A stretch of DNA of 58,154 bases, the filler included, from Basidiobolus ranarum (taxonomy: Eukaryota): NCBI GenBank assembly GCA_040143965.1. It is 2 parts of 2 records of this genome, joined end to end, with 100 filler letters (N's around TTAATTAATTAA, not from the genome) between each part and the next. Parts side by side here need not be neighbours in the genome. Positions count along the whole stretch, not along the records: positions 1 to 29,054 come from JASJQH010006983.1; 1 more part is not named here. One strand, 5' to 3'. The translations under genes and the position numbers were made by a program. The notes under the pieces are model-generated. The model worked only from the letters and a program-made list of their open reading frames with translations, was not told where the DNA came from and did no database searches. This document shows positions 1 through 58,154 of this stretch, piece by piece. How positions within the stretch are numbered: position 1 is the stretch's first letter; every line of letters begins with the position of its first letter.

Positions 1-311
1 TGTTTGGGTCGAGTTTGATGACTATATTCACCGTGTCTCCTGCGCCCATGCTCTGCGTGATGTTTCGTCTTTTCGTCAGCGGGAAGCTCACTATGATGAT
101 CTGGTTCTTTCGCACCGGTATTAGCGATAGTAGATGCAGTAGGTGTATGAGTGACTGCCTCGTGTTGGTGACGACTAAGGTTCGTCGAATTTCTCAGGTA
201 TATGGAGGCTGTATCTTGGGATATATCCTTAGTCATGGTACCCGATACATTGGCGTAAATTATGGTCCACAACATCAATACTCCGATTAAAAAGCCGTCG
301 ATCCGAGGCAT
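1..311 (-). CDS. Putative secreted His-rich protein, 5' part (runs off the window edge)
   Basis: ATG at 311 opens a stop-free frame to base 1: MPRIDGFLIGVLMLWTIIYANVSG (signal-peptide-like), then a His/charge-rich tract (EPDHHSELPADEKTKHHAEHGRRRHGEYSHQ). TATA-like TATATATA near 549-556 upstream. Missing from the ORF track because there is no stop in the window. Confidence 0.6.
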   Translation of the reverse strand, partial: MPRIDGFLIGVLMLWTIIYANVSGTMTKDISQDTASIYLRNSTNLSRHQHEAVTHTPTASTIANTGAKEPDHHSELPADEKTKHHAEHGRRRHGEYSHQTRPK

Positions 312-991
312 GCTTAGAAGAAGCATTGATGTATAAACGTTTCTAGGGTTATTCTATTGGCTTCTTAATCCCAAACAATATTCTAGGTAAATTTGGGCGA
401 AAAAGAGGCTAGTTAATGTACAGGTAAGGCCCAGTTAAATGAAGATGAACACTGTTACTTTGAAGTGGCAGGTAACAGAGAAATTAATAGGGTTAAAGTA
501 GAGTTAAGATATTAGAGAACTACAGGCAGGCGAGGAGCTGGGTGCATCTATATATATTTGGCTGAGGCGCATTAGCTCACCTCCCCGATGTCTCATGCAC
601 GATGCTCAAGATAGGACTGACTAGTAACTGTAAATGCAAATCAATATTGTAGGGGAGAATAGTATCTTCAAACTGAATCACAATGCATACCACATTGTCT
701 CTCATAAAGTATTGCTTCAACTCAAAGGTAAATATGCATTTATTGTGACCCAAATTGAAACATCGTGCCAAATGACTACCACCGAGCCTGTGATTGACTC
801 GGGATTGTTTCGTCTTCGACAATGATATTGTGAGTATGCACAATTCCCGTTGAAACAATCGATGGGATGGTTTATTGGAATGGCGGCTGGATTGGTCGAG
901 GAAATCCGAAATAAAAATTACAAGAACTGCGCGTGTCATTATGATATAAACTTTATGTAACTGATATACAGGCATTTGGTGAAAATTAGAG

Positions 992-2233
992 CTATTGTAT
1001 GTTACACTGAGGAGCTGCAGACACTTCCTTAGTGCCAGGAGACATAAGATCTTCAATGTCCGCCGTGCTACAATCGCCCTTGTTCTTTCTCTCAGCTTGG
1101 GTTTCGAGCACAAGCTGCCCGCAAGCTCCAGAGACATCTTGTCCCTTTTCCTGACGGACAGTACAGCGGATGTTGTATTCGCTCTTTAGGATATTCTTGA
1201 AATTAATGATGCTTTCCATTTTAGGTGCGCTGAATTCTATCTCTGGACTGTAGATGGGATTCCAAGGAATAAGATTTACTGTGACATTTCTATGTTTCAA
1301 AAGTTCACCCAGTTCATGGATATGTTCAGGAAGATCGTTGACTCCGGATAATAGCACATATTCAATAAAGACTTTGTTCCCTGTCTTCTCTTGATAGGTG
1401 TCAATAGCTCCCATTAGTTTATCCATTCTATACTGACGAGCACTAGGGACTAGCTTTTCACGGACCTCTTGGTTAGGAGCGTGCAAAGAAAGGGCCAGAG
1501 ATACCTTGGGTAAATCAGTTGCGAGTTTTAAGATGTAGGGGATAATACCGACAGTAGATACGGTTACTCGGGAAGGTTTGAGTCCAAAGTAACGAGGATC
1601 AATCATAAGGCTGACCGCCTGTGAGACACTTTTGTAATTATTAAGTGGTTCTCCCATTCCCATGAAAACAACGTTACGGATGTCTGCTTCTTTTTTAGCG
1701 TGCATCAATTGTTCAATAATTTCAGCTGCGGTTAAACTGCCTTGAATCCCCATTGTACCGGTTGCACAAAAAGTACAAGCCATCTGACAACCAACTTGGC
1801 TAGAGATGCATAAGGTGGCTCTTCTGCTGATTCCATCCGCGACCAGTTTTGGTTTTGTGCCGGGTTCAGAAGGATTTTCTTCGTTTTCTTCAGCCTCAGG
1901 TGTGGGTTTGAAACTTAATGGTTCATAGAACATAATGACAGACTCTACTTCCAAACCATCTTGCAAACGAACGACTAGTTTAATCGTATCACCCGATTTG
2001 GACTCTTTTTTGTGGATAACTTTGCTAGTACTAAGTACATAATTCTGTAATAAATGTTCCTTGGCTTTTTTTGGAAAATCCACAATGTCATCAAAATCAG
2101 TAGTAGAACGGTTAATCAAATGAGAATATAAATTATGCAAATGTTGTGGACGAATCTTCAATTCTTCAAAAGTTTCTTGTACCGAAACTTGGTCGAAGAT
2201 TGACGGAGGATTTAAGGTTCTTTTAGGTGGCAT
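992..2233 (-). CDS. rlmN: RlmN/Cfr-family (class A) radical SAM RNA methyltransferase, intronless
   Basis: LCISSQVGCQMACTFCATG (CxxxCxxC plus the resolving Cys), NVVFMGMGEPL, TVSTVG, LALSLHAP, EYVLLSGVND, VNLIPWNP, GACGQL (methyl-carrier Cys). Confidence 0.93.
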   Translation of the reverse strand: MPPKRTLNPPSIFDQVSVQETFEELKIRPQHLHNLYSHLINRSTTDFDDIVDFPKKAKEHLLQNYVLSTSKVIHKKESKSGDTIKLVVRLQDGLEVESVIMFYEPLSFKPTPEAEENEENPSEPGTKPKLVADGISRRATLCISSQVGCQMACTFCATGTMGIQGSLTAAEIIEQLMHAKKEADIRNVVFMGMGEPLNNYKSVSQAVSLMIDPRYFGLKPSRVTVSTVGIIPYILKLATDLPKVSLALSLHAPNQEVREKLVPSARQYRMDKLMGAIDTYQEKTGNKVFIEYVLLSGVNDLPEHIHELGELLKHRNVTVNLIPWNPIYSPEIEFSAPKMESIINFKNILKSEYNIRCTVRQEKGQDVSGACGQLVLETQAERKNKGDCSTADIEDLMSPGTKEVSAAPQCNIQ

Positions 2234-2863
2234 GTTGACGTTAAGTTATTGCACGCTTGAGGGGAGTTTCACTAATACTTTTACACTGGGAATTTTTTTA
2301 TTTTTTTTATTTTTCACTTTTTCGTTTTTTCACCAGTTAAAATCCATATTGTGGGGGTCATAGGCGGGGGAATGTATTATGTGACAGATTTAGATCTTTA
2401 AATACCATAGCTTTGCGATTCCACGTGGAGTACATGAAATCGAAGTCGCAATACTATAGAGATAAGAATGATTTTCCATCACTGGATTGATGTATGCTAG
2501 TGACCATCAACTTATCCATTTCTGCACAATGAGAAGAGAGTACTTAGGTATGTTAAATGGACATCATAAATGGAAATGATTGGACAAAGAATGTAGACAA
2601 CTCATTCCCAACCATCACCTCTGAGCTCAGTAGGTTCACCGCACACTGCTTACTAATTATACAGTGCATTTCACAAAACTGATTTCTAGATAGCTTCCCA
2701 GATGGGGGCTAAAGCTTCTCATTAACAATATCCAGTGATTCCTAATATTGGACTTCATATCTATTTTAAACCAGGAATATGATGAGGCTGCATACTTTCC
2801 AATAAAAGTTAAAACTTAACTCTTAATACATTCCCACTACACTTGTAATTCACGTCACATAGG

Positions 2864-2905
2864 TGACGTCAATTGAAGTCAACTTGTTGCTTGCTATATA
2901 TATAG
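2864..2905 (+). promoter_or_regulatory. CRE palindrome (TGACGTCA) plus TATA element upstream of the 2943 gene
   Basis: TGACGTCA at 2864-2871, a half-site ACGTCA at 2852-2857, and a TATATATA run near 2896-2904, 40-90 nt before the ATG. Confidence 0.5.
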
Positions 2906-2942
2906 TGATGCACATTCTCTTGGTATCTGATATACTTTCAGA

Positions 2943-5084
2943 ATGGAACATCAACACAATACCACAACAGACATCCCAACATCTCGTCCGCTTACAAAGG
3001 AGCAAGAAGCGCTTCAAACGAAAGAGCATATTACCGAGATAATGCAAGCTGCTCAAGAAGGGTCACTCCCTACGACCGCTCAATTGACTAATGTCATCGA
3101 AAAAATTCAGGAAGAAAACTCACTCCATCAAGCTGCAGAAGAAATGAGTCCAACGGGTAGGAGAGTAATGGCTGATACTGAGAATCTCTTGGACTCAACC
3201 AAGAAGCTATTGAGTGAGAAAAATGCTGACGATCAACTACAAAATGTAATCTACCACTCTAAAAAAAGCGGGATAGGGGCAAGCTCTGTGGATGAAATTT
3301 CTCATGCTAACAATCAACTAACTGGGACTGTAGAAGAAGCGAGAACACTCCTATCTGAAGGAGCTGATAAGATTACCAGAGTAGGGTGGTTGATCGTCAC
3401 TTCTCCTCAACTCCGCCGTCTGATGAATGATATTACTTCTATATTTCAAGAATTTGTTGCTGACAATGTTCCACAACATCCAGAGTCGAACAAAAACGTC
3501 GTAACTTCAGTCGGTTCAGAGTACACAGGATCCTTTAAAATTCCACAAGAACAAGAAGTGCCAGTGGGAGAGGTTGGTAAACGTATGCAAGAAACTTTGC
3601 GACAGAGTGAGACACCTCTCTACGAAAGTGTGAAAGAAACGGCAAGACCATATGTTGAGCAGGCGGAAGATGGGAATATGCCCATAAAAGAAGCTGCTGA
3701 AGAGACGCTACAGGAAATGAAGCAAGGGATTCAACAGCGACTGCAGAATGTCCACCTTTCATCAGCTCAAAAAGATCACTTAATCAACCGTATCAAGGAA
3801 GTGCTCCGTGAACTTCAAAAAAACCCAGAATTCCAGGAAGTCATTGATGAATTAATAAATATTGTCAGCACCTTAAAATCACATGGTATGGCTATTCAGT
3901 CACAGGTAGTTGAAACTGTTCAATCCAAGAAAGAAGAGGGTGAGGACGACTTGAAAATTGCTCGTTCTAACGCTAAGGAGCTAATTGAAAAATTCGCTGA
4001 AAATAAATCGCTGGATCCCTTGAGCAACACAATCAAGGAATTAACCGAAGAACTATCCAAAGACGAAGAATTGTCTTCATTTACGGGAGATGTTAGAGAA
4101 TTTCTCCAGCGTTCTGTTCGGGAATATGAGTTTATCGATCAGCCAGGGTACATGGAAGAAGCACGAAGTCTATATGATAGAGGACAAAATATCTTGGATA
4201 GAAAATATCGAGATTATTTCCAAAATATTAGCAATGAAGCTGCTGATTTTATTCAGGCTTTACAGCACGATCGTACTACTCAAGCATTTACACGTGATCT
4301 AGAGAACCTGACCAGAGATATTTTCCTGGATGAGAGTGGCCAACCAACCATCAAGTATGACCTCGTTAGAGACTTTGTTAAATTGGTTCCAACTATTGCA
4401 AAGAAGTTAGAATACTGTCCACTCCCGCGAGTGGAGAACTCAGACGAACAGTTCAACATAATACTTGACAACATAGTTCTAAAGTGTTCCAACATAACCC
4501 CAGATTATATCAGTGTTAAAACTGATACAGTATTGGACACCAAAGCTGACAGCGACCAAAATATTCACAACAATGTTTACATCAAGTTCGAAAATATTCA
4601 AGTAGAAGCAAAAAACATGGCTTTCTATTACAAGAAAAAAACCTTCCCCAAGATGTCAGACGTTGGATACGTAGACCTCGTCATGCCTGACGATGGTATA
4701 TCGATGGATATGAAGTTGAACACGACTCCTGCACCCGATCCAGTAACTAGCCAAAGCCATGCCTATCAAGTACAGGATGTCAGCACATCGGTGAAGGATC
4801 TAAAACTCAAGATTCATAATTCCAAGCATGATATTCTATACAAGTTACTCTCCCCAATTATCAATTCAAAAGTGAAAAAGGTCGTTCAAGAGCATGTTTC
4901 CTTCAAAATACGCGAAGTGATGATGAGATTGGATGAACAACTGACAAAGATCATGGAGAACGCTAAAGCCCAAGGAAACTCTAGCTTATTGAAAGATAAC
5001 GATGAAACCTCTCGACTGTCTAAAAATCCTATCCCAGATTGGGGATCTCGAGCATATGATTTAAAAGAGCCAACAGCAACATGA
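2943..5084 (+). CDS. HAM1-like / DUF4449-type fungal protein (helical N-terminus, beta-rich C-terminal domain)
   Basis: 713-aa intronless ORF with G.LPT..QL, L.SEKNADDQLQN, PLPRVENSDEQFNIILDNIVL, MAFYYKKKTFPKMSDVG.VD and SKHDILYKLLSP, which I recognise from this uncharacterised fungal family. Confidence 0.75.
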   Translation: MEHQHNTTTDIPTSRPLTKEQEALQTKEHITEIMQAAQEGSLPTTAQLTNVIEKIQEENSLHQAAEEMSPTGRRVMADTENLLDSTKKLLSEKNADDQLQNVIYHSKKSGIGASSVDEISHANNQLTGTVEEARTLLSEGADKITRVGWLIVTSPQLRRLMNDITSIFQEFVADNVPQHPESNKNVVTSVGSEYTGSFKIPQEQEVPVGEVGKRMQETLRQSETPLYESVKETARPYVEQAEDGNMPIKEAAEETLQEMKQGIQQRLQNVHLSSAQKDHLINRIKEVLRELQKNPEFQEVIDELINIVSTLKSHGMAIQSQVVETVQSKKEEGEDDLKIARSNAKELIEKFAENKSLDPLSNTIKELTEELSKDEELSSFTGDVREFLQRSVREYEFIDQPGYMEEARSLYDRGQNILDRKYRDYFQNISNEAADFIQALQHDRTTQAFTRDLENLTRDIFLDESGQPTIKYDLVRDFVKLVPTIAKKLEYCPLPRVENSDEQFNIILDNIVLKCSNITPDYISVKTDTVLDTKADSDQNIHNNVYIKFENIQVEAKNMAFYYKKKTFPKMSDVGYVDLVMPDDGISMDMKLNTTPAPDPVTSQSHAYQVQDVSTSVKDLKLKIHNSKHDILYKLLSPIINSKVKKVVQEHVSFKIREVMMRLDEQLTKIMENAKAQGNSSLLKDNDETSRLSKNPIPDWGSRAYDLKEPTAT

Positions 5085-5493
5085 ACAATGCTGATCGGAT
5101 CATTAATCTGCCTGAGGATGCTAGAGAATGCTTTACAATTTGCAATCAATCCGTAACATAGTTTTTTAGCTCAGATGGCTCAAGTGGCGTTTGTAAGTAA
5201 ATAAAAATATCCCGATTAATGCAAAGTATGTATACTATCAAATAAGTGGACAAAATGGGGGGTTATATTTGGTTAAATGGACAAGTTCAAAAAGTAATCA
5301 AAACTGTTCTCTATGGAAGTTACCAGGTGAGATTCAATTTTACAATGGATAACGGGAAACAACAATTGAGAGGTAAAAGATCGACGGTAGTTACATATAT
5401 ATATAGTGAATATAAATTGAAATCAGTACAAGAAAAAAGAATGAATGTGATTTTTGGTGTCTTTTTAAGAGATCAAGACCTAGAAAGGATCAC

Positions 5494-7981
5494 CTAACTA
5501 TGACACTTCTCCATGGCCATTTCGGAGATGACAAGATCTGCTTCAAGAATCTCTTTATAGCATCGCCATTTTTGAAATTCCAAATAAGTTTCTTTAAGAC
5601 GACGTGTAATATCTGCGGCAGTATCAATGGCTCTTTGTTGAGTACGACGTTGAAGTGGAATCATAACTGAGATTTGCTTCTGGAGAAGGCCGTTGGTGTC
5701 CAGTAGTGTCTGACATTTTAGAATTCGCGTATTTAGATCCTCGATGTGGCTCTATAACAAGTAATGTATGATGGTTAGATAAACTCTCATATAGATCTAA
5801 TTTTGTCTTCTCTATTTGTTTGATGAATACCTGAACTAAGATGTGCCGTTCGAGTTCCTCTTGGGCAATTTCAGATAACGAGAGCTCCGATACTTTATTT
5901 TTAGCTAGCTCATCGGTACCGCGCGGTTTAATTCCAACCGTTTCAAAGGCAGCGATGTAGTTGACTTTGGCCATCCAATCGATCATCTCTTCCTCCGAAT
6001 CGAATCGAAACAAATATTCTCGCTTCGTTGGAGCTACAAGACGAAAGACATATGGGTACGTGTTGTAGTCTTTATCAATCAGACCTATGCAATTCTTTGT
6101 TGATATAATTGAATGTGGCTTAGCAGAAGGAACCAATCCCTAGATAATGAAGAGATGTTAAATAGATATCGTTGCGAAGAAACGACAGAAGAAACCTACG
6201 GTATGATTACCACTATGGCTCTTTCCATTTGGTTTGCTCGAGGGGCCTTCTTGGAAAAATATCAACTGACTACCGCTCAAAACCATCCACAGCTTCTTCC
6301 AACTGCGAATATTGGCGCGCTTTCCACCATGTGTCAGATCGCACTTTCTTCTAACGATGCCGGCTTTGATGCACTTTAGAAAAGTAAAAGAGTCCTCATG
6401 CTCATGAGCAGTCAAGAGTTTAGGTATCGCTACCTGGGAAGGATTGCTCTCTGAGTGATGATTATTGCCAGGAAGTGGAGATTTGTTGGAACTACTTTTA
6501 AGTTTGAAAGCAGTTTTAAGGAAAGCCTCTCGTAGGATAGACTGAGAGCCACGGTAGGTGTATTGGCCACGCTCTGGTTCGAATAAGCTTATTTTAGAAG
6601 CAAGAACATCAGTCGCAAAATGTGCTGACACCTATTGTAGAAATCAGTAAATACTCTATCTTTCTCCAATTCTACATAGATTTATCTTAACATTACATCA
6701 TAAGAGTTAGGGGCGATAGAACCACTGTTTTTATCCAGCATCCTCCGCAACCAAGAAACCTTCGGTGGCTTCGGTTTATTTTCGGAATTAATCTTTTCTC
6801 CATATGAAAATTCAACAGTAGTTACATTATCATATAGAATCTACAAAAGTGAAAACCGTTATAAAGCAATCTTGATGAGAATTCTAACGATAGTAAATTA
6901 CCTCAAGAATTTCTGGAGCTATAATCTCGCCTTGTTCTAGCATCCGTGTCTGACGAACATACTGTTGTTTCGACATCTTTTGCTTGACATGCTTATTATG
7001 AGCGTCAGTATGCAAAAGCATCAACGAAAAAGCTACCGAATAAACAACGTCTTCGAAATATTTAGTATATTGTATAGTGATTGTTCATGACAAAAAGAAG
7101 CACTTACCTGGAAGAAGAAAAAGGTATGGATTTTCTGAATGGTATTTTTGAGCAAATACTTGCATGACCCTATCAATTTGTTGAGCCTCCTTTGGAAGTT
7201 CGTATTGAGCCAGAAATTTCCTTAGATTTATGAAATGTTAAATGAAAAACATGAACACCCCAAAATATGAACACGATTTACTAACCTTAATGCCATATCA
7301 ATAGGCTCGCCAACAAAACTAAATTCCTTCATCAGTTTGTCTATAGAGGAGCCTTCTGTTTGATCTCTATTAATTCCCAAGGTTTAATATTTGAAAGTAA
7401 TACAGGTGAAAAAAAAATATTACTTGGATAATGTGGTAGGTGTAGCATCTACTTCCGGTGCGGCAAGAAGAGTTTCATTTGATGTCTTTTCAAGTGACTG
7501 TACATGGTTGGGGTTATTTTCTACACTTTCTTTAGATGTGTCGTCTATAAAAGATAGAAGTTGGTAGACATTCTACATGTTCGTATATATACGTAAACAA
7601 CATACCGCAAACATCCAGCGTAGATGGATCATTATTAACAGTAGATACAGTTTCCTCTTGAGTTCCAGACTCTTCAACTTCTTCAATCGTTACAGATATA
7701 GTAAGTTTAGAGGCGCGACGAGTAAGTGGGTCTTCAAAAATTTCATTAGCAGAAATACGCTTTTTAGCTGCGTCTGCAGCCTGAGCTTTCCGGTCAAGCA
7801 CTGATATGAAATTGACGTCCCCAAGGTCAAAAGATAATGAATTTGGGCGTTGGTTTAAGGGTAGGGTTCGGGTAAAAGTGGCGATAGTTGTGGTGCGATT
7901 TACTCGAGTTTCCTTTGGCGAATCTTTGGTATATGGTGGGGGTGCTTCGAATAAGGCATTGCTTACATTGGTAGAGGCCAT
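5494..7981 (-). CDS. Sec7 + PH domain Arf guanine-nucleotide exchange factor (Syt1-like), about 9 exons
   Basis: Spliced Sec7 motifs PIDMALRKFLAQYELPKEAQQIDRVMQVFA and VAFSLMLLHTDAHN; PH domain KAGIVRRK...SWKKLWMVLSGSQLIFF...YVFRL...DWMAKVNY. Introns about 7545-7605, 7367-7423, 7221-7285, 7051-7107, 6841-6901, 6632-6696, 6140-6199, 5752-5830. Last exon 5751-5494. Confidence 0.88.
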
Positions 7982-9167
7982 ACGAAACTAGTATATAATG
8001 AACGTTACTTAAAAGGACGGTTATTAAACACTGCAGAAAAGGTGACTCAAAACCAGAGAAAAAGAATCCCAAAACTGATATTTACAAAAGTTGGAAAAGT
8101 GTTAAGAGTAGATGGGGGAAAAGGCCAGAATCAATCAGGTTGGGTTAATATATTAATATTTCGATGGGTATTTTTTTTACAGGAAATGGAAGATATTATA
8201 TTTAAGTATCTGACAGCTGGTGACATCTCTGCTTAAGCATTGCCATTTTTCGTAATTGGTGTCGGCTGTGTTCCATGACTCGGTCAATATAGGCAGACTT
8301 CCAATGAATTATGTCACCGAACCAAATGTAGAAGAAATGGCTAATTTGTGGATAAAATGGAGAAATCAAATATCGACAATTGGGGTCGGGTCGAGATTGG
8401 TAGTGAGGTCAATAGACTGACTAACCCGAAGGAGAGAGCTGGGCAACTGCTCAACAGCTCTGATCCATATGCGGAGAATATGTTTTGCAATGATCGGATT
8501 GTTCTGTAAACATGGGTTGATTCATGGATTGATTCGAGCATTTCCTATTTGGAAAAGCATCCATATCTCTATGTCTAGAACAAAGAGGAATGGTGATTAG
8601 ATGAATGCGCATGTTGGCTGTATGGTTAGTGTCTTGTTTAGTGATTCTCGTGATTCTCGGAATCAACAAACAGCCCCAAGGTGCGTTGGGTCGTGAGTGT
8701 ATTGAGGAGCTAGAATATGACAAAGGTACGATGCCAGCCTTTCCAGTGCTTTCACAAAGCAGTCGTGTGCTGTTGCTTCTTCGGCATTTTACCGTCATCT
8801 GTTGTTGTGCATTAATTGAATGCGTTCTATGTCTCAGCTTACTTCTCGACTCGGTGAAACAAATTGCGGACCATGGTCATTACGGTTAATCACGATTTCA
8901 TCAGCAGTGCCCATCGACTAATAATCGGCATTAATCAGATGGAACTGAAACAACTTAGCATCTAAGAGTTGTTGTTTGTTTTGAACAATATCTTGATTAT
9001 TCCAATGGACATTACTTTTTCTTATTGAAAAGCAAAAATGGCATCATGATGGGTAGAAAATGATGGATAAAACCTGATAGCACTCACGCGGTATTGTGAG
9101 AATTATCTAATAGTATATTTAGTTGGTTTTGGTTTGACACGCGCTTCATTCGCAAAGTTTATTGAGT

Positions 9168-11503
9168 ATGGAAGTAAAGAGTACCTTCACTGACGATGAG
9201 AATAATCCTACAATTAATTCAGTCGTTGAGGCACACTTACAGCACAAGTCCAATGAAGCAAACATGACACACACAACTTTAAGTACAATACTTCGAACAC
9301 CTGACATATGTGCCAAAAAACGTCGGAATAGTTTTGATACGAATGCTCAGATTGTATCTCTTCAAACTCCGAGCGAACTAACCAGCAAAACACCAAAAAG
9401 ACCGAAATTCCATTTGGACTCTGCTCGCAAAGATGGGGAACTACTCTCTCCAGTTGCTCGTCCAATGAGTTTTGACCTGGCCAAATGGGTCAAAACTTAT
9501 CGAAAGGCTTTCCCTTCTTTTTCTTTTTACTTTGACCATGTCGACGAAACATTGCAGAAATCATTTGCAAGTAAGATCAGAATATTAGGCGGGGTACGAT
9601 TTTTTTGTTGACGATAATCCAATGTACCATGACTAAACCAACTGCCACTTTTGTTTATCTAGGGTGTTGAGCCTTTCTTCTCATCCAAAGTGACCCATCT
9701 CATCACCACCAGGCCTATTTCTCCTCCAGAGACAAGACCTAACAATGTAATGTCGACAGTTGCCTCACCTCGCCAGCTTCGTGAGTCACCCAAAGCACTA
9801 CCCAACATGTCAGGTCAAAATATTTTGCTTAGTTTATCTAAAGATGGTCCCAAATCAACACGGACTACCAATTGCCCCGAGCGTCAGAGTGAGCAAGCAA
9901 TTCAGGAGGCTGGGAATGCAAGACCCTTGTTACCTTCATTGACGAATGCAATGATGTCTCCAATATCAATGTTAGTTTTTAGATAATTTTACAGTTATAA
10001 CATGTGCGTGATACTGATGTGACAACGATTCTTCAGGGTTCGAAAAAGTCAACAGGCTATGATGCATACCCCCGGCAAGGTATGATGCTAACGGATTCAA
10101 CGATATTTAAGATGCACTTTACTAAATCAACGTTTTTATTTCTATTCACAGGTAAATCAACCCGTATTCGGGACTCCGAGTACGAAAGCCAACACTATTA
10201 CCAAAGCTCGTCAATGGGGAATGAAAGTGTGGAGTGTAGAAAGTATCCTTTTTCTTAATTGAATAGAAGAGCCGAAAAAATTTATCTTATTTCAAACATC
10301 GTTAATACCTTAACACAACTAATGTAGAGCTAACCAATATATTGAAACATTTGTTAAATACCCCGTTCTCAACTCCAATACAGGCCAACCGAAATCTTGG
10401 GGATGTTTTGCGAGATGAGAAGGTCTACGGGCTAAGTACACACCATAGTGATACAAACGGCGGTGCTTCAGATATTCATACATTTAGGCAAGTTTATCTC
10501 CTAGTTGAAGACACTTCAGGAACGTATAAGCCTGTAATGGTTGGTGAGTTCATTCCTCCTACTGATGGACGGGATCCTCCTTGGCCTAAGATTCATCGTA
10601 ACTCTGAGGGACGTTGTCCCTTTATACGCTATGAAGATCCCATAGGCTCTCCTTCAAACCCTCTTCATATGATTACACCCAAGCGAGGTATTCCCAACAA
10701 GATCAATTCCAATGCTTCTGGTCTGGTGAATTCTGTAACTTCCGCATATGCCTCGTCGACTAGAAAGAGTAGAGTAATAAATTGCGTACCACCTAAAGAA
10801 ATAGAAAAATTAGGAAGGAGAGTATTAACGCCCAGTAGGAGTGTCGAAAGAGCCGGTATATCGAGTCAGAAAGCAACTGACTCTTCAAAGAAAATGGGAT
10901 CCGTACGAATCAATCCTACTCGTAAACCCGGCTACTGTGAGAACTGTAGACTCAAGTTTGAAGACTTGGAGGAGGTATGCATAAGGCACACTATGTTTCT
11001 ATTCAGCCTATATTAAAGTATTAGTTTATTTGTAGCATGTTCACTCGCGTACTCATCGTAAGTTCGTATCAAATTCTGAACACTACGCTGAATTAGATGC
11101 CTTATTGTCTGGAGTTCAGAGGCTGCCGATTCCAGTGGCAGTCGAGCCCACTTACAAAAGCGCTACCAAAGTCTACAATCTTCGGAGCTCAAGCGCCATC
11201 GGGTTGACTGAGCCCAAATTCTCCTCTAATAATAACACTCGCATAACTATACTCAATCCCATAGAATGTGGGTCTATTATTGCGGGATTTGATGAATCAA
11301 CGTCTGCTACTACAGTCCAAGACCGTTGTAGCTATCCCACTTCTCCTGAATACGGCTGTATTCCCAAATTCAATAGACGCTCTTCTTTACCATTTAATCT
11401 AGTTAATTTGGAGAGTGAGCAAACCCCCACACGACAACGACGAACCCGCCCGAATATAAATCTCGATTTGGTAACACCTTATCCATCGTATTTTAAAAAC
11501 TAA
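9168..11503 (+). CDS. DBF4: Dbf4/Dfp1 regulatory subunit of Cdc7 (DDK), 6 exons
   Basis: Motif N (FSFYFD...LGG/VEPFFSSKVTHLITTR...KARQWGMKVWSVEKL), motif M (YLLVEDTSGTYKPVMV...WP), zinc finger KPGYCENC...H...H. Introns 9594-9662, 9971-10036, 10080-10151, 10243-10327, 10975-11035 keep frame. Confidence 0.92.
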
Positions 11504-12127
11504 TGTGAACTCTCTCTTCTCCCTTCCCCCTGCCCCCTCTCATTTGTACAGTAGTTTATTGCATTCGTGATTGTATGAAATCAGAAAACCCTCTGAAAAA
11601 AAGTGTACCCAGAATGGATAATCCATTGATCTTCTTTTTGTAATATAGTATTCTATGACACCCCTCACTATTCCTCGGAGACTAGTCTGCACATTTTCTT
11701 CAAGAATAAATACCTAGAGAAGCGCTGATATGCTGTCTTTTTCTTCGTTTGACAGTCGAAGCACTAATTCTATACTATGTTCTCAACCTATATTACGTTT
11801 GTTCTCCGACACTAGGTTAGTAGAGATATCGAGGTTGAGTTGAACAGTTTTCTTTTAGTCATGAAGGTGGTTGTTGAATTAAAAAGTACCAAAATATACA
11901 CACATACATGGATATTGCGTCAATGTGAATTGAAAATAGAAGAGACGATTGTAAAGGCGGGAAATTTCGAATTCTCTTTGCTTACAGTTGGATAAAGTTA
12001 CATGAGTTTGGCTTAGCCATATGGTAACATGTAGCCACCAAAAGTGATGCGAAGATAATAAATAAAAAGTATCGTTTGTAGATATTCTGGGGTATATTGA
12101 CTAGGCGATTAGATTCAGAGGTATGTA

Positions 12128-13822
12128 CTAGGTATCTTGAATATATTCGGAGGGATAATGTAGATCTTCCACACCCACTTCGAAGACAGTTTGCATTCCG
12201 AGCATCATGTGTGCTGTGACATGACAATGGAATATCCAAACCCCAGGGTTATCTGCGATGAACCGGAAGGCACGCCATCCGCAGGGAGTCCCTGGCGGAT
12301 ACCTTAAGTTCTTGTCATCACGTTCTGGGTAAACAGATATCACATCTCTAAGTAGGTGTTGCGAGGTATTTCCAACTAGGGCAGATAGCTCTTGAGGGGA
12401 GTAACGACCATTTCCACCTCCCAAATCGAAGAACGAATGACCATGCAAGTGGAAGGGATGTGGGTCGCAACGACCTGTCGTCGTGGCAGTGTTTTGGATA
12501 ACAACCTGAATGACTTCATTCAGTTTTACTGGGATGGTTTTTCTAACAATATCATAACCGTCTGGTCGATTAATCGTTGGATAGTTTGGATATCTAGACC
12601 TTTTGCTGTTGTATAGGTCGATAAGAATGGGCGACATCGGCTCTTCGAAGGTAATATCATTCATGTACATCCGAATGGAGCCATCATTGATTTTACGTTG
12701 AGCGGTAGTCAAAAGAATTTCGCGATCATAGTAGCCAGGAAAGTCAGGGTGATTCAACTGACTAGGGAGAATCTCTTTTGCTAGCATCTTGAACTTATTG
12801 AATTCCCAAAATGGTGTGCCCAATGGAATCAGTGGGATTTTTTCAGGTGGTGGCCGGATGTTCGTTGCTAAGCCTGCAGCGCCTTCGTAATGCAGAATAG
12901 AAAGACCGTTTTCAGGGGTTGCTATGCGGAATTTAGCATTAGCTTTCATATAATAGTTGTCAATTGGCTGATTTGCTACAACTAGAACGGAATATCTCTG
13001 GCCCGCGTTTATTTCCAAGTGGTCCAATTGAACCGGCTCTACGTAAAATCCATCTACTTCGATTACAGTCATAGTATGGTGCGGTATAACGAAGGATAAA
13101 TACGTAGACAGCATTGCACCGATTATTCGAAATCTATATGTACGGCCTGGCTTGACATTGATGATATCATAACCACAGCTAGACGCCTTTCGGCAGCGTA
13201 GATCCCCTTCCGCGCAACGCCAATTTTCAAACGTCTTACCATTTGTGAGGATAGCCTGGGGGTCTCCTATCCAACGAAACGAGGTAGAGAGCAGCCCAGA
13301 GATGATATCATTGTCCTCTCGGTGGTAGAAATCACTCAGTAAGACAATTCTCTCCTCATCATACTGATATGGCGGTTGGTCATTTTTGTCTTCAATTACC
13401 AGAGCACCGAAGGCCGTCATTCCATGCACAGACGTATGCGCATGATAGAAATAGGTTCCGACCTGGTTAGTCAGATGTATTTCATGTCGAAAGTTGTTCC
13501 CAGGATCAATTGGATATTGCGTGATATACGGGACTCCGTCAGACTGTGGCGTTCCAGTCTGAAGTATTCCATGGAAATGAATCGTCACTACTTCAGAGGC
13601 CATACTGTTGTGAACGTTAATTATCAAAGTGTCTCCGGTGTGTGCACGTAGGGTAGGGCCTGGAGAGCCGCCATTAATTAAGACCATGAGGCGCTCATAG
13701 CAGTCGGGTGTGCGATAGCCTTGGCTAATGGTCAGATTATACTCTACTAACTGAGCGTGAACCAGTAACAGACTCGAAGCTAGTATTGTCAGGAAAAGCG
13801 TTTTCATTAAATACAGTCTCAT
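12128..13822 (-). CDS. Secreted three-domain multicopper oxidase (ascorbate oxidase/laccase-like), intronless
   Basis: Signal peptide; Cu motifs HFHG, YHAH, HPFHLHGH and HCHVTAHMMLGM (axial Met). No C-terminal TM helix, so not Fet3-type. Confidence 0.93.
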   Translation of the reverse strand: MRLYLMKTLFLTILASSLLLVHAQLVEYNLTISQGYRTPDCYERLMVLINGGSPGPTLRAHTGDTLIINVHNSMASEVVTIHFHGILQTGTPQSDGVPYITQYPIDPGNNFRHEIHLTNQVGTYFYHAHTSVHGMTAFGALVIEDKNDQPPYQYDEERIVLLSDFYHREDNDIISGLLSTSFRWIGDPQAILTNGKTFENWRCAEGDLRCRKASSCGYDIINVKPGRTYRFRIIGAMLSTYLSFVIPHHTMTVIEVDGFYVEPVQLDHLEINAGQRYSVLVVANQPIDNYYMKANAKFRIATPENGLSILHYEGAAGLATNIRPPPEKIPLIPLGTPFWEFNKFKMLAKEILPSQLNHPDFPGYYDREILLTTAQRKINDGSIRMYMNDITFEEPMSPILIDLYNSKRSRYPNYPTINRPDGYDIVRKTIPVKLNEVIQVVIQNTATTTGRCDPHPFHLHGHSFFDLGGGNGRYSPQELSALVGNTSQHLLRDVISVYPERDDKNLRYPPGTPCGWRAFRFIADNPGVWIFHCHVTAHMMLGMQTVFEVGVEDLHYPSEYIQDT

Positions 13823-14621
13823 AATGCCCTCTAGTATGCACAGAGCATCAAATTGGATATAAATCTACTAGGGAGGATACGATGAACTACCAACAAATGA
13901 GAAATTCAAAAAGAGACGAATACCTTAAATATCTCAGCTGAGGATCGAGTAGCTAAGTTCCACGAGTGTGCAATGCAGTTTCCACAGTATCCAACATACT
14001 ACTGGTTTCATTTGAACATGTGCTTCCAGGCGGTAGTATTGCCTTGGGAAGTCACCGTCGCCATGGCAAAAGCAGCCTATAGCAGCCACTGGATTGATCG
14101 GATTCCTCTAGTATTATGTACGATGAAAATCACCGGCTAATAACACGTTTGTTGATCCATGTGCATCATCTACAGCATCAGTCGTTTCTGGGGAAGGACT
14201 TTAGGACCCAGTGTTCAACACCAATGGAAACCGATCAATACTTGGCTCACAAAAAGAATCCAAATGTCTTGATATTTGATTTAACGTTTTTATAATACAA
14301 TATGTAGTTGCAAAATGAAAGTCATACGAAAACAACAAAAATTGAACATAAATATTCAAAAAGAGGATCATAAAGGCGCAAGGGGAAGAAATTAGCGAAG
14401 CTCGTAAGAGATTACTTCTCCGTCCAGTTCTTCTGGCTTGCACATAATTGTGGAGTGTGGTTGTGTGGTAGAGTACTAGTGCAGGAGAGGGGAGGAAGGT
14501 ATGTTTACATAGCATGAAAGGACTAAAGCCTCAAAATGAAAGATTTAAAGAATGCTTTTCGACGGAAGAAGTGTTGGCTCGAATATCAAGAATTAGCGGT
14601 GCTCGTAAGCAAGGCAATATT

Positions 14622-16147
14622 TCATGAGATAAATGGCTTCTTTTTGCTTGCATACGTCGTAAGATCACTATCAGAAATATTTGGTGAGTCAGAATTCCTA
14701 TTTTTTGTAGTTAAATCAACAAACATACCTAACTATGCTTTTCCAAGGGACATTCACGAAAGTCATACAACACTTCAAACTGACCGGATTCTGCAGCTGC
14801 CTTTCAAGTGACGAAGTTGAAGAGAGTCTTTTTATAGATTGAATTACATTGGCTGGTGAGAATGGGCTTGTATTTTTGCGACTATTCTGCGAGATAGAGC
14901 TTGTGACTCCAGTTGATTCTTTATCTTCATGAACAGAGGCAGTAATAGCCACCTGAATATAGAGATTGAGAGGTAAACAAACGATGAATACTTCAGTAAC
15001 CTATCAGCAAATAAACAGAATCCATACCTGGGCGTGACCTTTAGCACCTGGGCCTCTCATCATTATGTATTCAGTTGGAGGGATAGAGGGGCCCAGTACA
15101 AATCTACTTTTGATCTTATTTGAAGCTTTCTGGCGATAAAGATCCAACAACGCAGAATAGGAAGCAGCTCCCTGAAAAAGGGTAATTTTGTTATCTGAAG
15201 ACGATTTTTTCCCAAATTGATTTTCTTCATCAGAACTTTCTTCTAGAGTCTCATCTTCTTCATCAGATAAGTTGACTGCTAGTTCAACACACAAGTACTC
15301 CCCTTCCTTGACTACTAATTGCTCAAACATATATTCATAATCTTCAACCACGTAATAGATTAATGGATATGAGCACTCCCAACGTGAATCCTTAGAATCC
15401 ATGCGTGACTTAGAGGGTAGCGCGTAAACACGCTTACTAACATGTTTCCAAGTACAGGTCATACTAGTTTTAAGACCAGGAGTGGCAGTATCGTCAGTGT
15501 TGCGCTTGCAGACCGCAACAGTTAATTTACAGGGCAACTAGGATGAAAACATTCAAAAAGTACTCGATACGATGATGAGATTTTAAGTTGTTCTGACAAA
15601 TACCTACCTGGACAATCAGATTCAAAAAAAAGGTTTCTTTCCACAAGACGGCATCCTCGAGTTGAGGCATAGGATTGGGAGGTGGCATTTTTCTTTTTAC
15701 GAAAACTGGGTCTAGTCCACGATTAGTTGAATGCCGTTGTCGAACAAAAAAGAGCAAATCATCATTAAGTGCATCGGACTTTTCTAGGAAAAATTCAACA
15801 AACAAATCTGACCACCTTTTGAAAGAAAAAGGACGTTGAGGATGTTCAGTTAGCCAAAGAATTTAGAAGAGAACTCGCATTTGAGCTAATTTATGAATAA
15901 ATAAATCCAGGAACCACACTCATTTATCAATTAAAAGCTTAAATAACCAGTTTCTATTTAACGAGTTCATAATGAGAAACAATGAACTTTTCCCATACCT
16001 TGGGTCCTTGCAATCTGAGTTGGTCTCATCGACATCAGTAGACAGCAAAGAGCTACAAGAAGCATGACGACGAAGGGCAGCTGAGGAGTGAGTGGTGAGA
16101 TTCTCCTCTATAAGTCGATTCAATATTTGAAGAAGATTGGTTGCCAT
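14622..16147 (-). CDS. KIAA0930 / DUF2045 family protein, 5 exons
   Basis: WSDLFVEFFL, DDLLFFVR, WKETFFLNLIVQ, VSKRVYALPSKSRMDSK, SYPLIYYVVEDYE, TLFQGAASY, MRGPGAKGHAQVAI, MTFVNVPWKSI. Introns about 15816-15998, 15537-15607, 14953-15027, 14668-14728. Confidence 0.85.
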
Positions 16148-17128
16148 AATGAATTATGGATTTCCCAACGTTGAACCAAGTACAACGTGTTCTCTTACAA
16201 AAGATATAGTATCGTTTCCACCTTTGAAAGCTCTTTATTCGACCAGCTTTATAGTTAAGATAGAACTATTATCTATAATGTTGGTGAAAAGAGTCTTTAA
16301 AAGCAGTAGTAACTGAATCGTAGTTTTAAGGTTTGGGAGGGGAGTAATGCTAAGGAAACTGAATCCAAAATTAGTAGTTTCTTATAGTCATTAATTTCGA
16401 AATTACCATTAATACCATTACTAATATATACATATATTGCCAGCTTATAACAAAAAGTAAACAGTATCATTTGTGCTTTAGATCCCTGTATGCATGAACT
16501 ATTACGAAATCTTCAGTATAGTTAAAAATGAGCAGATATTTTATTACTGGTCCCGGGTATGCTATCCTGAGGTGACCATAGTCGATGATAATGACTTGTG
16601 CATACATAATATATCGAAATGTCTCATGTAAATGTATGTACAGTACACGAACAGTTTCTTATGAAATCATTAGCCAGAAAACCCAACTGTTTCTGGCGAT
16701 AAAATTCGAGTGTTTTAAAACACACTAAGCTATCCTGTCTAACAAAATTACCGAATATATGTGATTATATGTGATTGTACTCTTTTAATACAATTAGTGT
16801 ATTGATTTCATTGGCATTGCACTTGATAGCATTTATATGTGATTCCAATTTGAGGTTACACTTCGGCAATATCGTTAATATCATTCTATCTTACTCACAT
16901 CAAAGTGAATCCCAAATATTACTTTCCACTGGTGTAAAGAAAAGTACACAAATACAGGAGACGACCTGTGCTATACATTTCGAGATTAAAAACCACATAG
17001 TACTGATTATCTAATTACGACAGTGATACTTGATAGTATTTTCTTTGGGTGACATAAACTACTAGATTTCTATGTCACAATTTCTTTAATATTATTACTC
17101 TGTCTTTCACATATGAACTTTTATTTCA

Positions 17129-20100
17129 ATGGACGTGCACCAACAACACTCCTCAATACTTAATTCGCTCCTTGACACTCATAATCCCTCTGATTTTTCA
17201 ATATCTTTAGAGGATGTTTACCGCTTAGTAATCATCATCTCCAAGTTTCATCTTGATTGTTTACATTCTGAAGACGCGCTGGGCGCTACACTTACTGAAG
17301 AATCAGCCTCATACGAGGATGTTCCAGAAGACTTTGATCACAACCCCTTCGATGTTTCTCAAGATGAAAGAGTTCCAACGATAACCTTGAGTTACATATC
17401 GTCAAAAGACGAAGAAACTTGTTGGAGTTTACAAAAAATATACTCTCTTAGTCACTCTGAATCTGAGAGAGCCCTATATACTGCCCTCTTAACCATATTG
17501 GAGTGTACCGATTCAGAGAGAGGCTGGAGGAGCTATCTTCAGTCTTGGGATATATCCAATCGACCCACTGTTGTAACGAAGAAATTCGCTGCGATAAAGG
17601 AAAGCAAAATTACCACTCTATTCGTCGAGTGCCTTTTGAGGCTAATTCTAGGATTCCATAAAGTTAGCAATAATAACAGTCTGAAACAAGAGCAATATCA
17701 GATCCAAAGAGTTGGTGTTAGCATTCTTGGTAGTTTGATTTGGGAACGAATAGTTGATTCTTCGTTGGCTCAAGTGGTTAATTTACTTGGTTCGTTAACT
17801 GAATTGCTTGGATGGCCACAACTTTTACCTCGTACAGACCTTGGAACAGCTGTGCCTCATACAGAATTCCAAGAATCAATCCCCGAGGCTGGTGTACTTG
17901 GTTCAGAATTCTATCTACAAACCTTGGTTTGGCGAGTGATTCAACTGCTAGATGCCACCAGTTACCATTATCAACATCTGCCATGTCGAGTTACAACGTC
18001 AAGAAACATCTCACACCTGTTTTTGTGGACAGCTAACTATGCTCAATATTTTCCTCGGGAAGATCTTAGTTACAGTTACTACCATTCAACATCATCCCCA
18101 GATCAGAGTCGCACTAAAACTGGTGGCAGTTTTGCTTCGGCCATTCTCACTACAGATTTTAAGGATACGGATTATACAGAGTACCGGGATACACCACCTC
18201 AGCAACACTCATTTAATCTTTTGGAAGAGACTTCTTTGTCGGATATCCCCGATGTTCGCACTAAAGAGCTTGATATACTTTTCGAAATTGCGTTTATGTG
18301 TTGTATGGTATCCGAAAAGGAGTTCAATCAGGAATTCGAACAAGGGGACGAAAAAGATTCGCCTTCACATCAAGAAAGCGTTCCTTCTTTTTTCAATCTC
18401 TTGGATTCGACAATACAAGTATTATTTTCGGAGTTATCTAAGGCCGCAACTTTGCCCCCAGAATGGGATGAGATTTTTCATATGCTCAGCCGTACATTAA
18501 TTAATGATTGTTCCGAGAGTATGCACTCATCTAGAAATGATATTCTAAGTCAAGAGACGCGGCAGAAGTTACAGATGAAAATGGCCAGCAAGTCTATCCT
18601 GCCACGAATTCAGTACTATATGCTTGAGTTTTTTACTCGTATTATCGATTACAAAGAGGGTCTGGAGAACGCAGTGTTTCGAAGAAGATTATGGTGCATG
18701 CGTTTACTGAGCGAAACTCGTTTTTGGGATGTACTTTTTTCCGATTTCTTCTTTATGTGGGGAGAAAACATCGAGAAAGGACGTGTTGAAGGTGTATCGT
18801 TGAAAAAAGTGCGCAGTTCTTTCAAGATGGTAATACTACGCTTTGTTATCTATACGAGCACTTTGGAATCTTTCAATAATCAGAACCAATGCTCTCAACT
18901 TCTCACCATTCTTCACACAAGTCGCCAAAGAAATGCACAATTTACAATTGATGTATTAAAAGCTCTCGTAGCTATAATCTTGTTAAAACGACATGTTACT
19001 CAAGAATCTTTGCGGCAACTACACTGTTTGTCTGAGTTTCTTCCATTACTCCACGAGGCCATGGAGGATCAACAGGGGATGTCATTTGTGGAGGTCGTCG
19101 ATAGTAGCTTTACAGCACATGATCATAACCAGACATTATGGTTGCTTGTAAGTATTTTGGATTCATTAATCATAGGTCATCGAGAGATGACAATCTTACT
19201 CTACAGAGAACCTCACTGTTTGGAATTATTCGAGCAATTATTATGGAGTGACAATCAAATCATCTCACAATTTGCCATATCGCACTTGGCGAATATGCTA
19301 GCTGTAGTTCCACTAGAACTTACAGAGTGTGCTGGTGATGTTGTCAGAGAGTATTTTCGATTGTTTCCGGAGGAGATATCCACCACGTCTACGTTTGACG
19401 TCCAGATCAATCTACTCAAAGGGTTGAGATCTTCGTTCGATTTATATTCAGGTACAACCAGTTGCAATTATCGCTGCGAGCGTAAAATGCTCCGAAAGAT
19501 CTTTTTAGAGGAGAGATGCCTTGAATACATTCTGGACGTCCTGGATATGCCTTTGGAGTTACCTTTCATGAATACCACTAAACTTGTGAGTTATCGAAGT
19601 GCTTTGTGTCTAGAAGTGATTTATACGCTTACGGCTGTTTTATGGGAGTTTGATGAAGCGAAGAGACTTCTCCGACGCATCAATGGGTATCACAAAATTA
19701 CGAGGCATCTTATCGGACTGGACGCAAAACTCACCATTGAACTTTTTGATGGACTTTTCGGAATGCTTGTTGATCTTGAGACGTGGTCACCGGAAAAGGC
19801 CTTCAACATAGAAAACAAGGATGTCATTTCTTTACTTATTGGTGTACATCCAATCATGGATTTACAAATGCAATTGTTGATGTTGAACCGATTCATTGAA
19901 TTGATTGACTACAATGATCTTAACAAATGGGTTCTTTGCCAATCGTCGGTCCTCTCCAAACTCCTCAAGAACAACAGCTCGATGGAATCAGTAGATTATG
20001 TGACCAAGCTGGTGTATATGCTAGAGTCCATTTCTTCTTATTCCATAAACATCTCCAATATCAAGTTTATCCTAAACACATTGTGTTACGAAAACCAGGA

Positions 20101-23100
20101 AGTCTCGGAGGAGTGCAAGCGTAGTCGAGATGTTTTGCGACCTTACCATGGCCCTCTGCTTAAAATGATCCTTTCTTTGGCACAAAAAGATACCAATCTA
20201 GATTTCTTTCTCTTCAAAGGAATGTCCTCTGGAATATCGGTTCCTAATATCGGTAGAATTCATTCCGGAGGCTATACATTTTTCACATGGATTTGTATAC
20301 AACCAGCATTACGTATAGGTTCTAGTTGCGAACCTCACCGCGGCTATCACGATGGAAGTGAAAAATATTGTCCTCGAGTATATTCATTTGTTACTTCGAA
20401 AGGTAACGGAGTAGAAGTGTTTTTTAACGGAAATACTTTAGAGCTACATGTCTCCAAAGAAAGCTTGAGAAGAAAGGTAGTAGTCCCTACACCCAAATTT
20501 ATTCATAATCGTTGGCATTTTATTGCTATAAGCCACTTCCCAGTTCGAAGACGTTTAAGTAGTCAATCCGAAGTGAACATATATGTGGACGGGCTTCTTA
20601 GCTGTAAGTCTCAGATTGACTTTGCTTTACCAGGAACAGAAGTTTCAAAATGTATTATTGGTGGAATGGTCAATCCAGTCCTGGGAGAGTGTACTCGGGG
20701 AAGCATATGTGGAAACACTCAAGGTGCTTTTACCCAATGTTTTAGAGGGAAAATGTCAGCAATATACCTGGTGGAAGAACCATTGACAGCGCAGCAAATC
20801 AAGGGTATATACTCTCTTGGTCGAAATTTATCGACTCAATTTCGCCCGGAAGAACTCAACGAGCATCCAAAGGCACCCTCTTCGTTGTTTGATGGAAATA
20901 TAGCTTCTCGCATATTAGTAAACTTGCACCCTAGAGCATCTAAGCATCATAATTGTATCAACTTGGCTCCTCGACTAGCGCAAAGCACAACACAACAAGC
21001 AATTATCCTAGTGAATGTAGAAAAATGTTCCACAATAAGTCTCCAGAGTGCTCTTCACGCTTTGGGTGGAATCGAGATTTTCTTTCCTCTAATATTACGT
21101 TGCGATGTTTTAGATGCCTCCACCTATTCTGCTCCGTTTGGTTCTCAGGATGAGTTTTTCATAAGAAATGGGCCCATCGACTCCTTCTTTGCATTGATTG
21201 CATCACTGCTACGTAACAATAAGAGAAACCAAGAATCTATTTTGAAAGCTAGAGGGATCAAGACGATAAGCCTTCTGTTGCAGCAAATTGATCCTCGACA
21301 TTTATCTATCTCTGCATTCCAGAGCATGATTACGCTTATTAATTCAGTTCCAGACAACAAAGAGTTAATTGACCGAATTTACAAGCATTTGATATTTGAG
21401 TTTCGACTTTGGGTCTACACTTCGTATGAGACTCAGACTTATATTCTTGGATATCTACTTAGCTTTATCATGTCTCACACCAAAATGTGTCGAGAAGAGT
21501 TAGGGGTTAACTTCTTTTTTGACACATTAAGAGTGTATTACTGGTATTCCCCCGGAGATTACTCATGCTCTCCCAAGCACCCTTGTACAGCCGAAGTTCG
21601 ACCCTCGATGGAAATCATCGCGGATCTTAGAAAACAAATCTTCAAGATAATCGAGTACTTCGTGAAAGATAACATTACAATGGACGAGTTTATAGGCTTG
21701 ATCAAGAGCCTGCTTACTGGCGACGACACCAAACATGTTCAAGAGCTGTTTGAATTGATGCTACGCTTACTTGAAGGTCCTCCGGGAGTTAGCGTTGTTG
21801 ATTATTTGATTTCTTATGGAGGCTATGAAATTTTGATTGAGCTTCTCAAACACGAAGATTCCATTGTTAAAATACACTGTCTTAAAGTGATCATTTTTCT
21901 GATTACTTCTCCTGATATCCCTGAGAGGTGGAAACGGAAACTCAAGCTTGAAGATACGTACTGTGGTACCCTTGGAAGTTTAGTTGGTAACACACCTCTC
22001 GATCATGAGTTGTATGAGGCCCTACTAGAGTTTTGCGTTGAATCAGATAAAAAAGTGCACATAGCTTCTTCGAAATCTTTAAGTAATATCAAGGCACAAA
22101 ATCCACGAGTATTTGCATGCATTCTGATGATGCTTAGTCATGAAGAAACAGACGACTCACTCAAAGTTCAAGTTCTTCGAGAACTAGTGCAACTTGTGGA
22201 AATATCACCGAAGTTTTGTCTCGATTTTGATAGAACTTGTTCAGACTGGACTACTCTACTTGTTAGGCTCATACCTTACGACTCATGTAGTAAGACAGAC
22301 AAACTCGATTATGATATAGCAACAGCCATCGGAGCCTTGGCTATAGACCTTCTGATTCGTATTGCTTGGCATTTGTTTGATAGTAATCGTTATGCATTCA
22401 ATGTTGTGAAAGACTCTGCGATTTATTTATGGACCTCTTATAGAAGCGATCATGTTGAGGTGATCCGTAGTCTTTTGTTTAAGGTTTTGGTTTTAATTAG
22501 AAGCGATGTCCAAAATGAACTGCCGAAAATCTCACAAATCAAAATGGTAAGGTTCAGCACAGCATCACCTATTTGACGAGACCGCTCTAACTGAATTTAT
22601 GTAGAATAACATAACTTCACTTCTTTGCTTTATCGAAGATTACTTGTTTAACTTCATCAATCTCGACGATGTTGTACCTAAACAAAATCCCCTCTATAAT
22701 TGGACGACACCGTGCTCTTCTGTTACCACTTTGAACAGTATATTTATTTATTTATATATTCCTTTATGCTCGAATTTATCCTCACAGTGAAATTCATCAC
22801 TTTTAGTAACTGGACCTGATTCTGTTCTTGTTCCTGCGGAAATCCCAGAGCCGTTGATGCTTAAGGCCACTGTGAACCCTTGGGAAGAGTGCTATGATTT
22901 AGCTGACATTTACTGCCAAGTTATTGTATACTTCGATACCATATCCTTCCCAAGGGCAAGTCCTCGCGATTTTTCTGGCATGGTTTGTACTAGCAATGAC
23001 GATTGAGATTATGCAGCATTGGTTTTGATCAAACTTTTTCTCTAGAAACCTGGAGGACTTTGCTCTATGGCCTTAAGAATCCTACTGTGCTCTTTCTACA

Positions 23101-26100
23101 TGGATGAAACCCCTTTGGATCTCGAAAGTAGAAATCAAATGTTTATCAGCCATTTGAAGAGACATTTGACCTCTTCTCGCTCAAGCTTTACACCTATATT
23201 TCAATCAACGAATGGTGAATACTGCTCAGAAAGTCAAAATCTTAGGCCTTATATTCTACCCATAGTTGGGGCTCTTCATGAGGCTTTCGTGTAATGCTTC
23301 TTGAATAGTTGATGTTCATAAAACCTTGTTGTTAATCTCTTCAACTTTTCCACTAGCAAATTGAATTCTGCCGAGAACGGACCCGGGTATCAAGAGTTTC
23401 TCGAATTATATTCGTTTGTTTTCAACAAATACCGAGATACTTTGAAGAATGCTGACAAAAAGATATTTGGTGCTTATTTGGACTCAAGTTGGCCCGACAT
23501 TGAGACAAATATTCGTGTTTTCGAAAAGTTTATTTGTTCGAATAGATGGGCAGATTTCTTTGATCAACATCTTTTCCCTGCAGTCAAGAGTATAGAAGAG
23601 CAACAACTTGAATGGTTTACCAAAAGTGCGATCCTTTTTTCCAAAGAAGTTAAAACCTTTCTCCGCCGCCTACGGAAAGAAGATATCAACCAAGTTCAGT
23701 GCGAACAAGCTCTCAGTCAATCTGTTGGAGATGTCATTAAAAGCTATCGTGAAGAAGAGATGGATCGGTTGAATTCTTTGGTTGTCGAGAGAAAGCAACT
23801 ACAAAGCCGTTTGATGTGGCAGTGGCTAGTCAAACTTCAAGAACTCACCCACGAACGTGAATCTTGGTTCGAAGGTAACGGGACTCAAACCCGATGGAAA
23901 TTGGATAAGATTGAAAATTATTCCAGAATGAGGAAAAAGCTCACGATCAACTACGACTTTGATGACCATAAAGATGCCAGCGCTAAACGAGATAAGTCTC
24001 GCCTGGAGACTTCTAATTTCCGAAACAAGCGATTTAGTCTGAGCAAAGCACGATCCAATCCACCTGATCTTGGTGTTGATGAGACACTTCTCAAGTTGTT
24101 ATTTAGTTCAGATCAACAAAACCAGGAAGAGGCTGATGAAGAAGAGTGGAACATGATTGATGAGGATCTTCAGATCACTACCGATGATCAGTCAGAAAGA
24201 AACATATGCTCCGTTGAATGTGAAATGATCACTCTTTTAACTGTGATTAAAGGCCACCTCGAGCTTAACACTGGCCAGATCCGATTTATCGTAGATCGTG
24301 CCTTTATGCTAGAACAAATCGCAGATCCCCAAACAGCACAGGTGTTAGATAACGACATATGGCGAGATCGCCTTTGGCCAGTATCGGACCTTCGAGAGAT
24401 CTACTTTCGGAAGTATATGCTAAGGAAGACTGCATTGGAGCTGTTCATGATGGATCAAACCAATTACTTTTTCAACTTTCCCGTTGCTAAAGAACGCCTT
24501 CGTTTCTATTCCTGTATTATGTCGTTGAAGCCAGCCGCACTGATTAATTCCTTCGTACGCTCACCATCTCACATGCTGAAAAATAGTAATTTAACTGAAA
24601 GATGGCAACGACGTGAGATTTCAAACTTCGATTATTTGATGCAGTTAAACAGTATAGCCGGCAGAACCTACAATGATCTAACCCAGTACTTCGTCTTCCC
24701 CTGGGTTCTTGTTGATTATGAATCAGAGAAATTGGACTTGACAAACCCGAAAATATATAGAGATTTCTCCAAGCCTGTGGGGGCGTTGAATGAAACTCGC
24801 TTGCAGCAATTCATTGAGCGGTATAACTACTTCGATGATCCATGTATACCGAAGTTTCATTACGGCACTCATTACTCAAGCGCTGCCTCTGTCGCATATT
24901 ACTTGCTTCGCTTAGAACCTTTCACTTCGATTCATCTTGCTTTGCAAGGAGGAAAATTCGATCACGCAGATCGCCAATTCCATTCGATTCAAGAGTGTTG
25001 GTTCAACTGTACTAATGCTAGTGGTGATGTAAAGGAATTAATTCCCGAGTTCTTTTATATGCCGGAATTCTTGGTGAATATCAACAACTTTGATCTTGGT
25101 GTTAAACAGACAGGAACTCGTGTAGATGATATTGTACTCCCAAAATGGGCAAAGTCCCCCGAAGAATTTGTCCGTATTCATAGAGAAGCTCTAGAATCTG
25201 ACCATGTTTCTGAGAATATTCACAAATGGATTGGTAATCAACTTTATATCTTATTTGTATACATTTCCATATCCCACTTGAGATTAACTAATGATCTATT
25301 AGACTTGATATTTGGCTATAAGCAAAGAGGAGAAGAAGCTGCGAAGGCACATAATCTATTTTATTACCTCACGTATGAAGGAGCCGTCAATCTCGATAAT
25401 GTACAAGATCCAATGGAACGTAAAGCCATTGAGTCTCAGATCTATCATTTCGGACAAACTCCGACTCAACTCTTTACTCGCGAACACCCTGTACGCTTCC
25501 CGAGAGCGGCTCGTTACATTCCCAGAACAATCTTCACATCTCCTGATAAGCACAAAAAATACATGGTCAATTTAAGATCTAAACGCATTTCATACATTGC
25601 TGTTTGTTGCAATCTCCATACATCATTATCGCTAGACCACCAATACCAAGTAGTTACTATCGACCAAGATGGAATCATCAGTGCTCACGTTTACAAGGAG
25701 ACATCTTCATCGAATATGCCCTTTTCTTTGGAAATAGACCCGATGTTAGAGTCTGGAAGACGCATCTCCTCTCCCTTTGGCTTTGAAGCCAATATCACAC
25801 CTCGCTGTTTCGGGTGTAGTAACGATGGACAGTATATATTTAGTGGAGGACATTGGGATAACACTTTCAAAGTAGTGTTAGTGGAATCCGGTAAAATAAT
25901 ACGAAGTGTTACCGGCCATGATGATATTGTTACTTGCCTTGCGCTTAGTGAAGATGGAAAAATCCTAGTTACAGGGTCAAGAAGCACTACTTTACTATCT
26001 TGGAATATTGAATTTGATTCAAATGGAACCTTCATCAAAGATGTCGTTCCCAAACTATCGTATTACGGACATAACAATGAGGTATATCATCTAAGATAAT

Positions 26101-26807
26101 CGATATATCTTTGCCAAAAGTAACTCATCTTTCTCGATTCTAGGTTATATGCGTTGCTGCCAATGTCGAATACGATATCCTTATCAGTGGATCGAAGGTA
26201 TGTATACATGGAGTTGACATCTACTGCTGACAACCCGTTAATTGAGTATTCTATTAGGATGGAACCTGCGTGGTCCATTCCTTACGGCAAGGTCATTATA
26301 TTCGAACACTCTGTCCAGTTCATGATGTTGATGCTTCCGTAAATGTCGTTCGTATCTCGAAGCAAGGAAATATCTTGATATACTCCGAAAGTCAGGTACA
26401 GAGTTGCCATCAGTATGTAAGAATCTGCTCGATAATTAACGTTTGTTTGTAGGAGTCCGCTTCACTTCATGTCTTCAACATAAATGGGAGACTCCTCAAG
26501 TCGCTGGTTCTCTTGGGACATCTGAATGACATGATTTTCTCCAAAGAGGGTGATTACCTGATTGCTGCAGATTGTCATGCCAATGTACTAATCTACAGGA
26601 CTTACGAGTATGTATTATGTGTTACGGGAAATCATCATTTATGTGTACTGATACTAATGGCCATTTACTTTGAATCTCAGCCTTAAATTGCACTGTACAT
26701 TTGAGACACCAATTCCAGCTTACTGCATTTCCTTTTCGAAAAGTCAGCACCAGATGTTCTTAGGCGGTGATGATGGCAAGTTGATTGTATTATCAATGAA
26801 TTTATAA
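17129..26807 (+). CDS. Neurobeachin-like (NBEAL/LvsC-type) protein: ARM-like repeats, ConA/LamG-like domain, PH-BEACH, WD40; about 10 exons
   Basis: GYTFFTWI...WHFIAISH...IYVDG (ConA-like); ALHALGGIEIFFPL; WKLDKIENYSRMRKKL; ISNFDYLMQLNSIAGRTYNDLTQYFVFPWVL; HYGTHYSS; DVKELIPEFFY; FGQTPTQLF; WD40 GHDDIVTCL. Terminal exons through the TAA at 26805-26807. Confidence 0.92.
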
Positions 26808-27281
26808 GCATGAATACCAGTTTATAGGAAATGTGTACAATAATAATATATATTGGTGACCTGATCTAGATTCTTTCATTATGATTTATATTCCGATTAC
26901 TGATTGATTTCGTAGCCTTTCGTTTTCTTCATTGTGTATATTACTAAGATGAATTTTTTGGCTTCTTTTATTTATTACCCACTTAGCATTCAGTCTACCC
27001 TTGAATAATAATTCTTTATCAGGATATATAAACATGCTCATGAAATCAATCGGTCTTTCGGATGAGATGGTAATGGTTCTGTGGTGGCTCTAGAAGTTGT
27101 GTAAGGAATTGCAGTTTTTATTGAAAATATGATAGCACAATACAATCCAATACCAAGGTTGATGAATACAAAAATTAGGGACTAATACGAAATGAATGCA
27201 ATATATATATGTTACATAATTACTCCCCTTGTTCAATATGGCTGGTTAAATGCCACATGGTAGAAGGATGTAGAATGTGTA

Positions 27282-27842
27282 TTAGATAAGTTTTTGCGCG
27301 GTTGTATGGATGTCCGACTGGCCAAGAGAGTTGACTGTGTCCGATTGAAACGAACGAATGGCTTCTGTTGCATGGTGGAAATCTTCAGCATCTAACCAAT
27401 CTGCCTTCAAAGGTTGTTTAGCAGCAGCTGGAGATCTCTGCTCGAATGGAATGGATGAACCGAAGCTATGAATGTTCAAGCCCACAGGGTTGTAAATGGT
27501 ATCTTGTAGGACTGAACGCATAGCCTCTTGAGCATAATCAACATCTTCTGAAGTACCCAACCAATCTCTGCGGATAACTGACTTTACTGGCTTCTCTTGT
27601 TGGCTTTCATAATTCCCAATCTTGTGAACGCTACGCTCACCCAAAGTACTGATAGTTTCTTCATTAACTGAACGGATGGCTTCTTGTACAAACGAATGAC
27701 TTTCATCGGCATCCATCCAATCCCTCTGATGTACCTGAACAGCTTGCTTCTGAACAGAGTACATGCGAACACCTTGGGACAAGGTTGTGCGGGCAGTCAT
27801 AGAAATGGCAAGTTTAGAAGAGGCGGCTTTGATCAAAGACAT
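27282..27842 (-). CDS. Uncharacterised 186-aa protein with mitochondrial-presequence-like N-terminus and three internal repeats
   Basis: N-terminus rich in S/T/A/R/K with no acidic residues, ending in VRMYS; three DW...EA(I/M)RS...H repeats; TATA-like element near 27910. Confidence 0.75.
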   Translation of the reverse strand: MSLIKAASSKLAISMTARTTLSQGVRMYSVQKQAVQVHQRDWMDADESHSFVQEAIRSVNEETISTLGERSVHKIGNYESQQEKPVKSVIRRDWLGTSEDVDYAQEAMRSVLQDTIYNPVGLNIHSFGSSIPFEQRSPAAAKQPLKADWLDAEDFHHATEAIRSFQSDTVNSLGQSDIHTTAQKLI

Positions 27843-28933
27843 GGTAAAGGTAAAAGGAGAGCTGATTGTAGTGTAATTGTTGACTAAAGTGAGAGTACGG
27901 GGCTCAGCGTTATATACTAGAGCTATATTTTGAATTTACGCCGAAATATCGGACTAGAAACTGGCAGGCTCGAATTGGATTCAAAGCACGCTATTCTCGG
28001 AAGAGCATGATACTCAAACTAAAAGTAGTACAAGCATATCAAATATACTAAGAGAATAGTTTAAACCTGCAGAGCATGAATATCAGAGCATTACCATCGC
28101 ACAATTATTCCATTCCATCCTGAGAATTGTGGTGGACACAGATCAACCAAAAGAGAATGAGATCTTTACACAAAGACACCAGTGGAGATTCTAGGGTCGA
28201 GTTACTTAGCCACAGATCTCGGTTTATTGATTGGAAATCAGTGGTGAAACCAGCAACGGGATCTAGAGAATCATTCACCGCCCCCTTAATATTGCTTATG
28301 CTATCGAAAATGCTACGTAGTCCGTTCAAAGATCTCACATGGATCCAATATCAGTGAAACCAACGCAATAAATACACGTGTTGGGTAGAACTCTGAGACA
28401 TGAATTTATTAAAAAAGAGAGAATGTGGTATTACAAATATGAAACACTGGGTTGTTCGCTCATTAAGTGACAAATTTCACAGTCCGAATATACCAATTGT
28501 ATCTGAAACTGTCACTTCCAAATACGCAAAAGTGATTAATGAACAGTCAGCTTCAGTAATTCAACTCGATCTAAGACATCGCACAAGCATAACAACAATA
28601 TTCACTTAACTAACCTGCATACCTATGAGTATCAATCAACGGAACACGTATTGATGGCCAGTAGTCTAAATAGTCATAACTCACATGCTGCGCTTGCTGG
28701 GATATGATTGGAAAGTTGAAAGTGGGATATCCAATCAAAGTCGAATTCGATATCTTTCGTTTCTGTACAATGTTCTTTCATGCTAGTCTGATCCAAAAGA
28801 TCTTTAATTAATTAAAACCTTTATCACCAGTGACTAATCAGCAGTAATTTGTCTACCCGGTGTGGATTAACGAAGGCGGCTAAAATTAGTCAGACAAAGC
28901 TAAGTTTAGTTCTAGACATGTAGAAGTATGGAA

Positions 28934-28997
28934 TGACTACCATGACCCATTTAGATTAGACTAACTGACTACCATGACCCATTTAGATTAGACTAAC
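28934..28997. repeat. Perfect 32-bp tandem duplication
   Basis: TGACTACCATGACCCATTTAGATTAGACTAAC x2. Confidence 0.9.
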
Positions 28998-29054
28998 AAT
29001 ACAAAATCATTGTACAGGCATAGTCCGTAGAGTATTCTCTACAAATACTTTCAG

Positions 29055-29154
29055 NNNNNNNNNNNNNNNNNNNNNNNNNNNNNNNNNNNNNNNNNNNNTT
29101 AATTAATTAANNNNNNNNNNNNNNNNNNNNNNNNNNNNNNNNNNNNNNNNNNNN
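29055..29154. other. Assembly gap with artificial spacer (N-run, TTAATTAATTAA, N-run)
   Basis: 100-nt block; the 12-mer places stops in all six frames, typical of contig-joining linkers. Confidence 0.95.
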
Positions 29155-29639
29155 AAGAATCTATATATCTGAGGACTTCTGATTGATGTAAATTTTCAAT
29201 AAAATTTCCTCTTGAGAATAGTGAGTGATATCTATTAAAGTATTTGGGAGCCTGTTGGAAGTAGTATGGAGAATTAGAGAAATTGGTGATTTTCACTTAT
29301 TGATTTATTGAGTATTGAGTTGACATTTATAGTTTTATTGTGTATGAGTTGACATTTATAGTTTTATTGTGTTTTGAGTTGACATATATAGTTTTGTCAA
29401 GATGTAAACAAAAAAAACATGTAGAATGTGTTAAAAAAGGTCCCAGGAACATGTGTTCAAAGTTTGGGGCTTCTAGCACAAGTTTGAAAAATCCATATAT
29501 CTGAGAACTTCTCAGTTGGTAAAGATATTTCAAGTAATTCCAATTGAGAATAATGAATAGTATCTTAGTGAATTATAAGATAACTAAGTACTAAGCTATA
29601 CATGACTATATAGGTGTTAAGGCAATGTTAATTTGAGCA
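29155..29639 (-). mobile_element. Copia-family LTR fragment (same family as 57090-57785)
   Basis: 29236-29639 aligns by eye with 57441-57785 (TTGGGAGCCTGTTGGAAGT, CTAGCACAAGTTTGAAAAA, CTGAGAACTTCT, ATGACTATATAGGTG). It contains an internal 29-30-bp triple repeat at 29316-29395. Confidence 0.8.
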
Positions 29640-30782
29640 CAAGAAATCAAAATTCAGCACTTTAGCATGGACTTAGCTATGTTTGAATGTCATATATAGT
29701 TGCCTATAGCAACTAAGAGAGCTAAAAATGTAAGCTCATAACTGACTTACTGCTAGTAATGTACATAAAATCACAAAGGAGTGGTCAAATCATTTCAGAA
29801 CAGAGACTGCTACTTAGACTCAGATTAGGCTGCATGGCAAATATCAAGTTGAATCATGGAGTGAATGCAGAGTTATTGTCATTTAAAAAATGCATGCAAA
29901 ATAGATGGATTAGTTATGATACTAGGCAAGACATCATGTCACCAGGATATTGGCCAGGGATGAAGAACATAAATAGCCATATAACTGTAACTCGGCTTAC
30001 ACAAATACCGACTGATCAAGCAGGAGATGTAAATAATTGGTATGAATTGGAAAATATCAAGAAGTATGTCTGTATGTGTGGAATAAGTAGTGTAAACGTT
30101 AAGTATAGGTAGTAAATAATCAGTTAACGCCAAGCACTTGCAATAATTAGTTAACGCCAAGCAGTGTTAATCACCAAGAAGACCAAACTCCAGATGTAGA
30201 CACAAAACTGAGAATATTAGAATTAACTGTTGAACAAAGCGTTCCATAGATTATCATGTTCAATTTTGTTTCAGTCCAATGATTATTGCCATTGTCAGCA
30301 TGTTAGGAGATTGAACCCTAGACAAAACCAGTTTGTATACCCATGTTTACATGGAACAGGGCGGAACAGAGACGGAATTTTTTTTCTTACAAACAATCAA
30401 ATACAACATGCTCCAACACTGTGAGTATTTGCTGATCATTACTTGGAAGGTTTATTTTTGGATGATGCAGGATAATGCATATATTTTACCCCTATATAAC
30501 TTGACACACCATCTTGTGATCGGAATTGAGTACATTTGAAGTGACACACGATATATATTTGTAGTCTGGAAATTCCTCAAATTTATTCTATGTACAATGT
30601 AACAGCCTATACCTGCTACTGAAACGGAATGTCTGATTGTTTCTCAAAAGGTCAAGTTATGCGGCTAGGGTGTATGGGCTATGGACTGGGTGATGGATAT
30701 AATGGAAAGATATTGACAAAGTTTCCTTTTCGGGTATAAATATCGATAATAGTGATGATGTTCGATGATTTTCCTTTCGTTT

Positions 30783-31559
30783 CTAGTGAATATTTTCGTT
30801 TTTCTGAAGATGGTGTTGTAGAAGCCCCAAAGGAACATCATCATCATCATCATCATCATTGGATTGTTCAAGATCCTGACTTGTGTCACGTTCTTTCTCA
30901 AAGCAAAAATAAGGTGGCGGTGGTGGCACATATTGTTGCTTAGAAGTGACGGGTAGAGGAGCTGGAACCACCTGTGGGCATGTTGCTTTACCTACCCGTC
31001 TCAAAAATGCCGCTCTTTCCATAACTCTACGCTCAATCAAAGAAGGATGAAGATTATCAACCAGCACAGAACTCTGCATCTTCGACATGGTTTGATGAAT
31101 CAAAAGAATTTCTACGATAGGACGCTCCCTGTATCTGCGTAACTTCTCTAAGCTCATTATATAAGTAGACTTGAGTGGGGAATATCTTGGTTGGGGTTCA
31201 ACCAAATTAGTATTCAATACTATGTGCAAAGGATCATCACCCATAGGCTGATCCTCTTCCTCCGTTTGTAGAGGTTGTTTTTCCACCAAAGTAGGTTCTT
31301 GTGGGCTTACATGGTTGGAAAAAAAGCCCAAGCTGGTGAATAATTGTTTGAAAGTATATGACTTGGATTCTTTGGGAATTGGAGGGGGGGCATTATTAGA
31401 GATAAGGGCGTCATTGTGATAAACTGGTATACTTGATACGTCAAGTCTGGTATCTTTTTCCAGCTCGTAAGTGCTTAGCGGCATGATGTCCGATAAGTAA
31501 GTATGCGGCGCTTTCTTAAAACTGAGAGTAGGTTGTGGCAATGTAATCTCGAAAGGCAT
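30783..31559 (-). CDS. Hypothetical 258-aa protein with a SERTA/Zds_C-like helix and an acidic DDDVPLG tail
   Basis: Intronless ORF, mostly disordered composition; YIMSLEKLRRYRERPIVEILLIHQTMSKMQ; DDDDDDDVPLGLL; (TA)n tract at about 31652-31664 upstream. Confidence 0.7.
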   Translation of the reverse strand: MPFEITLPQPTLSFKKAPHTYLSDIMPLSTYELEKDTRLDVSSIPVYHNDALISNNAPPPIPKESKSYTFKQLFTSLGFFSNHVSPQEPTLVEKQPLQTEEEDQPMGDDPLHIVLNTNLVEPQPRYSPLKSTYIMSLEKLRRYRERPIVEILLIHQTMSKMQSSVLVDNLHPSLIERRVMERAAFLRRVGKATCPQVVPAPLPVTSKQQYVPPPPPYFCFEKERDTSQDLEQSNDDDDDDDVPLGLLQHHLQKNENIH

Positions 31560-33187
31560 TACGGAACAGATGGTTTACAATTTCAATTCGAAAGGGCTAT
31601 TATGAATCCAAATGTTGAACTGTCACTATCGGGCGTGGTAGTCAATCTGCGATATATATATATATGTATACGCCTGTAGCAGATTGAATACGCGCTGAAC
31701 AAATTAGGGGTGAAGAGATATTTTGAATCTACTGTCTAGTCCATGAGGTACTTAATATAGTAATTCGCGTCTGGTACAAATCGATCCTCTTCTTTGGATT
31801 ATCTGGTGCATGGGTTGATTTTTTTCACATCCGCCAAGCTAGACGAAGAAAAGTCGAGATACTTCCCGGAAATCCAAAAGGATTATCTTAATACTGTATA
31901 TTAAAGTGTTCCATCTTTTTGAATGCAAAAGTTATTTTCGTTGAAGCGCTATTAAAAGCGGTAAGATTACAATTAGTGGGATTAAAAACACGTAGTGATA
32001 GAATCGATCTTAATAGAAAGGCATAGGAATGGGATTCGATTTTGAAGCGCACCATATTTGAACTATAATCTAATATTAGCGGATATTCTCAAATTGGGCG
32101 ATTTCATATAAATTATTCTTTTTCACCTTCTATCAAGTAGGGCCGACATCGGTGGCTGCTAATTATCGATGATAAGCCATAGGGTCATATGTACATTCAA
32201 TTTCATGCCACGAATTTTTGAATAAAGTTATGAAAGTAAGTTAAGTAGTATTCTAAGTTAATCAAATAAATCATCGTCCATGGTGATATACATTATTAAG
32301 CTCTTCTTAATTGTTATATGTAAAATCCACGCTGATTGTTCCCAAAGATGAACATAATTCTCGGCAGCCTGGAAGGTTGCAAGGTTACATCCCCAACTGC
32401 ATCTGACTTTCCCGAGAATTCAAGTTCCGCTAGATAATTGGTCATTGAAGCATGCACTACTATACCACAAGGCTTGGCTCAGTACTGTAAAAAAGATCAA
32501 CTTCAATTCGACTACATAATCGATACATATGTAGGTACCATAGACCTTCTATTATTAGAACGCATGAAGCAAAAATAACTTATAAGATAGAAAGTTACTA
32601 CAAATCACTCGATCGCTATCTCTTACTTTATCAGGGCTGTTCAAGTTACGCGGGTATAACGGAATTGGCATTTGCAGTTGTGATGTTCTCGGTACTTATT
32701 TATAGATCGCATAATATAAGCAGTGTCTATCGATCAACCAACAGTAATCCTCGATATCAGTAAAAATAAGCAGGCACTTAACTATGCTACAAGATATCAA
32801 TATCCTTTTTAAATTGTATTATCTAGACGATATTGAGGAAGTTGAGATTCCAAAATAAATCTCCAAATTTCTGAACGTTACTGAAGTATATTACCAACTT
32901 TCTGCATCATACATGAGGTGTTTACCTTTCTTAATTTCCAGTATCATACAATCATGTACAAATTATCTCAGCAACTTCAATTAAAATATGTTAACACTAT
33001 AAAATTCAGACAAAAAATACTGACTATGCCTTTATTAGCTATGCATAAATTGGAAGGAGTGTCATACTTTCAAGATATTTGCATATCAAATAGTCTGTGA
33101 TATAAGAAATGTTCAACATGTCCCTCATAAAACAGCCACAAAGTTATCTATGATTGGGTTTTGACAAAAAACGGAGTCATAGCTGAA

Positions 33188-33257
33188 AGATACTACCAAC
33201 ATAGTGATACAATATCATGGATAGATACTACTAACATAGTGATACAATATCATGGAT
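33188..33257. repeat. 35-bp tandem duplication (1 mismatch)
   Basis: AGATACTACYAACATAGTGATACAATATCATGGAT x2. Confidence 0.85.
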
Positions 33258-34290
33258 AAATGGCTGGAGGCTTATGAAGATTATCTACTTGGAGTGGGGC
33301 TTTGACCTGCATTCGTGAATACGGATTCTAGAGATTGTAGTATTATTATATCAGATGACAAACCCCAAGCTCAAATATCCAGAATATGTGAGATTGGGTT
33401 TATTGAACAAATGTTCCCCAGAAAGAGTGTTCGATATACTACATGACATATATATTATTTTATCCAACCTAGGGCTTAGAAACCGATTAGATATAACACG
33501 CTATAGAGATCAATTGATTATTTCGTTCGATTTATACAATAATCAAGAAGCTGTAACATGACTGAGTGGGTCATTATTATGGTATTCGATATCTTAGACA
33601 CTTGTTCTACGAGAAAAATAGAGTGGTTTCAACATAAACATATATGTGCTTGTAATAGCTCGTTTTTAATTCTATTCCTTCCAACCACTCCTTCTACACA
33701 ATAGCTCGTATTTAATATCAAACTTCTACGTGAGCCATTCTCCCCAAATGATTAGAACAACGGAACCAATTCCCGAACTTCATGTTACTCTAGATTCACA
33801 TTGCATCATACAGTTCCTATTTCTCTCTAGTTTTCTACCTTATGACAAGTACTCTCTTACTTAATTCAGAACTCACATCATATATGTTTCAAGCACAACG
33901 TAACAAACAGAGTTGGTACGGATTCATTTAACAACTCGGCTATTCTACCGAAAGAGTGATGTAACGAAAACGTTACGCCTATAGTGGTTCAAAGCTGACC
34001 TATCACTATCACCATCCTACCCTTCATCGCCGTAGTCAAAACTATACGCCTTTACCCATCTTAGTTCAGAACTACCATCCAAAGGCGACATCTGGCTATT
34101 TTTATAGATGTGTTACCTTCGTACAAATGCAAGCATTCTAAAAAGTCAGCAAAAAGAACTCAAGCAACTCACGGCACCTCATTAGGTACCTCATTAATTA
34201 CTCCCTTATGGAAATTACCACAATAAACATCAAGGCCTTCTAATATTACGTACACTGTATTTTTAACTCTGTTCCAATCCATATAGGGAA

Positions 34291-34350
34291 TGTCTAAGTA
34301 TATCCTTGATGTAATATAAGTTGTCTAAGTATAGTCTTGATGTAATGTAA
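34291..34350. repeat. Imperfect 31-bp tandem duplication
   Basis: TGTCTAAGTATA..CTTGATGTAAT.TAA x2. Confidence 0.7.
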
Positions 34351-34897
34351 ACTCTCCAATACACATTCGCCCACATTCATCCAAATATCTGGTTGATGTT
34401 TACCTTCATTAAACAACTCAGCTAATGGGCGAAACATTCAATGTCAAATCAACTTCATCATGCGGCGATTGTTTAGAGCCGCTGGATCACGTGTAGATGG
34501 CATGGTTTATTTAGTACCCCAAAATAGAGCTTCTTTCCATGGCCATTGGCTCTTTTCTAGATGGTTTAATAGTGACGATCTAATAGTAATATTTGATATG
34601 TAGGATAGGTATTCATTTTGAGGATCGGAATTCCTTGCATACCGTTTATAATAGAGCCCATGAGATGTTGTGAAATGTGGCAGCTGGGGTTTGATTAGTG
34701 AGTAAAAAGGGAAATGTATCTGGTGAATAGACTGACTAAAACAGAACTCCGTGTCACCAACTAAAACATTAATGGATCCCATTTCTTCTATAAAATCCTG
34801 CTCATTACTTCTATCCTCACATCAGTCACAGCATTCAGTTACTTTCAATTTTCCTCCGTTCTTCTTTGTGTTTTAAATTTGACTCTCCATATTCAAC

Positions 34898-35545
34898 ATG
34901 AGATTCTTCAAGTCAATTCTTTTTGCTGCTGGTCTTGTAGGTATTGCATCTGCTTGTGAAAACGAGTGTCGTCAAGCTGCTGATCGTGACTTTATTATCA
35001 AGTACACTCCTCTTGTTGCTGACTTATTTGACACCTTTGAAAGCCGTGTTAAAAGCACCTTTTCCTACGAAGTACGCACACACATTGCTTTAGAAGCCAA
35101 CCTCAAAAATGCTTTTTTCAAATCCAAGGAAGGTTTGATGGAAAAGATGCACAGTATCATGGATTATGGTATTTTTGGCAAATATCACGCTAGATGCTAT
35201 AAGGTGGACACCCCCGGATGCCCCAACTACTACTGCGAGGAAGTATGTGGCTCTCCTGGATCAATCATCTACTATTTAGACGATGTTCTCCAGCGTACTC
35301 GTCAAGGAGTCATTGACGCAATCAAGAATGATTCCAAAGAAGGTGGTAAATATGATACACTCATCTGGGCCGCTGTAACCAAAATCCTTGGTAAAGATGT
35401 CCCCAAAGCTCAGCTAGATAAACTTCGCTTGGACTACTTGAAGGATTTAGAAGATTTCGGTAAAAGTACTGATGAATTGTGTGAACAAGAATGTTGGACA
35501 AAATGGACTCCTGAACTCGTCTACTTGCTTCAAGGCTATGATTAA
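34898..35545 (+). CDS. Small secreted Cys-rich protein (8 Cys), intronless
   Basis: Signal peptide MRFFKSILFAAGLVGIASA; CENEC, YHARC...PGCPNYYCEEVCGSPGSI, LCEQEC; TATAAAA near 34789. Confidence 0.85.
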   Translation: MRFFKSILFAAGLVGIASACENECRQAADRDFIIKYTPLVADLFDTFESRVKSTFSYEVRTHIALEANLKNAFFKSKEGLMEKMHSIMDYGIFGKYHARCYKVDTPGCPNYYCEEVCGSPGSIIYYLDDVLQRTRQGVIDAIKNDSKEGGKYDTLIWAAVTKILGKDVPKAQLDKLRLDYLKDLEDFGKSTDELCEQECWTKWTPELVYLLQGYD

Positions 35546-36300
35546 GCTACTCCTATCCGCATAGCATATTTTTGACAAAATATTTTCAGTGCACTCCCAT
35601 TTTGACACTCATCCCATTTAGATCTCAGGCGTAGGCAGGCGACGACTAATTCAAGTGATCTATATATCATCATAAATGCTTAATGTACAACCATCCTTAT
35701 TGTAATTAGAATTAAATAAAAACTTCAGTTCTATAAATAGTCAAATGCTTCTTCTTCATTTTCCCACCACGACCAATCATTTGTGGTACGTTAACCTCAT
35801 GATTGGGGTAGTGTTATGGTGGGGGGATAGGTTAGTCTGGACAGATTTATCCAGCCATGACTCAGCAGGATCCGAGGCCGGTAGTATTTTAATCGAAGGT
35901 ATGCTTAGTTAGGGTTAATTTATTAATGAAATAACACTTTTGCCTAGTATAGGTTCAGTTGGTTTGGGTCATTTGCCTCTTTTCCCATCTTGGAGGTTAT
36001 TGGTTTCAAAGTGAAAAGAATGTTAATCCCTATATTTAATTCATTCCTAGGATTGGCTTCTGCTTGACCCACAATTATTAGTATGTAAAGCAACCTTTAA
36101 CTCCTTCATGATGATGCTGGTAGATTCCACGAACATGCTCACTAAAATAACTGTGTTTCTTAGAAACCAAAAATTGGATAAAATTGGTTTGGAGCGGAGA
36201 AAACATCTAAAAATTCCAAATCTAATAATATTGTCAAGATCTATTTTGGGTTCTTTTTAGGACTAGGGTTATGTTAAGTTAGTTAAATATAATCCGAATG

Positions 36301-36363
36301 ATTTAAGGGTTAGGGCTAGTATTTTAAGGGTTAGGGCTAGTATTTTAAGGGTTAGGGCTAGTA
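36301..36363 (+). repeat. 21-bp x3 minisatellite containing telomere-type TTAGGG
   Basis: (T/A)TTTAAGGGTTAGGGCTAGTA x3. Confidence 0.9.
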
Positions 36364-37106
36364 ATTTCTTTCTTAGATCGGCATGAAAGATCTTTTACTG
36401 CCAACAAAAAGGGTAAATCTCTTAGTTCCCGAGATCTCTAACATGTACTGATTGATTTACCAGAGTTCAATGATGCAGCAAAATCAAAAACCGAGCTTGA
36501 ACTAGTGACACCATCATTGTAACATTGTGAGGTCTTGGCTCCTTGCTATGTCATGTTTTTGATGAATCCTGAGCTGACGTAAGAAGCAAATTGTCGTTCT
36601 TTTTTTCACTCGACCTGCTTCATTTCATGTAAGCCGTTCAGCCATACGGCTACGAATCTGGTTATTTACCGTAGTATAGACATATGGAGATTAATGATGC
36701 GTGATCGCTCATGTAGGGAGAATATTTCATCTAGATTAGCCGGGGGTTCATCAACCATAGGTTTGATGATTAACATCAGCCATTTTAACTCAGTATTGGA
36801 TGACTGATTAAGAGATTCATGTGGAAATCAGCTACCATTTAGCCGAATGCGACGGTGATATGGGTAATTAGTAATATCATAAATTGACAGTTCATTATAT
36901 GTTACTTATATATGGAGAATTACTAATCTTTTTTTCCGCAGAACCCTTAAACCAATCTGGAAATTTATAAAAGTGGGCAGTAGACCGTAGCTGTCTCGAT
37001 ATTTTACTACACTTTCAAACTTCTTGGTGAATCCAAGTATTGGGACTAAATTGATTATATTTTCATTGAATTTCAACCCATTTATTCATTGATATTCACA
37101 CTACAA

Positions 37107-38380
37107 ATGCTCAGCACAGTCCCATTAAACGTAGTGGAAACCCCAAGTCTAGACCAAGCGGTGCATAATTTTATTCAACCATTCCCAGTCACCCACAAAG
37201 TTGCCACACATGAGTCCGTGCAGAAATTCCTTCCACTCTCACAGCCATCCTCTTCTCTTTCTTTGGATAGCTTAACTACGTGTTCTTCAACTCATTCTTC
37301 TTCAACCTTCAACTCTGAACGTGACTATTTCTCGGTAGATCTTACCAAAGTTCCTAGTCGTTTTGTATTTGCCGATATAAAGACACAAACTGCGAGTCCT
37401 ACCAAGAAGCATCGGTTTAGTTTATTTTCAAGCTTAAAAAAAGTGTTATACCAAAAGAAAAAGGTTTTTCCACTTGTTGATGCTCTCGAGAAAAGACAGG
37501 GTCCTCTACTCAAGGATTGCTATGGTCCATTCGTTGATAATATCGGCTCTGGTAACGGTGGTAGCGTTCAACTTGCTCATAAAGAAACAAGCAATCAGGT
37601 ATGTTTACTCTGTATTTTGCTTGCTTAACGATAGACACTAACCTTGACCAATTTTCACAGAGATATGCAGTGAAAAGTTTCCGACAGCGCTTTCCAGAGG
37701 AGAATGAAGCTCGCTACTATGAATGGTTAAGCAACGAGATATTTATCACTGCCTCTGTTCAACACCCAAACATCGTTGATATTTATGACGTTGTACTTGA
37801 AGAAGGGGAGATCCATCAGGTTATGGAGTATTGCCCCACAGATCTATTTCAAATTGTTACTTCGGGTGAGATAACCGTTGAGTTAGCCGGGAGATATTTT
37901 ATTCAGCTCATACGCGGTTTGTCTTACCTTCATGGTCGCGGGTTTGGTCATCGCGATTTAAAATTGGAGAACATATGCGTCAATGAGGATGGTGACGTCA
38001 AGATCATCGATTTCGGATGTGCGGTCGTGTTTAAAACATTTGGTTATGATCCAAAATTAGTTCAGGATGTTTGTGGCTCTGACCCATACATTGCTCCGGA
38101 GATTTTTGATGGTGAGGCTTATGATGTCAGAAAATCCGACATCTGGTCAGCCGCGATTGTTTACATCACCATGATTTTACGCAAGTCTCCTTGGGATATT
38201 GCTAGATCGAGCGATAAATCCTACAAGTTATATTTGGAGCACAGAAAGACTGGTCGCTTTTTCAATAAGATTCCCTCGGCGGCCGCCACCATTCTGAAGA
38301 AAATGTTGGAGCCTAATCCTAGCATGCGTGCATCAATGGATGAAATTTTGGCCGACAGCTGGATTCAAAGTCTTAATTAA
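37107..38380 (+). CDS. HAL4/HAL5/NPR/HRK-family Ser/Thr protein kinase, 2 exons
   Basis: IGSGNGGSV, YAVKSF, HRDLKLEN, IIDFG, CGSDPYIAPE, DIWS; intron 37599-37660; Ser-rich N-terminus. Confidence 0.92.
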
Positions 38381-38818
38381 GCAGTTTTCCTGTATTTATG
38401 ACTCCTTTGTATATAGTTGACATATATCACTTCAGTAGCCATTTCATTTGGCTTTTTTTGTTCATTCCATTGTATTATTTTCTCTACTTCTACCTGCCCT
38501 GCCCATGCACATTTTCATGTATATAGCTAGACGGGGCATCGATTTTCTATGAATAAATATTATCCAGCATCGTAAGTACAGGCTTGTAATTCGTTATTGT
38601 TTTCTACTGGATATATCAGTCAGCAAATATGTCCTATCTGACTTGGAGTGTATTCACTTTATTGTTTAGCAATTGAGCTTACATATGAATGTTGTGCTAT
38701 CGGCTTCAAGAGTTGACATCATCTTACGAGCTATATAAACACGTAGAACAAGTGGTGCATGGTATAAATGAGAACGAAATATTATTCACAAGTGTGCTGC
38801 TGTCTACACACTATTGTA

Positions 38819-39273
38819 CTATTTGGCTTTCTTTACGGCAGGTAACCAATTGAGTGGATTTTTGTTATACATAGGCCAAGGAGGAACAACCAACTGTGGC
38901 AACAAGGGTAAACGTTATGAGACATGTTATAGATGACATCAAATGAAAATATGTAAATGCGACTTACCAAAAGAGTAAGTAGAATTCCAGCTCCAAATAC
39001 CTCAAGCATGATGATGTGAGATTGAGATAAATAACCCGCAATGAAAGCAACCACCTATTTTCGAGAATTTATTACACTTACTATTAATAAACATATCTTT
39101 GAAGAATGATAATTAGTAAAAATAACAAACCGCAGAGATTACTAGAACGCTTTGGTATAGTTGATCAGCAAGTTTTTGACCAGAAAAATCCTATATATGT
39201 TGAAATCATTAGCTTCAAGTGGTTTTTATCAAAGTCAATAAAGTTGGTGAATTACAATTCTTCCTTCAAACAT
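38819..39273 (-). CDS. SPC1: Signal peptidase complex subunit 1 (SPC12 family), 4 exons
   Basis: Spliced: MFEGRI/DFSGQKLADQLYQSVLVISA/VVAFIAGYLSQS...ILLTLL/LVVPPWPMYNKNPLNWLP; characteristic DF.GQ and VPPWP.Y...P..WL motifs. Confidence 0.9.
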
Positions 39274-40003
39274 CTTGATTACTTTCAAAAAGTAGAAAGG
39301 AAAGAGTGGTATATTCTGTTTCGTGACTTGGTTTAAAGTATTTCAAGAATAATCGAATCTTATTTATCATTGTATGATACTACGCTTGATGTGACGTGGG
39401 CAACTTAGATTTGATGGAAGCAAATATTGATGGGTGATTTTGTTAGCCTATGTTATATTTCTTTCATGGGGCTCACAATTGTCGGATGCACATGTAAAAA
39501 TAATCAAACAATATGACTTTTTGAATAATAAATAAGTAAAGTTACTGTTGGTGCAAACTAGTCTCGGTTTAAGCAGTTTTGGGGGCCGGTGTTTAGAGTT
39601 AGCGCTTTCTGCTTAATCATATTCCATTTTCTTTCGATTATGACATTTCATAGGGATGGATGAAAATTATTGAAGTATATTCATACATGATTTGTTGATC
39701 GTTTAGTCAATTCGATTCAATTTTGCATCAAATACTATCAAGTAATAACTTTAGCTGGGTAAACTTTGGACTTCCGAGACTGGTCACTTGCAGCTTATAT
39801 AAACGCGAGCGCGAACGGCGCCAAGTCCATTACATTTGTTTACCCTTTATATTTAAAGTTAGCGAAGTGAATAACCGTTAACTCTTCAAATCATTGATAA
39901 AGACCTCTTATTTTTTTCAATATTTGATCCCCTTTTTGGATAAAGATTGTTATTTTTAAAGTTAATAATTGATCTTGTACACCGTTGTCGCCGTTAATAC
40001 AAA

Positions 40004-43000
40004 ATGGCTCCTCCTGGAGTTCTCAACTGTGAGGTCTATGCGACTCGCCTTGCAGATCCCAACCTAGGTTCTCATTTTATATCGCAAACCCAAGATTCAA
40101 TTTAGTTAACACTTATTTATGTTCCACCAGATGTTAAACTCAAAGTAACTATCGCTTTAGAGTTGCGTGATTCAGTCGAAATATTTCAATCTGTAGAATA
40201 TCCACGATTTTTGTCGGTCTTAATGAAAGTATTTTCCGATATTCTCACCAAAGGAACACCAGTTTTTATTAGCAATGCACCCGAGCAGGTAAGACGAGAG
40301 AATTGTTCACAAAGATAGACTTTCCATTCACCACCTTTATTTCCTTTTCCATTTAGAAATTGAGAAATACTATTCTGGAGATTATCCATCGATTCCCACA
40401 GAACGACGCTTTACGAAGTTATGCTCCGGACCTTCTAAAAATGTTATTGGTCTTACTTCGCATCGAAAACGAAGATAATGCACTTGTATGTCTCAAAGTC
40501 ATTATAGACCTTCATCGAAGTTATAAGAATATACTAGAGGATCAAGTAAAGCCTATTCTTGATTTAGTTCAAGAGATGTACAAAAATATGGAGCAAACAG
40601 TTGCTGATTTCTTTGATTCTCCTGGAACTCCATTCGGAACTGTAATATATGCTAGCATCTATCAACGTAGCTTAACAAATGTTAATCGATATATAACTCA
40701 TCTTTATAGGGAAGCTCACTATCTTTGACATCTCCAAGACCCACCTCTCCCGCTTCTGATATCTCAGAAGTCCCACAAAAAATTCTACCCAAGAGTCTTA
40801 ACAGTTTCAAAGTGCTGACGGAATGCCCTATAATAGTTGTGCTACTATTCCAGTCATATCGAACTTATATACCAACATACGTTCAGATATTCATCCCATT
40901 AATTGTCAACGTACGTGAGAGAGCTTTGACTACATCTGGATGCGTTTATTCGTATCGAATTTCTAACTTGGAATCATGTTCATAGGCACTCAGTCTCCAG
41001 GCTAGACCGCAGGCGGAGGCGCATGCCGCTGCAAGTGCTAAAGGCGAGGTGTTTATAGGGGTTAGCCCGATCATTAAAAATAGAGCGGCATATTCCGAAT
41101 TCATTGCTTCACAAGTCAAGGTATTTGATAGAGACATAGCATAATAATAAGAGCTATAATTTTGAACATTATTTTCTAGACCATGTCACTCGTGGCTTAC
41201 TTTTTAAGAGGATATCCTGCTGCAGTTCGACCTTTTCAAACAAAAATCCCTGATTGCTTAATCCGCTTGTTGAGTGATTGTCCTCCTGAGGCATCTGCTA
41301 CGAGAAAGGTTTGTTCACTCTAAATGTATCTCGGATAGTAGAATGTTACTAAGCCTAGAATAGGAGCTTCTAGTGGCGACTAGACACATCTTGTCTACAG
41401 AATTCAGAACTGCATTTGTGAGTAAAATTGACATATTGCTGAATGAAAAAGTCTTAGTTGGAACCGGCGTCACATCCCACGAAACATTAAGGTATCTTTC
41501 TCTCAGTCCTACCCACAAGTCACTAGTTGTCAATTGATTTCTAAACATCCTTTGATTTCATAGACCATTGGCGTATAGCATGCTTGCTGACCTGATTCAC
41601 CATGTCCGAGCTGAACTCACTACTGCGCAGATTTCGCGTGCTATCTACATTTATTCTCGAAATTTACATGATCCAACACTTCCATCTAGTATTCAAGGAA
41701 TTTGTGCTAAGCTGCTACTTAATTTGATTGACTGTATTATCAGTATGCCAAATAAGACTGAAGGTCAGAATGCTTGACGTCCATTGTTATTGCCTGAACG
41801 CAAACTTATCTCCTTTATTCATGCGCAAATAGGTCGAAGCTTGCTTATTAAGATTTTGGATACTTTCACTAACAAATTCTGCGCACTTAACCTATCGTTC
41901 CCTGAAGTCCTAAAGCAATTCAACAAAAAGAAATCGGGGGCCTCGGATAGTCTTTCAACCAACGAAGACATCGATTTTGATCGACTTCGCCCAATCCCCA
42001 ATATGGGTGTGTCGAATGATTCCACTAATGACCCTGTGAAAGGTTTGTTGGCTAATGCTTAGTGATACTCCACAGTTCCATTGTCATTAATCAGCACGGT
42101 TTTAGACGGCAGATTCATATTTAGAAGTTTGATATCTGGTCTCAAGACTATCATGTATGGATTGCGACAGTGTAATCCAGCTAGTAGCGCTACTACTCAA
42201 GATGGCCAAGAAAGTAATTCGGTCGCACGGGGATTTTCGCAAGAGGAGGTGAACATTTTTATCAGGTTGCTGAAGGAAGGTGTGCAATGCTTCGACTATT
42301 ACAACATCGATAACATTAGTGCGGAGTCTCTGCCCAAGGTGCTTGATTCTAGGATTGGACCAAGTTCCAAAGAAGAGAAGGATTTGTTGGATCAATTTGC
42401 CAATGTGTTTGTTCAGATTGATTTGGCAGTATTTCAAGAGGTTTTCACGTCCCAGATGGGTTTCCTGTTTGACCAAATACTTGTGAACCCGTCTATCCTC
42501 GAAATTCCACAGTTCTTCCTCTCCAATGATTCAGTAACTCAAAATTTCTCTGGTGTTTTATTACGCTTTCTGGTCGATCGCTTCGAAAAGCTAGGAGGTC
42601 CCGATAAACTTTGTGCGTCAGTAATATTACGATTGTTCAAGATGACCTTTGTTGCCTTGACGAATTTCCCCGACACTAACGAAAGCATCCTTCAACCTCA
42701 TATCGGAAATATTATCATATCATCTATGAAGCTATCCACTAAAGCCAAGGAGCCGATCAATTATTTTCTGCTGCTTCGAGCTCTATTCCGTCATATTGCT
42801 GGTGGCAGATATGAGTTGCTTTATAAAGAGGTTCTGCCTCTTTTACAAGTACTATTTGAAGGATTAAATTCTTTGCTATCCTTGGCTCACAAAGACCACA
42901 TGCGTGATCTTTTTGTCGAATTGTGCCTTACCGTCCCGGTTAGATTAAGTGTTCTATTGCCTTATCTGTCGTTTCTTATGAAGCCGTTGGTATTGGCTCT

Positions 43001-46000
43001 TCAGTCAGGGCCTGATCTTGCTGCGCAAGGGCTTAGAACCTTGGAGCTGTGTATTGATAACCTCACTCAAGAGTTTCTCGACCCCATTATAGCTCCTGTG
43101 ATGAACGAGTTGATGTCAGCCTTGTGGAAGCACTTGAAACCATTTCCTAGCAATCAAAGCAATGGGCATATCGCAATGCGAATTTTGGGAAAGCTTGGTG
43201 GAAGAAATCGACGTATGCTTAAAGAAGCACCACAGCTTTCCTACCATGAATGTACCGAGAGTGGTGTAGATATACAACTTTATATGGAGCCAATAACTAC
43301 TTCGCAAGTCATTCCTTTGGATAGTTGTCTGAAGCTTGCTACCCAAGTACTCCAGGATTCCAATAGTTCTATCTATTATCAAACTCAGTCATTCCTCTTT
43401 ATCCGTAGTTGTATTGCTTTATTGGTGAATCTAGACGAATGCCACGAAAACTTACCAGAGATAATCTCTCAAGGTGTAAAATATGTATCAGAAAATCACA
43501 CCAACGATGTTACTACGGAGTCCAAAATTCTGGATATTAATGGGGATCAATCGGCTGTTAAAAAGTCTCAACAAGATCATATTAGTAAAGGTAGCGCGAA
43601 AAAGAAAGTTGTGCAAGAAAGTACCCTCCAGACTGCCATTGTTTCGCTGTTTGCGGCTGCTGTCATACCCGAATTGAGCTTGGAAGCTCAACCCTTCTTG
43701 GAAAAGCTTTGCCGCCATTTCGCACTCTTACAGGTGATTGAGGGATTATCACAATTTGAAAAACAAGGAAAGATATTAGCGACAAGCATGAATGTGGAAT
43801 CTGATTTAGATAGTAACATTATTGTGGAAGCTATAGTAGAAGTTATGACATCAGAAAATAGTCAACTTCGCAAGCTTGCCGAAAATTCTCTTCAAGCAGT
43901 CTATGACACTTGTGTTACAGCATTAGGTGGAAAAGAATTTGTTGGCAAGCTCCCGGTTTTCCATATCTTTGCCTCCAATTTCTGTTCTTGTTGTTACAAA
44001 CAAGAATGGTACAAAAAGAGTGGTGGCTGTCTCGGTATTTCCATTCTTAGCTCGCAGCTTGATATGGGAACTCGTTGGATGCTAGAACATGAATTAGAGT
44101 TCGTCAAATCGCTATTATACATACTTAAGGATATGTCACCAGAGCTGGCTACTGGAAATATAGAGGATGCCACTCAGACGTTATCCCATGTCCTTAAAGT
44201 TTGTAATCGCCCAGAGGATAACGAAGAATCCCAGGAACAACAAACGAAGTTCAACAACCTCATAGGACTCCTGATATCCGAGCTTTCCAACCCTAACAGT
44301 GCTGTGCGTGAGACTATTCAATCATCATTTCAACTCCTTGCTGATCTAACTGGAAGTGAGGTTACTGAGCTCTTGTCACCTGTTCGTGAGCGATTGTTGT
44401 TTCCTATCTTTACCAAGCCACTTCGCGCATTACCCTTCGCTATGCAAATCGGAAACATCGATGCTATAACATATTGTCTTTCTCTTCGACCTCCTTTCCT
44501 TGAGGTTAATGACGAACTTATTAGACTCCTACATGAAGCTTTAGCATTAGCAGATGCTGAGGACCAAGCACTGGTCAGTCGACCTACGCAGCACAAAAAC
44601 GCTTCATCACTTACCAATCTTCGTATTGTTTGCATCAAGTTGCTTTCTGCGGCAATGGCATGCTCAGATTTCTGTTCTCCTCGACAAAATACAACCCGAG
44701 CCCGAATCATATCTGTCTTTTTCAAGTCTCTCTATTCAAAGTCACCTGAAGTTGTAGAGGTAGCGAACAAAGGGTTGAAGCAGGTGTTAGCTCAGCAGCA
44801 TAAGCTTCCTAAGGATTTGTTGCAAGCAGGACTTAGACCCATTCTTATGAATTTGTCTGATCATAAGAGGCTGTCTGTAGCAGCACTTGAAGGGTTGGCC
44901 CGTCTTCTAGAGCTTTTGACTAATTATTTCAAGGTTGAGATTGGTAAGAAATTACTGGATCATTTAAGGTCCTGGGCCGATCCTAATATGCTACAAGAAG
45001 CTGCTTCAAAGCCACTCAGTGAGAATCATGACATCAAGATTATTGTTGCCATTCTTGACGTTTTCTTTCTCCTTCCAGCTACGGCAAATATTTTCTTGAA
45101 CGATTTGGTTACAGTGACTCTAGAGTCTGAAGCACATTTACGACGCTCTATCTCCAGTCCATTCCGTAAACCTCTTATCAAGTTTCTGAATCGTTATGCT
45201 ACCGAGGCGATCGACTATTTTTACGAAAGACTAGCTGATGAGAACTATAGCTGTTTGTTCATTAGTATCTTAAATATGGAAAATGCCTCGGTACTAAGAA
45301 TGGAGGTCATGAAGAATACTGAAAAATTGATCGATAAAATATCTCCTCAGAATCTACAGACCCCTAACCTGAATGAAGCTCAATTCCAATGCATTCTGAT
45401 AGTTAAGGCTATTGGAAACTATCATCCAGAATGGCTCGGTCAGAATCGAACCATCTTTGATGCGCTGCTCAAGTTGTGGCGTTCTCCCGGGAGACACCAA
45501 AGACTCAATCAAGAGGAGAGTCTAAGTCTTTCCCATTTGCGAGAAACCCTCTATTTATGCGAAGTTTTCATCAACTACTTGAAGAAAGAGCCTATGGAGG
45601 TGGATCTTTTGTTTGAACTCGTTCAGGTGTTTGTTGCGGAAAGTGTGATCGATTTCACATTCTTGAAGCGATTCTTTTATGAAGATGTTGCTCTCAAGTA
45701 CACCCCGTTACAGAAGAAAGCAATCTTCACTAAATTCCTGTCCTTGTTTGATGATATCTCTACTACTTCGGGGCTCAAGACCCAAGCACTGAAAATGGTT
45801 ATTAATCCTATGTTGCTCGTAGCCTTCACCCGAAATGAATACTCTGAAATTATTGACGAAGCAATGATCGAGCAAATCCATACTAAAATATGGCATCCTC
45901 TCTCGCTGGAATCACCAGAAGAGTGTCACCATTCAGGGGATTTTCTGAAAATTGAACTACTTCAAATGACCACTCTCATTATTCAATACGCGTCACAACT

Positions 46001-49000
46001 GATTACTGATGCTCGCAAAGATGTCATTAAATTTGGCTGGAATTTCTTGAAATTAGACGACATTACGGCCAAGCAAGCTGCATACCTCTTGATCGCTCGA
46101 TTTATTGCTGCCTATGAGACTCCCAGCAAGATCATTATTCAGATATACGTCGCTCTGCTCAAAGCCCATCAATCAGAGGCCCGGTCTCTTGTCCGACAGG
46201 CCCTGGATATCGTTACACCTGTCCTTCCAAAACGGATTCAAAACAGTGCCAGCGATCAGAAATTTCCTACATGGGCTCGTTGGACAAAGAGAGTTCTTGT
46301 TGAGGAGGGGCAGAGTGTCTCGCAACTAGTGAATGTCTATCAACTGTTGGTGAGACATCCTGATCTCTTTTATGATAGTCGTGAGCATTTCCTTCCTCAA
46401 ATTGTTAATACCTTAGCCAAATTAGGACTTCTACAAAACTCAACCACCGAAACTAAGACATTAACGGTAGATCTTGCAGAGTTAATCCTCAAATGGGAAA
46501 GAAAGGCCCTATCTGTCCAATCCAATGACCCACTTACTTCAGATAATGAAAATGCGTTTGGTAAACGTCCTCTGGAGCAAGATAATGAAGGGTCATCCCA
46601 AAAGCGTATTCAAGTTGAACAATCTGTCGGCGCAGATGTAAAATCACAGGCTGGAGATAATGCTGCCAAGGAATATACGCTCAATTCTGGTTTACGAGAA
46701 AGCGTTATTAGTTATCTCATTCGCTTCACATGTTCATCTAGTGAGCCTGTCTCGAAGAAGGGTCTCACCTCACGCACTGCAGATCTAATTAGAGAGTTCA
46801 TCAGTCCTCAGCTATGGTCCGAAGTCCACATTAAACTGGGCTACTTCGAACGAACATTAGTTCAGATGGAATATTCGGAGGCTAACCTGCCATCGATATG
46901 CAATGCTCTAGAGGTTTTAGATGTTACAATAGGCGGGAAACCAGACGACTGGTTCTGTCTCAACATAGGTCAACTACACGCTTTGCTGGAGAAATGTATC
47001 AAAAGTGAAAACACCAAAGTCATGACGAATCTAGAGCCAATACTTGTTAGAATATATCAAGCAGTTCCTAATAACGAAGAGGCAACTGAGGAGACCAACG
47101 CTTTTACTGCCACTATTGAACTGATTGTGCAGGATGGTTTGCAAAATTTGACCAATCTGTTTTCGGCATTGACCTTGTTAAGTGCATCGAGCGCTAATCG
47201 TCCTGAAGTCATTGATAATTTCATCCCTGCTCTTGGAAAACTTATCCTGAAGCTGACTAAAGATCACATTTCACTTCAAAATGGCGCAGCACCAGGCACG
47301 CCATCCAGCGATCCTTCCCTTACTATTCTCATAATGTCATTGAAGTTGATGAAGTTGAGGATCTCACATCTAGGGGATCAAAGACGCTGGTACCTTACTT
47401 CTCTTATACAGTTGATAGAGAAAAGTTCGGACAATGAGTTATCTAGAGCGATTCTTGACATGGTTACTGAGTGGGTGCAAGATAAGGCCGAGGCTTTCCC
47501 TACCATGAAAGAGAAGGCTAACCTTATGGTTACTATGATGTGCTTTGAAAACCGAACAGACAAAGCATTAGTAGAAGACTATCTTAAATTAGTAGTTAGT
47601 ATATACAACGATCCTACTTTTGCTCGCTCCGAACTTACTGTTAGACTGGAGCAAGCATTCTTGTTCGGAGCAAGAGTGGAGAATCCTACTCTTCATAACC
47701 AATTCTCAGCAATCTTCGATCGTAGCATTGCAAAATCCCTCTATACTCGTTTGAACTATGTTCTCGGAATTCAAAATTGGGAATACCTTGCCTCTAAATT
47801 CTGGATCCAGCAAGCACTTGATATTTTACTGGGGATTGTGGCACCCAAAAAATCGCTCACTCCTGCACCACATAGTATGCAGACTACATCCCTCAAATCT
47901 AGCATTACCAAGCTATCGTATCAAGTGGATGGCGTTTCAAGTTTGGCTACTCAAGAACTTAAAGATATGATTGAGCAGCACAATGAATTTCTTAAAGAAA
48001 CTCGGAAACTTAGATCGGAGGACATCGTTGCTCCTTTGAGGCAGCTACTCCATCTTGATGTTAATGTAACTTTCAAGTTGTGGATTGATATATTTCCGTT
48101 GTGTTGGGCTTCACTGACCTCTGATGAACGCAATGAATTATCCAAGTCACTGATCACTCTTTTAGCTAAAAGTTATCATACAAAACAAATGGATGTACGT
48201 CCCAATGTCATCCAAGCTCTTCTTGAGAGTATCTTAAGATGTTCGCCGTCACTTTTGCTGCCACCTCAACTGATCAAATATTTAGGGAAAACTTACAATG
48301 CCTGGCATGTAGCTATCGAGATCCTTCAAAAGTCTTTGCATGATGTTACTTTGGTAGACTCTTCCGGAGCCAAAGATAATGAGAAACTTCGTGAAAGTAC
48401 TTTAGATGCGATTGCTGAGCTTTATGCCACGCTCTCGGAGGATGATATGTACTTCGGTCTCTGGAAACGTCGTTGCTTGTATCCAGAAACTATCGCGGCA
48501 ATTTCTTACGAACAGATGGGAATGTGGGCTCAAGCTCAAGCCATGTACGAAAATGCGCAATCAAAAGCTAGAACAGGAGCACTTGCATTTAGCGAGTCCG
48601 AGTATTATCTTTGGGAAGATCACTGGATTACTTGCACTCAAAAACTCCAGCAATGGGATATTTTAGGCGATCTTGCTAAGCATGATAACAATTACGATTT
48701 GTTACTTGATTGCGCTTGGCGTACTAGCGATTGGACAGCAGAACGTGACGCCGTGGAAAAGATCTTACAATCTACTCCGGATACTGCTTCTCCACGTAGA
48801 CGAGTCTTTGACGCTTTTCTTGTTCTGTCAGGCTCAGAGGAAAATGTGGATGTGAAAACCGCCGAATTTCAAAGATTATGCGATGAAGGGATTCAAGCAT
48901 CTCTTAAAAAATGGCATTTCTTACCCGACATTGTATCAAGCTCTCACATCCCATTGTTGCAGATATTCCAACAATTTGTTGAACTTCAAGAAGCTAGTCA

Positions 49001-51935
49001 GATATACACTAGTCTCGCTGCAACAGATGCTTCAAATCTCGATGTTCGTTCACAAGAGCTGAAAGCGGTATTACAAACCTGGCGAGACAGACTTCCCAAC
49101 ATATGGGATGACATTAATGTTTGGAGTGATCTTGTTGCATGGAGACGTCATATCTTCAACATTATTAACAAAACCTATCTCCCATTGATTCCGTTACTCA
49201 AGGCCAATGGAACAAGTAATTCCAATAGCAACTCGTTCGCTTACCGTGGATATCATGAAACCGCATGGATCATAAATCGGTTTGCACATGTGGCTAGAAA
49301 GCATCATTTGGTGGATGTTTGTATCAACTATTTGAATCAGATCTATACTCTTCCCAATATTGAAATTCAAGAGGCTTTTCTGAAACTTCGGGAACAAGCC
49401 AAATGTCACTTTCAAAATCCGGTGGAGCTTGCCATTGGATTAGATGTTATTAATAACACAAATCTTATGTACTTTGGCTCTCAGCAAAAAGCGGAATTCT
49501 TCACTCTTAAGGGGCTTTTCCTCTCGCGATTGGGGATGCACGAAGAAGCAAACCAAGGATTTTCAACGGCCATTCAAATTGACCCAACAATGGCATTTGC
49601 CAAGGGTTGGGGAGCTTGGGGTCAGTATAATGATCAAATGTTCAAAGAAAAGCCTACTGAAACTACGTGGGCCGTACATGCTGTGGATTGCTATCTTCAT
49701 GCCGCTGGAACTTATAAAAACGCGAAATCTCGTAAATTTTTGGCCAGGATCCTTTGGTTACTTAGTCTTGATGATGCTCAAGGTAGTATTGCGGCTGCTT
49801 TTGAGAATTATAAAGGAGAAGTCCCCGTATGGTATTGGATTACTTTTATCCCGCAGCTTTTGATTTGCCTTTCACAACGTGAAGCTAAAGTCTCTCGACA
49901 TATTCTCATCAAGATTGCGAAAGCATATCCTCAGGTACTCTTTTATTTAATCTATCACCAAATACCCTTTCATTAACCTTTGTATCAGGCTTTACATTAT
50001 ATTCTGAGAACAACAAAAGAAGAATATGGAATCATTCGTAGACAGTCATCCGCACAAAACAATGGAAACTCTAACGCTCAGGCTGCTACACCCAACAACA
50101 ATGACAATAAATCTTCTGACGCCCAACCCTCAAACTCAGATACATCTTTGGCATCCGAACCGAACCCCACCTCTTCTGAATCTACCGAACTCACCAATGA
50201 AGCCAAGCCTCAGGGAGATTCTACTAGCAAACCACTTGATTCCCAGACTAAACCTGAACCTAATAGCGCCTCAACGACTGCAGACAAGTCTCCAAGCAGT
50301 GGAAACGCCAATGGTTCAAGTACGAGACACCCATGGGAGCATGTGGATGAGATTGTGGCTATACTGAAAACCGCATATCCTTTACTTGCTTTATCTATGG
50401 AAACCATGGTCGATCAGATTCTTCAACGCCTTAAGCCGACTTCCGAAGAAGATATCTATCGAATTCTTTCGATCTTCCTTAACGATATCGTCAAACTGGT
50501 TAGCACACAAATAGATAATATGCTCTTTACTGACCAGATACCGCCTGCGATTGAGGCAACATTGAAACGCTTCGCAGATACTTTATACCCTGGTCATATC
50601 AAGATAGCCTTCCAACGCGATTTTATTGTTGAAAAGCTCACGCTGACTCAGTATATTACCAAGTTGCGTGAATGGAGAGACAAATTTGAATCGATTTTGG
50701 ACAGTCGTCCTCGTCGACACAACCTTGAACAGTATAGTCATTATTTGGTAGAATTTGGACATCAGAAATTTGACGATGTTGAAATCCCTGGTCAATATTT
50801 ATTACTGAAAGACGACAGCAATGATTTCATTCGTATTGATCGATTCCAACCTGAGATCAGAACTTTCCGTCGAGACGGTAACTATTTCAAAGCCATTACC
50901 ATTCGTGGCCACGATGGTAGTTTACACCCCTTCTGTATTCAACATCCCTCACCCAAGTTCAGTAGAAGGGAGGAAAGAACCACTCAATTCTTCAGACTTA
51001 TGAACTGTATACTAGCCAAGCGAAAGGAAAGTCGCCAAAGAAGCCTATCTTTCCACCTACCAATTGTGGTTCCTCTAGCACCAAACACTAGACTTGTACA
51101 GGACGACCCCTCTTATACATCACTACAAGAAATCTATGAAGACTATTGTGACGAAGTCGGAATACACAAAGATGACCCAGTTGTATTTTATTTAGACAAA
51201 CTCCGCACACTTCTGTCCGATAAGAAAGATAAACACGAGATTCTTGATTTGAAGATTGAGCTAGCTGATGAAATCTCCACCAAGATGGTACCCAACACGT
51301 TGCTATCCAAGTACATGGAAAATACCATGAGTTCTTACTGCGATCTCTTCACTATGCGTAAGCAATTCACGACTCAGATGGCAGCAGTTTCATTTATGAG
51401 CTACACATTATGCATTGGACAACGCTACCCACACAAGATACACATTTCACGAACTAGCGGTAACATATGGTCAGCAGAGCTGCATCCTTCAACCACACCC
51501 GATCAGCTTGCCACTCAGAATGAACCTGAGCCCGTACCGTTTAGATTTACCCCCAACATTCAAACATTCATCACGCCCATGGGTATCGAAGGCGTATTCA
51601 ACAGCTCTTTCATGGCCATTGCCCAATGTCTAATTGAGTCGGAAAGTAACCTTATGGACTATCTTTGTGTATTCTTGCATGATGAACTTGTCACGTGGCA
51701 TGGTGCCAATCTCAAAGCAGTTCAAGGGCGTAAACCACTGAAGGAACAGGTTTTACAGAATGTCAACGGGATTTTAGACCGAATTCAGAACGTCTCGTAC
51801 AGATCCGTTAAAGATAAGAATCCAGCCTCTACCACCACAACCCCAATCAATCAGGCAGTTTTAGACTTGGTAGCGCAAGCGAGTAATCCGAACAAGCTAT
51901 CTCAAATGGACTGTATGTGGATGCAGTGGTTGTAA
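40004..51935 (+). CDS. TRA1: Tra1/TRRAP PIKK pseudokinase (SAGA/NuA4 scaffold), about 11 exons
   Basis: SFKVLTECPIIVVLLFQ, LFVELCLTVPVRLSVLLPYL, GLRTLELCIDNL, AYRGYHETAWIINRFAHVARKH, IRGHDGS, EPVPFRFTPNIQ, C-terminal FATC. About 9 introns within 40068-42105, a 7.8-kb exon, and a last intron at 49935-49988. Confidence 0.97.
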
Positions 51936-52308
51936 CATATTTTTAACAAGATGCCATTTATCTTCATAATCATTGTATTTGTTTATTATTTCTGTTCCGT
52001 TGTTTGTTTCATGTAGCCGCCAATTAATGCTAGAATCAATTCATCCATTTCTAAATTCCACTCAAATTATCACGCAATAAAGTATGTACTTTGCTATTGA
52101 TATACCTGTTATCTCGAGTAATTCATTGCTACTGATATTTATCTGCTATCTCGAGTTCGTAAGATCAGCGAAAGCATCTTAGAGCCCCTATTTTCTCCTT
52201 ATATGGAGATGGTGGATCCGAGGTCGCAACAAATCAACCATCAACCATCGTGTGTAGCAATCATCATTCAAATTTAGAAAATCTGATAGGTGGGGCGGAG
52301 GAAAGAGA

Positions 52309-52447
52309 ATGAGTCATTTTGTGTAATCTACCTACAATAGAGTTTGTGTTCTTTTTGCTTAGGTACGGAATCCACACATGCTCTGCTCCATAGGCCTCAA
52401 TGTGCGTTACACACACGCGTATATTAACATCAATTCCTGTATATAAA
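52309..52447 (+). promoter_or_regulatory. Gcn4/CpcA (AP-1-type) site and TATA box upstream of ARO7
   Basis: ATGAGTCAT at 52309-52317; TATATAAA at 52440-52447; ATG at 52484. Confidence 0.6.
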
Positions 52448-52483
52448 GTCACAGATGTTGCATGAAATATTTCTTACATCAAG

Positions 52484-53251
52484 ATGGATTTTCTCAAGAC
52501 TGGAGATACTTTACCCTTGGATCAGTTCCGAGACACATTAATTCGTCTAGAAGACACGATTATATTTGCACTAATTGAACGGGCACAGTTCGCTACCAAT
52601 GATAACATCTACAAGTTGAACCAATTCGAGTTTGACGACCAAACTGACATCTCCTTCCTTGAATATATCCTTCACCAGTTGGAAATATCTCACGCTAAAG
52701 TTCGAAGATACACGAGTCCTGATGAGTATCCCTTTACTTCCAACCTCCCTGAACCTATCTTGCCACCATTGGACTACCCAAAGATATTACATCCAAACAA
52801 TATCAATATCAACAAGAAACTCTATGAAATATATATACAGAAAATCGTCCCCACTATCTGCGCTGAAGGTGACGATCAAAACTACGGAACCTCAGCTACT
52901 AGAGATGTTGAGTGTCTTCAAGCACTTTCTAGACGTATTCACTACGGAAAGTTTATTGCTGAAGCGAAATTCAACGATCCAGAACTCCATGACACATACG
53001 TAAAGCTAATTAAGGCTCGTGACTCTCAAGGCATTTACGATCTCTTGACTAACCTTGTCGTAGAAGAGAAACTACTCAAACGTCTCCGCCAAAAAGCTTC
53101 TATTTACGGGCAAGATATTTCAACCGATGGAGCGATTCCAGATAATGCGAGTAAGATTGCGGTGGATGCCGTAATTAACCTTTATAAAGACTTCGTGATA
53201 CCTCTAACGAAGGAAGTGGAGGTAGAATATCTTCTCAAGCGTTTGGAATAG
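52484..53251 (+). CDS. ARO7: Chorismate mutase (eukaryotic AroQ type), intronless
   Basis: LIRLEDTIIFALIERAQF, VRRYTSPDEYPF, DVECLQALSRRIHYGKFIAEAKF, VIPLTKEVEVEYLL. Confidence 0.97.
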   Translation: MDFLKTGDTLPLDQFRDTLIRLEDTIIFALIERAQFATNDNIYKLNQFEFDDQTDISFLEYILHQLEISHAKVRRYTSPDEYPFTSNLPEPILPPLDYPKILHPNNININKKLYEIYIQKIVPTICAEGDDQNYGTSATRDVECLQALSRRIHYGKFIAEAKFNDPELHDTYVKLIKARDSQGIYDLLTNLVVEEKLLKRLRQKASIYGQDISTDGAIPDNASKIAVDAVINLYKDFVIPLTKEVEVEYLLKRLE

Positions 53252-53589
53252 TAACAGTGTATTTTGACTATCATGTATTTAATATGTACCTTTTGTTCGG
53301 TAACTACTTATAAATAGCATTACTGAGTTTTCCCTCTTGTCAATATACAGTATCGTCTTTCATTTAAAGAAAAAAAATTAAAGTTCAATCCTCGCTTGAT
53401 AAATGGGAATATTACTTTCATCATGTCTATACATATTTACTGTATCAAGTGCGATCACGATTTTTAAAATGAAGCCTGTATTGCATTGAATTTAGATTAT
53501 CTTTAGATTTCAATATTAAAAGATGATTTATTTCACAACTCAATTAAAAAATAGAGGGATACTTTTATTCGATAAAAAAGTGATATTCT

Positions 53590-53886
53590 TTAATGAGAGC
53601 ATTGACAGTTTGCTCCACAAGTGCAGCCTGAACCTTCAGCACCACCACAAGAGCAAGCGTGAATAGGTTTTTCCTTACTTTTATCTCCACATTTACAGTT
53701 AGCCCCACAATCACAAGAAGCACCTTTAGTTCCGGCACAAGAACAAGCATTTACTTGCCCATCCTTTCCAGAGCCACATCCACAGCCAGAGGTTTTCACA
53801 TCAGAACTGGTACATTGACAATTCGTCCCACAACCACATGAAGGACCACAAGTAGCGCATGCTTTAACTTCTTTTCCTGTATTCAT
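53590..53886 (-). CDS. Metallothionein (98 aa, 20 Cys, modular)
   Basis: ATG at 53886 (MNTGKEVKAC...); nine CxC pairs and one CxxC; no aromatic residues; C-terminal His. Confidence 0.88.
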   Translation of the reverse strand: MNTGKEVKACATCGPSCGCGTNCQCTSSDVKTSGCGCGSGKDGQVNACSCAGTKGASCDCGANCKCGDKSKEKPIHACSCGGAEGSGCTCGANCQCSH

Positions 53887-54483
53887 CTTAATATGAGCAA
53901 TAGTATTTAGGTAGGGAGGGGAAGTGTTTTTAGAAGGTGAAGATGAAGGCAAGGATTGGATACTCAACTCTGCTTAAACTAAGGGGGAAATGTCACTTTA
54001 TACCAGATGGTGGCTTAGCTTCATCCATTACGAACGACATATCACAGATCTTGAAATCACGAGTTGTACCAGTGTGAATACTGGTTTACTAAAACCTTTA
54101 TTTGAGGGGGCAGGAGTTACTTCCATATCTGACCACAATACAATGGACCAGTTTAGCACTGAGCTCAAGTGCGTCTTTGATTGGAGTCTAGAGGGTGTAG
54201 ATTTACAAACCACTGGACTCACATGTAAATGATGAATCTGAAACGCTCTCTAAGGTGTATGTAGATGTGGATATAGATATGGATTTATATACTGGTATTG
54301 ATATGCGATTTCAAGAGGTAAATTCAATTTTTCTTAAGAAAAAATCAAGGTCCCGTGTGGGAATTTCAAAAATTCCATGGGGTTTTTTAAAAACTACCTC
54401 GATTGAGTGGAAACCCTCCTTTTCGTCGTTAGGTACCGGATTGTAATTAGATTAATTCTGATCCATCCATCCTTTGAGTAAAC

Positions 54484-55057
54484 ATGCCTCCCAAGTCTGA
54501 CCCAAACGAAGTAAAGATCAGTAAGTCATATTCCTTGCAGCGGTTCTGACAGTGAGATTTTTGAAGGCTTTTAGTAATCATTATTTCGTACTTCAGTCTA
54601 TCTTAGAGCTACTGGTGGTGAAGTTGGTGCTTCTTCTGCCCTTGCTCCCAAGATCGGTCCTCTCGGTCTCTCCCCCAAGAAGGTCGGTGAAGATATTGCC
54701 AAGGCTACTCAGGATTGGAAGGGTCTCAGAATTACCATTCAGTTGACCATTCAAAACCGTCAAGCTGCTGTGTCTGTTGTCCCCTCCGCATCTTCCTTAG
54801 TTATTAGAGCCCTCAAAGAGCCTATCCGTGATCGTAAGAAGGAGAAGAACATCAAGCACTCTGGAAACATCACTTTAGATGATGTTATTGAGATTGCTAG
54901 AACTATGCGCTTCAAGTCCTTGGCCCGTGAACTTAAGGGTACTGTCAAGGAAATCCTTGGTACTTGTTTCTCAGTTGGTTGTACCGTTGACGGTCAAAGT
55001 CCTAAGGATCTTTCGGATGCCATTGATGAAGGAGAAGTTGAAATCCCCGAGAACTAA
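54484..55057 (+). CDS. RPL12: 60S ribosomal protein L12 (uL11), 2 exons
   Basis: [50 protein letters not shown]...[21 protein letters not shown]; intron 54521-54596. Confidence 0.97.
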
Positions 55058-55138
55058 GCCATTCTCTTCCTTGTACAACCACTGGTCATTCGTATTTAAT
55101 TAAAAGCATGTAAACCAAATAAACCACCATATATGTAA

Positions 55139-56360
55139 TCATGAATTCATCTCAGTTCTTCTACGTTGGATCTCTTGCTTTAGATTCTCGGTGTAGCCGT
55201 ACAGTAACGCATCGAAGAAGCCTATGAATTGGGTGGCTGCCTGTAAATTGGTCAAAACATTGCTATGGCCACCACCCATTTCGAGTAAACGATTCAGTAT
55301 CCCCGGTAACCAGCAAATGGTGTACATCATAGGGTATAAGCACATCTTCAGCATCACTCTGGTGATCCTTCTTTCGTCGTTTGGAGTTCTTCTGATGATG
55401 GAGGTGAACTTATTCTCCTTTTTCAGTCCAATCTTTATCAATAGCGCTTTAAATCTGTGTTTCGATGAAGAGTCGGAAGTAACCGAGTTATCGTGGAGAT
55501 CCGAGGCATCTATGGATAGTAATGAGTGCTCAGCTAACTCGATTTCTCGAAGTGTCAAGTGGGTATTGTCAGTGGGTAGATCATTAGTGGCTGGATTGGA
55601 TTTTCTTAGAAGTATAAACAATCGAATATAAAAGAAGAACACCAAAGGTATAATCATGAATCGAAACCCATGAGTTAAGGCATAACGAACCCATACAGGA
55701 TATGGCGGTAGCCAACACCAATTTCCACTAACTATTGAATATACCACAAGTTAGAAACTTACTTTTCAACCTATGCTCTAACTCACTCACCTGGTACATA
55801 GCCTACGGTAAATAATCCGACTAGGGAGGTGGTAAGTGAGACCCCCCAAATGCATAAATATAGCCAGGGCTCATATATTTGAAGAAAGTTCGAAGAATGC
55901 AACCACTCTAAAGGCTTAGATATTGCAACAAAAGTTACTATTGCCGTCAGTAAAGTGGAGAAATCTTGTGCCTAAAAAAGGTACAAACTGGTCAATTTTC
56001 TAGTTCCATAATGTTTAATATAGACCGGTTCGCACGACAACCTGCACAGTTAACTGTCCTATGAAGCCATTGGCAGTACAAAAAATATCTGGTTGTAGAG
56101 ATCCTTCTTTGTACTGTTTTACACCAGATACTACATTGTTTAGAGAATTTGAAAAATCTACGAATGTACAAGCTTCATTAGCATAGTTCTGGAAGTTCAG
56201 TATATAATGGAGAATAACCAGCTATGGAGAGACTAAGAATCAACCGATGTCTGTAAGTTCGACAGGAAGGAAGAAGGATGTAACATAGAATTAAAAGTAA
56301 ACTAGCTATCGTACTTAATGAACTTCCTATCAAGCTACTAAGGGAAAAGGCACCTTCCAT
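55139..56360 (-). CDS. 7-TM GPCR, Git3/Gpr1 / cAMP-receptor-like, 4 exons
   Basis: TM1, RHRLILSLSIAD, CTANGFIGQLTVQAQD, GNWCWL, YPMMYTICWLPGILNR, GFFDALLYG; introns 56158-56218, 55972-56041, 55732-55790. Confidence 0.87.
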
Positions 56361-57087
56361 AATCAACAAACATATGTCTAGGTAAACACGGAGTATCGGT
56401 TATTCAGTAAAGTGTATCGATATTAAATGATACCAGCATAAAGTATAATGTACTCTCACGGTCATGAAACCAATTATTCACTCTAGTGAAATTGAAGAAT
56501 CTTCCAAACGTTTCTCTGTAAAAATGACACAATAACCGGGAGTTGTTCATATGGAGTCAACCTAATGCTTCATAATTTGAGATCACAGGTGATACTTAAT
56601 TTGAAACCAATTTGAGAAGTATACATTAGATATGGACTATTGCTATGGTATATGTTATACCATATATATACCTTTTGATCACTAATGCATCGGGCTGTGT
56701 GGGGAGCATGCCGTATTGTTTATATTTGCTGAAACTTTTTTCCACATTGACTCGGATACAATCGCCTGTTTAGTTGTAACTTATTCATATGCGTCGCACT
56801 AACCAGTTTCTTCACACCATTGCAGAGAACTCAACTGACCGAGTCTGATAGCTGAACTATCATTAAAAAGGCTTCACTTTACCAAACCTTAAAGTACACT
56901 AGTTGAAAGGGTTCAAAAGTGTACTATTTATCCAATAACTATTCATCCGGTTAAGAAAGTACAATGTTCACTATAACTCACAGCTCTCCCTCTGCCACAC
57001 TACTACATTTGCCTGTGTTAAACTTTAGCACCAGTATAAAGATAGGCAACAACCATAAAAATTTCTCTTACCCAAGTTAGTATGATG

Positions 57088-58000
57088 TGTAAAGTATTTT
57101 TGGAGTTTGTTGGAATTGGCTTAGATGGCTTTCACTAATCGATTTATTGAGTAGAAAGTTGCCATTCAAAGATTTGTTGAGATATAAGCAAACTAATATG
57201 TAGAATGCTTTAGGGAATTTCCCAGAAACATGTGCACAAAGTTTGGTGGAAATTGGAAAAATCCATATATCTGAGAACTTCTAAGTTTCTGTCAATATTC
57301 TAAGCAAAATCTGATTAAGAACAATTGGTATTATCTTAGTGAAATATTTGATAGCAAATACAAAGCTATGTATTACTCTATACGTATTTAGACAATGCCA
57401 ATTTCAGCACACTCCCCCAACTAAATAGCCACATAAACTTTTAAAGTAGTTGGGAGCCTGTTGGAAGTGGTTCGGAGAATTAGAGAAGTTTATGGTTTTC
57501 ACTTATTGGTTTATTGACTAGAAAGCTGACATTTATTGTTTTTTCAAAATGTAAGCAAACCAACAAATAGAATGTGCTACAAAAGGTCCCAGTAACATAT
57601 GGCAAAGTTTGAGGCATCTAGCACAAGTTTGAAAAAAACTGTATCTCTGAGAACTTCTAAGTTGGTAAAAATAATCCAAGTAAATTCTAATTGAGAAAAA
57701 TGGGAACTATCTTGGTGAAATATTGGATAACTAAATACTAACCAATATATGACTATATAGGTGCTTAGGCAATGCTAATTCAACACTGTCTCTCAACTAA
57801 ATAGTCATATAAGCTAATCCTAAGGAAGGTCCAAATTTCTCAAATTTCTGTCTAGCTAATGGTTTAATTGATATATTATCAATCATATCTTCTGTGGAAC
57901 AATAAGGTAAGTCTATAAACTTATTCCCTATAGTCTCTCTAATGAAATGATGCCTCATATCTATATGTTTGCTTTTACTATGAAACATGGAGTTTCAAAC
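57088..58000 (-). mobile_element. Decayed Ty1/copia retrotransposon 3' end: RNase H remnant, PPT and two tandem LTR-like copies
   Basis: FHSKSKHIDMRHHFIRE...YCSTEDMI...KPL...KF...LGL at 57797-57988. LTR starts TGTTG at 57785 after a degenerate PPT; a second copy starts TGCTG at 57409 after TTGGGGGAG. Confidence 0.88.
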
Positions 58001-58154
58001 TAATTTGATACTGTTGGATAATTAATCTTCATTCAACATCATTGTTAACTTTAGTTATGATACATATATCAGAAACAGAAAGCAATGTATCTATAGCCCC
58101 TAAATTCTAAATACGAATATCTCTAAATCTATATAACAAGTATGTCTTATTACC

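Follow-up and report, generated by a model that had tools for sequence, protein, structure and literature searches.

The window, meaning the whole stretch of 58,154 nucleotides from Basidiobolus ranarum that was analysed, carries at positions 992-2233 on the minus strand an intact open frame of 413 codons, which encodes a 413-aa radical SAM methyltransferase of the RlmN family. The predicted protein starts with MPPKRTLNPPSIFDQ, and an in-frame stop lies four codons upstream of the ATG. Judged from the frame, which is open from end to end and aligns with homologues, the gene is intronless. The features of the locus, all on the minus strand, are the following:

992..2233, minus strand: gene of a predicted RLMNL3-type (clade III) RlmN-family radical SAM methyltransferase, 413 aa, one open frame
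2024..2203, minus strand: N-terminal helical RNA-binding domain, about residues 11-70, after the conserved clade start (alignment and model)
1829..1921, minus strand: acidic insertion, residues 105-135, modelled with low confidence (alignment; pLDDT <50)
1808..1810, minus strand: C142, resolving cysteine, equivalent to C118 of E. coli RlmN (alignment)
1766..1789, minus strand: CxxxCxxC [4Fe-4S] motif, C149-C156, with C149, C153 and C156 (alignment)
1646..1663, minus strand: MGMGEP motif, residues 191-196 (alignment)
1244..1270, minus strand: IPWNPIYSP, residues 322-330, signature common to chlorophyte algae and Neocallimastigomycota
1121..1123, minus strand: C371, methyl-carrier cysteine in ACGQL, equivalent to C355 of E. 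coli RlmN (alignment)
1046..1060, minus strand: C-terminal DIEDL motif (alignment)

The protein scores 309.4 bits with the TIGR00048 model of RlmN (cut-off 290, E 2.7e-92), a family match that is therefore far beyond chance, and it does not attain the cut-offs of the narrower bacterial RlmN models. It is 35% identical to E. coli RlmN, a dual-specificity C2-methyltransferase of 23S rRNA A2503 and tRNA A37, and 31-34% identical to Cfr, the C8-methyltransferase of 23S rRNA A2503. C142, C149/C153/C156, MGMGEP and C371 line up with the catalytic residues of both enzymes, so the initial annotation was right to read an intact RlmN/Cfr-type gene with the CxxxCxxC motif, both mechanistic cysteines and MGMGEP; the proline of the last motif is as in RlmN, and both Cfr sequences compared have alanine there. 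The N-terminal domain, whose helices are predicted at residues 15-24, 29-42 and 55-64, aligns with those of E. coli RlmN, 6fz6 and Cfr. The structure model, built from a 6-row alignment, has a pLDDT of 68.8, and its top 11 Foldseek matches are all RlmN or Cfr chains (E 5e-29 to 4e-23), with a TM of about 0.68 to E. coli RlmN (3rf9, 5hr6). Cfr shares this fold and the two-cysteine radical SAM mechanism. The insertion at residues 105-135 is missing in E. coli RlmN and Cfr and has other lengths in relatives, which marks a variable-length site of the clade. No hydrophobic tail anchor follows DIEDL; within the final 70 aa, hydropathy over stretches of 19 residues peaks at -0.17. The first 30 residues hold, by inspection, 4 basic and 4 acidic residues, and this start is the conserved one of the clade, with similar starts in Chlamydomonas, Myrmecia and Spizellomyces; the alignment makes an upstream exon with a presequence unneeded, and it bears out the earlier statement that the N-terminus does not look like a mitochondrial presequence.

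The gene lies among fungal neighbours on the same contig (HAM1-like, PH, Dbf4/Dfp1, multicopper oxidase, BEACH and Tra1). The HAM1-like gene, at 2943-5084 on the plus strand, is a single frame of 713 aa, divergent from the methyltransferase gene across a gap of 709 bases, and the multicopper oxidase, at 12128-13864 on the minus strand, is a single frame of 578 aa with all three Cu-oxidase domains. The methyltransferase contig stops at an N run (29055-29155) that has a 12-base island mid-way. GC3 of the methyltransferase gene is 0.37, against 0.38-0.44 in seven adjacent ORFs; a search of the genome at the DNA level gave one copy, and the nearest protein, among the best 120 of 1227 matches, is the Basidiobolus meristosporus orthologue, with 85% identity. 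Contamination is rejected on the strength of the fungal neighbours, the host-like GC3, the single genome copy and this orthologue. The single-exon state is a weak signal of transfer, because the HAM1-like and multicopper oxidase neighbours are also single frames and because 36% of native Basidiobolus genes are reported to have no introns (PMC7466969, in the part available). GC3 and the lack of introns were thus both considered as signals of transfer and both are uninformative; since GC3 is host-like, any transfer would have to be old.

A second RlmN-family gene is present in the genome at L004:3584-5305 (G000:C57), with seven GT-AG introns in the exon model and a product of 399 aa. It has MGQGEP in place of MGMGEP, is 40% identical to E. 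coli RlmN, and groups with it (100/96, IQ-TREE, 78 rows). Its start is presequence-like, being rich in arginine and poor in acidic residues. From its grouping with E. coli RlmN, this gene probably encodes the mitochondrial enzyme of fungal clade VI, and such a location would leave the cytosol to the 992-2233 gene. The 992-2233 protein itself is not a clade VI member by its grouping, as it does not group with proteobacterial RlmN.

After the B. meristosporus orthologue, the best 120 of 1227 matches are mostly green algae, with 50-57% identity over near-full length, and further matches in this set are Neocallimastix (50%), land plants (44-46%), and chytrids and Salpingoeca (43-44%). The chlorophyte clade III proteins (Myrmecia, Coccomyxa, Chlamydomonas) and those of Neocallimastigomycota are the closest in rank and share the WNxIxSP signature; the Basidiobolus protein differs from the chlorophyte ones by a long branch and by the GC3 of its gene, which is that of its neighbours. 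Identity to RLMNL3 is 46% over 391 columns, measured on P0115, a 372-aa protein with the record name A. suecica that was taken as RLMNL3 on the ground that its C118/C345 numbering fits the available part of PMC10838301. The FastTree tree (345/355 rows after the gap filter) places the protein inside the eukaryotic clade that contains RLMNL3, and the IQ-TREE tree of 78 hand-chosen rows recovers this clade with support of 93/95; in these trees, which are without clades I, II, IV and V of the Duan et al. 2024 scheme, it stands apart from bacterial RlmN and Cfr. The top Atlas cluster is 85% eukaryotic and the best prokaryotic matches have 36-38% identity. A bacterial donor was rejected, as the best plasmid matches reach at most 36% (25 rows listed of 258 records) and the one GTDB locus reaches 38%, in a scan that finds close relatives only. 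This sole GTDB locus (L014:601-1590) is RlmN-like, comes from a Thaumarchaeota MAG record, and groups with actinobacterial RlmN.

Arabidopsis RLMNL3 agrees with the protein in its catalytic residues, in the C-terminal DIEDL, in lacking both presequence and tail anchor, and in its eukaryotic clade in all trees. The host differs, being a fungus here; the fungal protein is also nearer to chlorophyte than to land-plant members and has a longer acidic insertion. With high though not full confidence, the gene is predicted to encode a soluble RLMNL3-clade (clade III) C2-methyltransferase of A37 in cytosolic tRNA, and its location would probably be the cytosol.

Two subtypes are found within this eukaryotic clade. 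Chytrid clade III copies cluster with the proteins of choanoflagellates, other holozoans and alveolates (100/100, 78-row IQ-TREE). A C-terminal hydrophobic tail is present in 30 of the 41 named chytrid and monoblepharid rows, and a tail anchor is seen in 73/95 rows of the chytrid-holozoan-alveolate clade, compared with 0/124 rows of the green clade, which the Basidiobolus protein resembles in having none. Tail-anchored proteins include P0096, P0110, P0145, P0150, P0185, P0188 and others, in the 100/100 clade to which Toxoplasma TgRlmN belongs. The available part of PMC5749711 says that the anchor is unseen beyond chromalveolates, and that of PMC12674569 regards it as an innovation made early in myzozoans; judged from these C-termini, the anchor extends to chytrids, monoblepharids and choanoflagellates, against its confinement to chromalveolates. 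Since 77/119 other rows have it too, the anchor may be the ancestral state, with a loss in greens. Many chytrid RlmN-like proteins (P0114, P0121, P0124 and many more) are misnamed 'sorting nexin' in public records and thus escape keyword searches. The Basidiobolus protein has in common with the tail-anchored subtype the wider clade, 43-44% identity and a similar N-terminus; it differs by the anchor, which is theirs, and AU tests reject a joint placement (p 0.0024, and p 0.0033 without Neocallimastix).

The initial annotation had called for a phylogeny, and the trees put the protein in the RLMNL3 clade among chlorophytes, together with Neocallimastigomycota. In the 78-row IQ-TREE tree, the Basidiobolus and Neocallimastigomycota copies pair with support of 100/93 and join chlorophytes with 85/81, and chlorophytes are monophyletic in 0/200 bootstrap trees. 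A quick outgroup-free tree of 44 rows unites core chlorophytes and fungi with SH 96 and all greens and fungi with 95. Either fungal group keeps its place among greens once the other is removed. AU tests reject green monophyly without the fungi (p 0.0067 and p 0.031, under a constraint whose 'greens' include row P0216, put there by the tree, all groups having been named after the first tree). They do not reject the fungi beside, not inside, core chlorophytes (p 0.418), so that nesting inside this group is not significant, nor do they reject a separate placement of the two fungal copies (p 0.429), so that a single shared origin is not established. The basis is a single gene of about 380 columns with long fungal branches (0.6-0.9), and once outgroups are included, the 78-row tree has little resolution at depth and does not unite the greens. 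The pattern WN.[IV].S[PE], picked after viewing the alignment, is found in 81/107 rows of the chlorophyte-plus-fungi clade and in 0/231 other eukaryote-clade rows. Rare residues common to the two fungal groups number 8, where the median is 3, and four other rows also reach 8; six of the eight are F, N or K, as AT-rich genomes would lead one to expect. At six columns that separate chlorophytes from streptophytes, the protein splits 3/2/1. A profile of six fungal sequences returned no further named fungus of the soluble subtype in the best 120 of 5006 matches.

From these trees and tests, the gene is probably an old acquisition of the Basidiobolus lineage, its donor being a green alga that belonged to core Chlorophyta or stood beside it, and the direction of transfer is probably from alga to fungus. 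The earlier suggestion of either ancient retention or transfer is thereby narrowed, with transfer favoured by the trees and AU tests and with a green alga, not a bacterium, as donor. It is slightly favoured, and less firmly than the transfer itself, that in Basidiobolus and in the anaerobic gut fungi, two unrelated lineages of gut dwellers, an algal m2A37 writer replaced the ancestral tail-anchored opisthokont version, either by one transfer that was then passed from one fungus to another or by two parallel ones. Basidiobolus, a member of Zoopagomycota, inhabits the guts of amphibians and reptiles (PMC7466969, in part), and reptile guts host both it and anaerobic fungi, the latter reported from tortoise (PMC10978972, in part).

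The substrate is predicted from the characterised plant enzyme and from the tRNA genes of the fungus. Arabidopsis RLMNL3 (At3g19630) is reported as a proven, tRNA-specific writer of m2A37 in cytosolic tRNA, whose loss cuts cytosolic tRNA m2A to <2%; cytosolic tRNA-Gln(UUG) carries m2A in 5/5 plants tested, including Chlamydomonas, in which, among the tRNAs tested, Gln(UUG) is the only cytosolic one with m2A, the enzyme being unattributed (all from the available part of PMC10838301). The same part gives tRNA-Arg(ACG) as the second Arabidopsis substrate, with G37 in rice, moss and Chlamydomonas, and has m2A absent from cytosolic rRNA of plants and Chlamydomonas. In a partial sample of 27 tRNA-bearing loci of the Basidiobolus genome, tRNA-Gln(UUG) is represented by two different genes, each with A37-A38 and one of them degenerate-looking; a 13-base anticodon-loop stretch of the intact-looking one is identical to the Arabidopsis substrate in the probe table of PMC10838301, a source available in part. 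A 12-base loop pattern has 18 genome matches, compared with 4 for the control. In contrast to Arabidopsis, tRNA-Arg(ACG) has G37 in all four genes seen in this sample, and several further A37 tRNA types are present. In L015-L041, tRNA genes of different types are packed into dense clusters on short contigs, as many as 8 within 3 kb, and similar gene orders recur; an Asp(ATC) and one Gln(UUG) are among several degenerate-looking copies. The plant-like loop of Gln(UUG) and the G37 of Arg(ACG) lead to a prediction of m2A37 on tRNA-Gln(UUG), likely the main cytosolic substrate, and cytosolic rRNA is an unlikely target. As to the proposal made from the DNA alone that the fungus carries m2A or m8A in cytosolic tRNA or rRNA, the m2A and tRNA parts hold as likely by membership of the RLMNL3 clade, the m8A part is not supported and the rRNA part is unlikely.

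By the mechanism described for RlmN and Cfr (bioRxiv 10.64898/2026.02.27.707579, in the part available), a first SAM would methylate C371, and the [4Fe-4S] cluster on C149/C153/C156 would cleave a second SAM. The 5'-deoxyadenosyl radical would abstract a hydrogen from methyl-C371, the resulting methylene radical would attack C2 of A37 in tRNA, and C142 would resolve the crosslink to give m2A37. As in Arabidopsis, the modification may modestly help the decoding of consecutive Gln codons. A38 is reported to abolish methylation by E. coli RlmN (PMC5130265, in part), whereas both plant substrates carry A38 (probe table of PMC10838301, in part), so the eukaryotic clade would read the loop differently. 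The Basidiobolus enzyme would thus differ from E. coli RlmN in acting on a tRNA with A38 and in having no expected rRNA activity, and complementation of an E. coli delta-rlmN strain could fail for an active enzyme, because the plant counterpart acts on tRNA alone, and on tRNAs with A38.

The whole explanation, that of a soluble cytosolic tRNA A37 methyltransferase with Gln(UUG) as substrate and a green-algal origin, is the favoured one, though well short of certain, and its main competitor concerns the origin. Under vertical inheritance, an ancient duplication would have given a tail-anchored and a soluble clade III enzyme, of which Basidiobolus and Neocallimastigomycota kept the soluble one and chytrids the other, so that the green affinity would be hidden paralogy plus long branches, with enzyme and substrate unchanged. 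The pairing of the two fungal copies, whose last common ancestor lies near the base of Fungi, the lack of significant nesting inside core chlorophytes and the fully host-like GC3 fit this history. It is opposed by the AU rejection of greens without fungi, by the signature held in common with chlorophytes and by the many losses needed; moreover, the top 120 of each search set contain no named taxon with both subtypes and no other named fungus with the soluble one. Hidden paralogy is unlikely on balance, and it keeps this much weight because of the two high AU values (p 0.418 and p 0.429), the 3/2/1 split, the uninformative shared residues, the weak deep tree and the groups defined post hoc.

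An m2A writer with other or wider substrates, such as Gln CUG, Glu, Asp and Ala tRNAs, cytosolic rRNA or mitochondrial RNA, is more doubtful still. Substrate sets are reported to vary between species (PMC10838301, in part), several A37 tRNA types occur in the genome sample, identity to the tested enzyme is only 46%, and the 30-residue acidic insertion adjoins the core; against this, the same partly available source reports m2A in Chlamydomonas, a relative nearer than Arabidopsis, on no cytosolic tRNA but Gln(UUG) among those tested, and reports none for cytosolic rRNA, and the start of the protein is not presequence-like, while the second RlmN gene has such a start. A Cfr-like C8-methyltransferase, whose m8A might shield ribosomes from peptidyl-transferase inhibitors in the gut, is very improbable, although all catalytic residues are common with Cfr and an early tree (Kaminska 2010, PMC2836569) placed the Arabidopsis member of the clade on the Cfr branch. 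The protein falls far under the cut-offs of the three Cfr models (TIGR04432, 244.9 bits against 550; NF000424, 249.9 against 530; a third model, 245.2 against 468), it lacks in the alignment the alpha5/beta6 loop extension of Cfr, and the available part of PMC10838301 reports no m8A detected in Arabidopsis. At 33 columns it has the RlmN state in 22, the Cfr state in 2 and another in 9, these columns being the differences between two RlmN and two Cfr sequences, a small reference set distinct from the 13 Cfr-specific positions reportedly published by Atkinson in 2013. On the Cfr scores, residue states and alignment, the m8A reading was rejected. Least probable of all is a silent gene or an assembly contaminant, given the intact frame, its 85% conservation in the second Basidiobolus species, and the host-like GC3 and fungal neighbours noted above.

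The presence of clade III in fungi is not new in itself, as it is already in print: according to the available part of PMC10838301, several chytrids have clade III and various fungi have clade VI, with most fungi lacking the family. The first view that the modification is uncharacterised in fungi holds in that our literature searches found no assay of a fungal clade member, nor a report of algal origin, and it needs correction in that fungal RlmN-like genes had been published. The word 'RlmN' is absent from the main texts, as available, of the transfer surveys PMC11291939, bioRxiv 10.1101/487215, PMC7466969 and PMC10978972; both accessions and K06941 are absent from the supplements of PMC11291939, and those of the other three surveys may list the gene. 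The names Basidiobolus, Spizellomyces and Neocallimastix are absent from the text of the PMC10838301 supplements, and the protein may be a tip in the tree figure of that paper. Catalogued Basidiobolus transfers are almost all bacterial and metabolic, and transfer screens that require absent or poor fungal matches would overlook a gene with chytrid homologues.

Plants are already known to have this enzyme class and its product, so the biochemistry would be an extension and the origin matters more. The prediction for this culturable fungus is m2A at A37 of tRNA-Gln(UUG), with none on tRNA-Arg(ACG) or cytosolic rRNA, and this would be the first m2A tRNA modification shown in a fungus. The gene would also represent a rare eukaryote-to-eukaryote replacement within the translation system, and an algal tRNA-modifying gene in two lineages of gut fungi would be a dated tie between the histories of chlorophytes and fungi.
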